The notes beneath the pieces are model-generated. The model was not told the DNA's origin, did no database searches, and saw only the letters and a program-made list of their open reading frames with translations. A stretch of DNA of 64,000 bases from Eledone cirrhosa (Eukaryota): NCBI GenBank assembly GCA_964016885.1, contig OZ024745.1:101804001-101868000 (forward strand), written 5' to 3'. Below are positions 1 through 64,000 of the stretch, piece by piece. Both the position numbers and the translations under genes were made by a program. Position 1 is the first letter of the stretch. The number at the start of each line of letters is the position of its first letter.

Positions 1-374
1 TGGAATTTACTCTCTAGTTCTACCATAGATTCAGCTATGAGTGCGAGCTCATCAGCATACAGGAGTTCCCATGGGCATCCGGTCTTAAACTCCTCCGTTA
101 TTGCCTGCAGGACTATGATGAACAGGAGAGGGCTAAGAACAGAGCCCTGGTGGACCCCAACCTGTACGCTAAATTCCTCGCTATACTCATTGCTAATCCT
201 AACTTTGCTGACTGCTCCCCTATACATGGCTTGTACCGCTTTCACAAGCCATTCATCTACTCCTAGTTTTCTAAGAGCCCACCAGATTACTGCACGTGGA
301 ACTCTGTCAAAGGCTTTCTCAAGGTCGACAAATGCCAAGTAGAGTGGCTTACTTTTAGCTAGGTACTTTTCCTG
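1..374 (-). mobile_element. RTE-clade LINE, reverse transcriptase core fragment (continues beyond the window edge)
   Basis: Open minus frame QEKYLAKSKPLYLAFVDLEKAFDRVPR...GVHQGSVLSPLLFIIV...ELLYADELAL containing RT motifs; truncated by a TATG microsatellite. Confidence 0.92.
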
Positions 375-475
375 TATGTATATGTATATATATGTATATG
401 TATATATATGTATATATATGTATATGTATATATATGTATATATATGTATATGTATATATAGGTATATGTATATAT

Positions 476-1200
476 ATGATAAAGAACACAAGAGCGTCTA
501 CAACATCAAAAGATTTTTCTTGGCTTACAATGTTTTTTCCTTACGTAACCATAGGATTCGTCAGAGCTATAAAAGAGGTTTGATTGGTGTTATGGACTCT
601 ACCAACCAAACATTCAAGAACAAAGAGTAAAGAGAGTAAAGAGCAAAAGTAGGGGACGATAAGTCTAATTTTGGTGCGGGAGGGTGGGGTGTGGGTCCTT
701 GTTTACTAGCCGGGAGTCGAGTGGTTAGTTGAGCCATAGATGGGGTGGCGTCGATAGTAGGGTGCAGAGGGTGTGCAGAGGCTACACACACATAAAGGGC
801 ATACAATATATATATAACGGAGGAGAAAGTACATGAGGTAATTAGAAATGGAAAAAGAGTAATAATAATAATCTATAATTAATAATGTATAATAAGGCAT
901 GGGGAAGATTACACTATAATAAGGTATAAAAGTAAGAATAAGGTAAAATATAAAGGAGGATAAAAGTGAAAATAAGAATAAAGATAAAAAATATATATAT
1001 AAAAAAAATATATAGAGAATATATAAAGAAATATAAGCAAGTATTTGAAGGGGAAAACACAATGTAAAAAAAACCGATTTTTTTTTCAAATAAAAATATT
1101 ATAAATATGGGGGGAGAAAACGGGATAGAGAAATATGATCAAATGTGATTTGTTGAGAGAATATAAGATGATAATAGTTATGTCAAGTTTATACATCTTA
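476..1200 (-). mobile_element. Penelope-like terminal-repeat fragment with degenerate hammerhead
   Basis: Abuts a TA/TATG tract. The minus strand of 521-569 reads TAGCT CTGACGA A TCCT..AGGA A AAAA CATTG TA AGCCA (G12 lost). The right boundary is approximate. Confidence 0.55.
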
Positions 1201-1229
1201 ATAATAAATAATCTGTATATCAGAGTTAC

Positions 1230-2200
1230 AGATCCTTCAATTCACTTACAGGTTCAAGCCACGTGGCATAGTCCATTGTTCATCTGTGCGGTCACGTGCG
1301 TTTGTTTTTGACACCACAGCAGATGCACAAGTTCGTAAATTCCAATGCAGATAGAAATCTATTTTTGCTCACCCAGACATTGACGGAGGATCCAATATTC
1401 CTAGTTCAATATGTGTGGTGTTATTTTGGTCGCACAAATCAATCACTTGGTTCAATATTATGGAGTATGGTTTTCTGGTCTTCGTAACAGTGTCAGTGGT
1501 TGTATATCTCGAAATCACAAGGATCACAGTACTCCGGTTTGGTGTGATTATCGGTCATCCAACTATGTTGTCGGTGGTTGGATTCAATTCTATTGCCCCG
1601 AACGTAGAACTTTGGTGTCGATTGAACATTAACGAGGCAGAGTGAGATCGCATCTGTGGTACAAAACGGTATGCAAGGAAATTCTTCGTCTTCATTTCAT
1701 CCGGGTCCAGCAGTCACGTGCAAGAACCGCTACGTAGTAATTGTGAGGGTAATCGGTCAAGATAGTAACTGACCGAAAATTCTCTTAGGAATTCAGACAT
1801 GCATGACAGGTACATTTAGGTCGGCAGTTTCTTTATGTGTACGTGTGTCCGATACACACAGACACATATTTATATGTATTTCAACTCAAAAAATTCAGTT
1901 GATTCACTTATTGATATTATATCTCTGTTGCTCCGATGTGCATGTTGTGGTGTTCTGGTCGTATTTAGCATTCACTGTGTTTTGCCATTACCTTGGAATG
2001 TGATGTTATGGTCATCAATAGTCCGGCAAGCGCATTCCTCTCTTATATTGCGGAGAATGGTGTTCTGGTCCTCAGTAAACATTTGGGTCAGCAGGAGGGG
2101 TGGTGGTTCTCAGTTTCAATTTCGACAATACATATGTATTACTCTACATATCGTGCTCCTCTCAAAGAAGAGTATTATAGGAGGAATTCATGCCAAACAC
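1230..2200 (-). mobile_element. Highly decayed Penelope-like ORF remnant
   Basis: Minus-strand fragments CRPKCTCHAC, EYWI and a thumb-like ..TICR, plus a decayed hammerhead-like end (CAGATGA...GAA.CTGTA) at about 1240-1290. Confidence 0.35.
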
Positions 2201-2490
2201 CACATATATATATACATGTATATATAGGTATATGTATATATATGTATGTATATGTATATATAGGTATATGTATATATATGTATGTATATGTATATATATG
2301 TATATGTATGTATATTTATATGTATGTATATGTATATATATGTATATGTATGTATATTTATATATATGTATGTATATTTATATATATGTATATGTATATA
2401 TATATATGTATGTATATGTATGGATATGGATGTATATGTATATATATGTATATATATATATATATATATATGGCTGAGTGGTTAGAGCAT

Positions 2491-2828
2491 GGAGGCACAT
2501 GGCTTAGTGGTTAGAGCATTGGTCTTGCAATCGAAAGGTTGTGAGTTCAATTATCAAACCGGGTGATGTGTTGTTTCCTTGAGCAAGACACTTTATTTCA
2601 AATTGCTCCAGTTTATTCAGCTGTATAAATGAGATGATAGGACTGGGGTCCCTATCATTCCACTGCAAAGTGGTCGTGGAGGCGCCACGGAAAAAAAGCA
2701 CCCAGCACTCACCGTAAATGAGGTTGGTGTTAGGAAGGGCATCCAGCTGTAGAAATCAAGCCAGAATCAGTTCCCGTCTCACCCTTGCAAGCAGGAAAGG
2801 GCAGACGTAAAATGATGATGATGATGAT
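2491..2828 (+). mobile_element. tRNA-derived SINE family 1 (RTE-tailed)
   Basis: A box TGGCTTAGTGG, B box GAGTTCAATT and an (ATG)n tail; near-identical copies elsewhere in the window. Confidence 0.9.
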
Positions 2829-2855
2829 ATAATATTCATATATACCACACACGTA

Positions 2856-2899
<44 letters not shown>

Positions 2900-4017
2900 C
2901 ATAATATACATATACACCACACACACACATGTATATATATATATAAATGTATATAATTTCAATGACCATGGCTTCATTGATTGGTTTTTATGGATTTAGA
3001 GTCCCAGCAGTGCTGTAATTTATACCTCACCGCACCGCTAGCTTTTAATTTGGTTTGAATATGAATGGTAGAAATATAGCTGTAGTTTTCAATTTTGCAT
3101 CACTGGGGACGACTATATGTTCCATTTGTGTATGGCATTAACCTTCTATTACTGCTTTTATTTCTACCGTTCGTTTACATTTTTTTTTTCTTCTAGCATT
3201 CCATTGGGTATTATTTTCCTGCAACATTCTGTTGCTGATAAGCATAATATTTCATGAGAAGTTTAAAGTTAGCATAATTTGGTTTTTTCTTGATTTTTTT
3301 TTTTTATAGTTTTCTTTTAGTTTTTTCTTTTTTTCATCATAGGAATAATAATAAATTACAATTATCCAAAAACTACCTGGGGGTATCAATCCTACAAATA
3401 TTTTTTTTATTTTTTTTTTTTATTAAATCAAATTAATCCAGCATAGATATTCAGGTTTTATAATATTCAGATCCTCAAATGATGCTTTTCTATGGGTCAA
3501 GGTACTCCAAGTTATAATGCTTTTCTATAGCTCAAGTTATTAAAAGCTAAATAATATTAGATTATAAAATATCACCATGTGATTTTTTTTTATGGGATTA
3601 TAAAAATATAGGTTGCTGAAAATCCATTCTCGTTAAAATAGAATATCCATGTATTAATGACCGCATATCTGGGTGTTATAAAAATATCCCTCTTTTTTTT
3701 TTCTTTTTTTCTTTTTTTCTTTTTTGTAATATAGTTCTTAGAACAGCTAAATTAGGGTTATAAACAGCAATGATGGGCTGAATCCTGAGTAACTGATGTG
3801 TTTATTGTCTAGTTAGATAGCTATTTGTTGTAGTACTATCTTGCAAACATCGATTTAAAAATATGAAGAAGCTCTATGAAGAGAATGTCTATATAGAAAA
3901 GTAGGAAATTCTCATAAGAACTTGGTTATCAAAAATGTATTATTTTATTTTTGAGGTTTCACTTTTGATGTTGAATGGACAAAATGTATTAAATTTCTAT
4001 ATGATGGTGCTTGGCGA

Positions 4018-4200
4018 AGTCACAACTGTGTGGTTAAGGAGTTCACTTTATAGCCATATTATTTTAAGTTCAGTCCTACTGCTTGGCACCTTGGCCATAT
4101 GTCCTCTCCTTAAAGCCTCGTACTGACCAATGTCTTATGAGGGAAATTTGGTAGATAGGAACTGTGTGGAAGCCTGTTGCATGTGCATATGTATTTGTGT
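4018..4200 (+). mobile_element. Older tRNA-derived SINE family 3
   Basis: GTGGTTAAG...GTTCAGTCC...GGCACCTTGG...GGTAGATAGGAACTG; diverged relatives at about 42615-42730, 49215-49370 and 54495-54660. Confidence 0.6.
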
Positions 4201-4209
4201 TTGTGTGTG

Positions 4210-4257
<48 letters not shown>

Positions 4258-4258
<1 letters not shown>

Positions 4259-4412
4259 GAGGTGGTATCAAAATGTTTACGGACTAGTTCTATAGCATGC
4301 TAACAGATGGTAACACATGGTTGTGCATGCAGTGACCTTCTTGTGCTAGTGTACTGAGTGACATCACTGTGTTCACTTCGCAAGTTGTGAAATTTGTGTT
4401 TTTGTGATCACA
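4258..4412 (+). mobile_element. mariner-like terminal fragment
   Basis: TA|CGAGGTGGTATCAAAATGTT after a TA tract; a related end TA|CGAGGTGTGTTAGAAAAGTT occurs at about 45010. Confidence 0.5.
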
Positions 4413-4417
4413 TGTAT

Positions 4418-4754
4418 GGAGGCACATGGCTTAGTGGTTAGAGCATTGGCCTTGCAATCGAAAGGTTGTGAGTTCAATTCTCAGACCGGTTTATGTGTTG
4501 TTTCCTTGAGCAAGACACTTTATTTCACATTGCTCCAGTTTATTCAGCTGTAGAAATGAGATGATAGGACTGGGGGTCACTATGATTCCACTGCAAAGTG
4601 GTCGTGGAGGTACCACGGCAAAAAAGCACCCAGCACTCACTGTAACTGAGGTTGGTGTTAGGAAGGGCATCCAGCTGTAGAAATCAAGCCAGAACCAGTT
4701 CCTGTCCTACCCTTGCAAGCAGGGAAAAGCGGACGTAAAATGATGATGATGATG
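4418..4754 (+). mobile_element. tRNA-derived SINE family 1
   Basis: Same head, body and tail as 2491-2828. Confidence 0.9.
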
Positions 4755-5783
4755 TATGCTGTAGCCTGTGATTTTGTTATGAAAAGAAAGTCGGAACAAA
4801 AAGCCATACACCTTGGGGAGTCTGCTACAGAGACATTTAAAAGCACACCTTATATATATATATATAACATGTACAAAAATTGATGTTAGCAAAGCCTGCT
4901 TTCTGCGTTTTGTCCAGAATCAGCATGCAAGAGTTTTAACGAAAAAGCAATTTATCCTAATAACAAATGTTTTGATAATCTGAAACAGAGAAAGCAGGCT
5001 TTGCTAACATCAAATTTTGTACTTATAAAGATCCAGGTGCACTTTTTTCATTATATAGTATGATCTAACACACACACATGCTGTAGTCTTGTCTCATGAT
5101 CTAGTGAGTACACAGGTGAAATTCCAGAGTAACAAGGCTCACCATTTGGCCTTAAAAGCAAATATAAAAAATATATATTTATTATATACAAATATAAATA
5201 TATGTGTATGTATACTAAAACTTCATGACCCCAAATTTCAAAAGTATAACATTCTTCAGTATGTCTTGTTATTTCAAATTTTGATTTATCATTTTCATTT
5301 CATATTTGAGATGCATATTTGAGAAAGAACAAAATTGATTTTCTTTAACAGTATATTGGTTTTAACTTTTGCCCTAGTCAACATTGAAAATTTAACATGA
5401 AAGGATTAATTTTATTGAGAATTGCATTGTTAATGAAAATGAGTTCTTATTAATTCTTTGATCAAACAGCTTCTAGTGATTCAAAATAAAGGAAACTAAA
5501 GCCTAATATTGATTTCTTAAATTGTTAAATGACCACAGATTTGTCTGAGAGGAATAAGTCAATTGAATTAACCTCACCATAGTAGTGCTACTTATTTTGA
5601 TAACTTTGGCAATTTGTCACATAAGACTAACTCTAATAGGATTTGAACTGAGAACACAAGGGAACCTAACACATTTTCTCATTATTGTGCTGATATTTGG
5701 AACATAACTTAACTTAGTTTCTTTTATAAAATTATGATGGATGGTTTTAAATAGATATGAATGTGTTTAAATGGATAGTTATA

Positions 5784-5992
5784 CAGGGTGGGCCAAAAGT
5801 CACTTCTTACCTATTTTTATTAATAAAACATTAGAAATTAACTCACAACAAATTTTTCTTGGAGGGTGTATTTTTCCATAATTACATCTTGTTTTTATTC
5901 AACTTTAATCTGAAAGAAAAAAAATATAATATTTTAATAATAAAAAAAATCATGAATTTAAAAAAATTGGAAGTGACTTTTGGCCCACTCTG
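5784..5992. mobile_element. Tc1/mariner-type MITE
   Basis: 23-bp TIRs CAGGGTGGGCCAAAAGTCACTTC / GAAGTGACTTTTGGCCCACTCTG (1 mismatch) with TA on both sides. Confidence 0.9.
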
Positions 5993-6968
5993 TATAATAT
6001 ATAGAGGGGATTTCAGGTGGTTTGGTGTCAAAAGGATTAAACCTGTTGTTCAGTTCAGGCAGATATTGTGCAGTTATTGTTTTAATTCTAGATTTTAAGT
6101 GAAAGGTGTGAGAAGAATATTTTGACATCTGCACCTGATTCTCTTACAAAGAGAATATATTTTATTTTTCATTTAATAACATGTTTTGATTTATTTGTCC
6201 ATTTTTCTTCTTTTCTTCTTTGAGAAATTCTATAGAACTAATATTTTAAAGTTATGGTTTGTCTGTAATTGTTTTCACTAGCTAACACATACCCTCTCTC
6301 TCACTCTCTCACTCTCTCTCTCTCACACACACATACACACACACAAAATCATTCCATCAATATCATCATCATCATACTTATATTTTCCATGCATCCATGG
6401 ATTAGACAGGTCATCACATTCTGAGCTCAGATGTGTCAGGTGACTGCATCTTTTTCATACATTCCATTTTTGCAAGGTTTCTATGGCATGATACAATTCC
6501 TAATGCCAATTATTTCACAGTCTCTAAAGTCTGTCTCAAGCCTGGAGGTTCTTCTGGCTGATGCTTATCCCGGTTTCCGGACAGGATGTTAGCACATCGC
6601 AGGGTTAAACCCACAGCTATAGGCTGGTACTCATTTTCAGCTGAGAATACTGAAACAACATGAAATGAAGTATTTTGCTCAGGAACAAAACACGCAACTG
6701 AGCCCCGGATCTAATATACTTACCACAAAGTCACATGCCTCATAGCATGTTCTATGTGCATTTTATCGTGACACAACCACTACCACATGAGAAGGTGGAC
6801 TGGGTGCTTTTTATCATATCAACATGACTACCCATGTTTTTTTTCTAGTGAAATATTCAATATTAGTTTTAAAATTTTTACCCAGTATATATCTTTCTTT
6901 CATTTGTGAGATAACTACTATGTTAAAGCTTTATTCCGGACTACGTAACTCTTATTTCTATATTTCAG

Positions 6969-7110
6969 TGAAGATTTCACTATTCCAGAACTACCATATG
7001 GACAAGAACTGGTCATTAATATCAAGACTACCTGGGGTGATAAACATTATGTAGGACTCACTGGAATTGATATTTTTTCACAAAAGGGTGAACCTGTCAC
7101 TGTCAAAAGA
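6969..7110 (+). CDS. KATNIP: KATNIP/KIAA0556 internal exon A (DUF4457 repeat)
   Basis: tttcag|T...AAAAGA|gtaagt. Translates EDFTIPELPYGQELVINIKTTWGDKHYVGLTGIDIFSQKGEPVTVKR, matching the recalled human KIAA0556 segment FKIPVLPYGQRLVIDIKSTWGDRHYVGLNGIEIFSSKGEPV. Missing from the ORF track because it has no start codon. Confidence 0.95.
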
Positions 7111-7138
7111 GTAAGTGATACTACTTCTACTCATGTCT

Positions 7139-7424
7139 TTAAATCTTTTGATACCAAACCACCTGAAATTGACTTGGGTGTATGTTTGGACCCTTTCATG
7201 ACTGCATTCCTAATGAAATACCTCTATTTTAATTAATTGATGAAGAATTTTGAGGGATTTATGAAAATTATTATTTTATTACTAAGAGAGTAACTTAATG
7301 TAAGAAGATTCTTATATAAAATTATGTTGGAATATTTTAATTTAAATTGGAAACCTTTAAAATGGGTGGTTTTATTTCATAGACCCAGAGCCGGTTTAGG
7401 CCAGGTTAGTAACTAAAGAGTTAA
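7139..7424 (+). mobile_element. Old piggyBac-type MITE family B
   Basis: Decayed TTAA-ended element (CTTTTGATACCAAACCACCTGAAA...AAAGAGTTAA); relatives at about 29280-29771(-), 55695-56076 and 6010-6040(-). Confidence 0.6.
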
Positions 7425-8025
7425 AGTGATTATATTTATCTAAAATTATCCATCATTGTTTTATGTAAGAAGCTTTGCTAAGTTATATTACAAATACCAG
7501 CTTAATAATAAGAAAGTTAGATATATTACTAAATCCTTCCAATTTCTTGATTATTTTCAAACTTATTTGAAAATCATAGGTAGTGTCTTTTATTAGAAAT
7601 ATGTCCATGAAAGGGTTAACCTACCTAATTTCTTTATTGGATCAATTTAATCAGGTGGCTAACTGTAAAATAAAATATTTTCTTACTTTTTTTAGTTTAG
7701 TAATTCATGAGATGTATTGTCTAATTAATGTATATCACTGGAAAATATATATTACCAAAAATGCATCAAATATTCAGATCTGTGGCCTTGCTTCAATAAA
7801 GAGCTTTGTAATAGTGGATTTAAGTACAGTTTCACAGTGGTTAGTTAAGATTATGGTTGCTGATAAGAATACATTAACATTTGCAAATATTGTCCAGCTA
7901 ATCCCTCTTTTTCTGTTCATGGTGAAACTGTATAAAGAGAGAAACAGCTGTTTATGACTCTCCAATATATCTAATTAATTTTATCTAGTTTACACATTCT
8001 ATGACGGCTAAAATCTGTGGGTTAG

Positions 8026-8880
8026 TCCTATACTATAATAAAACAAACACTGCTGACATGTCAGTAATTTATTTAACGTAGCCCCAAGCAACACTATAAA
8101 GTGATCGTGATGGTGACACGACAAAAAGCATCCAGTACTCACTGTAAATGAGGTTGGCATTAGGAAGGTCATCCAACTGTAGAAACCAAGCCAAAATCAG
8201 TTCTGTGTGAGCATGGTCACCTAACCTAGCATTGCCCACAACAAGACAACTCGTCTAACCCATTTCAGCATGGAAAAATGGATGTAAAACAGAATGTCTG
8301 TCTGTCTGACTCCCTAAAACTCAAGAACCACCCAAGCGATTGTTTTCAAACTTTACACATGTAATTCTTATGGTCGTGTGAGTGTTTTGAGCAAATAAAA
8401 TTTCAAATTTTCAATTCCCTAGGGACCGCATTAGGTGATTTAGCGATCTCTCTCTATAATTCTTAGTCTTTTTTTTTAGATAGATATATAGATATAACGT
8501 TGCGCCCTTATAATATCTGTTTCTATGTCTGGCTGTCTGCATTATGACATTATGACGCCGTGTGTCTATATATAGTGTGTGTGTGTGTGTGTATATATAT
8601 ATAGTGTGTAACGCTTTTCGAAATATTTACTTCTGCGTTCACAGATTGATTTTTTTTTAGTTTCAGAAGATCCCGTTAAGGGTGAAAGCAGCGATTCTTT
8701 GCTTAAACTTTAATCTGTTATTTTAATATATATATATATATATATAATTATATATTCGTGTACAGATATTTTTGCATACACAATAACAAAATATAAACAA
8801 ACGTATTTATTTCACGAGTCTCGATAAGGATAAATATATACCAAATATATAAGAACCCTAGAGCAAATCCATTCTGCTAG
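8026..8880 (+). mobile_element. Non-autonomous Helitron-like element with nested insertions
   Basis: 5' CTATACTATAATAAAAC, internal (GTCT)n and TTCAAACTTTACAC, 3' CTAG|T. Confidence 0.5.
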
Positions 8881-8924
8881 TATACACTATTTCTAATGTG
8901 GTATAGATTTTCACTTTACTTTTA

Positions 8925-9432
8925 AATTATATTTCTGAAATAAAACTATAGAGATTTTTTTTTTTTTAAATTCAACTGTAAATGACAATATATCTGTAAT
9001 ATAAACACTGCTATGTAACTCTTTTTTGTGATAATATTTCTAGAATATATTCTACCTTTGTTTCTGTGCATATCTGGTTTAGAGTAGTACATATAGCCTT
9101 GCATGTTGTGACGAGTGATTAAAAGATTGGCACCCGAAGGTGCATTCAGCTGTAAAACATTGCCTCAGAAAGGACCCTATAATCAACATAAAATCTGCTT
9201 TAACAGGGGCAATGGTCTTAAAACTTGATAAACTAATTCTAATATGATAGATACTTCATTCAGAGAGATTTTCAGTGATATTCATTTTTGAATTATATTT
9301 CTGAAATAAAGCTATTGAACAGCTGTTGATATTTACTTTTTATTCTACTGTAAATGATAATATATCAGTAATATAAACATTGGTATGTAATTCGTTTTTG
9401 TGACTGTTTTTCTAGAATATTTTCTACTTGTG
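8925..9432 (+). repeat. Diverged local direct duplication (about 140 bp at 8925-9062 and 9292-9432)
   Basis: AATTATATTTCTGAAATAAA...CTGTAAATGA.AATATATC.GTAATATAAACA...TTTCTAGAATAT occurs twice. Confidence 0.8.
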
Positions 9433-9726
9433 TTTTTTCATTTTCAAAATGATCAAGAATTATTAAATAGAAAATAATAGAATAGAAAATAAATAGATTT
9501 CAACTGAATGCAAGACAAATTTTTACTATCTATTAGAATCTGATATTATCCTTCATGTAATAATTCTTTGTAGCATTAGCACAAGGTCACAACTTCAGAG
9601 AAAGAGGAAAGTCGATTATATTGACCCCAATAGGTAACTGGTACTTTATGTTATCAAAACTGGAAGGATGAAAGACAAAGCTGACCTCGGTAGGTTTTGA
9701 ACTCAGAATGTAGAAAGTTGTAACTA

Positions 9727-9885
9727 CAAGGTGTCCTAAAAAAATGTATACACATTTCAACAGCATTCTAATAAATATTACCTCTACAGGTAATCAAAAA
9801 AATATATATACACTTTGATTACATGTACAGCCAATATTTATTAGAATGCTGTTGAAGTGTGTATACATTTTTGGGGGACATCCTG
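9727..9885. mobile_element. Palindromic Tc1/mariner-type MITE
   Basis: TA|CAAGGTGTCC...GGACATCCTG; inverted arms run through most of its 159 bp. Confidence 0.85.
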
Positions 9886-10684
9886 TGTAATGCCACTGTT
9901 TGTTAGAGATATGGCTGAGTTCTGACACTTATTGTGTTTCAAACATAAAATGTTAAAATAATATGAGCTGTTGTAAAGAAGATCCTGTTTCAACAGCAGA
10001 AACTATATAATTATAAGATCATTTTAAAAGATTCTGAAGAGTTTTCTATTATAAGAGAAGGGCATATGATTTATACAAGGTTTAATAATCAATTTTAACC
10101 TTAACTTTTCTAACTAAATGGTAACAAATGTCACTGAACTTTAACAATACAGATTGTAAATCAGCAGGAAATGAAAGAAAAAAGATCAAATATATCCAAG
10201 CAACTAGCTTCAACTCTCAAACCACTGGTGATCATTTTACAATGCAATTGGGAATTAATAATTACTCAGCAATGCTGAAGTGTAAGTCTAAAGTAAATAA
10301 TTGTGTTAGCTTTATGAAAGAATGTCAATAAAGACATTATCACTACTTCAGAGTAAAAGGCACTACAACCATTCTGGAAAAATAAAGAGTAAAATGTATA
10401 GGTTTGGCTTGTTGCAGATAAAAAATAAACTTAATTAATTCTCAACACGGAACTGTATGAGATTACTTCTATTAGAATATTCTAATTGTAAATTCAAATC
10501 TTGGGCTGAATTCTCATTAATAGTAAGGCAGCTGGGGAATTTAGTTTATTGTCACAAAAATGTTTAATAAATGTATAAATAAATCTGATTTATCTTTGTA
10601 TGAGTATCGTAGTGTATGTATGAGTGAGAGATAGAGAAAGATAGTGTATATGACATGTTTATATCTACTTTTCATCTCTTCTAG

Positions 10685-10882
10685 ATTACTGCCAATCCTA
10701 AAGATATCAACATCTTACCTCAATACAATAAGGATCCTCGGGTTGTCCAAAATCTTATTGATGGAGTGAATCGCACAAGGGATGATGTTCACATGTGGCT
10801 GACTCCTTTCACTGCTGGTAGTAATCACTGTGTAACCTTGTCCTTTACAGAACCATGTCATATTGCTCTCATTCGGATATGG
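10685..10882 (+). CDS. KATNIP: KATNIP internal exon B
   Basis: tcttctag|ATT...ATATGG|gtgagt; 198 nt, phase 0/0. ITANPKDINILPQYNKDPRVVQNLIDGVNRTRDDVHMWLTPFTAGSNHCVTLSFTEPCHIALIRIW. Confidence 0.95.
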
Positions 10883-10949
10883 GTGAGTTATTTTCTTTAA
10901 AACAAAATAAACAATATAGTTAATAAGATTATTATTTTTGATACTATTG

Positions 10950-11200
10950 ACACTGTGAAGTGGTCGTGATGGTGACACGGCTAAAAAGCACCCTGCCCAC
11001 ACTGTAAAGTGGTTGTGTAGGTGTCACAACAAAAAGCACCCAGCCCACACTGTAACGTGGTCATGATGGTGTCACGGCAAAAATCACCCTGCTCACACTG
11101 TAAAGGGGTCATGATGGTGACATGGTAAAAACGCTCCCAGTCACACACTGTAAGGTGTATACGTAGGTGTCACGAAAAAAAGCACCCAGCACACACTTTT
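10950..11200 (+). repeat. Tandem array of about 5 SINE-internal units of about 47 bp
   Basis: Repeated CACTGTAAAGTGGT...GGTGTCAC..AAAAAGCACCCAGC. Confidence 0.8.
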
Positions 11201-11761
11201 CCTTTGGTGCATCATCATCGTTTTCATGTCTGCTTTTCCACGCTTGCATGAGTTGGTGCATGTTGTTTACATTTTGGTTGCTAACTGTATGTTGAGTTTC
11301 CAGCTGAAATAAATAAATAACTCCTCAAATCATATCCTTCATATGTTCCTATCTAAATCCAACCAACTATGACAGATTAGGAAATTAAATATGTTAACAC
11401 ATTTAATGCAAGGGCTATTAAGCAGTGAGCTAGAAATGAATTTTTGGTGAGGAAAGAAAAAAAAATATTAGTAAATTATTACTTCAATGAAACCTCAATT
11501 TTATGGACTGAGAGGAAGGAAGGTGTGTTCATTAATATGAAAGGCCCATTAAATTTAAGGAAAACTGGAGATAATTTTCATTTATTATTTTTTAAATTAA
11601 AAACCAAAAACTTCATTATAATATACACTACTGCACAATATAAAATTATCAAGTTATAGTAAAAAATATGTAATTTTACTTAATTTTTTGACTGTGTAGT
11701 TGAAAAGTGTTTTGTCATGACCAGGTTAATAGTTGAGAGGACATTATTTAGTATCTTAAAT

Positions 11762-11952
11762 GGCGGTGAATTGGCAGTATCGGTAGAGGGTCGGACGCCA
11801 TGCTTTGACGCATAGAGTTACGGCCCTTGCCATTCTGAGTTCAAATCCCGCCGAGGTTAACTTTGCCTTTCATCCTTACGGGGTCGATAAAATAAAGTAC
11901 CATTAATACACTGGGAAATTGCTGGCCTTGTGCCAAAAGTAGAAACAATTAT
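11762..11952 (+). mobile_element. tRNA-derived SINE family 2 (core CCTTTCATCCTTACGGGGTCGATAAAATAAAGTACC)
   Basis: B box GAGTTCAAATCCC and an (ATT)n tail. The core resembles the Nin/Deu-type SINE domain (from memory, unverified). Other copies at 21410-21590(-), 41730-41803(-), 43000-43210, 43953-44142, 46120-46322(-), 50063-50200, 55025-55243(-), 60639-60830 and 63033-63208(-). Confidence 0.88.
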
Positions 11953-12122
11953 TTAGTATCTTAAAGCAGCAGGGAATAGAAATCCTTAACTTCAGACTCT
12001 TCTGAAATGGGCACAAATATATACACTAGTGACTTCTGTTTTCTTGCAGATTGTTGTAACATACACCCCATTGTTTGTTTGTTTTTTGTAAATTGGAGTG
12101 GGATTTGCCAATGTTATCTTAA

Positions 12123-12330
12123 CCCTTTAGCATTTAAACCGGCTGTATCCGGCCATAATTCTTTCACCTCTTTCTGTTCAAATTGGATGTAACCAGCTGC
12201 TCATACTTATGTTAAGGTGTTGCTCTCAAAATAAATAATATCAAAATCTCATAGATTCGATATTATGTGAGATAATGTGTTTACTGTGAAAATACAATAA
12301 TAAATATAGAGTAATGTAAATACTAAAGGG
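12123..12330 (+). mobile_element. piggyBac-type MITE family A
   Basis: TTAA|CCCTTTAGCATTTA...TAAATACTAAAGGG|TTAA; copies at 28207-28415, 50233-50449 (reverse), about 60105-60312, and a partial at about 55935-55997. Confidence 0.9.
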
Positions 12331-14181
12331 TTAAAGAAAGTATCTATCTTCAGTTGTTTGACGTTTTGATGTTGTTTCCTAAGTATCTCTCTGGACTGCT
12401 GAAAATATTCCAAGTAAAAGACAATCTCAAGGTCAAGAAATGTGTATAGCAGTGTCAGACAGTGTTGACTGTGATAGAATAACTTTCTTTTTCTTGGTGT
12501 TTTCTTTTTCTCTTTCTTACTCTGTTATGTAGAACTTCATCCACAATTTCTGGATCACATTCAACAATCTGAAGCCATTCCTGTACATTATCTTTAGTAG
12601 TCTCCTAAATGCCAGCTTTCACAAAGGTGCACAAAAAGTAATTTACCCTAAATCCCTCAAAATCCAGATCAGGTTTAATGTTATTCAACAACTTCCATCA
12701 TTTGCCAAAGTTGATGCCTTCACCTCTTGCAAAGAAACTAGTTACACTCGTTAATGGTTGTTTTTCAGAACTTTTGCCTAACTTTTGGTGGTGGTGCACT
12801 GTATTATTAATTTTCTTGTCTGTTACATCTGTAATCAATTAAATCAAGATTCATTAAACTGAAGGTTTACCAGGTTTTCATTTTCTGGCAAATATGTGAG
12901 GTAACTCTAGATATGTTTTAGACTTCTTCTGACCTTTTCAGTGAAACATAACCTCCTTGAAATTTCAAAAGTGATGATCTAAGAATAAATTAACAAACAA
13001 ACAAACAAGTATGTACATTGGTTGATGTAGGGAATAGAACAGCTTGGAAATTAAACAGCTCAAAGACACCATCTGCTTGGAAAACAATAGTCCACACTGT
13101 AAAGTGTTCATGTGGGTGTCCCAACAAAAAAGCACTCAGCTCACACTGAAAATGTGGTTGGCGTTAGGAAGGGCATCCAGCCATAGAAACCAAGCCAAAA
13201 TTAGTTGTGTGTGAGTGAAACATGGTCCTCCAACCTGATCTCTCACAAAGGGACATGTCCAACCCATGCTAGTGTGGAAAATGGACGTTAAACGGTGATG
13301 ATGAGACATGTTTAATGCATAACTAGGAGTAATTATGTATTGAAACAAAATAACAATATTAATCCATAAATATTATTTCCATTTTGGGGGAAAGTACAGA
13401 AGATAATTCTGAATAGCTTTTTGAATTTTTCTGATTTTGTCATTGAAGTCTAAACTTCCCTGTAATTGTTAAAGGAATGGTGAATTAATAATTGGGTAAA
13501 TACATAAAATTGAACATCTATTGAGCTAGGAAAATATTAAAGAATTTCTTTGCTATCAAAATTTCAGCTTGCTTTTTTTTTTCTTTTTCTTTTTTTTTTT
13601 GCATTGTGAAGAACATGTCAAATTAAATCAACTGTGCCCCTCCTTTATAAAAAAAAAATGTGATCTTTTTGAAATGTTAGAAATCAATATTGAATGTTGG
13701 TCTATATATTCACAAATAGTTAATAATGAAACAAAACAAAACAAAAAAAAAGTATTAATATTTGCATTACCTTAAAATTTTGAATATTTTACAATGTGAT
13801 TGTTAATCTAGTATTTTTCATAATCTGATTTTAACAGCTGCAAATCAAAGACAGAGAGTGAAATAATATAATTGTATTATGGGATTTCTGTTCTTTGTTG
13901 TTATTACAGTAGTATGTTTTTGTATGGAGATGTCAGAAATACATCATGTCTAAATAAATGCATTCATTATGAATGATTGTGTAGAGAATGTAAAAGCTTT
14001 ATCAGCTGTTTGCTTCATTTATTGAAATGAAACACTGAAATCAGTTCATATTTGAAGCCAATTAAATGTTTTATATTTAATGAAGGCACTATTTACTTCA
14101 TATTTTATCTACTAAATCAATTTTTCATCCTTTCATCACCATATTATCTAACAAACAGATGAATATCTATCTTTCTCTCTC

Positions 14182-14274
<93 letters not shown>

Positions 14275-15179
14275 TATGTGTATATATGTGTGTGTGTGTG
14301 TGTGTAGAAAACGTGAGAGAGACACAAGGAAAATTCTGCTCATCGGCTGTCTTCTGTGGATCACTGATGTTTCAAACGCATTAAAGACTGCACATCTCAC
14401 CACAGTGCATTGATAGCTATATATATATATATATATATATTGGGGAGTCACCATTGCTGACCAAATTACTGCCCATCTTCGCCTCCTGGCTTCCAGCTTA
14501 TCTCCTTTCTCCTGCTCAAAACACACCCTCCCTACATCCTGCAAACTGCAGCCTTCTCTTTCTTCCTGTTATTCAAAGGCAGCAAGCATTCTCCATATTA
14601 AGTGAGCCTGGAATCCCTAGTCGTCCAACTTGGCTAGAAATAGCCATGCCTGGCAACCTTCCTCCCTACACTCCTGCACAAGTTCTTGACACTTGCCACT
14701 CTTTCACTCTAAGGCATTGCTGCACTCTTCTTCCCATGGGATTGTGAGTTCAATCAGGATTTTTTTTTTTTATCCTCAGGCCAAAGTACTACATCTGGCA
14801 TCAGAGTTGTTTGAACAACCCAAGGGAACTCCTAACTTCCTCCCAGATCAATCCTCATATCCCATGATGGGGCCATTTGTAGTAACCTGGTCAATTGTGT
14901 CTGTTTCCTCTGTATTTGGTGTTCTCTGTGTCTCTTTTGGTCCATAGAGTTGGCAAGTGCTATGAGCACCTTATTGTGATGCCATCTATATTTCTTTTGG
15001 GAAAGAGCTATTTTACTTCCTGATAAAATGTGTGCTATGATACCTATTTTTCCGGAAAGCCTACATGATTCCTCCTCTCTCATGCTCCACCCATGCTAAT
15101 TTGAATTATCTGGATGTTAAATCTTCAAATATAGTACAAGGTTCCAAGAATTGACAGTAATTTAGTATAAAATATTATA

Positions 15180-15950
15180 TTAGAAGTCAGGAGAGATTTG
15201 AAAAAAGATTTCTTTAATTAAATTATCTAACACGTGTTTCATTGCCAATTAAGGCAATCATCTATGAGAACAGTATAGGAGTATTTTTTTCTATTCACTC
15301 ACTAGCATTGTGCCAATGTATTCAGCGATAAATGAGATAATGTACATTTTAGTTATATTTGTGGAAGGAGGAGGAAGCTAGGTGGATAATAAACAGCCAA
15401 TGGCTTTCTAGTATTCATGATACTGCTGAAGTAAGAAATGTCATTGGCTGAAAGGAATTTTTTCTATAGTTCAAAGAAGATCATTTTAGCAAATGGGAGT
15501 GACTAGAAGTTGTGAAGAATCTGCCTGTTAGTGGGTATGTTTGCTCTCCCCCACCTAGATGTGTGTGTGTGTGGTATGGCTGAACTGTGTGTACATGTCT
15601 GTTTCTGTGTCAGTGTCTATGTATGCATGTATGTAAGTATGTGTAGTGGTGCAGTGAATATGGTTAATATTGGGGTAGGGACAAAGAGTAAATCAGCTGG
15701 CGATAGCGACTATGATGAAGAGGGAAACAAGATGAGGACTGTAAGGATGTTCTTGATGACAGTTCCAGCGACAAAGGAAACAAACATGATGATAAGGGTG
15801 GTGTGGGCTCGGACATTCAAGTTTTCAATAAAAGGGGTGAGATCAAGGTTGTAATGATTATTTTTTTTATTTCAGTGTATGAGTGAGTGTTATTGTGAGA
15901 GGTTTGTTTACTGCTTATTTCAGTGTGTGAGTATTTGGTGTTGGGGTAAT
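15180..15950 (-). mobile_element. Decayed Penelope-like 3' region with degenerate hammerhead (15224-15270)
   Basis: Minus strand TAGATGA TTGCC TTAATT GGCAA T GAAA CACGTG TT AGATA; stem III is the palindrome ACACGTGT. Boundaries are approximate. Confidence 0.5.
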
Positions 15951-16244
15951 GCATCGGTGGAGGTGCATGGCTTAGTGGTTAGAGCAATGGGCTTGCAATT
16001 GAAAGGTTGTTAGTTTGATTCTTGGACCGGGGGATGTGTTGTTTCCTTCAGCAAGATGCTTTATTTCACGTTGCTCCAGTTTACTCAGCTGTAGAAATGA
16101 GTTGCGACTAAAGGGGTCTCCGGTGTGGTATGTGTGTGTGTCTTATGTTTGTCTTGATTAGTAGAGTGATTTTCTTTGCATTCTCTGTCTTGTAGTGTGG
16201 GTATATGTATGCTTTAGGTGTATTGTATGGTTGTGCTATGTATC

Positions 16245-16600
16245 ATCATCATCTTCATCATCATTTTACGTCCATTGTTCCATGCTCCATGTGTTGGATG
16301 GGTTCTTCTCAGTATAGCATTTCTCCATTTCTCACATTCCTTTGTCAATCCCTCTGAGTTTCAGTGATTTGGAATCAGCTCTCATTACTTCCATCCAGGT
16401 CTTCCATGGTTTTCCTCTACTGTAGTTTCCTTCTACTGGGATTTCTTGGCATTTCTTCACCCAGACATCATAATCCTTGTGCATTACATATCCATACCAA
16501 TCTCCCCTGCTGCACATTACATTTGATTCCCCTTATACCCAGTTTCTCTCTCAGTTCATCAATGCTTTGTTGATCTCACACATTAACATTGCACATCATC
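16245..16600 (-). mobile_element. RTE LINE 3' fragment
   Basis: WYGYVMHKDYDVWVKKCQEIPVEGNYSRGKPWKTW; (ATG)n tail; homologous to 19500-19800. Confidence 0.85.
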
Positions 16601-16937
16601 AAAGTATTTGATGGATATATATATTCACATTTAGTATTATTCTGAAATGGCTGTACTGATTTGCAAATAATTAGCACTCGTATTAGTAATTAATTAAGAT
16701 ATATAGTAAGAATTGCACTAGCAGCCAAAGTGGATGATAAAGTTATATCTATAAAATAGTGTGTTACTGAGATATTTATGTAGGTATGTGTGTGTGTCTG
16801 TGTGTATATATATATATAAATAGTGTATTTTGCAATACACTGTATGCTTAATTAAAAGCATTTCGAAGACCTTACGCTATTGTTTTAGAGTAGTGATAGT
16901 CTCACTTACTTTAATTTTCAGCAAACAGAGGGCATAA

Positions 16938-16982
16938 AGCTGACAGAGCTCTGTTTCGCACTTTTTGGTGCTTATCAAAGCT
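16938..16982 (-). ncRNA. Type I hammerhead ribozyme, U3-A8 core variant
   Basis: AGCT TTGATAA GCAC CAAAAA GTGC GAAA CAGAGCTCTG TC^AGCT. Stem III is the perfect palindrome ACAGAGCTCTGT; stem I is extended by the ATTTTCAGCAAACAG helix; predicted cut between 16942 and 16941. Confidence 0.85.
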
Positions 16983-17256
16983 AAGTACTCCGCCTGTTTG
17001 CTGAAAATCATGAATGTTTGATTCTTATAGAATTCTAGTAATAATCAGGAACTGATTATACAGAGAGGTTGCCGGTCAAGCAGAAATTTAAAATTAGAAT
17101 TGGTGCTCTGAAATAGCGATATATATATGAATGTATATATAATGTATTTTGTAATACACTGTATGCTTAATTAAAAGCATTTCGAAGACCTTACGCTATT
17201 GTTTTAGAGTAGTGAAAGTCTAACTTACTTTAATTTTCAGCAAACAGGGGAGATAA

Positions 17257-17301
17257 AGCTGACAGATCTCTGTTTCGTACTTTTTGGTGCTTATTAAAGC
17301 T
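17257..17301 (-). ncRNA. Second hammerhead copy, probably inactive (G5A)
   Basis: AGCT TTAATAA GCAC CAAAAA GTAC GAAA CAGAGATCTG TC AGCT. Confidence 0.7.
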
Positions 17302-17619
17302 AAGTACTCCGCCTGTTTGCTGAAAATCATGAATGTTTGCTTCTTATAGAATTCTAGTAATAATCAGGAACTGATTATTACTAGAACCAAAAAGTGCGAA
17401 ACAGAGTTCTGTCAGCTTTATGTCCCCTGTTTGCTGAAAATTAAAGTAAGTGAGACTGTCACTACTCTAAAACAATAGCGTAAGGTCTTCGAAATGCTTT
17501 TAATTAAGCATACAGTGTATTGCAAAATACACTATATATACATTCATATATATATCGCTATTTCAGAGCACCATTTCTAATTTATATATATATATATATA
17601 TATATGATGGTTGCAAACT

Positions 17620-18300
17620 CACGCTAAGAGTATTGCATTCGCTTGTCAGATTCAGATGTGTGACGTTTGATATAGTTTTTCAAACCTGCTAGAGACTTGC
17701 ACTCCTTCGCACACTGACAGTAACTATGGATCTCCCCGGCCTCAGGTCTTACATCAGGTTGCCTGTGAACCTTCACAATACCATGGAGATCATAGTTCAC
17801 TGGTTCTCTCTGAATATGCCTCCTGAGACCAGATTTGCTGAAGCAAATCTTTCCACACTCAGGGCACACCTAATTCAATGGAGAGACCAATCATTTCGAG
17901 AGATACACCAGGGCATCGCTTACGTATAACCCGTTTGATATTCTCTGTCCTCAAAATCATGGACCGCATTATTCACCATTTCATACCAAGATTCTCTTTC
18001 AAGAGCTTCTATCTCCCAGTCAGCCACCATCAAACCAGTTTTTTTCAATGAGGCCTTTACACAATCTTTGAATCAGAGCTTTGGCTTGTGAGGTAGTCCC
18101 TTATCTTTACAAAGCTCACCATACAAAAGTTGTTTCGAGATTTGATCATTCTACATTCTGCAGAGGTGTGCAGTCCATCGCAAACGTCGCTGGTGGATGA
18201 TACTTTCAATGCTCCTACAGTCACTTCTCTGAAGGACCTCAACATCAATGACATGCATCTGCCACTTGATACCCAGCATCTTCCTGAGACACTGTTGCTG
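17620..18300 (-). mobile_element. RTE-like LINE 3' end with C-terminal zinc-finger motifs
   Basis: CPECGKICFSKSGLRRH and CQCAKECKSLAGLKNYIKRH, with decayed upstream YGEL/DCVK-type RTE motifs. Confidence 0.7.
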
Positions 18301-18348
18301 TATCATCATCATCATCGTTTAACATCTATCTTCCACCCAAGCATGTCA

Positions 18349-18439
18349 CTAGACATCCAGTTCATTCTCCCTTGGAGACACACGCACAGAGAGCATAGTT
18401 TTCTACACCATCCCTCTTCCTCCTTTTTCCACACTCATA

Positions 18440-18484
<45 letters not shown>

Positions 18485-18623
18485 AGAGCTTTGTGCAAAA
18501 GTTGAAATGCTTTTTGATTTTTTTTTTTTTTGCTCTAGAATGTTCACCATCCCCCTTCCTTTGTCATGACTCATAAGTGGACTGACATACGGACGGACAT
18601 GATTCCAATGTTATTTATATAGA
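18349..18623 (-). mobile_element. Non-autonomous Helitron-like element
   Basis: Minus strand A|TCTATATAAATAAC...(GTCC)n...CTAG|T, inserted at A|T with no TSD; a related internal fragment lies at about 21265-21350. Confidence 0.7.
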
Positions 18624-18912
18624 TGTACGAGTGATCGAAATTTCACTTTGAAATATTCTTTTTTGAACATTGGTTAAGACCATGAGATGATCATGTGTAA
18701 AACACATGACACATTCAATAATCAATAAAAGTGAATCTTCGATCTCTTGTACACATTGTAAACACACAACTAACTATAAATATATGATACACTGATACCA
18801 TGCAAAAAACATATTTTCAATTGGAATCACACAAGAAGTAGCACTGAATGTTCATATTGGTGTTACCCACAGAAAATAACATTACACCAATGTTTGTGTG
18901 TCTGTGTATATA

Positions 18913-19800
18913 TAGAGTGAACCTAGCTAAGACAAAAGTGTTGATGAGTAGAAAAGAGGACAAAACTCCGATTCCATCAGGGAAATAGCCATGTTCGATA
19001 TGCAGAAAAGGAACTGGCATAAATTCTATAAAATGTACAAAATGCAGATCCTGGGTACACAAGAGATGTAGTGGCATAGCAGGTAGGGAGAAATACGTAT
19101 GCAGTAGATGTACAGGGAAATTTGACAGTACATTGATAGACACATTTTTCAAATACAGGTGGGTGCTATAGAAGTGGTGCTATAGAAGCTTCCAGTACCT
19201 AGATGATCAGATTAGTATGGGAGGCGGTGTTCCAAGTGTATCTAGAATAAGGACAGGCTGGAAGAAGCTTAGGGAGCCTGCTTCCTCTGCTGATGAAGAA
19301 GGGTTTCTCCTTGCGTACGAAAGGCCGGTTATATGATGCCTGTGTGAGGTGCGTGATGCTGCATGTTAGTGAGACATGGGCAGCAACTACAGAGGATATG
19401 CGACGGCTGGAAAGAAATGAGGAAAGCATGCTCCGTTGGATCTGCAATATAAATGTGCGTGAACAACCGAGCATAGATGTATGGAGAGAGAAACTGTGTC
19501 TGAGAGGGATAAATTGTAGTGTGTGGGAGAGGAGACTGTGATGGTATGGACATGTGATGCGCATGGAGGATGACCAATGGGTGAAGAAGTGCCATGAAAT
19601 GCCAGTTGAAGGAAGATGTAGTAGAGGAAGACCACGAAAAACATGGGCGGAGGTGGTGAGAGCAGACCTCAGATCGCTGAAGCTCATGATGGAGACAACT
19701 GAGAACAAGTGGAGAAATGTTGTGCTGAATAGGACCATTCCACCCTTCCAATCAGGGAAAAGAGGACGTAAAAATGATGATAATATCATCATCATCATCA
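18913..19800 (+). mobile_element. RTE LINE 3' part (RT end, PHD-like Cys/His finger, C-terminal domain)
   Basis: RVNLAKTKVL...PCSICRKG..NSIKCTKCRSWVHKRCSGI...KGRLYDACVRCVMLHVSETW...LRWI...GRPRKTW; several stops; ATC/ATG tail. Confidence 0.9.
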
Positions 19801-20080
19801 TCATCAACGTTTAACGTCCGTGTTCCACGCTTGCATGGGTTTGGACGGGGGTAGTCCCACTTGAGGCAAGAGTGATTGTCTTGCTCGCATAGGACTGTCT
19901 GGCAGGTTTTCTACAGTTGGATGCCCTTCCTAACACCAACCACATTTACAGTGTGGGTCTGGGAGGTTTTTACCGTGTTGCCTACACGGCCACATTACAG
20001 CGTGGACTGTGTGTTTTTTTGTCGTGACACCTACACGATCTCATTTGTTTCGGCCTCGATGGCGTGGCACCAACATAACT
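19800..20080 (-). mobile_element. SINE subfamily 3' part (GCCAGACAGTCCTATGCGAGCAAG type)
   Basis: Reverse complement of the copies at 44748-45008, 47096-47200 and 50690-50990; lies tail-to-tail with the RTE that ends near 19800. Confidence 0.85.
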
Positions 20081-20379
20081 TTACATAGAACGGGGTGGTG
20101 TGGATGGGGTGGGGGTGGTGGTGGTGGGACGGGGTGTATTTTGTTAGAGATGCCTACTGGCTGGAGTAGGTTTTACTATATATTTAGGTAAGGCGGGTCT
20201 TCTCTGTTACTGAGTACCGCCAAAGGTCTCGGTCCAGTGACATTGTCTTGGAGAGGTGTAAGTGTGTGATGTCGGAGTTTATCAGCTCGTCCCAGGTTTT
20301 TCTAGGTCTGCCTATTCCGTGACTACTGTCTATCTTTATTATATATATATATGTATATATACATATATATATATGTATA

Positions 20380-21246
20380 GGAATTTGGACACTTCAGTGA
20401 CACAGTATGTAAATATGTAGCTAGGATGACCCCATATGGCAATGCGAAGATAGTGTGGAAAATATGGCATTTGAAGTTAGGGTGCCACGCTATGACACTG
20501 CGGAGCTAGGGTGGCACACTATGAAATTGGGTGGCTAGGGTGACACATTATGGAAATATGGAACTGGGATGTTTCAGTATGGCAATGAGGAGATAGGGTG
20601 GTAAAATACAGCACTTCGGAGCTTGTGCGATGCACTATGGCATTGCGGAGCTTGGATGGCACACTATGGAATTTAGGTGCTTCGGTGACATAGTATGGAA
20701 ATTTGGAGCTAGGATGACCCTATATGACAATGGGGAGATAGTGTGGAAAATATAGCACACTATGAAATGGGTGGCTAGGGTGACACATTATGGAACTAGG
20801 ATGTTGCAGTGTGGATATCAGGTGGAAAATATGGCACTTCAGAGCTAGTGTGCCGCACTATGACACTGCGGAGCTCGGGTGGCATACTTTAAAATTGGGT
20901 GGCTAGGGTGACACATTATGGAAATATGGAAGTAGGTTGTCGCAATGGGAAGCTAGTGTGGAAAATATGGCACTTCGGAGCTAATGTGCTGCACTATGGC
21001 ACTGCGGAGCTTGGGTGGCTAGGGCAACACATTATGGAAATATGGAAATAGGTTGTCACAATGGGGATTAGGGTGAAAAATTATAGCACTTCGGAGTTAC
21101 TGTCCTGCACTACGGCACTGCGAAGGTTGGTTGGCACACTATGGAATTTGGGCGCTTCAGTGACGCTGTATGGAAACATGGAGTTAGGATGTTGCAGTGT
21201 GGCAACGGGGAGATAGGGTGACAAAATATGGCACTTTGGAGCTAGT
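20380..21246 (+). repeat. Diverged minisatellite of about 30-bp subunits with roughly 115-145 bp higher-order periodicity
   Basis: Recurrent GAGCTAGGGTGGCACACTATG, GCTAGGGTGACACATTATGGAA and AAAATATGGCACTTCGGAGCT motifs. Confidence 0.85.
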
Positions 21247-21769
21247 ATATATATAAATTTCAGTGACAGTGTGTGTGTGTGTTTGTGTGAATGTGTCTGT
21301 AAGAGGAAGGAAGGGAATGGTAAAAAAACTATACCAAAACTGGCTGGTGTTCCATTTGCAACGCTGTTTGTGTGTATTTTTGTAAATGTGTCTGTTTTTG
21401 TGTGTCTATAATAATTGTTTCTACTTTTGGCACAAGGCCAGCAATTACCCAGTACATTACTGGTACTTTATTTTATCGCCCCCGTATGGATGAAAGGCAA
21501 AGTTAATCTTGGCGGGATTTGAACTCAGATCGTAAAGGGACGTAACTCTATGCTAGAAAGCATGTCCGACACTCTACCGATACTGTCAATATAATAATAT
21601 ACTCATATATACACCAGAGTGTTGAACATTTTTTTCATGTATATATGTATGAAACAAACCTTGAAATAATGATTATATCGGACGAAGAAACTGCTTTGAT
21701 TTTTGGTTTGTGTTTTGTTCTATTTTCAAAGCTGAAGTTTTTCACCGAAGTTTCAATTTCTATTTTCAG

Positions 21770-21907
21770 AATTATAACAAATCTCGCATTCATTCCTTTC
21801 GTGGTGCCCGTGAGGTCGATATTTTATTGGACAGAAAACTTATATTCTCTGGTGAAATTGCTAGAGCATGTGGTGGTGTAGAAGGAGGGACTGAAGCTTT
21901 TGGGGAT
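21770..21907 (+). CDS. KATNIP: KATNIP internal exon C
   Basis: tattttcag|AAT...GGGGAT|gtaagt; 138 nt. NYNKSRIHSFRGAREVDILLDRKLIFSGEIARACGGVEGGTEAFGD completes the IRIWNYNKSR motif across the junction. Confidence 0.95.
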
Positions 21908-22062
21908 GTAAGTAACCATCTTTAAATTTGCAAAGCCTGATTTAAAAAATTTTTTTTTTAAATTTCAATATTTCATATATAGTCATAAATGAGTGTATTT
22001 TATTCAGCTTATATATTATGTCCCCATATTTAGAAACACATACATATGAATATACACACACA

Positions 22063-22262
22063 TATCATCATCATCATCATTTTACGTACGCTTTTCCCTA
22101 CTTGCAAGGGTGGGACGGGTCTTATTAAGCAGGGCATATCTCCATTCATCACGGCCCTTTGTCATCTCTTCTGTGAGCTTCAGCGATCTGAGGTCTGCTC
22201 TCACCACCTCTGCCCATGTTTTCCGTGGTCTTCCTCAACTGCGTCTTCCTTCTACTGGCACT
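22063..22262 (-). mobile_element. RTE LINE 3' fragment
   Basis: Reverse complement of 19600-19790 (GRPRKTWAEVVRADLRSLKL). Confidence 0.88.
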
Positions 22263-22620
22263 TCTATATATATACATATATATATATATATCTCATCATC
22301 ACCATTTTATGACTGTTTTTCATGATGAACAAATGTGGACTGAGCCCTAGTAGATCCCCACCTGCCCTCCAAATTTATCATTGTACACATTTCCAACTGT
22401 CACTTTGCTGGTTGCACATCTATACATCTATACATAGCTTGTATGGCTTTCACAAAAATAACAAAATGAACACAGAGATTCAAAACCCCTTATTAGTTTC
22501 ATGCTTGGGAATAAAGATAAATAAATGTTTCACTGTATTGGATGTTAGTCCTTTATCAGCAAGAGCAAAGTTTGGAGAGTGAGAAGAAAGAATATACATA
22601 TATATGTGTGTGTGTGTATA

Positions 22621-22667
<47 letters not shown>

Positions 22668-22670
<3 letters not shown>

Positions 22671-22860
22671 AGGTTCGATCGGGGGTAACCACAGTAAGTG
22701 AGGTACTCAATACATAACAGAGTATAAATATTTAATATAGAAATGGCTTCTACAGGACTAGAACTGTTTCATTAGGAAGAAATCATCAGGAAAGCCTTTG
22801 ATGGTTTACTCTGAATGAAACAGTTCTAGTCCTGTAGAAGCCATTTCTATATTAAATATA
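22668..22860 (-). mobile_element. Fold-back Penelope-type insertion in (TA)n
   Basis: 46-bp inverted arms at 22728-22773 and 22814-22859 plus a tail at 22668-22727; a third partial copy lies at about 58690-58740. Confidence 0.8.
22745..22796 (-). ncRNA. Type I hammerhead ribozyme (short stem II)
   Basis: GGCTTTC CTGATGA T TT CTTCCT AA T GAAA CAG TTCTAGTC CTG TA^GAAGCC. Confidence 0.7.
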
Positions 22861-23772
22861 TATTTTTTCATTTCATTTCATTTTACGTCCGCTTTTTCCC
22901 TGCTTGCAAGGATGGGACGGGAACTGATTTTGGCTTGATTTCTACACCTGAATGCCCTTCCTAACACCAACCTCATTTACAGTGAGTGCTGTGTGCTTTT
23001 TTGCCGTGGCACCTCCACGACCACTTTGCAGTGGAATGATATGGACCCCACTCCCTATCATCTCATTTCTACAGCTGAGTAAACTGGAACAATGTGAAAT
23101 AAAGTGTCTTGCTCAAGGAAACAACACATCACCCTTGAGCAAGACATATATATATATATAATAATAATATTATTTATACTTATATATACACTACATACAA
23201 CTATAAACAGGAAAGGTCAGTAATTCATGACCACCTTATTACCAGTAAGAAAAATAGCTCAATGTAAATACATCAGATGTTTTACAGAGCCGGAATATAT
23301 ACACACAGATATCAGAATGGAGGTGGTAAAAACCAGTTAGACCATTACTCACCAGAGTACTCGATACTTGGGGTCGTAGAGTAGGTAATGTGAAAAATTT
23401 GTGAACCCGACAGCTGAGCTCCGGCCGTTTCAACAGCTACATCTGAGTTTGGATCTACGTTGGAGGAAATAAAAAGAGGAGAATTATCATCATCGTCATT
23501 TTTGTTTAATGTTGATTTCCCTGCTAACATATCAAGAGTTTGATATGTTGTCACTGACTAGTCAGTACTCACACAGAGCCTATGATTTCCAGGTGGGCCA
23601 CGGGCCTAACATATGATCCCACACTCCACTGAGTGCATTTTATCATGGTGATAATACTAGGGATGTTATCATATCTTTGGCATAGCAGAAGAGTCTACCC
23701 GACCCTTTATTTGGCAGGTGTTTCTCCAACTCACTGCACTTCCTATCACCAATCATAATCATTATATTACAT

Positions 23773-23824
<52 letters not shown>

Positions 23825-24170
23825 CCAGCCCACACTGTAAAGTGGACGTGTAGGCGCCACGAAAAAGCACCCAGCACTCACTGTAAATGAGGTTGGTGTT
23901 AGGAAGGGCATCCAGCTGTAGAAATCAAGCCAAATCAGTTCCTGTATGAGCAAGGCATGGTCAGCCGACCAGACACTGCCCACAACAGGACAACCCGTCT
24001 AACCCATGCTAGCGTGGAAGAACGGACGTAAAACGGTGATGATGATGATGATGATGATATGTATATATATTTATATGTATATATATGTATATGTATTTAT
24101 GTATATGTATATGTATTTATATATACACATAAACATATATATAAACACACACATAAACACACATGTATGT

Positions 24171-24211
<41 letters not shown>

Positions 24212-25710
24212 TCCAACCCTTGCAAGTAGGGGAAAGCGGACGTAAAATGATGATGATGATGATGATGATGATATAGACAATGAACTGAATCATAGAGTTG
24301 CACTTTACCACAGGCATCTTGCTGTGTGTGTCAGCATCAGTGATTTACGCATTTAACACTTACTTAACTTGTAGCTATGAAAGTTACACTTAAGCTGTAT
24401 ATGTACCTGGCTCACTGCTGTGCCTTTTTCTAGATTATGCTGTCAAAGGTAGTAATGGAATTATTACACTCGGTTTACAGAATAACTTCACAGCAGTGGA
24501 AACTATCATACGAGACTCTACCTATGTATATGTCTTTTTTTTTTTCTCTCTGTGTGTATGTATGTGAATGTAAATAAAAAGTAGATTGATTCTCTGTCTA
24601 TTTCAATGAAGAGTGTTCTAGTTGTTTGTTCAACTGAACTATCGAATCATTGAATTAATGCATAAGCAATATCACAATGAAAAGTGAGTCTAGCATTCTT
24701 TTGGTAGAGGGGAAGCAGTGATGCATTGGTTTATTGCATTGTCTTTTTTTGTGTGTGTGGGGATCATGTGTCACTTTGTGTAGCATAAAAGCTAGCTGTG
24801 CCATGCCACTGAATATACTTTTCATGAAATCTTCAGTTACAGTTAGTATAACACTGTGTATGGCAAAGCTGTTAATTTATGAAAAGGATCAGGACCAATG
24901 TGAGGTTCTGAAACTACAATAAAGGTAACTCATCTCAGAAAGCAGTAACTTCAAATAAAAACTACACAGAGGAGACATGGACTCTCTAAGCTGTAGTGAA
25001 GGCAATAACTCTCAATAAAAGTTACAGTGTAGAGCTTTCACTTGTGTTGTTGGCACAATAAGATGCACCCAGTCCATGCTGTAAAACGGTTGGTGATAGG
25101 AAGGGCATCCAGCCAATAAATCCATGCCTAAACTATGAATCGACAAACAGGCAAACATGGACATAACCACTATCAGACATATACGTGGCCATCCCAGTTT
25201 TGAAATAATGTATTACTCTATTTTCAAAGGAACATTAGATAATGCTATATCCGTTAATGAATCTCTCTCTCTCTCTGTTGTGGAGATGTAACCGATAGAT
25301 AGTACTAGCAACTGGAAAGACCAACGAAAATGTTGTTTCCTCGGTCTGATTTGACGATAGTCGATTGAGATATACATATATATATATATAATCATCATCA
25401 TCATCATCATCATCATTTAACCTCTGCCCAGGTCTTTCTTGGTCTACCTCTACTTCCTTTCACTAGTATTTCCTGTCACTTCTTCACCCAACAATCATTG
25501 TTCATGCACAACACAATATATAAAGACCTGGACAGAGGTGGTGAAAGCTGACTTCAAATCATCTAGACTCACAGAGCTGATGACAAAGAATAGCAACATG
25601 TGGAGAGATGCCATGCTGTGAAGAATTCAGCCAACCCATGCAAGCGTGGAGAAGCGGACATAAACACGATGATGATGATGATATTAGATGTATTGTTTTT
25701 ATATTTGCAG

Positions 25711-25860
25711 ACAATCTTGTTCAGTGTTGAAGAAGAGATACTGGAGGCTGTGTCCAGGAACGATGATGCATATGAAGGTGAAACTCTTGAAGATATTAGC
25801 TGGGAGGATGAGATTGGCAACCAGCGTCCCACCACTGCAGCACAGGCCAATGAAGAACAG
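25711..25860 (+). CDS. KATNIP: KATNIP internal exon D
   Basis: tttgcag|ACA...GAACAG|gtaaaa; 150 nt. TILFSVEEEILEAVSRNDDAYEGETLEDISWEDEIGNQRPTTAAQANEEQ (human TILFTTDDDILEAI...RPSTA). Confidence 0.93.
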
Positions 25861-25914
25861 GTAAAAATATTTGTAGAATTATTTATGAATATTTTGTTTA
25901 TGATCATGGTAAAT

Positions 25915-27839
25915 GTTCATCTAGCTTTGACTCAACAAGATACCTACGTCTCTTTGCCAGACACGTAGCAAAGACTTTACCAGGGACACTTAACAAGGAT
26001 ATCCCTTTATAATTGGAACAATCTCTCTTGTCTCTCTTTTTGAAAATTGGGATGATCTCTTTGATTGCCATTGTGTAAGTGTTGTTTCTGAGATCCAGGC
26101 CACCCAACACACTCGAGTCAACCAGAGAATACCTTCTCTATTTAAGTTTTTTAACATCTTGAGCTGAATTTCATCCTCTTCTCTGGGCTTGTCACATTTG
26201 AGCTCTTTAACTGTACTTGTTATCTCAGCCCCAGAGAGATTAGTCATTGCTCCCAGATGCACCTTGTGTACATCAAAATATACTGTTGTGACTGTGTTTA
26301 GGAGATCAACAAAGTATTCTCTCCACCTCATGAGATTGCACCTTTCTGGAGAGAGGAGAACACCAGATGTGTTCTTGATAGTAGGGGTAGAGGAGGACTT
26401 CTTACAAAGTCAGCATGTGGTCTGTCAGAACACTTTATTTGCTGACCTGAAGTCAGGTTCCAGCTTAAGTCCAAAGTGTTCACATGTCTTAACTTTGGAC
26501 ATCTTTACTGTCTCTGTTGCAACTTTTCATGCCTGCTAGTACTGCAAGTGTAAGAAGGGGGACTTATTTCTAAGCCAAGCTTTGTAATCACCCTTCTTTG
26601 TTTGGGTGGCATATTTGACCACTTGTTTGAATAAAAGAGTCCTCCAACCACCCAGTCCCACACCAAGCTGCTTTCACCTGCAAAATGTTAACTGCTGAAG
26701 TAGAAACTGCCGAGTTGAAGAATCCCCACTCCGTTTCAACATCCTCAGTTTGTTCATGGAATTCTCTAAATTTGGATGCAGTAGTATCCGGAAACCTGTT
26801 CCTGACTTCTCTATCTGCCAGTGCTTCCCACTTTATTATGTAGTTTCCGGTTGCAGATAACTAGAGCAGTGTGGTTTTCACCCCGGACACAGCACAGCTG
26901 ACCAAATATTTACACTGAGGAAGGTCTTTGAGAAATTGTGGAAGTATTCTTGTTTCATAGAGCTTGAAAAGGCATATCATTGCATTCCACAGTACTTGTT
27001 GATCAATGGACAGCTTCTTGCTGGCCTGCTGTCTCTAGTATTTGCTTTCAGATAAAACCTTTCAATATGGGTGTCACCTCTCCTGTTCATAATCTTCATG
27101 GACAGGATTGACATGCACAACCAGGCTGGAAGTGATAATGATATAGATCTCCATGCACTTCATAGGTTTGATGCTGAGTGCTGCACAGCAGGAATGAAAA
27201 TCAGTGCTGTGAAGGCTGAGACACTCATCCTCTCAAGGATGCCTGCACAGTGCAGTCATATGAGTGGACATTTACTGAAGCAGGGAGGGAAGTTCAAGTA
27301 TCTCGGGGCCGTGTTCACAAGTGATCGAAGGCAAGAGGCTGAATTAAATACAAGAATTGTAGGACATGGTGCTGTAATATGCCAACTTCGGAAGTGGGGA
27401 GATAGGTGTAAAAGCCAAACTCGCTATCTTCAATTCAGTATTCATGAATCTTGGGTAATGCCCAAAAAGATACGATTACAAATACAAGCAACTGGAATGG
27501 GGTTCCTCTGAAGTGTTTTTTGGGTAGCTTTACTCAATAGAGTACATAGCTTGGAGATTAGAGAGTCACTCTAAGTAGAACCACTACGGCTCTGATATAT
27601 TGGGCATGTGGTTAGAATGTTTCAAGAAAGTATTGCTGAAAAGCTTTTCTGGGCAAAAACCAACCAGTAAGAGACCTAGGTGTAGATCCCAAGCAAAATG
27701 TTTGGATAACATCCATGAGCTCGCTTGTTCTAACTAGATCAATTGGAGATGGTTGCTTCGGACATATCCCACTGGAAGGCATGCTTTATGACTCTGCCCC
27801 ACGACTCTCCCAGGAATATGTGATCAAAGAAGAAGATAT
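25915..27839 (+). mobile_element. RTE LINE with inverted 5' segment (25915 to about 26860 on minus; about 26862-27839 on plus)
   Basis: The minus part ends ...SLLSVPGKVF...VESKLDEH and the plus part starts EQCGFHPGHSTADQIFTL; (GAA)n tail; candidate TSD TGGTAAAT. Confidence 0.88.
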
Positions 27840-28206
27840 TGGTAAATAAATAAATTTTACCATTATTGTTATTGTTCAATTCTGGTCAGTCTTCATCCAG
27901 CAATAATATGATGAAAGGCATTCAAGCTATGTCTATTATTAAACCTAGTCTATTTCGAAATATTATGTTCCTTTCTCTTTACAAGCTGTGATTTAAGGGA
28001 AATTTGACTACCATTTCTAGCAGGTTGAACAACCTCATAATAGTTCTAATTAAATATCTTTTAATTATAACATTACCCCTTACAAACATTGACTTTGTGA
28101 TTGATTAGTCAAAAGAAAATGTTGTTAAGAGTGCTGAGTTTATTAAAACTGTTGAGTGTCAGATTAAATGCATTACAGAATTTACTAATGCACTTTTCCC
28201 TCTTAA

Positions 28207-28415
28207 CACTTTAGCACTTGAACCAGCCATATCCGGCCAGAATTATCTCACTTTTTTCTGTTCAAACCGGCTGTAACTGGGCGCTCATACTTATGTTAAG
28301 ATATTGTTCTCAAAATAAATAAATATCAGAATCTCATAGATTCAATATTATGTGAGATAAAGTGTTTACCATGAAAAAACAATAGTAAATATAGAGTAAT
28401 GTAAATGCTAAAGGG
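28207..28415 (+). mobile_element. piggyBac-type MITE family A
   Basis: TTAA flanks; homologous to 12123-12330. Confidence 0.88.
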
Positions 28416-29031
28416 TTAATATTCTCTACAACACATCTGTGAAAAAGTTTGAACTGTATAAAATAACGCTAATGTTTATATGCATTTTTTTAAATGTTTT
28501 AATGTAAGGGAGAAAACTTCAAGTGCTTTTGTTATTTTCATAATGAACATTAATTTACATAGATTTAGTGATATCACTAAATTTCTAATTATTTGTTGTT
28601 TGGAACATAACTTCACAAAGATTCTTTAATAAAACTTGAATTTCCTTTTCTTGTTAATTAAACAGTACATGTGTTAGTAAATGATGGACTAAATTCTTGA
28701 AGGCAATGCTCCATCATGGCCATAGTTAAATGGGTGAAACCAATAAAAGTATAAAGCAAACATCGTTAAACACAACTGTAATCATTATCATTGTTGTTTT
28801 TATTATTGTCAATGTCATCTTTATCATAGCTGTCTTCTCTGACAGTTGGGCATTCCATACTTGTGTTTTCAATTTTGTTAATATTTTCTAATACTCATAT
28901 AATAATTATTTTGCACATTGGTCTTTTGTGATATTTAAATATTTCGCTACATCTTTTCCTCCAATAAATCTATTTCTAAAACAGTAATATAACTGTATCA
29001 CATTGTTTTGTTTTATCTGTGTAATTCTAAG

Positions 29032-29143
29032 GATCGTCCCTTCACTCGAGCTTGTGGCAATACTGCTGATCTACAAGACCACATGTCAACATTAGATCTT
29101 TTGGATTCCCTTGATCAACATTCTTCAGTTTTAAAAGGAAAAT
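29032..29143 (+). CDS. KATNIP: KATNIP internal exon E
   Basis: ttctaag|GAT...AAAT|gtaagt; 112 nt ending in phase 1. DRPFTRACGNTADLQDHMSTLDLLDSLDQHSSVLKGK (human ERPFTQAG). Phase is compatible with exons D and F. Confidence 0.88.
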
Positions 29144-29356
29144 GTAAGTAGAAAATGTTTTATTTTCACTCTACATATCACAATTTACACAACAGTGTTG
29201 GATGCTGCAGGAATCTTAGACTTTTTCCTAGTCTTCCCACTCTCTTACACTGCCAACTTATCATGCTAAAAGATTTGTACCTACTTTAAACTTGTTACCA
29301 TACATCTTATGAAAGACTCTGCCTATAATTTTCAAGTAATTTTGAAAATAATTAAT

Positions 29357-29580
29357 TCTATGGGCATGTGGTTAGAATGTCTCAGGAAAGAATTGCTGGA
29401 CAGATTTTATGGGCAAAACTAACCAGTAAGAGACCCAGGGATAGACCCCCGAGCAAGATGGTTGGTTAACATCTATGAGCTTGGCTGGTGATGCTTGCTT
29501 CCAACAGGACCTGCTGGAAGGTGTGTTTGAGGACTCTACCCACACGACCCTCTCAGGAATAAGTGGGTGAAGAAGAAGAG
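29357..29580 (+). mobile_element. Short 3' fragment of the same RTE family as 27600-27839
   Basis: TGGGCATGTGGTTAGAATG...CAGGAATAAG..GAAGAAGAAG; nested in a MITE family B copy. Confidence 0.85.
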
Positions 29581-30924
29581 AGAGAGAGAGAGAGATATCA
29601 ATAATTTGCAGGGGTTTAGTGATATCTCTAAATTTCTAATTTAATTGTTGTTTGGAACAGAGAGACTTGCATAAAACATTTGATGGAAGATTTTAGAACT
29701 CTTTAAAATAAACAGCTAAGTTTCATAGAACCAGTGATGGTTTCAGGTGGTTTGGTATAAAAACAGGATTAATGATGTATGGAAGGTATCTAGATATATT
29801 AGTATTGGTATATTGATGATGAATTCGTTGTGTTTGTGAAAGATAGACTCAGAGATGTGGCAGGGTCATTATATATTTTTTGCAGTATGGTACTCAGCCT
29901 CTTAGTTTAAAGGAGCAGAACAGAAAATGTAATGGTGATAGGGAAAATGTATATAAAACACAATATGTATGTCAACCAAGGTAGTGCAATGTTAAATAGA
30001 AGTCTGCTAATCAGTCATATGGCTTTTTAGAGGGATGTCATTTTAAAAGCTTGCGTGTACGTTTTTAGCTCCAGGTGAGGTCTAATTTAGCTGATGCTTG
30101 ATCATCCAATCTTTTTATTATATTTAAGACAACTTTTTCTAACATCTTTTTTTTTATAGATAATCAGGTGTTATTTGCGGGAGACTTGGCTGCTTTTACT
30201 AGTAAGTCAAATGATTGCTTAAAGGCAGCTTCATTGGCTCATGTCTATAGTAGCTTCTTTGTCCTAGTTGAAAATAGTACTAGAATGGAGATCTGACCTG
30301 ATCTTGAAGAAGGTCAACTGCTGTACAAACCTGGGGTATTTTCTGAAATTCAGTTTTGGCTATACATGAAAAGTCATCATGAAAAGTCACTCGAGATTGT
30401 AGGACCTAGTATTTGTAAAGGTAGTGAACATTTTAGTTTTATGTTGTTTCTGGATCAGCAAGGTGTAGTATTGTAGGTATGTAGTGACAACAGCATCTTA
30501 ATGTTGTCAAATCCTCCTTGGAAGACATTTTTGGTATCTTTATTCATGGAAGTGGTACATGTGGATGAAGCCTTTTTTAGAAGGGCTTCCAAATACTTTG
30601 TCCAATCTTAGAAATACATTGCTCTAGATCAGAGTTGAGGAACTGTTTGAATCTGGAGAGCCATTCTTGGCTTTAAAATGAAAAACAATAATGAGACAAT
30701 TGGAGACACATAATTTATTATAAACTAAAACACGCACAAAAACCCATTAATTTAAGTAACTTTTTTCTTACTTAATGTGATATTTGGCTTTGAATCTTAT
30801 CTGAAATTGCTTCAATGTCCAGGTTATAAGTCTCAGCTTTGATTTTAATGCAATATTGCAGATTTGATGAAATAAAAAAAATTCAGTACACTTAAGAGCT
30901 CCTCGAGATAAATTAAAGAGCTGA

Positions 30925-31030
30925 AATTTCCCAACCCTTGCTCTAGAACTAACCCTCAACCAACAATTCCCTAACCCTTGCTCTAGAACTAACCCTTAGC
31001 CTACAATTTGCCAACCCTTGCTCTAGAACA
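30925..31030 (+). repeat. 40-bp tandem repeat, about 2.5 copies
   Basis: AACCCTTGCTCTAGAAC at 30933, 30973 and 31013. Confidence 0.9.
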
Positions 31031-32782
31031 TTCCCAACAGAAGTTCAACCTTCAGAAGTTCAATTTAAATATCAACTATCTCAACCTCACTAGTTTTAGA
31101 AGGTGGTTAAAGGCTATATGTAGTGTTTCTCTTTTTTTCACAATCTAATAAAAGATAAAACTTAAACAATAATAGCTATATGTAATAAACATAGCTGAAA
31201 GAAACGCAATAACCAAATTAAAAAAATTTCAGAAATCTTTCTGCTTCTTACTGTTTCTTCTTCTCCTCACTATTTTACTTCTCTCATATTAATTGAAACA
31301 TTACTTCTTCCATTTGTGCCGATTATATCAGAATATTTACTCCTGATAGATATTTTTTGCTTTGTTTGTTTATTTAAATGTTTTCATTGCCTTAATATTT
31401 CTATTATAATATTGATTTCTTTTTCATTTCTTTCAAATCATTTAGCAAATTATTTTCTCCCTGTTAACCTTGTCTCATCCTATTTGGCTCATCATCAATA
31501 ATTTCCTTATTTAAATTACTTGTTTGTCTTAATTGTTTTTAGTTTCATCTTTAGTTCTGTGAGAGTAAGGGGGAGTTTACCAAATAGGTGCCATTCCGTC
31601 TGATTGATTATTTTACTTTTATTTATTGTTTTGTTTTTTTTTGTTTTTTTTTTGTTTTTTTATTCTCCTAAAATTGAAAAATACTTTGATGTAAACTTTG
31701 GTAAATAAATTGAAAATAAAATGAAAATCATTTAATAATGCTCTCTGAAGAAAATAAATTACCTCTTCAGTAAAAATTTGATCATTTAATGATTTGTATG
31801 TAGACAGAAATTGGGTGAAGAAAAACACATTTACTGAACTGCACATTATGGTCTAAGCATGAGTGAACGCATTGGCTTTTATTTTGTTCAGTTTTTTGGC
31901 AAATATAGTCGCAGACATACACAGAAGCACACATTTTTAGAAAATTGAATAATGGTACGAAATATAATGGCACTAAATAAAATCATTTACGTTCTACTCT
32001 GCATCAAAATGTTTTAGAGAGGAAAAAGAAATATTCATAATGATTGGGGGGAAAAAAAGAAAAGTAAAATTAATAAGGGAATAAGAGAAAAATTACATTT
32101 CGGTGACTTGATTTGAACAGAAAGACTGTAAATTACTGTAATGTTCAGACGAAAACCTCTAATGAGATTCATTTGTGTGTGTGTGTATGTCTTCTGATTT
32201 TTTGGTTATTTTTTTGCTTTTTCTGAATTTGTTCTACTATAGATAAAGTAAGTTGTATATTTATGTTCTCTTTTTAATTTATTTCCAATCAGTAATACTG
32301 TGTAGAAGAGAGATAAGTGTTCAATTTTGGAAAAAATCATTAGGGAATAAAACGAAGAGAAACATCAGAAAAAAAATAATGAATATTTGCAAAAAAAAAA
32401 AAATGTTTTAATAGATAACAACAAAGTTAAAATCTAGCAGCAATTGTAGAATTAAACAATATTTATCAATATTATTACACTCTTCTAGTGAAATGTGTCA
32501 TTTAAAGATTATATTACAAATGTTTGTGTGTGTGTGTGTGTGTGTTAAAATAGGCATTGTCTCTTAAATTTTGAAACTAAATACCATCTATTCATAACTG
32601 AATAAATTCAAGATAATTACAAACCACCGAGGGAGTATTTATGGAATTTGATTTGCTAGAGATACCAGCCAAATGTTCCTCAAATTGTACCTTATGAAAG
32701 ACAAATTAGGTACTTGGAAAAAAATCATGAAAAAAAAAACAGGATGTGTAACTGAATTTGGCAAAGGGTTATACTTATTTGT

Positions 32783-33168
32783 ATCATCATCATCATCATT
32801 TTACGTCCGCTTTTCCCTGCTTGCAAGGGTGGAACGGGAACTGATTCTGGCTTGATTTCTACAGCTGGATGCTCTTCCTAACACCAACCTCATTTACAGT
32901 GAGTGCTGGGTGCTTTTTTTCCATGGCGCCTACACGTTCACTTTACAGTGTGGGCTGGGTGCTTTTTTGCCATGGCACCTCCATGACCACTTTGCAGTGG
33001 AATGATAGGGACCCCAGTCCTATCATCTCATTTCTACAGCTGAGTAAACTGGAGCAATGTGAAACAAAGTGTCTTGCTCAAGGAAACAACACATCACCCT
33101 GTCTGAGAATTGAACTCACAACCTTTCGATTGCAAGACCAGTGCTCTAACCACTAAGCCATGTGCCTC
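32783..33168 (-). mobile_element. tRNA-derived SINE family 1
   Basis: Reverse complement of the 2491 and 41063 copies, with an extra internal repeat unit. Confidence 0.9.
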
Positions 33169-34414
33169 ACAAAACAAAAGTTGCCCTTGCTAGCTTAGGT
33201 AATTTGAAGATTTCAATGTTGTCAAGGTAATTGAAAAAAATATTGGTTTAGTTTTGGTTAAGGGTTTGTGTCCAATGACTTCACAGGCCCCTGGAGCCAT
33301 TGAAATTGAGACAGTTAATGTATTTTTACAACTGGGTACCATTTCTCTTGACAGTTGTTAAATTGTGAAGCAGAATCAGTTGTCAACTAGACAGACAAAC
33401 TGAAGTTGGCACAGTTGTTATTTAATCAAAGATCAACTCTGATTAAAGTGACCTTATAATGCAAAGTGTTCTGATTATGACTATCCAGTTTTTTTGTTTT
33501 TTTTGTATTTGTAGAACTGCATTGTTCAATGTGTCTTTCCTTTCCTGATAGGAAATGTGGGTCTATTACCAGTTGAAATAGGGCCTACATTTTACATCTG
33601 GCTTGGACTTATTACCATATGTTGCAGGGCCTTACATTTCACAACTAGACTGAGGCTATCACCAGGTTGTACAGATACAAACATGAGCCCAAAGAACGAC
33701 AATAATATAACATTTTGAAATTAAAATCCTGTGGGTATATAGTCTATCTTCTTGAACTGCAAAGTCTCAAAGTTTGTACTTAGCTATGGGTTAAGTAGAT
33801 GAAAGGTGCCAGTGTCTTGATAAATAGGCAGACTACCATAAGTAACATTTCCAGATTCATAGCTTTTCCATATATTTGAGTAAACTGTGGTTCATCGAGT
33901 ACTTTGAGACCCAATAAATGCCACAGATGTATGTTCATGTTACATGAGGTCATAGTTTAACACTATATTCATCACTGTTTAACATCCATTTTTTCATGCG
34001 AGCATGGGTTAGATGAGTTGTCTCGTTGTGAGACAAGATCAGATGACTATATCTTTTCTCACACAGAACTGTTTCTGGCTTGGTTTCTACAGCTGGATGC
34101 CCTTCCTAAAACCAACCTCATTTACAGTAATGACTGGGTGCTTTTTATCATGGCACTAAAATGGCCAACTGACATGTTGGACTGGGTGCTCTTTCACCAG
34201 CATGAGCGCCTTATATGGTGGACTAGGAGTTTTTATTGTCACTAATATGACAGCCTTACAGAGTTGGTTGGGAGTTATTAGCAGACTTGGAGCATGTACT
34301 ACTTTCCATGTTTGTATGTAGGGGTTGAGCATAATCAGAGAGGTTCCATAGGAGTGTGTATGGTGGGGAGCTGAGAGAATATGCTAGTTGGACCTGGAAT
34401 GGGTGAGGTGAGTG

Positions 34415-34610
34415 TGATATTTAGTTGGTGAAGGCAGGAGTATTAAGACTAGGGAAAGTAGAAGGTAGGAAGGAGGGAGTATGCAGGCTGGATGTGTGTG
34501 GAGGTGGGGTATTTAGTTGGTGAAGGTGAGGATATTAAGACTAGGGAAGGGAGGTGAGTAGGGTATTTCGTTGGTGAGGGCGAGGATATCAAGACTAGGA
34601 AAGGTGAATG
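34415..34610 (+). repeat. Three diverged copies of a G-rich unit of about 40 bp
   Basis: TATTTAGTTGGTGAAGG..AGGATATTAAGACTAGG repeated. Confidence 0.75.
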
Positions 34611-35384
34611 GAGAAGGGGTAGGGAAATGCTAGTTGCAGGCTATTGTCCTCTACATGTTGTTTCATCCTGTACATATGGGAAGTTTTTTTTTTGGGGGGG
34701 GGGGTCGTCTGCAGCACAGCATAATGCCAGAGAACTTGATCCTGAGTCATCTCCTTTGAGAGGTTTAATCATTTTTATATATTATGATTTGTGTTTGTTT
34801 GTGTGTGTGTAAGAATATATGTGAAGTTTGGAATTTATATTGAATAGAACCAAATGATATAATCAAAGCAGTTTAATCCCACCACGACTAAGCTAAAATA
34901 CATTTTTAGGCATATGGTGTAAATTAGGATTCATCTCCATTTTCAAATAAAACATTTTGTTCTAACTAGTATTTTTGTATATTGTTTGTTAATATAACTT
35001 TTCCTTGTTTTTACTATCCAGATCCATACTTCTGTACATTAAAAAATGTTATTTTATTTTAAAAATCATCACGGGAAATGGTTTTTCTTGCAAGTACAAT
35101 CCACTAACACCAGTTTTATCTCAAATATTTCATTTTGTTGTATGCAAACTTTTCCTCTGAGACAATGTTATTGGAACAGATTATCATATTTAAAAGAAAT
35201 GCACATACACACTCACACACACACACACTTTCATACAAATACACACGATTATATATATATATGCGTATATATATACACACACACACATGTGTGTGTTTGT
35301 GTATATATATATACGCATATATATATAATCTGTGTGTATTTGTATGAAAGCATGTGTATGTATGCATATATATATATATAAATA

Positions 35385-36221
35385 TATATTATCATAAATT
35401 ATGTCTACAGAATTATTAGATAAACAAAATATATACTCCATTTCCTCTGCCAAACAGCACAATCAACCATATAAAAAATCAATTATACTAAGCCATAAGG
35501 ATAAAAGCTCCTATGAAGAAATCTCCGACAAACAAACGAAAGTGGGTACTTCGCGTTATCCACAGCAGGTTATTTATCCAACATTTCGACAGCATGCATA
35601 AATCGACCAAGTACATAATTAACCATATGCCATTCGGTGTAAAATCAAACATAGAAGAACTGTGTACATACCGTAACTATCTCTACCATGGTTTCATCCG
35701 TATTTTTAGATATCCTATTAATAGGAAATCCATTGAGTTCGGAATCATCAGGAGATAAACTCAAAAATAGACACTTAGTATTCCAAGCCGATCGCGCCAA
35801 AATTGGATTAAAAATGGCTAAGAATCACACTATGGCCGTGGTCAAGTTGGAACGAATGTGATTGGCTGTTGACGGCGTGTAGGCCTCTCGCTCGAAAGCG
35901 CAGCCAAATATCGCCAAATTTAATCTCAACCTTACGGGAGATTATTAAATATAGAGATTTACATATACATAAATTTATATATGTTACAACCAGTCACTTT
36001 TTAGCTCTATGAAGAATTAATAAATTAAATACTCAGAGCAATATATTATTATAAATCATGTCTACAGAATTATTAGATAAACAAAATATTTTGTTTATCT
36101 AATAATTCTGTAGACATGATTTATAATAATATAGTGCTCTGAGTATTTAATTTATTAATTCTTCATAGAGCTAAAAAGTGACTGGTTGTAACATATATAA
36201 ATTTATGTATATGTAAATCTC

Positions 36222-36235
<14 letters not shown>
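35385..36235 (-). mobile_element. Non-autonomous Penelope-type element: 657-nt unit with terminal redundancy and a 282-bp palindrome
   Basis: ATGTCTACAGAATTATTAGATAAACAAAATAT at 35401 and 36058; palindrome 35947-36228; TA tracts on both sides. Confidence 0.85.
35678..35757 (-). ncRNA. Type I hammerhead ribozyme with extended stem II
   Basis: TATCTC CTGATGA T TCCG[internal loop + TCCTAT/ATAGGA hairpin]CGGA T GAAA CCATGG TA^GAGATA; 6-bp stem I; stem III is the palindrome ACCATGGT. Confidence 0.88.
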
Positions 36236-36251
<16 letters not shown>

Positions 36252-36253
<2 letters not shown>

Positions 36254-36830
36254 TGTTATACTTTGGGAGGGTCATGTTGCCAATAAGAAACACACGCACC
36301 AGTTGCTTTCACTTCAATTTATTATATATTTATAAATTTATAAATTTCTGGTTGGTTGGTTGGTTCCACAACCAGATAGTTGTTTATATATATAGTCATA
36401 GTTCTTTCGTCACACACTCTGTGACCTCTTCAGTGACTGAGGATTCCTTTCTTTGTTTCTGTGCCTCTCCTTTGTTCTGTCCTACGCCATTTTGTTTCCG
36501 TGTGTGTGTTGTGTGCTCAGTCTGCGCATGCGCCACATCCGGGTGTCTGTGTGTGTTTATGTTCATTTATTTATTTGTTTATTTACATGTTACTGGTTGG
36601 TTGTTTGTTCTATGTGTGTGTGTGTTTTCATTTTGTCCTTAATTGTAAGTTGTGATGTTGCTGTTCCACTCATATTTTCTATTTAATTTTGGTTGTAATT
36701 CTTTTATGTTTATTGCCTCTGTAATTTGTCTAAACATTGCGTCTTTTCTGTGTGTAGATTCTATTTTTATTTCTATGTTCTCTAATTTACCCTTGTGTAA
36801 TCTGATACTATCAGGGAAGTGGCCTCATTC
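36252..36830 (-). mobile_element. Penelope-type terminal repeat, copy 1
   Basis: About 420 bp nearly identical to 58263-58682 in inverse orientation; starts at a TA tract. Confidence 0.85.
36394..36438 (-). ncRNA. Minimal hammerhead ribozyme
   Basis: AGTCA CTGAAGA G GTCAC AGAGTGT GTGAC GAAA GAAC TA^TGACT. Confidence 0.78.
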
Positions 36831-36834
36831 GATA

Positions 36835-37270
36835 TGTCAAAGAGGGCGGAAGTTCTATAAGGTACACATAGTGTAGTCTATGGATGCACAGTAGTGGGAT
36901 TACAGGTAACTTGACAGAGAAAATATACTTTGTGTACAGTGGATGTATGGGAAACGTAAGCACTAGAAGCACATGTGAGATAGATTCCCTCAATTGTCGA
37001 GGAGGTTCTGTAGACGGTGTTGAAGGATTTTGTTGCTTGGATGACTTCGCTGGCAGCATGGTGGGAGCATGGTAGGTGGAGTTAGAATAGGCTGGAAGAA
37101 GTTTATGGAGCGAGTATTTCTGACAATAGGGGCCTTCTCTCACAGAGTGAGGAGTAGACTATATGATGTTTGCATGTGAGCAGCAATGCTGCTTGGAATT
37201 GAGACACAGACCTCACCTGCAGAGGATCTGGGAGGGCTGGGGGAAAGTGGAACAAATGTATTCTTCAGTC
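36835..37270 (+). mobile_element. Decayed RTE LINE fragment
   Basis: GKWP.SICQRG...SGITGNL...DSLNCRGGSVDGVEGFCCLDD; homologous to 18950-19420. Confidence 0.75.
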
Positions 37271-38358
37271 GAGTCAATGACCAACAGTCTCCCTAGTTCT
37301 GGTGTCACAATAGGGTGTCAATGAGGTGGTTAGTGTTAGGAAGGTTTCCAGCAGTAGAGACCATTCCAAAATGGGGTTGAGGAATCCCATCAGTCATCTG
37401 CTACCCCAAAAAACACACCCAGTACACCTGTAAGATGGTTGGTGTTAGGAAAGTCATCCAGTGGTACAAACCATGCCAAAAAGGGTCAGAATGAATCTTC
37501 TTTTGTTTCAAGAGTATGACAACTGCTCCAGTGTTGGTGACCTGATAAAACACACCCAGTCCATTCTGTAAAGTGGTTGGTGATAGGAAAGGCATCCAGC
37601 TGTAAACAATTTGCTAAACAAAGGATAGAGAGGAGTCTTCAGTTGTGTCAGCGACATTACAACCTCCATGGTGATGATGCCACCATAAAATGCACCCAGT
37701 TCACTCTTTAAAGTGCAGCAATGTATGTAAACAAGATGTGACCCTTAGCCTGTCTGAGATCAGTTGCTCTGATTAAGTATCGACTTGGTCTATGATGACC
37801 CATCCAACCTTTGCTATCAAGGAAAATTGATGTTAAATGATGATAATGATGATATATATTTACTGTATTTAGCATAAAACTTCTTTGATTTCCAACCATT
37901 TTTCTGTATTTGGAAATTTGATAGTGTAAGCAACTAGGAGTACTGATGTGGAAAGGAGAAGAAAAAAAATGGCATTTTATCGATTTTACTGTACTGATCA
38001 AGTTGGAAGGATTAAAATGTCATGTTATGTTAAAAATTATCTATATTGTTTTCAGGGAACGGATTTCCTTTTTATGTTGTATTTTTTCTACGATCGAGGC
38101 AGAGGAATTATAGTTGTTTTGTTTTGTTTGTTAATCCAGTATTTTAGTTTTTAGCTGATATAAAATTGTGTAGATGTAAATAAAAACAGAGTGGTATGTG
38201 ATATCATAGTATTTACTCTCAGCATATTTCTTTGCACTGTATTGAGCATATGTTAGCGTTTTGGTTTTTAAAACTATTACATCCATGTTTATTGAAGAAT
38301 ATGAAATTTCAGTGTAGGGTTTTCTAGGGGGATATCTTTTAAAATAGATATCTTATAT

Positions 38359-38448
<90 letters not shown>

Positions 38449-38450
<2 letters not shown>

Positions 38451-38804
38451 GATATTAAACAAATGGAAACTATATTTATAAAACCATATTTATTTCATTA
38501 TATATATTTCTGGGATATCATATTAAAAATATGGTATGCCTTCCTCAGACAAAATACAATACATAAGCTGTTTTATAAATAATTTTGACATACCTTATAA
38601 TAATGCAACTTCCATTTAAAAAGTTGAAAACTTTTTAAATGGAAGTTGCATTATTATAAGGTATGTCAACGAAATAAATATGGTTTTATAAATATAGTTT
38701 CCATTTGTTTAATATCGTAAACCTACTCCAGAAACTGTTGAGTGCTTTTATATCAGTTATAAAATATTTACTCGTTGTAACCCAACAATTTTAAATAAAA
38801 CTTT

Positions 38805-38810
<6 letters not shown>
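38449..38810. mobile_element. Nested fold-back Penelope-type insertion in (TA)n
   Basis: Outer arms 38449-38496 and 38671-38718; inner perfect 41-bp hairpin 38585-38625 and 38629-38669 with a GAA loop; tail to about 38808. Confidence 0.85.
38493..38554 (-). ncRNA. Type I hammerhead ribozyme
   Basis: TTTTGT CTGAGGA A GGCATACCATATT TTT AATATGATATCCC A GAAA TATATA TA^ATGAAA (ACGAAA in the sister arm). Confidence 0.72.
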
Positions 38811-38845
<35 letters not shown>

Positions 38846-39439
38846 TCATCATTTCATTTTACGTCCGCTTTTTCCCTGCTTGCAAGGGTGGGACGGGAAC
38901 TGATGCTGGCTTGATTTCTACAGCTGGATGCCCCAATATATATATTGAACCCGGGATAAACCTATCTTATATATATATATAAATATATATTTTGACAGTC
39001 AATCAACAAGATCCCAGACCTTACTCGCTTAACAAATGAGGTGGAGCTCATCAAATTGGACTGAGGAAACAATGTTTCCATTGGCCTTTCCAATTGTTAA
39101 TACTATCGGTCAGTCGCAACTCCAGGCAGAAGGAGCAACATGAAATAAAGTGTCTTGCTCAAGGACATAATGCATCACCCAGTCCTGGTATTGAACTCAC
39201 AACCTCACGATTGTGGATCCCATTCTCTAACCACTCAGCCATACACCATCACATATATTACATATTATTTATTTATGTTCCTACATCGAACAAAGACACT
39301 ACTCAAGGTTTCAAAGCACAAATTTGGCCATATTTCAAGAATACAAGAGGTATCAAATAAGTGACCATTCTTCAAGTGCTTATACGAGTTTATAAGATCC
39401 TAATATATAATATTTCTGCTTTCTTCCTGATTGACCACT

Positions 39440-41040
39440 ATTTTCCTTTTTCAAGCTGTTCAGTTGTTACATTGATGACTGTTTTGGTGCCACATCTCTC
39501 ACTCGAGCCCAGCTTGACTCCTGTTTGTCCTTTCTCTGCTCCTTCCACCCCACCCCCAAGTTCCCCACCTTTATCTCCACCTCTGTCAACTTTCTGGACA
39601 TCTCTGTGTCCATTGACCCTTCCAATCGTTTCCTTATCGCCTCCGCCTAACTTCAAGCCTACCTCGACTTCTCACACATCACCCACGCCAAACATTAAAT
39701 CCCCTTTTCCCAATTCCTTCGTCTACGCCACCTGTGTAGTTGAACCCGTTGTCTGGCCAAGAGATTTGCTGAACATCTTTGGGACATCCAGGTCGGGAAC
39801 CCAACTCTGATCTCTCGACATTTTCGATCTGCCAGCCACTCCACACACCACCTCAGTGTCTTCAGGCTCGCACATTGTGCTGGACCCGCTGACTTACACT
39901 GGCGTAGAGAACAGCAACTTATATTTTCTTTACAAACCTTTCACCCCCCTTGCCTTAATGCCCCACCCATCTTTCTATTATCTGCTCTACCATATACTCT
40001 CAAACACACACTAAGCTTACTTCCTCTATCCTATGTCACAAACTCATTAAAACATACATATAAATCACAGTTAGATACTTTACACATACACAATATAAAC
40101 TTCAACATACATACACACATTAAAATTTAATCATACACTTACACATACAAATCCACACATCTCACTGAAATACTCAAACTCTGCCAGATACTTTACACAC
40201 ACGCAAAATAAACTTCAATGCACATATACAGTACACTTATTCAAACTTACATTCACTCACACGTAAAAATCCAGTACCACACACCACACAGATATATGCA
40301 TAACACACACAAACTTTGATACTTTACATAATAAACTTTAAAAAAAAACACACATTTAAACCTCATCATCATCATTCTTCGACTACTGTCGAGATGATGG
40401 ATCTCACTCTCCTGCCCCAGAATTCCCTGTCCCCCATCGCTGCCCCCAGGTCCTGTCTACTGATTCCCGTATCCCTAGAGATCATTATGATCAGAAACAG
40501 GACCCGGGAAAGCAGGGGCTGGACCTATATCAACAGGTATACCATATAGTGTGGTTCCCTGAGGAACAGGAACCCTGGTGCAGTTAGTTGCGAAATCCAT
40601 CATCTTTTCAAATAGCTAATAATGTGTGTCGGCGCCACTACTACACACATGTGAAAGAATTTGACAGCCACTCGGACATAATATCAACACTAATACACTC
40701 ACATTTCACTTTGCATTCCAAAATCGTTACCAAGACTATCTAACGGTTTCTTTTGTCTACTCTTATTATTTTCGTTTTTTTTTACTTGGACTACCTTTTA
40801 TTTTCTGTATCTATCCTTTGTACTCCTGAAGAAGGGTGGCACGTCGAACTTTCTTTCTCTTTTTCCATATAAAGTGTGAAACTAATAAGACTTTTTGCAT
40901 CTCTGTTCTGTTGTTTCCTTGAACTATATATGTATATTATAAAGAGTCGGGACCCAAGCAGCTGAGCTCTTGCTGTTATAACGGCTAGTTCCAGTCTCTT
41001 TATAATATAACCATACGCTACTATCCCCAAAATCCATCTT
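39440..41040 (+). mobile_element. Internally deleted, decayed Penelope retrotransposon (RT, GIY-YIG endonuclease C-terminus, long 3' region)
   Basis: YIDDCFGATSL (39468), VNFLDISV, KPT, PFSQFLRLRHLCS, then TRCLAKRFAEHL.DI and SRHFRSASHS..LSVF...REQQLIFSLQTFHPPCLN; decayed CTGAAGA hammerhead start at 40826. Confidence 0.85.
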
Positions 41041-41062
41041 TATTTATATATATATATACATT

Positions 41063-41499
41063 GAAGGCTCATGGCTTAGTGGTTAGAGCATTGGGCTTGC
41101 AATCGAAAGGTTGTGAGTTCAATTCTCAGACCGGATGATGTGTTGTTTCCTTGAGCAAGACACTTTATTTCACATTGCTCCAGTTTACTCAGCTGTAGAA
41201 ATAAGATGATAGGACTGGAGTCCCTATCATTCCACTGCAAAGTGGTCGTGGAGGTGCCACGACAAAGAAGCACCCAGCCCACACTGTAAAGTGGACGTGT
41301 AGGCGCCATGGAAAAAAAGCACCCAGCACTCACTGTAAATGAGGTTGGTGTTAGGAAGAGCATCCCGCTGTAGAAATCAAGCCAGAATCAGGTCCCGTAT
41401 GAGCAAGACAAGGTCAGCCGACCGGACACTGCCCACAACAGGACAACCCGTCTAACCCATGCTAGTGTGGAAGAACTGACGTAAAACGGGGATGATGAT
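41063..41499 (+). mobile_element. tRNA-derived SINE family 1 (long variant)
   Basis: A/B boxes, internal CACTGTAAA..AAAAGCACCCAGC units and the alternative AACCCATGCTAG tail. Confidence 0.9.
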
Positions 41500-43488
41500 A
41501 TGTATATACACACACACACATACACATGCACGCGCGCACACACACACACACACACACATACATATGGGCAAACATAAACATGGCATTGCCATTTATGATC
41601 ATGTGGCTAAGGCTCTGGAATAGCCAAGCACACACACTGATTCATCAGTAAAGTTAACCACCAACATAAATACAAACCTCTTTTCCATTGGCCCAGCTCC
41701 CTTGAATGTCTCATAGTATAGTAATATAATAATTGTTTCTACTTTAGGCACAAGGCCAGCAATTACCCAGTGCATTACTGGTACTTTATTTTATCGACCC
41801 CGTATAGTAATATAATAATATAGTGTATTAACATCAGCGAGGTGTTAATATCTTATGCCAATCCCACAGAAATGCACACAATGGAGTTTGAAAGCTATCA
41901 CTGTCTAGAAAATTAATTTAGAGTATTGATTTGAACAAATAATTCTATAGTTTATATATATACACGTGTGTGTGTGTGTGTGTGTCCAACGCATGCAATC
42001 ATGGGAAAATGGATGTAAAAACGATGATGATATATTTCAATTCCTATCAGATACTGTGAAATCTTAACCAAATCTTGAGAGATGTTTTGCTCGGTTATTT
42101 TATCTTATATAAACAAATATATCTTATTTCATATAAACAAATCTCTCTTATCTTATATAAATAACTATATTGTATCACATATAAACAAATATAAGGCATG
42201 GCTGATACTTATATTTTAGCTACAGTCTAGATATATTAATATAGATGAATGAAATGTATCCCTAACATTTTCTACGTTATTTCCAAAAGAAATCCTTTAT
42301 TATTTACTGTTGTTCGATGTTGCAATTTTTAATCTGAAGTGTATTATATGTGCAGACTTTATCTCTATAGAAATATTTCTGTGGTCTCATGCTGATACTC
42401 TATTGCTATATATATGCAATAGCTATATTTCTTTAAAATATTCAATATATTTCTTTAAAATTAGTTGATCTCTATAATTCATTTTCTGCTATTTATTCAT
42501 GAACATTTTTCAAAAATTTCTTTTTCTAATCTTGGATCTGATGTCTGAGTAAAATGAGGGGCCTCCTTGATTAGAAGAACTTTTGTAGATGCCTAATTGT
42601 GTCTATTTTTGTGCAGGTGCAACATGATCAGATACTTCATCTTGGGCAAGTGCCTTTTATCATATCTTCGGATTGGCCCAAAGCTTTTTGAGTGAGTTTT
42701 GGTAGGCAGAAACTGTTTGAAAGCCTGTTGGATGAACTGTAAATGTTAGTTCAAAGTACCAACTTAGCCACACACTGTGTCTTGTTGAATCTCCCCCAAA
42801 AATATATCAAGGGTTCACATGTCTGTGTCATGCCCAGCCACTAGCACATTAATTTCAAGATTTGGCAGTTCTATTGATTGAACAAATGGAACAATCATCA
42901 TTCTAGTTTGGTACTCCACACATCTGACTTCTAACCTTATAGTCAGCACTGTCTTTCAGGAATGTGAATACCTATCCCAACAATCTAGAAGGGTGGTGAT
43001 TGGTGGAATCATTAGATAATCAAACAAAATACTTTGTAGCTTTCAATTATGGCCCTTTTATGTTCTGAGTTCAAATACTTCCGAGGTCAGCTTTATCTTT
43101 TATCCTTCCGTGGTTGATAAAATGAAGTACCAGTAAAGGACTGAGAGGTTCATTTAATCGACTTTCCCCTCCCACATATTTAATGGCCTTGTGCCTATGC
43201 TAGAATCAATCAATATTTATGCCAACAATCTAGAAAAAAAATGATGTAGTCAAAGTATTGATTGATCTACATTGGTTTGGTATTTCTTCATACCACAATT
43301 CATCTACCTATGAATCATGGAAATAATCAAATTACATTATATTTAGTAAAGGCATAAAACAACTTGATACATATATTTTAACAGAATTTATGAAACAGCT
43401 TACTCACAAGTCTTTGGCCAACACTACACCTGATATTCCCCCTCCAGAAACACGCATGCATGTATCTGTGTGTATATCATGACTCATA

Positions 43489-43590
43489 CGCTGTTCACTT
43501 TCTTGACATTTGTAGATTATTCTATGTACTATACATGCACCTTTGATCAGTTGTAGTGCACCTGAGCATTGTACACAATTTTTATTATTA
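43489..43590 (+). repeat. Retroposon 3'-end fragment with an inverted partner at about 45625-45715
   Basis: GTACTATACATGCACC...GTAGTGCACCTGAGCA.TGTACACAA plus (ATT)n, present in both orientations. Confidence 0.75.
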
Positions 43591-43593
43591 TAT

Positions 43594-43935
43594 GGAGGCA
43601 CATGGCTTAGTGGTTAGCGCATTGGTCTTGCAATCGAAAGGTTGTAAGTTCAATTCTCAGACCGGGTGATGTGTTGTTTCCTTGAGCAAGACACTTTATT
43701 TCACATTGCTCCAGTTTACTCAGCTGTAGAAATGAGATGATAGGGACTGGGGTCCATATCATTCCACTGTAAAGTGGTCGTGGAGATGCTACGGCAAAAA
43801 AGCACCCAGCACTCACTGTAAATGAGGTTGGTGTTAGGAAGGGCATCCAGCTGTAGAAATCAAACCAGCATCAGTTCCCGTCCCACCCTTGCAAGCAGGG
43901 AAAAAGCGGACGTAAAATGAAATGATGATGATGAT
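43594..43935 (+). mobile_element. tRNA-derived SINE family 1
   Basis: Full-length copy. Partial copies at about 8090-8290, 13095-13302, 15959-16130, 22868-23135(-), 23822-24057, 33968-34200(-), 38842-38933(-) and 39130-39245(-). Confidence 0.9.
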
Positions 43936-44528
43936 TATTATTATTATAAGTATGGCAGTATCGATAGTGGGTCGGACGCCATGCTTTGCAGCAAAGAGTT
44001 ACGGCCCTTTATGGTCTGAGTTCAAATTTTGCCGCGGTTAACTTTGCCTTTCATCCTTACAGGGTCGATAAAATAAAGTACCAGTAATACACTGAGATGA
44101 TTACTGGCCTTGTGACAAAAGTAGAAACAATTATTATTATATTAGTAAAACATCTTACGCCATGTTGCTCAGATAATTGTTAGTGTTTATTTAACATTTT
44201 CACTACCATATTTTTAATGTAAGACGTACTTTTACTCTTTTACTAGCTTCACACATTTTACTGTAACTGTATTGATGCACTACCTTGAATTAGTTGTTCG
44301 TGTCGACCCTAGTATTTATGTTTTTCAAGAATGCTAATTTGACCTTTAGCACGCTAGAAATGTTTATGAATTGCTGCCCTTGACTCTGCATTATATAGTA
44401 AAGGGAGATTACTTTATTGGCAACATAAGGCGCTTAGAGCGTAGTGAAGGTTAATTTATCATTCTCAATTTTGTTAAAGTTACAGGACATAAAGACCGGT
44501 GCATGTTTACATATATATATATATATAT

Positions 44529-44722
44529 ATAGTTATGTAATAAACAACATAAGGCAATTATTACATTTACCAGTGGTTTCTTAAAAGCAAAAAATCCTGG
44601 TCTGTTTATTGATATTGGATTTTAAAAACCTTATTGCCTTATGTTGTTTATTACATAGCTATTAAGCTCTGTTACCTACATAGAGCACTCTTTTTTCCTG
44701 GACTTTTCCGACGGAATTACTT
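44529..44722. mobile_element. Fold-back Penelope-type insertion in (TA)n with hammerhead 3' half only
   Basis: 30-bp arms at 44529-44558 and 44633-44662; minus strand GAAA CCACTGG TA; tail to about 44722. Confidence 0.65.
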
Positions 44723-46841
44723 CATATATATATATATACACACGAGTGGGTTGGTATTAGGAAGGGCATCCAGCTGTAGAAAACCTGCCAGACAGTCCAC
44801 GCTGTAATGTGGCCGTGTAGGCAACACGGTAAAAACCTCCCAGCCCCACACTGTAAATGTGGTTGGTGTTAGGAAGGGCATCCAACTGTAGAAAACCCGC
44901 CAGACAGTCCTATGCGAGCAAGACAACCACTCTTGCCTCAAGTGGGAAAACTCCCGTCCAAACCCATGCAAGCATGGAACACGGACGTTAAACGATGATG
45001 ATGATGATACGAGGTGTGTTAGAAAAGTTCCAGGACTGATGTCACAAAAGGTTTATTTTGCTAGAACTGAATCTAAAATGACATTCTTGTGAAACCAACT
45101 CCTTAAGCCTCACAGCCCATGCCTGTGCTTGTGATTTTGAAATCATTTTGAAAATAATCAGGAATTTGTAGTGATTTAGTAATATAACTGACTTTTCTCA
45201 ATATTAAGATGATGTTTGAAGCAAAACTTAACAAAGGTTCCTACATAAAATTATGATGGAAAGTTTTTTTTAGATAAATACAAACACTTTAAAATAATTT
45301 TTCATATCATAGAACCAAATATGGTTAATTTCCCAATTTAGGATATATGTGAAGATATAGGGTGAAAAGGAATATGATTTTACAGAGAGGGAGAGAAGAA
45401 AAATTTCTTTTTTCACCTGTTGAAAGAAATATTTTTCATTTCTTGCTCTCAGACAAAGGATAATTCTTGAAATTTCAACTTTCTTTGCTTTCAATGTCAT
45501 ATTAGTGTCTGAGTGAACTTCACTGTAGAAATTTTACTGACGCAAAACACTATTAGTTTCCTCAAGTTATCTTTTTTCCTTTTTTTACATCTTTTTTACA
45601 TTTAAATCATCTGCTTGAGCACATGATAATAATGAAATTGTTGTGTACAGTGCTCAGGTGCACTACTACTCATCAACGGTGCATGTATAGTACATAGAAT
45701 AATGTACAAATGTTTGCAGCACTTTTAAATGTAATCACAAATTACCTGATTAATGACATTTACACCTGATTATATTATTAAATCTAATATGAGTCAAATG
45801 AAGGTGCTTCTATGTGGTCATTCCAGCTGCTAGAAATAGCAACTGAATTTCCTCAGATTTCCTCTTGCCATCTTGGAAATGGTGGCATTGGATAATGTGA
45901 TCCTGGTTTCTCTGCATATAGGAAACATGTAGCATGATTAGTAAGAAAGTGAAAACATTTAATAGTAACTCTCTTCCCCTCCCCCACTGTGTTAGGAGAC
46001 ATTCTCCCTAAGTGTCATGCAGAACTGAAAACCATGTGGTTGTGGTGCAAAGTCCTTACATTTATTTATCATTTGTTTAAACATGATATTATTTACAGTA
46101 ACAATAATAATAATAATGGTTTCTACTATAAGCACAAGGCCAGCAATGTTTGGGTGTGGAAAGTCGATTAAATCGACCCAGTGCATGACTGGTACTTATT
46201 CTATCGACCCCCGTAAGGATGAAAGGCAAAGTTAACCTTGGCAGGATTTGAACTCAGATCCTAAAGGGCCGTAACTCTATGCTGCAAAGCATGGCATCTG
46301 ACCCTCTACCGATACTGCCAATGACAACTATCATGACAGCAATGATAAAAATTTAAAAAAAGGGAAACAAAGGGAGAGAAAGAATAGGGAAATATAGAGA
46401 AAAAGAGAGAAAAAAAGAAGAAAAAGAACGGGAAGGGGAGGGCATGGTAAGAGCTCTGATGTTGCAGAAGAGAAAGGAGGAGTGAAGGGAGAGGGTGATT
46501 GGGCTTTGGGCCTAGGGCAAGAGGGCAGAAGTGCTGCGCCACGTGGACAAGACGGCAAAAGCATACCCGCGGACGACGGCCAGTAACACCCGCTGCTGTT
46601 TTGGAATTAAATTTAACCCAACTTTGCTTGAAACTAATATACATCATGTAGAAATTTATGAAACTGAACATACTCAAATAATATGTAAAGTTATGAAATA
46701 TTGCTTAAAACTGTAAAGTAGCTTCCAGATTATTGAAGTATGTAATATATATAATAACATGTGTAATAACAATAGAATATAATGTCCTACTGACTAACCT
46801 GAGTCATAAATATTTCTCTCATTACTATTGTGTGTGTTTAT

Positions 46842-46945
<104 letters not shown>

Positions 46946-47844
46946 GCATATATATATATATATGCACACATGCATATATATATATATGCACACATACATA
47001 TATATATATATGCACACATACATACTGTACCGTTTGTGTTGTTTTTTCTGTTTACCTTTTATATTTTTCCCACTTGAGGCAAGAGTGGTTGTCTTAGTCC
47101 TATGCGAGCAAGACAACCACTCTTGCCTCAAGTGGGAAAACTCCCATCCAAACCCATGCAAGCGTGGAACATGGACGTTAAATGATAATGATGATGATGA
47201 TATACATATATATATATGCACCGACACACATGCCCACAGATATTATAATGTTTATGGATTGCTTGCCAAAGTAAGTTGTTCTCATAATAGTTATATAAAA
47301 TGGAGAATTTCAAGAGAGAGAACATTTGAATTAGAATATTTGTAGCTTTTTACCAAAACTCTTATCAATGTCATTGAAATAAAATGACCCCCAGCTAGGA
47401 ATCAAGATCAGACTTACCTTTCTACTACATTCTCAAACCATTATTGACACTTAGATTAATATATGAATATATGAATTATTATAATCGTTGTTGTTGTTGT
47501 TGTTGTTGTTAAGACAGTGGATTATCAGAAATGTTAGACCCCCACCGCCGTCTCAGGTAAAATACTTTGTCATATTTGTTTCAGCTTTTGGACATTCTAA
47601 GTTCAAATCCTGAAGGTAAACTTTGTACCTGTCAAGTATCATCAATTTAGTCAATTTAAATGTTGGCCATTGTACATCATCATCATATGTCCTCTTTCCA
47701 TGCTGTCAGAGGCTGGATGGATTGTCACAGAGAAACACATCTTGCTCATATATTCCATATTTTAGTTTGGTTTCTGTAGCTAGATGACCTTTCAAACATC
47801 AACCACTTTACTGAGTAAACTGGGGGAATTGTATAGTGGCATGG

Positions 47845-48230
47845 GCACTTCCAATTTATAGAGTACTGGGTGCATTTTATTGACATCAACACTTCGACTT
47901 TATAGAGTGTACTAAATGCATTTTATTGTAAAACCAACACTTCTACTTTATAGAGTGTACCAGGTACATTTTATTGTGAAACCAACACTTCTACTTTATA
48001 GAGTGTACCAGGTACATTTTATTGTGAAACCAACACTTCTACTTTATAGAGTGTACCAGGTACATTTTATTGTGAAACCAACACTTCTACTTTATAGAGT
48101 GTACCAGCTACATTTTATTGTGAAACTAACATTTCTACTTTATAGAGTGTACCAGGTACATTTTATTGTAAAACCAACACTTCTACTTTATAGAGTGTAC
48201 CAGGTACATTTTATTGTGATACCAACACTT
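47845..48230 (+). repeat. 48-bp minisatellite, about 7-8 copies
   Basis: Unit CATTTTATTGTGAAACCAACACTTCTACTTTATAGAGTGTACCAGGTA, continuous with a decayed SINE at 47675-47880. Confidence 0.95.
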
Positions 48231-48266
48231 AAGAAGTTTAGTTCAATGCAAGACTATAGACAATAT

Positions 48267-48306
<40 letters not shown>

Positions 48307-48844
48307 CAACACCACTACTACTACTATTGCAATATATTGAAATATCAGACATATGCATAAGATCTTAGCAAAATAGTGCTATCACATTTTATTAAAATTA
48401 TTACTTGTATGTTTTCAAATAACACCAACAGTACAACAATGCTGCCAGAACCACCATTACCATTACCACCGCCATTTACAATCACAGTACCATACATTAT
48501 TAAGATGTCTGATTAAAGTATACCTATAGAATTGGTGCCAAACAATATTGTTGGTCTGATTTTTCTATTGAAATTCCAACAAGCATTACATCTTAGTCAA
48601 CACTTTTTCAAATTGTGTCACCACCATCACAATCTCATCTGCTGCCAAAACCACCACCACCACCTATACTTTCAGCACCTTCATAGCCATCTTTTCTAGC
48701 ATGACTGCTGCTGCTATCATCATGATGGAGACAGCCACCACCACATCCACCTCCTTCACCACCATAGCCACCTTCACCACCACAGCCTCAGCCACCTCCA
48801 CCACCACCACAGCAGCCACCTCCACAGCCACACTTATGCATGTA

Positions 48845-49140
48845 TGGAGGGGCAATATCAGATGTAGTGTTGGCGAATTTCAAGAAGCATGGACATTTTA
48901 AAGAATGCAGTGTCCTGACAGCTAACAACTGATGCAGGCAGTTTGTTCCATGCTTCAGCAACTCTGGGCATGAAAAGATATCTCTGAAAATCATGGGAAT
49001 GCTACTGTTTTCTGATTTTTGTAAGTATGTCCATGGGTGTTAGACATATGGAATTCAAAATGGTGCCCAGGGTTGTTGTTGGAAAGATGGTTAATAATGG
49101 GTGTGTTCCAAGTCAGTTGCCAGACGTCAGAGCTTTAATG
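48845..49140 (-). mobile_element. CR1-clade LINE 3' fragment
   Basis: HGHTYK...FQRYLFMPRVAEAWNKLPASVVSCQDTAFFK matches the CR1 C-terminal GH..K/WN.LP..VV pattern. Confidence 0.75.
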
Positions 49141-50232
49141 TATCTATACCCAGGGAAACAAGGACTGCTTGAAGTGTATACCCTTTTGCTATTTGTGAAT
49201 TGTGGGTTCAGTATTGATGAATGGTTAAGACGTTTGCTTCAAAATCATTAATTCCCAGGTTTAATTTCAGTGTATGACATCATAAACATGTGCTACTTGC
49301 CCTAGCCACAGGTCAACCTATGCCTTCTGAGTGAAATTAGGTTGACAGAAACTGTTTAAAAGCCCATACAATGGACTGTTCCTTGTCACACACTATGTCT
49401 TACTGCATCTGCCTGAGAATTCTGTTAAGTATACACATCTTTGTGGAGTGCTCAGCCATCTACATGTTAATTTCATGAGCAGGGTTGTTTCATTGAACAA
49501 ATAACTGGCATACTCATCATTGAAATCAACAGAGATCCATTCCTGTTGTGGGTGGAACATTTTCCATTGTTTAGTAGCTCCATCTTGTGCCATCACCCAT
49601 GACATCTCAAGCTGCTCAGGTTAGGGTTGCACAAGTACATACTAAGACTGACACATCTTTTAGACAATGATGGTGGTGAACAAATAACAGTGAACAGATA
49701 GCAGTGAACAGGTGACAGTGAACAGCTCATATAGTGTATCTTTCCTCCAACTCATTTCTTTTCTTGAGCTCCAGTCCTAGGTCACTTGCAGACCATGGCT
49801 GGGACTTTGGTATCTAGAATGTTAACAGGTGCTCACAGCCCTCTATCAGCTGGAACATATACCTAAATTACAAATCATCATTTCATGTCTGCTCACTCTG
49901 CTATTATCATTTTTTTTTAAATGTCTATTTTCTTAATCTCTGTTACAAATTTATTTTATACCCACCTGCACACACTGTATCGTCTTATACCGTTTTTAAT
50001 GTTTCCTTAATGTGAGCTTTGTGAGGCTAATAAAGAAAGCATTATTGTTATTATTATTATTATGTTGGTGGATTAACAGTATCTGTAGAGTGTCGGACAC
50101 GCTGCTTCGCAGCATAGAGTTACGGCCTTTTATGTTCTGAGTTCAAATCCTGCCAAGGTTAGCTTGGTCTATCATCCCTACGGGAACAATAAAATAAATA
50201 ATAATTTTTTTTTATTATTGGCTAATACTTAA

Positions 50233-50449
50233 CCCTTTAGCATTCACATTACTATATATGCTATTATATTTTCATGGTAAAGGCTTTAGCTCACATAATT
50301 AGTTCACATAATATTGAATCTGAGATTTTGATATTATTTATTTTGAGAACAATACCTGAATATCAATAAGAGTAATCAGTTATGGCAGGTTTGAACAGAA
50401 AGAGGTGAGTTAATTCTGGCCGGATATGGCAGATTTAAATGCTAAAGGG
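50233..50449 (-). mobile_element. piggyBac-type MITE family A
   Basis: TTAA|CCCTTTAGCATT...AATGCTAAAGGG|TTAA in reverse orientation. Confidence 0.88.
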
Positions 50450-50689
50450 TTAATCCCCTCATACACACACACACACATACAATACTGTTTGACCCCTTAC
50501 ACATGCAACACTGTGTCTCCTCTCTCTCTCACACACACACACAATACTGTGTCTCCTCACACACACATAATACTGTCTCCTCACACACACACACACACAC
50601 ATAATACTGTGTCCCCTCACACACACACAAACACACATAATACTGTGTGTCCTCTTCCATACACACACACACACCAATATTATCAATGT

Positions 50690-50990
50690 TTGTAGAGTTA
50701 TGTTGGTGCCACAACATCCAGGCCGAAACAAATGAGATCGTGTAGGTGTCACGTCAAAAAAACACACAGTTCACGCTGTAATGTGGCCGTGTAGGCAACA
50801 CGGTAAAAACCTCCCAGCCCCACACTGTAAATGTGGTTGGTGTTAGGAAGGGCATCCAGCTGTAGAAAACCCGCCAGATAGTCCTATGCGAGCAAGATAA
50901 CCACTCTTGCCTCAAGTGGGAAAACCCTCCGTCCAAACCCATGCAAGCATGGAGCACGGACGTTAAATGATGATGATGATGATGATGATG
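50690..50990 (+). mobile_element. SINE subfamily 3' part
   Basis: Matches 19800-20080 (-) and 44748-45008; (ATG)n tail. Confidence 0.85.
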
Positions 50991-51417
50991 TAGAGCTATA
51001 GGATGAAATAAAAACTGGAAGCCCGCCTCCTGGCAAATTATAACTGGTTATTAGAGATTAATGCATCTTTTGAAGATGTGGCCAAGGAATCTGTTTTTTT
51101 TTTTAAAACTTATTTTACCTTAGAAAAGGAATCTTGAATGGAAGCTTTTAGGGAGTTAGTTTCTGTCTTTGATTCATTTGGAACTGAATAAAATTCTACC
51201 AATGCATTCCTTAATTGACATACTTTAATGGCAGTACTACTATATCTACAGTATGAACGGTATGTATATATATGTTGGTGTATGTGTGTTTGTGAGAGAG
51301 ACAGTAAGTATATATGTTTGCGTGACCGTGTATATGTGTGAATGTATCTATTCTTATATATATATATACATATATACATGTATACATATTTATTTATATA
51401 TATATATATAAACATGG

Positions 51418-51449
<32 letters not shown>

Positions 51450-51469
51450 GTATGTACGTGGATATATTC

Positions 51470-51504
<35 letters not shown>

Positions 51505-51599
51505 AGAAAAATGGAGTGCTGCGTGGTTGCACATGGGTTACATATGAATAAAAGTAGTCCTTCATCAGTGATCTTCCAACCTTCATTGGTATTTCATAT

Positions 51600-51865
51600 G
51601 TACTTGGATATATATATATATATTTATTTATATATATATATACATGGATATATATATTTATATATAAATATATATATATATATATATGGATATGTGTATA
51701 TATATATATGGATATGTATATATATATATATATATGGATATGTATATATATATATATATATGGATATGTATATATATATATATATGGATATGTATATATA
51801 TATATATATGGATATGTGTATATATATATATATGGATATGTGTATATATATATATATATATATGG

Positions 51866-51897
<32 letters not shown>

Positions 51898-51976
51898 GGA
51901 TATGTGTATATATATATATGGATATGTGTATATATATATATATGGATATGTGTATATAAATATATATATGGATATG

Positions 51977-52014
<38 letters not shown>

Positions 52015-52338
52015 TGGATATGTATATATATATATATATATGGATATGGATATGTATATATATATGGATATGGATATATATAAATATATATATATATGGA
52101 TATGGATATGTATATATATATGGATATATATAAATATATATATATATGGATATGGATATGTATATATATATATATATGGATATGGATATGTATATATATA
52201 TATATATGGATATGTATATATATATATATATATGGATATGGATATGTATGGATATGTATATATATATATATATATGGATATGGATATGTATATATATATA
52301 TATATATGGATATGTATATATATATATATGGATATGTA

Positions 52339-52393
<55 letters not shown>

Positions 52394-52400
52394 ATATGTA

Positions 52401-52455
<55 letters not shown>

Positions 52456-52628
52456 ATATGTATATTTATATATGTATATATATATATGGATACATATATT
52501 TATATATGGATATGTATATTTATATATGTATATATATATATGGATACATATATTTATATATGGATATGTATATATATATATGGATACATATATTTATATA
52601 TGGATATGTATATATATATGGATATGTA

Positions 52629-52665
<37 letters not shown>

Positions 52666-53170
52666 ATATGTATATTTATATATGTATATATATATATGGA
52701 TACATATATTTATATATGGATATGTATATATATATGGATATGTATATTTATATATGTATATATATATATGGATACGTATATTTATATATATATATATATG
52801 TATATTTATATATATATATATGGATATGTATATTTATATATATGGATATGTATATATTTATATATATGGATATGTATATATATATATGTATATATGGATA
52901 TATGTATATATATATGTATATATATATATATGTATATATGGATATGTATATTTATATATGGATATGTATATTTATATATGTATATATATGGATATGTATA
53001 TTTATATATGTATATATATATATATGGTTATGTATATTTGTATATATATGGATATGTATATTTATATATATAAATGTATATATATATATATGTATATATA
53101 TATATGTATATTTATATATATATATGTATATATATATGGATATGTATATTTATATATATATATGTATATT

Positions 53171-53263
<93 letters not shown>

Positions 53264-53264
53264 G

Positions 53265-53333
<69 letters not shown>

Positions 53334-53750
53334 ATATATATATATGGATATATATATGGATATATATATATGGATATATATATATGGATGTATATATGTA
53401 TATATATATATGGATACGTATATTTATATATATATATATGGATACGTATATGTATATATATATATATGGATACGTATATGTATATATATATATATGGATA
53501 TGTATATTTATATATATATATATGGATATGTATATTTATATATATATATATGGATATGTATATTTATATATATATATATATATATGTATATTTATATATA
53601 TATATATATATATATGTATATCTCTATATATATATGTATATATATATATATATGTAGATGGATATGTATATTTATTTATATATACATATACATGGATGTG
53701 TGTGTGTGTGTGTATGGATATATATGTGTATGTATACATATGTATATGAA
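51600..53750. repeat. About 2.1 kb compound (TA)n microsatellite punctuated by GGATATG and TATTTA motifs
   Basis: Directly visible. Smaller tracts at 375-478, 2204-2470, 46840-47025, 51350-51505 and 63660-63930. Confidence 0.98.
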
Positions 53751-56162
53751 TATATTTTGTTTATTATTATTTATAGTGATATTTCAAAGATTGTTTGGAA
53801 GTTGATACAAAGGGATATGACTTCCACTAATGAACACGACTTCTGCTAATGGCCTCTGTTTGAAAGCAATTAGTCAGTCAGATTTCATGTGATATATGTG
53901 TGTGTTTGTGTGTTCATGCATGCATATGTATATATATTTGTATGTGCATAAATGTTTGTGTGTGTTTATATATGTATAAATGTGTATACATACACATACA
54001 TAAACAAATAATAGACATTTGAAATTGTAATGGTGACCTGTTTGCACCAACTTATTAGTTGTTTAGGTTTTCTTAAAGAGGTTTACTGCAGCAAAAAAAA
54101 AAATCTAAATTTGTGTCTGCTTGAAGAAACCGAGTGAATTTTTAATAGCATGACAATTCTTTTAATTGATGGTACTCAGCGTATGGCATAATAGTTCAAA
54201 TTTTTTAGTTATAATTCTTCCCCAGTTAACTTAAATGTTTGGACAATTGGTTAGTACTTAATAAACCAAGGATAAAAGTAATGTTTATTTTAAAGAAATT
54301 ATTCAAAACAAAGCCTTGTAGCTGACTTTTGTACTATATTTGAGGAAAATAATTAGTAATTACTGTTTTTAATTATTCTACAAACAAAAGTTAATTAATA
54401 AAACCATTGCTAAAGTATCCAAACTAATAGCTATTGAAATGGGTGCTCATTATTGAATATATGTTGTACAGTTAGCTCTATAGATTAAACATTGCTTTCA
54501 CAACCATATGGTTCTAGGTTCAATCTCACTGAGGGGCAAGTCCATAACTCCAGCTGGGCCATTACTTTGTGTGTAGAATTTTCTTGATAGATAGTGTAAA
54601 GAAACTCATCATATGTGTAATTGTGTTTGTGTTTGTGTATCTGTCTATGCTTATGTTTATCTATTAATGTTTGACACATACCACCACCATCAGTATCATT
54701 GTCATTTTAATCTCAACTTTCCCTGCTAGCAAGGGTTAGACGGGTCTATATAGACCAAGTCCGTGCTGAAGCTGTGTCACTGATCTCCCTAGGAAGCCAG
54801 GAATCTGTGTTTTGTTTATGTACGGTAGCTTTAAAAAAAAAAACTGTTGTGTCGCAAAGGCAATTTAGCTACTATATGAAATATAGGTTAATAAAATAAA
54901 TATCAATCTGAAATGAATTCAATCTGAAATATCAATCTTAAATGGCCCCACTGATGGCTCCACTGACTGAAAACAATAAAAAATAGAATCTAAAAGAGAA
55001 TTTATAGTGAGCATTATCAAATCAATGGTTTATGATTTAGGCGCAAGGCCAACAATTTTTGGGAAGGAAAAAGTCAATTAAATCAACCCCAGTGCCTTAC
55101 TGGTACTTTATTCTATCAACCTCATAAGGATGAAAGGCAAAGCTAACCTCGGCAGAATTCGTACTCAGAATGTAAAGGGCCGTAACTCTATGCCTCAAAG
55201 CATGTTGTCCGATGCTCTACCGGTACTGCCAATCCACCACCTTGCATTATCAAATTAATAATGAGCTTATTCTGTATTAAGTTCACTACTTAGTCTTTGT
55301 TCCTATTTTAGTTTACTTACATTCCTGCTTTTTTAGCTAAGGTATATTGATCACACTGCATATTTCACTCTTGTAAAATATCACAGCTTTGTGTCTCATC
55401 TGACAGAAACCAGTATTACCTGTTCAGATGTTCTCTAATGCTCAATGTGTTGTTAACAGAGTTTCCTCAATAGTATTTGACATTGAAGAACATTGCCGAT
55501 CCTCGGCCTCGACGACTGGCCTCTCGTTCCGCCTTCCTCTTGCAGAGGTCAATTTTATTTCCATTTATATTTTAATAAACGACTGTATTGTTACTGCAAT
55601 GCTACAGTGATATTCATGACATTATTTTAAAGTTTCTCTTTTTTTTTTAGTTAATTTTTAAAAACATTTAATAGATACAAATATTTTTTTTCCTCTAAAA
55701 CCCTTTCATGACCATATTTCTAATGAAATACATTCTTTTTAAATTAATTAATGAAGAATTTTGAAGGATTTACTAAAGAATTAATTATTTCATTAATAAA
55801 CTGGTAATTATTTCACTAATAAACTAGTAACTTAACATATGGTTAATATAAAATTATGTTGAAAAACTTTATGTTGCAAAGCATGGTGTCTGAAGTTCTA
55901 CCGATACTGCCAAAACAACACTGCCCTATGTGAGCTAAATCCTTTACCATGAAAATACAATAGTAAATATAGAGTAATGTAAATGCTAAAGGGTTAAATA
56001 TGAATCCTTTAAAATGGGTGATTTTGTTTCATAGAATCAGAGCTGATTTTTGTCAGGCTCATATCAAAAGGGTTAATCTGATTTTGTTTGGCTATGACAG
56101 AAAAGAACAGGAAAGCATCTATTTTTTTTATTTTACTTCTAGATTACTTAGAAAGCTAGCAT

Positions 56163-56630
56163 TATTTGAATACATATAAAAATGAGAAAACTCCTTGTTA
56201 GAACAGCTGTTAAAACAGCTAAATGCTGTCAAAGACAGCGATGGACAAAAATGCACCAGAGGACAGAGACCAGTGGTCAGTGGTCAACAGAGACAATCTA
56301 CAAGGTGGATGACAGGTAGATGAAATATAGAAAAGATTGAAAGAGGAGGAGGACAAGGAGAAGTGCATAGAAGTAACTGGAAGAATGAAATAAAGGCGAT
56401 GTACAAGACAAGTTTACAGACACTCATCTCCACTGTCATTAGCTCTCAAACCAGAAAAATGGTTTCACACAATGCCTGTCATCCACCTTGTGGATTGCCT
56501 CTCTGTTGACCACAGGCTGCTGGTCTTTGTCCTCTGGGGCATTTTTGTCCATCGCTGTCTTTGATAGCATTTAGGTGTTTTAACGGCTGTTCTAGCAATG
56601 AGTTTTCTCATTTTTATATGTATTCAAATA
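56163..56630. repeat. Long diverged inverted repeat (arms 56163-56316 and 56475-56630)
   Basis: TATTTGAATACATATAAAAATGAGAAAACTC...GGTGGATGACAGG and its reverse complement, with a 158-bp spacer. Confidence 0.92.
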
Positions 56631-56699
56631 CACTTTTGCTTCATCTCGATCAGAGACACCATTGTTTTAACCTAGCATTTTTTGTTTTGTTTATTCCAG

Positions 56700-56877
56700 G
56701 TTTAAAATTAAATTTCACAGTAACCTGGGGAGACCTTCATTATTTAGGCTTGACAGGAATAGAGATATTTAGTACAGACAAAGAGACGTTACCAGTTAAT
56801 GTGAATATGCTCAGTGCTGAACCATCCGATGTGCATAGTCTACCTGGCCATGAAAACGATGAAAGAACATTAGACAA
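56700..56877 (+). CDS. KATNIP: KATNIP internal exon F (next DUF4457 repeat)
   Basis: tttattccag|GT...GACAA|gtaagt. The split codon T|GT gives Cys: (C)LKLNFTVTWGDLHYLGLTGIEIFSTDKETLPVNVNMLSAEPSDVHSLPGHENDERTLD(K) (human CLQLNFTASWGDLHYLGLTGLE). Confidence 0.95.
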
Positions 56878-58037
56878 GTAAGTAATTCTGTCAGCTAAAT
56901 ACACCTTTGAAAATGCATTTAAATTTTCAATGTTTTAATTATTTTATGTTCCAATTCACTGCTGTATATACATCTCATACATTGAACCTCATGCTGTTCC
57001 AGAAATATTGCAGAAAATAAGGTGGTGGAATTATGAGAAAATAAGTTGTTTATTGAGTTGATCATGAAATATTACTTAAAGAAAATCAAGAAATATTCTT
57101 TGTGAAAGTTTATTCTAAATTCTGACCAAAAACTGAATACTTGTCTGGTGATAACTTATTGAATGATAAACAATTAGGGAGGGGCAAACACTGGTTGTCC
57201 CTCTTGGATGAATCTAAACTAACCCTAAAAACTTGCCTGGGACTCAAGCAAACATGGAAGACTTGGCTTTATAACTTGATCAGCTAGAAATAATGACTAA
57301 ATCTTTCTCAAATCACAACTTTCTCCCTTAAAAAACTCAGAATACATTGAATAATGTAATCAACTATACACAATTGTAAAAAGATGAGATGGTTACAGGC
57401 CTTTGATTTCAGTACAGATTGACCTGGGGCTTAATAACAACAACAACAGTAGCAACTTGCTTACACCACTAAAGTTTTTTGTGATGATCTTTAAGCTTAT
57501 TCATTTATTTTGTGGTCCCCGAACTGCTGTTTTCTCCCACAAAATCAGAAAGATAGCAGCCCAACTCTGTAAGGAGCCCCCTGAGGTGGAGTGACTGTTG
57601 CAGTGAGTGTGACTGGCCATTCTCTACAGCAGTGCCTTCGTCATTCTGTTCGTGAGGCATAGCTGAAACATACTGCTCAGATTGAGGTGTAGAGGTAGAA
57701 TCTGTTGCCCGCTCCACTTTCCCTTGCTTCCATTGCTTAATTTCTTTTACTATTTCTTCTGTTCTATCTCTTGCCTTTTATTTTTTGTTTCCATATTGCC
57801 ATTTCTATTGTACAGTTTTTATCACATATTCACTTGTAATTGTACATTAATAAATAAGAGAAATGTGAAAGAAACTAATTAGATGTATGAAAGGATAAAA
57901 CAACTGCTAAGATATATAATTCCTCAGAAGAAAAATAAATATTGTAATTATAGCTATTACTACCTGACAGAAAACATTTTATGATATTTCTCGCTATCTA
58001 AATGTTTGCCATATATGACTACAACTACTAATATACG

Positions 58038-58072
<35 letters not shown>

Positions 58073-58174
58073 AGCAATATCCGTAGGTAACAGTACTCAG
58101 TCTTTATATATTATTCTAACCCATGCTTGCGGTGAAGAAGGACGTTAAACGAAGATGATGATGATATATATATA

Positions 58175-58682
58175 TATTTCGTTTCTGAATTTGTTTAGCA
58201 AGTTTCTTTATCTGAAATCGTGTGTTGAAACCGATATTGTTATACTTTGGGATGGTCATGTTGAGTGGAACAGCAACATCACAACTTACAATTAAGGACA
58301 AAATGAAAACACACACACACATAGAACAAACAACCAACCAGTAACATGTAAATAAACAAATAAATAAATGAACATAAACACACACAGGCACCCGGATGTG
58401 GCGCATGCGCAGACTGAGCACACAACACACACACACAAACAAAATGGCGTAGGACAGAACAAAGGAGAGGCACAGAAACAAAGAAAGGAATCCCCAGTCA
58501 CTGAAGAGGTCACAGAGTGTGTGACGAAAGAACTATGACTATATATAAACAACTATCTGGTTGTGGAACCAACCAACCAACCAGAAATTTATAAATTTAT
58601 AAATATATAATAAATTGAAGTAAAAGCAACTGGTGCATGTGTTTCTTATTGGCAACATGACCCTCCCAAAGTATAACAATAT
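58175..58682 (+). mobile_element. Penelope-type terminal repeat, copy 2, with inverted head
   Basis: Inverse of 36252-36670; 30-bp inverted ends at 58234-58263 and 58653-58682; TA flanks. Confidence 0.85.
58496..58540 (+). ncRNA. Minimal hammerhead ribozyme, sense to the KATNIP pre-mRNA
   Basis: AGTCA CTGAAGA G GTCAC AGAGTGT GTGAC GAAA GAAC TA^TGACT, identical to the 36394 copy. Confidence 0.78.
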
Positions 58683-58868
58683 ATATATATATTTTAATAT
58701 AGAAAAGCTTCTACAGGACTAGAACTGTTTCATTCGGAATAACTTATATATATTCTTGGTATATTTTGTATTAGTTAATCAACCAAAATATGTATAACAG
58801 CGATTGTGTGAGAAATAAATGAGGAAAATTCTAACCTACTGACTTCTAATTCATTGTTACACACACAC

Positions 58869-58931
<63 letters not shown>

Positions 58932-59062
58932 TACACGGGTGTGTATAGAAGATTATATTAATAAAAGGAATTCCAACTTTGTCTGATTTACTCGTTTTAT
59001 TTACAATCCTTTAAAATTATAATGATATTATAATGAAATAGTATGGTAGAATATTAAATATA

Positions 59063-59103
<41 letters not shown>

Positions 59104-59104
<1 letters not shown>

Positions 59105-59693
59105 TAAGCATGTACACGCACATACACACATGCATACAGACATACAACAACATGTATATATATATATACATATACATACATGCACACATATACACATGCA
59201 CGCATGGACTCACCGAACATCCACTACAATGCTCGGCGTGTTTGCAAACAAACATTCCGAACCAAGCCGTACAGCGTCTAGCAACCATCGCCGCTCACCC
59301 ACTCAACACTGACAAAGGAACGCTGTACTAGTTTCAAGCTTATTAGCTATCATCAACAATGTATACCTTCCTGCCAGAAGGTTGAACGTTTGAAAGTATA
59401 TACTTTCCTTATGCATATTAACGGCTGAGCAGCCTAATTGGCATATCGAGTGAGTTAATCGGCCGGGGTACCGAAAACGATAAACGGAAAAAATGAAATG
59501 AAATTTCATTTCTCACTCCCAGCACGGCTGTTACCCAAACATAAGCATGTACACGCACATACACACATACATACAGAGATACAGCAGCATGTATATATAT
59601 ATATACATACATGCACACATATACACATGCATGGACTCACCGAACATCCACTACAATGCTCGGCGCGTTTGCAAACAAACATCCCGAACCAAG
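59104..59693 (-). mobile_element. Non-autonomous Penelope-type element, 437-nt unit with about 155-nt terminal redundancy
   Basis: ATAAGCATGTACACGCA...CCGAACCAAG at 59104-59265 and 59541-59693; TA tracts on both sides. Confidence 0.82.
59321..59361 (-). ncRNA. Minimal hammerhead ribozyme (C3U, imperfect stem I)
   Basis: CATTG TTGATGA T AGCT AATA AGCT T GAAA CTAG TA^CAGCG; stem III is the palindrome ACTAGT. Confidence 0.72.
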
Positions 59694-60638
59694 TATATAT
59701 ATAAGCATATATATATATATATATGAGCAGTAATGGTGAATATTGCTTGGGAATGAAATAACTCAGGCAGAGGACGAATATATTATTTGAAACAGAATAT
59801 TTATATTCAGTGCATATGTGTGTATGTATGTACAATTATGTCCATAATTGTTTTCTTGCTTTTATCTGTAATATAGTAGTTGGGCAAATAGAGATTGATA
59901 AAATAAGTAAATCGAAATAATTACTGTGATCAGTAAGATTGTTGAAACTGTTGAAGCTGTTGTCCTTGTATGGCCAGAAATTAGTATGTTGACCAAAACG
60001 AATCAAATATCTGATTCATTTTAAATATCATTGTCCATCTAATTTTGTTATATGAACAAAATTAAATGAAATTCAGCAATTGAAAGTGAATTTTTAAAAA
60101 AGGTTCCTTTAGAATTTAAACCAGCCATATCCGGCCAGAATTCTCTCACCTCTTTCTGTTCAAACTGGCTGTAACCAGCCACTCATACTGATGTTAAGGT
60201 ATTGTTCTCAAAATAAATAATATCAAAATCTCATAGATTCGATATTATGTGAGGTAAAGCCTTTACTATGAAAATACAATAGTATATATAGAATAATGTA
60301 AATGGTAAAGGGTTAATGTGTTTACAAACAATATTGTCATACCTGGTTTCTGTCTGTCATCCAATTAAGTATATGGTTGGTATTATTAGACAAACTTTAA
60401 CAAGGTGAACTTCACATATGATGTGACTGCAATAGTAAGAGGAACCAGCATCAATATATTTGGATGTTGCATCCCTACGTTCTCAGGCATATGTCTTTGT
60501 GTGTGTGTGTGGCGCATTTCAACCTACATAATTAGGAAGAGAGAGAGACATTGGTGTAGACTCTCAAAGAAAGTACTCCATTTAAAGCAAGTTCTTTGTG
60601 CAGGTTGTAAAATAACAACAATCATTATTATTTGGAAG

Positions 60639-60922
60639 GGCGGTGGATTGGCAGTATCGGTGGAGGGTCGGACGCCATGCTTTCCAGCATAGTTATGTCC
60701 CTTTACGATCTGAGTTCAAATCCCGCCGAGGTTGACTTTGCCTTTCATCCTTACGGGGTCGATAAAATAAAGTACCAGTAATGAACTAGGTAATTGCTGG
60801 CCTTGTGCCTAAAGTAGAAACAATTATTATTTGGATTGGCAGTATCGGTTGAGCGTCATTCACTATGCTCTACATCTTAGAGTTATGGCCCTTTACGTTC
60901 TGAGTTCAAATCCCACCGAGGG
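60639..60922 (+). mobile_element. SINE family 2, full copy followed by a tandem partial copy
   Basis: GGCGGTGGATTGGCAGTATCGG...GTAGAAACAATTATTATT, then a second head from 60832. Confidence 0.88.
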
Positions 60923-61816
60923 ATTGGGAAAAATGACCATAATAATAGTTAAAGTACTGCTACTGAGGAATCAAGCTATGCATCTCAGTTTAATGGATAA
61001 TGTACACAGCCAGCATTCAAGTGATGCAAGGTTTGATTTTTCTCTCCCCAGGGCTACTTTACCCAATTTTTTCAACTATTATTTATAGTGATTGACAATA
61101 TTGGGATGCAGGAATTTCAACTTTTTCCAATGCTTCTTAAGTCAACTGCTATGTTTATATCTCTAGCTACAGGCTTAAATTCTTCTAAAAACAGGGGGTT
61201 TGTGGCCAGTAGCAGTTGCCTGGCATCCTCACTTCCAGTCACCTCTGTCTACTATTGTCTGACTTTAGTGGAACTTTACTCAATTTTCTCAAGTATTATT
61301 TTTAATGATCGACTACTATCATGATCATTCATATGGGACATCCATAGACATAGGCGCATATATTTGACATATATGTCAAATATAAATTGGAGTATTTTTC
61401 GAAAGATTTCCAGTAAATTGAGTTATGATTTATTCTTCAGTAACAAAAACCTTAAATTATTGAATTTCACATTTTATTTTGAAGCTTCTAGTGTTCTATG
61501 ATTTCTATAATATTTGTGTATTCTTTTTATATCTATTCATTAATTTGTCTTCTTCTATTAAATTCATTTTAAATAGTATTTATTTTTCCATTACTGAGTG
61601 TTTTTGTTTGCTATAATATGTTCCTTTTTGTTTCAATCTTTTTCTTGGAAAGAACTCATTGAAATGTGTGTGTAACATATTGTTAACACCCAATGCTGGT
61701 ATACAGACACACATCTAGACTGGAATGGGATTTTAATATATATATATATATATATGTGTGTGTTCATATTTCAGATAGATAGATAAATATATTGATAAAT
61801 GATTGGATATATATAT

Positions 61817-62315
61817 AGGTTGGTAGGGATTCTGTGGTGGAAACAAGAACAAACGAGGAGTGTAATCAAAAAAGAGAAATAGGACGAAGGTAAACAGTTA
61901 CAAAAGGATTTAATCCACGTATTAACAATTGTTTCATCAGAATTTCAGTCCATTATTGCTACACTATGTCATAATAGGCAATCAAGAAAGATACTGTGAC
62001 ATCCGAATTTTCAAAATACAAAGTTCATTTCAACTTTGTATTTTGAAAATTCGGATGTCACAGTATCTTTTTTCATTGCCTATTATGACATAGTGTAGCA
62101 ATAATGGACTGAAATTCTGATGAAACAATTGTTAATACGTGGATTAAATCCTTTTGTAACTGTTTACCTTTGTCCTATTTCTCTTTTTTGATTACACTCC
62201 TCGTTTGTTCGTGTTTCCACCACAGAATCCCTACCAACCTGTTGAGTCACCTTAACGTATGATGATAACTTTCCTCACAACTTGTTCTACCAAGCTTTGG
62301 AATATTCCTAATTAC

Positions 62316-62320
<5 letters not shown>
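61817..62320. mobile_element. Fold-back Penelope-type insertion: 209-bp arms, 6-nt loop and tail, in (TA)n
   Basis: Arms 61817-62025 and 62032-62240 with about 4 mismatches; tail 62241-62320. Confidence 0.9.
62037..62139 (+). ncRNA. Type I hammerhead ribozyme, U3-A8 core, long stem II (mirror copy 61918-62020 on minus)
   Basis: TGTATT TTGAAAA T TCGGA[60 nt hairpin insert]TCTGA T GAAA CAATTG TT^AATACG; stem III is the palindrome ACAATTGT. Confidence 0.7.
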
Positions 62321-62355
<35 letters not shown>

Positions 62356-62358
<3 letters not shown>

Positions 62359-63016
62359 TGCTTATCCAGATATCGCTTTTCCAAAATTCGATTTACCGGA
62401 CGGCTATTTCTATACTACCTCCGGATGAGGAGGACTTAATTTTGGCAGACGGACAGATCCGGGCAGCATTTCTTCCAGCGAACGTTACGTCACTTATTCA
62501 GCCAATGGACCAGGGAGTTTTGGAGACACTAAAGCGGATTTACAAAAAACAATTGCTGCGGGATTTGATCGGAAAAGGGGACACGGGAATGATTCCATTT
62601 TTACGTGCGATAAACATGAGGGAGGTGGTTGACCATTCAGCTGTTGCGTGGAAATGGTAGCGGGAAATGGTAGAGGACCGACGAGCTTTGGCGCGAAAAC
62701 AATCTTCTATTTATTCATTTTAAAAAAAGTACTAACTTTTTATGGTTTGACTCAATTCAGTTTTACCAAGTTTTTAATTATTCTTATGTTTGTTTAATTA
62801 ATTTTCTTATAAATTCTAGCTGTTCTTTTGTTATTCTAATAAACTTTCTTTACTTAGCATTTGTCCTTTATTTTGACTAAAAGAAGCCAAAACATTAGAA
62901 ACCACGAGCATTATGTAACAATGGGATTTTAGAATTCACTTATCAGGATATTTCACTTAACCAGATCTTTTTCTAACTGTTTGGTTTTGACCGTCCGGAT
63001 AAGCGAAGATTCACTG
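62356..63016 (+). mobile_element. Internally deleted pogo/Tigger DNA transposon
   Basis: TA|CAGTG..CTTATCCAG ... CCGGATAAGCGAAGATTCACTG|TA. DDE fragment DGQIRAAFLPANVTSLIQPMDQGVLETLKRIYKKQLL. Confidence 0.9.
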
Positions 63017-63731
63017 TATATATATATATTAATGTTTCTACTTTTGACACAAGGCCAGCAATATCCCCAGTGTATTACTGGTGCTTTATTTTATTGAGCC
63101 CATAATTATGAAAGGCAAAGTTAACCTTGGCAGATTTCAACTCAGAACGTAAAGGGCCATAACTCTATGCTGCAAAGCATTGTGTCTGACACTCTACCGA
63201 TACTGCCAAAATAGATAGATAGATGATTTAATTTATATATTTATATATATATATATATATATATACAGAGATAGGGAGAGAGAAATAGATAGAAAGATAG
63301 ATGGTTAGATATATATATATATAGAAAGAGAGAGCGGGGGAAGAAATAGATAGAAAGATATTTTTTTATTAAATATTTGAGATATTTATTTCTATTCATC
63401 ATTTTAGGTTATCCTGGGAAATACATTTTCTGTTGTGATATTTTCATAAGGCTATGTGTTAACATATACTCCAATACTCACAGCCTTTATTAGAGAACTA
63501 AACTAGTTACTATTGAGAAATACATCTAAGAAATTCTGCGTGTGTGTATATATATATAGATATATAATCAAAATGAGCATAATGAGGACAATATATACAA
63601 CTACACATTTGCGTATACATATGTACATTCACACATGCAAACACACGCATCAAATAAATATAATATATATATATATATATATCAATATATATATATTATA
63701 TTTATTGTATTTATATATTATATATATATAT

Positions 63732-63779
<48 letters not shown>

Positions 63780-63817
63780 ATGTATATATATATATATATA
63801 TGTATGTATATATATTG

Positions 63818-63903
<86 letters not shown>

Positions 63904-64000: not shown

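Follow-up and report, generated by a model that had tools for sequence, protein, structure and literature searches.

Penelope-like elements (PLEs) of the Hydra clade are defined, in the parts of PMC8557442 available, by a set of ORF motifs (RWK, DKT, CxCX5C and CxxC/CxH, with a C-terminal GIY-YIG domain), and they target (TA)n. The same parts describe hammerheads near the 3′ ends of these elements, with a U before GAA and often a U at H17; the Hydra hammerheads in its File S2 are all C3-G8 with a stem II of ~10–25 nt, and the file gives its longest stem II region, ~52 nt, for a plant element. Inverted 5′-truncated arms and tails are typical of PLEs. The available text of PMC8557442 states a tail length of 30–40 nt and reports an inverted copy with a mirrored hammerhead in the Hydra family Penelope-13_HM. 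Minimal hammerheads of metazoan PLEs, among them a U3-A8 variant in Cercyon elements of Schistosoma, lie in the pLTR and have a palindromic helix III suited to dimers; in the available portions of PMC4209133, helix II is 7–8 bp with a conserved G10.1-C11.1, and opposite-strand motifs occur 100–700 bp apart. Among natural core variants, U3-A8 covariation and a U10.1-U11.1 mismatch both support cleavage, and the part of PMC3088659 available describes neither the two together nor a 70–90-nt retroelement stem II.

Two further systems bear on how such elements insert. For PAc Poseidon, a PLE of another clade, the sections of PMC11167929 at hand report that both strands of AT-rich DNA are cut and extended in vitro, that two RT start sites flank the tail and that uncleaved RNA is the template; they describe no hotspot of 5′ junctions at the ribozyme. 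Penelope of Adineta vaga has head-to-head inverted pLTRs, a one-sided tail and junction palindromes, and its inverted pLTRs are explained by self-priming in the portion of PMC3846280 available (PMC2377424, PMC6765202 and 10.64898/2026.07.22.740005 were further sources, also available in part). What hammerheads do for PLEs is stated as unclear in the literature.

We analysed a 64,000-nt window of the Eledone cirrhosa genome with a palindromic insertion at 61817–62320. The sequence-only reading had described a 424-bp fold-back with 209-bp arms, each with a hammerhead, and both the arms and the hammerhead letters were as stated when checked by arm comparison and a descriptor scan. The arms (61817–62025 and 62032–62240; 209 nt each) are 98% complementary, with four differences in 209 sites (62071, 62074, 62171 and 62211), and the 6-nt spacer between them (62026–62031) is element sequence. 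The 424-bp palindrome is real, but it is not the whole element: the right arm extends 80 nt past it, to 62320, and (TA)n flanks both ends (left target remnant 61807–61817, right tract 62319–62355). The main arm (62026–62320, + strand) is the 5′-truncated 3′ end, or pseudo-LTR, of a Hydra-clade PLE, copies of which continue upstream into an ORF with RT and GIY-YIG parts. The second arm (61817–62025, − strand) is, by arm alignment, an inverted copy of 62032–62240. Its outer end lies ~48 nt further 3′ than the family norm, and the one-sided tail (62241–62320, + strand) is 80 nt here versus ~130 nt in most two-arm copies; both tail lengths exceed that stated for PLEs. Family copies share one terminal base, directly before (TA)n. 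This is ordinary PLE insertion geometry, and the window copy is a dead-on-arrival stub of 295 nt plus an inverted arm. Right after the (TA)n tract, 62355–63017 has short inverted ends that enclose a fragment of a DDE_1 transposase (E=3e-12); this is likely a Tigger/pogo-type DNA transposon with an internal deletion. Below, positions along the element are given as q, with q1 at window position 62032, the start of stem I at q6, U3 at q12, the predicted cut at q102/103 and the element end at q289.

A first look for the 289-nt right arm across the 3.0-Gb genome gave 571 candidates, of which the 40 that were scored are 96–100% identical, and a 22-nt tag from the 3′ end matched 284 times (control 0), which points to a young family of several hundred copies (at least 284). 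We refer to it as family A. Longer copies lead upstream into the ORF of a ~3.0-kb unit. In these copies, not in the window stub, the ORF contains RWK, ADKT, YRDD, CxCX5C, a GIY-YIG-like motif, CxxC and CxH. RWK is present and GxKF/Y absent; DKG is changed to DKT (ADKT at residue 118 of the natural ORF piece), and an unrelated DKG occurs at residue 44, directly after RWK. The CxCX5C linker, CxxC and CxH were found by regular expression, and CCHH was judged by eye to be absent from the endonuclease. A Pfam search of the ORF returned GIY-YIG only, below the cut-off (E=0.006), and no RT match. Insertions of the family sit in (TA)n, within which a target-site duplication is unreadable, and the hammerhead lies near the 3′ end as in the Hydra clade, with a U3-A8 core and a long stem II; homologous families with C3-G8 exist. 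By these motifs, the element is assigned to the Hydra clade of PLEs. A non-LTR retrozyme (tandem non-coding monomers without an ORF) was rejected because the copies are dispersed and lead into an ORF, and a MITE or DNA transposon with fixed terminal inverted repeats and fixed length was rejected because arm lengths and junctions vary from copy to copy.

The insertion lies within an intron of a gene transcribed on the + strand, which we take to be KATNIP-like. Host exons at 6949–7233, 25594–25965 and 56700–56877 (+ strand; DUF4457 matches for the first and last) precede an intron of ~33 kb that occupies 56878–64000 and continues past the window. The exons on its two sides match DUF4457 profile positions 1–57 and 57–113 and are consecutive, with GT..AG borders and consistent phase. 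The location within an intron, with the ribozyme in sense orientation, had been proposed from the letters of the window, and these matches on either side bear it out.

The type I hammerhead motif of the main arm spans 62037–62139 (+ strand; descriptor, covariation and folding). Stem I pairs 62037–62042 with 62134–62139, and the core UUGAAAA (62043–62049) is followed by a stem II flanked by U 62050 and U 62121, with its proximal part formed by 62051–62055 and 62116–62120. GAA (62122–62124), a palindromic stem III (62125–62132) and H17, a U (62133), complete the motif, with cleavage predicted at 62133/62134. The mirror motif (61918–62020, − strand; descriptor scan and folding) has its core starting at 62014 and a predicted cut at 61924/61923. 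The segment between the two core halves, the stem II region, is 72 nt, and the window copy has two near-private substitutions in it, at 62071 and 62074. Like the Hydra-clade hammerheads, the motif has a U before GAA and a U at H17, in contrast to them it combines U3-A8 with this 72-nt region. It shares the pLTR location, the palindromic helix III and the mirrored pair with minimal metazoan PLE hammerheads and U3-A8 with the Cercyon variant, whereas its helix II is long, interrupted and closed by U.U. Two other structures were rejected: an alternative core at CUGAUGA (in 62117–62123) shares bases with GAAA, lacks a partner further downstream and does not occur in sister families, and a core-blocking upstream hairpin had a pair probability <0.1 in folding. 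Just after stem I, 62140–62151 contains a conserved word with AATAAA or ATTAAA in most families, possibly a polyadenylation signal or a tertiary partner.

Folding of the isolated arm gave pair probabilities of 0.68–0.79 for stems I and II. The arm was, however, less stable than its shuffles (z=+1.63), so the folding energy alone is no evidence for a ribozyme; the monomer minimum-energy structure hides the core in a competing 3-bp extension. In line with the earlier expectation that standard models would miss the motif, an Rfam scan recovered no hammerhead, whether at the gathering threshold or at E≤10; its only matches, below the cut-off, were to generic miRNA hairpins.

The case for the ribozyme was made from sister families. 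A descriptor requiring stem I ATT/AAT, U3-A8 and a 45–100-nt spacer matched 1,749 times in the genome versus once in the reversed control, and with C3-G8 1,017 times (control 0); families of the two core types can be aligned to one another. A loose U3-A8 pattern did no better than background (6,210 matches versus 7,569 in the control) and was used only for finding families. Stem II regions are 68–92 nt across 18 representatives, three of which have ≤2 bp at the stem II base without a bulge. In 20 hand-picked rows of ~7 families, 94.6% of cells were paired, seven of 13 pairs showed two-sided change, and the 3-8 pair was C-G in ten rows and U-A in ten with no mismatch, under search patterns that imposed three stem I pairs, the outer stem III pairs and both core states (U3-A8 or C3-G8). 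None of 500 shuffles reached the covariation score, in a control that ignores relatedness, and slid controls were far lower. The covariation check across copies that the sequence-only reading had proposed thus shows that stems I–III covary in sister families (20 rows; a 13-row set agrees). Across diverged families the core letters are invariant while N7, H17 and stem II vary, and position 3 and position 8 change only as a pair. The NUH triplet is kept, H17 being U or A in family A and C in others, with patterns that required H. In family D, stem I is 4 bp long and the centre of stem III is not palindromic. The RT to which this family is linked is 67–72% identical to that of the window family, and RT links for families E, F, G and H are weak or missing; diverged endonuclease matches can be linked to their own hammerheads only above ~45% identity.

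Among 97 family A copies, no variant was common to four or more copies in the 20 columns of the core, stem III and 10.1/11.1. H17 varies between U and A (A in 16 of 97), and one stem column has a variant in four copies. The density of rare mutations is alike across columns, as expected after insertion, so the within-family data say little about the ribozyme.

On these comparisons the motif is very likely a genuine hammerhead, a large-stem-II variant for which self-cleavage is predicted. The earlier view that its core is unusual for such elements does not hold, as U3-A8 and U10.1-U11.1 have each been published; GUU and mirror hammerheads are also published. No report of a 70–90-nt stem II class was found in the literature covered, the paper on a dimer-cleaving PLE variant (PMC5785218) and the supplements of PMC4209133 lying outside that coverage. 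About 2,800 matches of the 68–92-nt stem II class in one genome escape Rfam, and descriptors built for a short stem II therefore undercount these ribozymes. The families also supply a natural C3-G8/U3-A8 pair within one scaffold. In family B (L037/L038), which makes up about a quarter of rows with this stem III, the U3-A8 core and the same stem III go with a 31-nt stem II; this family is tied to a Hydra-like RT ~44% identical and has no evident stem I beside the cut site. The stem III pattern as such gave 10,374 hammerhead-like matches in the genome (control 29), many of which form mirror pairs placed head to head, in some cases with the join precisely at the first base of the core.

A contrary reading is that the hammerhead has decayed, can no longer cleave and is kept as a fold that binds protein. 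It would fit the weak predicted stability, the lack of a junction peak at the cut site (see below) and the finding that catalytic mutants of another PLE still transpose in vitro. Decay does not, however, readily leave core letters invariant while N7, H17 and stem II vary, or let position 3 and position 8 change pairwise only, and we consider this reading distinctly unlikely. The genuine hammerhead that we prefer is predicted to be a slow cutter that depends on a dimer or a protein, like other metazoan PLE hammerheads.

We then asked how the two arms are made, using the first 100 of the 284 tag matches (95 loci, 102 main arms). Inverted arms beside the 5′ junction were common in these loci. For the 39 inverted arms that end inside the fetched DNA, 33 outer ends fall at q153–163, equivalent to 62184–62194 (+ strand), which would be a second RT start site, unused in the window copy. 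The remaining outer ends were at q127 (two), q288 (three) and elsewhere (one), and six further arms ran off the locus; the window's own outer end, q209, is not among the 39. In contigs from three DNA-like runs of one sample, loose ends fall at mirrored 61863–61871, followed by (TA)n. Thirty-five two-arm insertions were counted, defined by an outer end at q127 or q150–165. In ten of these the inverted arm extends beyond the main arm on the 5′ side but does not have the main arm's tail, so neither arm contains the other, and such non-nested pairs cannot be produced by fold-back from one cDNA. Fold-back, the earlier name for the palindrome, is thus not the general mechanism; it may make some copies, the window copy included. 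In 11 of the 35, both junctions lie within 20 nt of each other, which is compatible with either route.

The arrangement resembles that of PAc Poseidon, with cutting and extension on both strands and a tail delimited by two RT start sites. The element endonuclease would cut both strands in (TA)n; one end would prime at the element 3′ terminus and the other 80–130 nt further in, leaving a one-sided tail, and both cDNAs would run toward the RNA 5′ end and be joined head to head by short homologies. We read the insertion, with good confidence, as a stub in an intronic (AT)n tract with arms likely made by two RT runs from two cut ends, each stopping at the 5′ foot of the predicted hammerhead. In contrast to the account given for Adineta vaga, the non-nested arms require that some of the insertions, at least, involved two syntheses on RNA templates.

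The stops are not spread evenly. A family-wide hotspot of 5′ junctions lies at the 5′ foot of helix I (62027–62036, + strand), and the junction of the window copy falls in it. Thirteen of the 102 main arms end at q−4 to q5, against 1.43 expected per 16 nt by the 3′ flank rate (P=4e-9) or 0.63 by the 5′ flank, for a 16-nt window picked after seeing the data. The junction sequences shown for 11 of the 13 arms all differ, which indicates that these junctions are separate events. Inverted arms stop there in 7 of 35 cases, including two with a distant partner junction. Near the cut site (q95–110) we found 2 of 102 main-arm and 5 of 35 inverted-arm stops, none at q102/103. In family D, 12 of 63 junctions lie 4–10 nt upstream of U3 (6 of 23 plus 6 of 40, the latter by eye) and three in the next 60 nt, a count that leaves out seven rows fetched by choice, four of which had hotspot junctions. 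In family H, which has C3-G8, 6 of 26 junctions were within 7 nt (by eye, family J rows left out), and in the short-stem family C many junctions lie, by informal inspection, within 30 nt of the core. That the fold point lies just upstream of the ribozyme (a 5-nt spacing), as had been noticed in the window alone, is thus not chance (13 of 102 versus 1.4 expected, replicated in D and H). From family to family the hotspot keeps to the 5′ foot of helix I; the modal q−4 of family A fits, by eye, a short extension of helix I, whereas the folding program pairs these bases otherwise. Seven of eight tandem 5′ repeats that reach the hotspot ran through it, making it a partial stop and not an absolute RNA end. 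Our literature searches found no report of a junction hotspot at a PLE ribozyme.

By the time it reaches the hotspot the polymerase would already have unwound the helix, so that an RNA 5′ end is the simplest reading, and the hotspot likely marks where the RNA template ends. Many templates would then be uncleaved RNAs with their 5′ end at the base of helix I, set either by the folded ribozyme, with a bound protein, blocking 5′–3′ trimming, or by the start of transcription. Among the possible causes of the hotspot we favour such templates, made by exonuclease block or start site, tentatively and at a little under even chances. An intron in stem II or a splice acceptor was rejected as the cause, because junction partners differ between copies. 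An alternative, in which the hotspot is the start site of an internal promoter in the ribozyme region and the long stem II carries promoter DNA, appears doubtful. In the literature, Penelope is described as having an internal promoter in its pLTR, with Inr and DPE; in families A and D, as in some H, E, F and G copies, the modal junction falls on a TCA-type initiator-like word, and stem II of family D contains a DPE-like word. However, the initiator-like word is missing in several H subfamilies, the DPE is wrongly spaced (+27 in A, +17 in D, by eye), junctions show no consistent untemplated, cap-derived G, and long 5′ repeats pass through the hotspot. Rather unlikely, too, is hairpin self-priming, in which one cDNA stopped, folded back and was extended, so that the hotspot would reflect not the end of an RNA but self-complementary DNA: an A/T palindrome spans the core, and a 6-bp inverted repeat lies directly upstream. 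Self-priming has already been proposed for such palindromes, the sequence around 62029–62051 is self-complementary, and the near-symmetric junctions in 11 of 35 two-arm insertions agree with it; the ten non-nested insertions do not. Hotspot junctions also occur without an inverted arm or with a distant partner junction (L011, L108, L072, L099, L081 and L126), and family H, lacking a perfect core palindrome, has the same hotspot. With a hotspot that follows helix I in three families, and no peak where the cut is predicted, the role of the fold can be tested directly against that of the cut. If template ends are the cause of the hotspot, which is less likely than not, ribozyme function in vivo would be recorded in genomic junctions by the thousand, across swaps of C3-G8 to U3-A8.

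The mirror arm had also been proposed to silence the ribozyme, allowing it to be tolerated in an intron, with the duplex feeding ADAR or Dicer. As had been expected, read-through RNA of the full palindrome is predicted to form a long duplex (−353 kcal/mol) that buries both motifs, and this, together with the intronic site, favours silencing. In the host intron the mirror arm is transcribed first, and the window copy would thus be masked. Yet 63 of 77 sampled whole-ribozyme copies, genic or not, had no covering inverted arm in the fetched DNA (14 of 77 had one), and the inverted arm is a routine product of insertion. Metazoan PLE hammerheads, moreover, cut poorly in vitro, and the four differences in 209 arm positions, two of which break pairs, are what neutral decay would give. 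An arm kept for silencing is thus very improbable, and the proposal of an adaptation is not upheld; pairing of the window ribozyme in host pre-mRNA by the earlier-transcribed mirror arm would be a by-product of insertion.

The descriptor scan of the 64-kb window returned the two mirror motifs and two other candidates. A compact U3-A8 hammerhead with 4-bp stems I and II and a 12-nt palindromic stem III runs from 16978 (− strand), and 16805–17583 is another repeat with tandem and inverted copies and relatives in several fetched loci. A canonical C3-G8 hammerhead with a 49-nt stem II and a 7-bp stem I lies at 35751 (− strand), and 35384–36232 is a PLE-like insertion with its own 290-bp palindrome (35943–36232) and relatives at loci L182 and L183. 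The window also contains a ~2.1-kb AT-rich satellite with a 50–56-nt period (51596–53755) and a tRNA-like match at gathering score (41072–41129), likely the head of a SINE.
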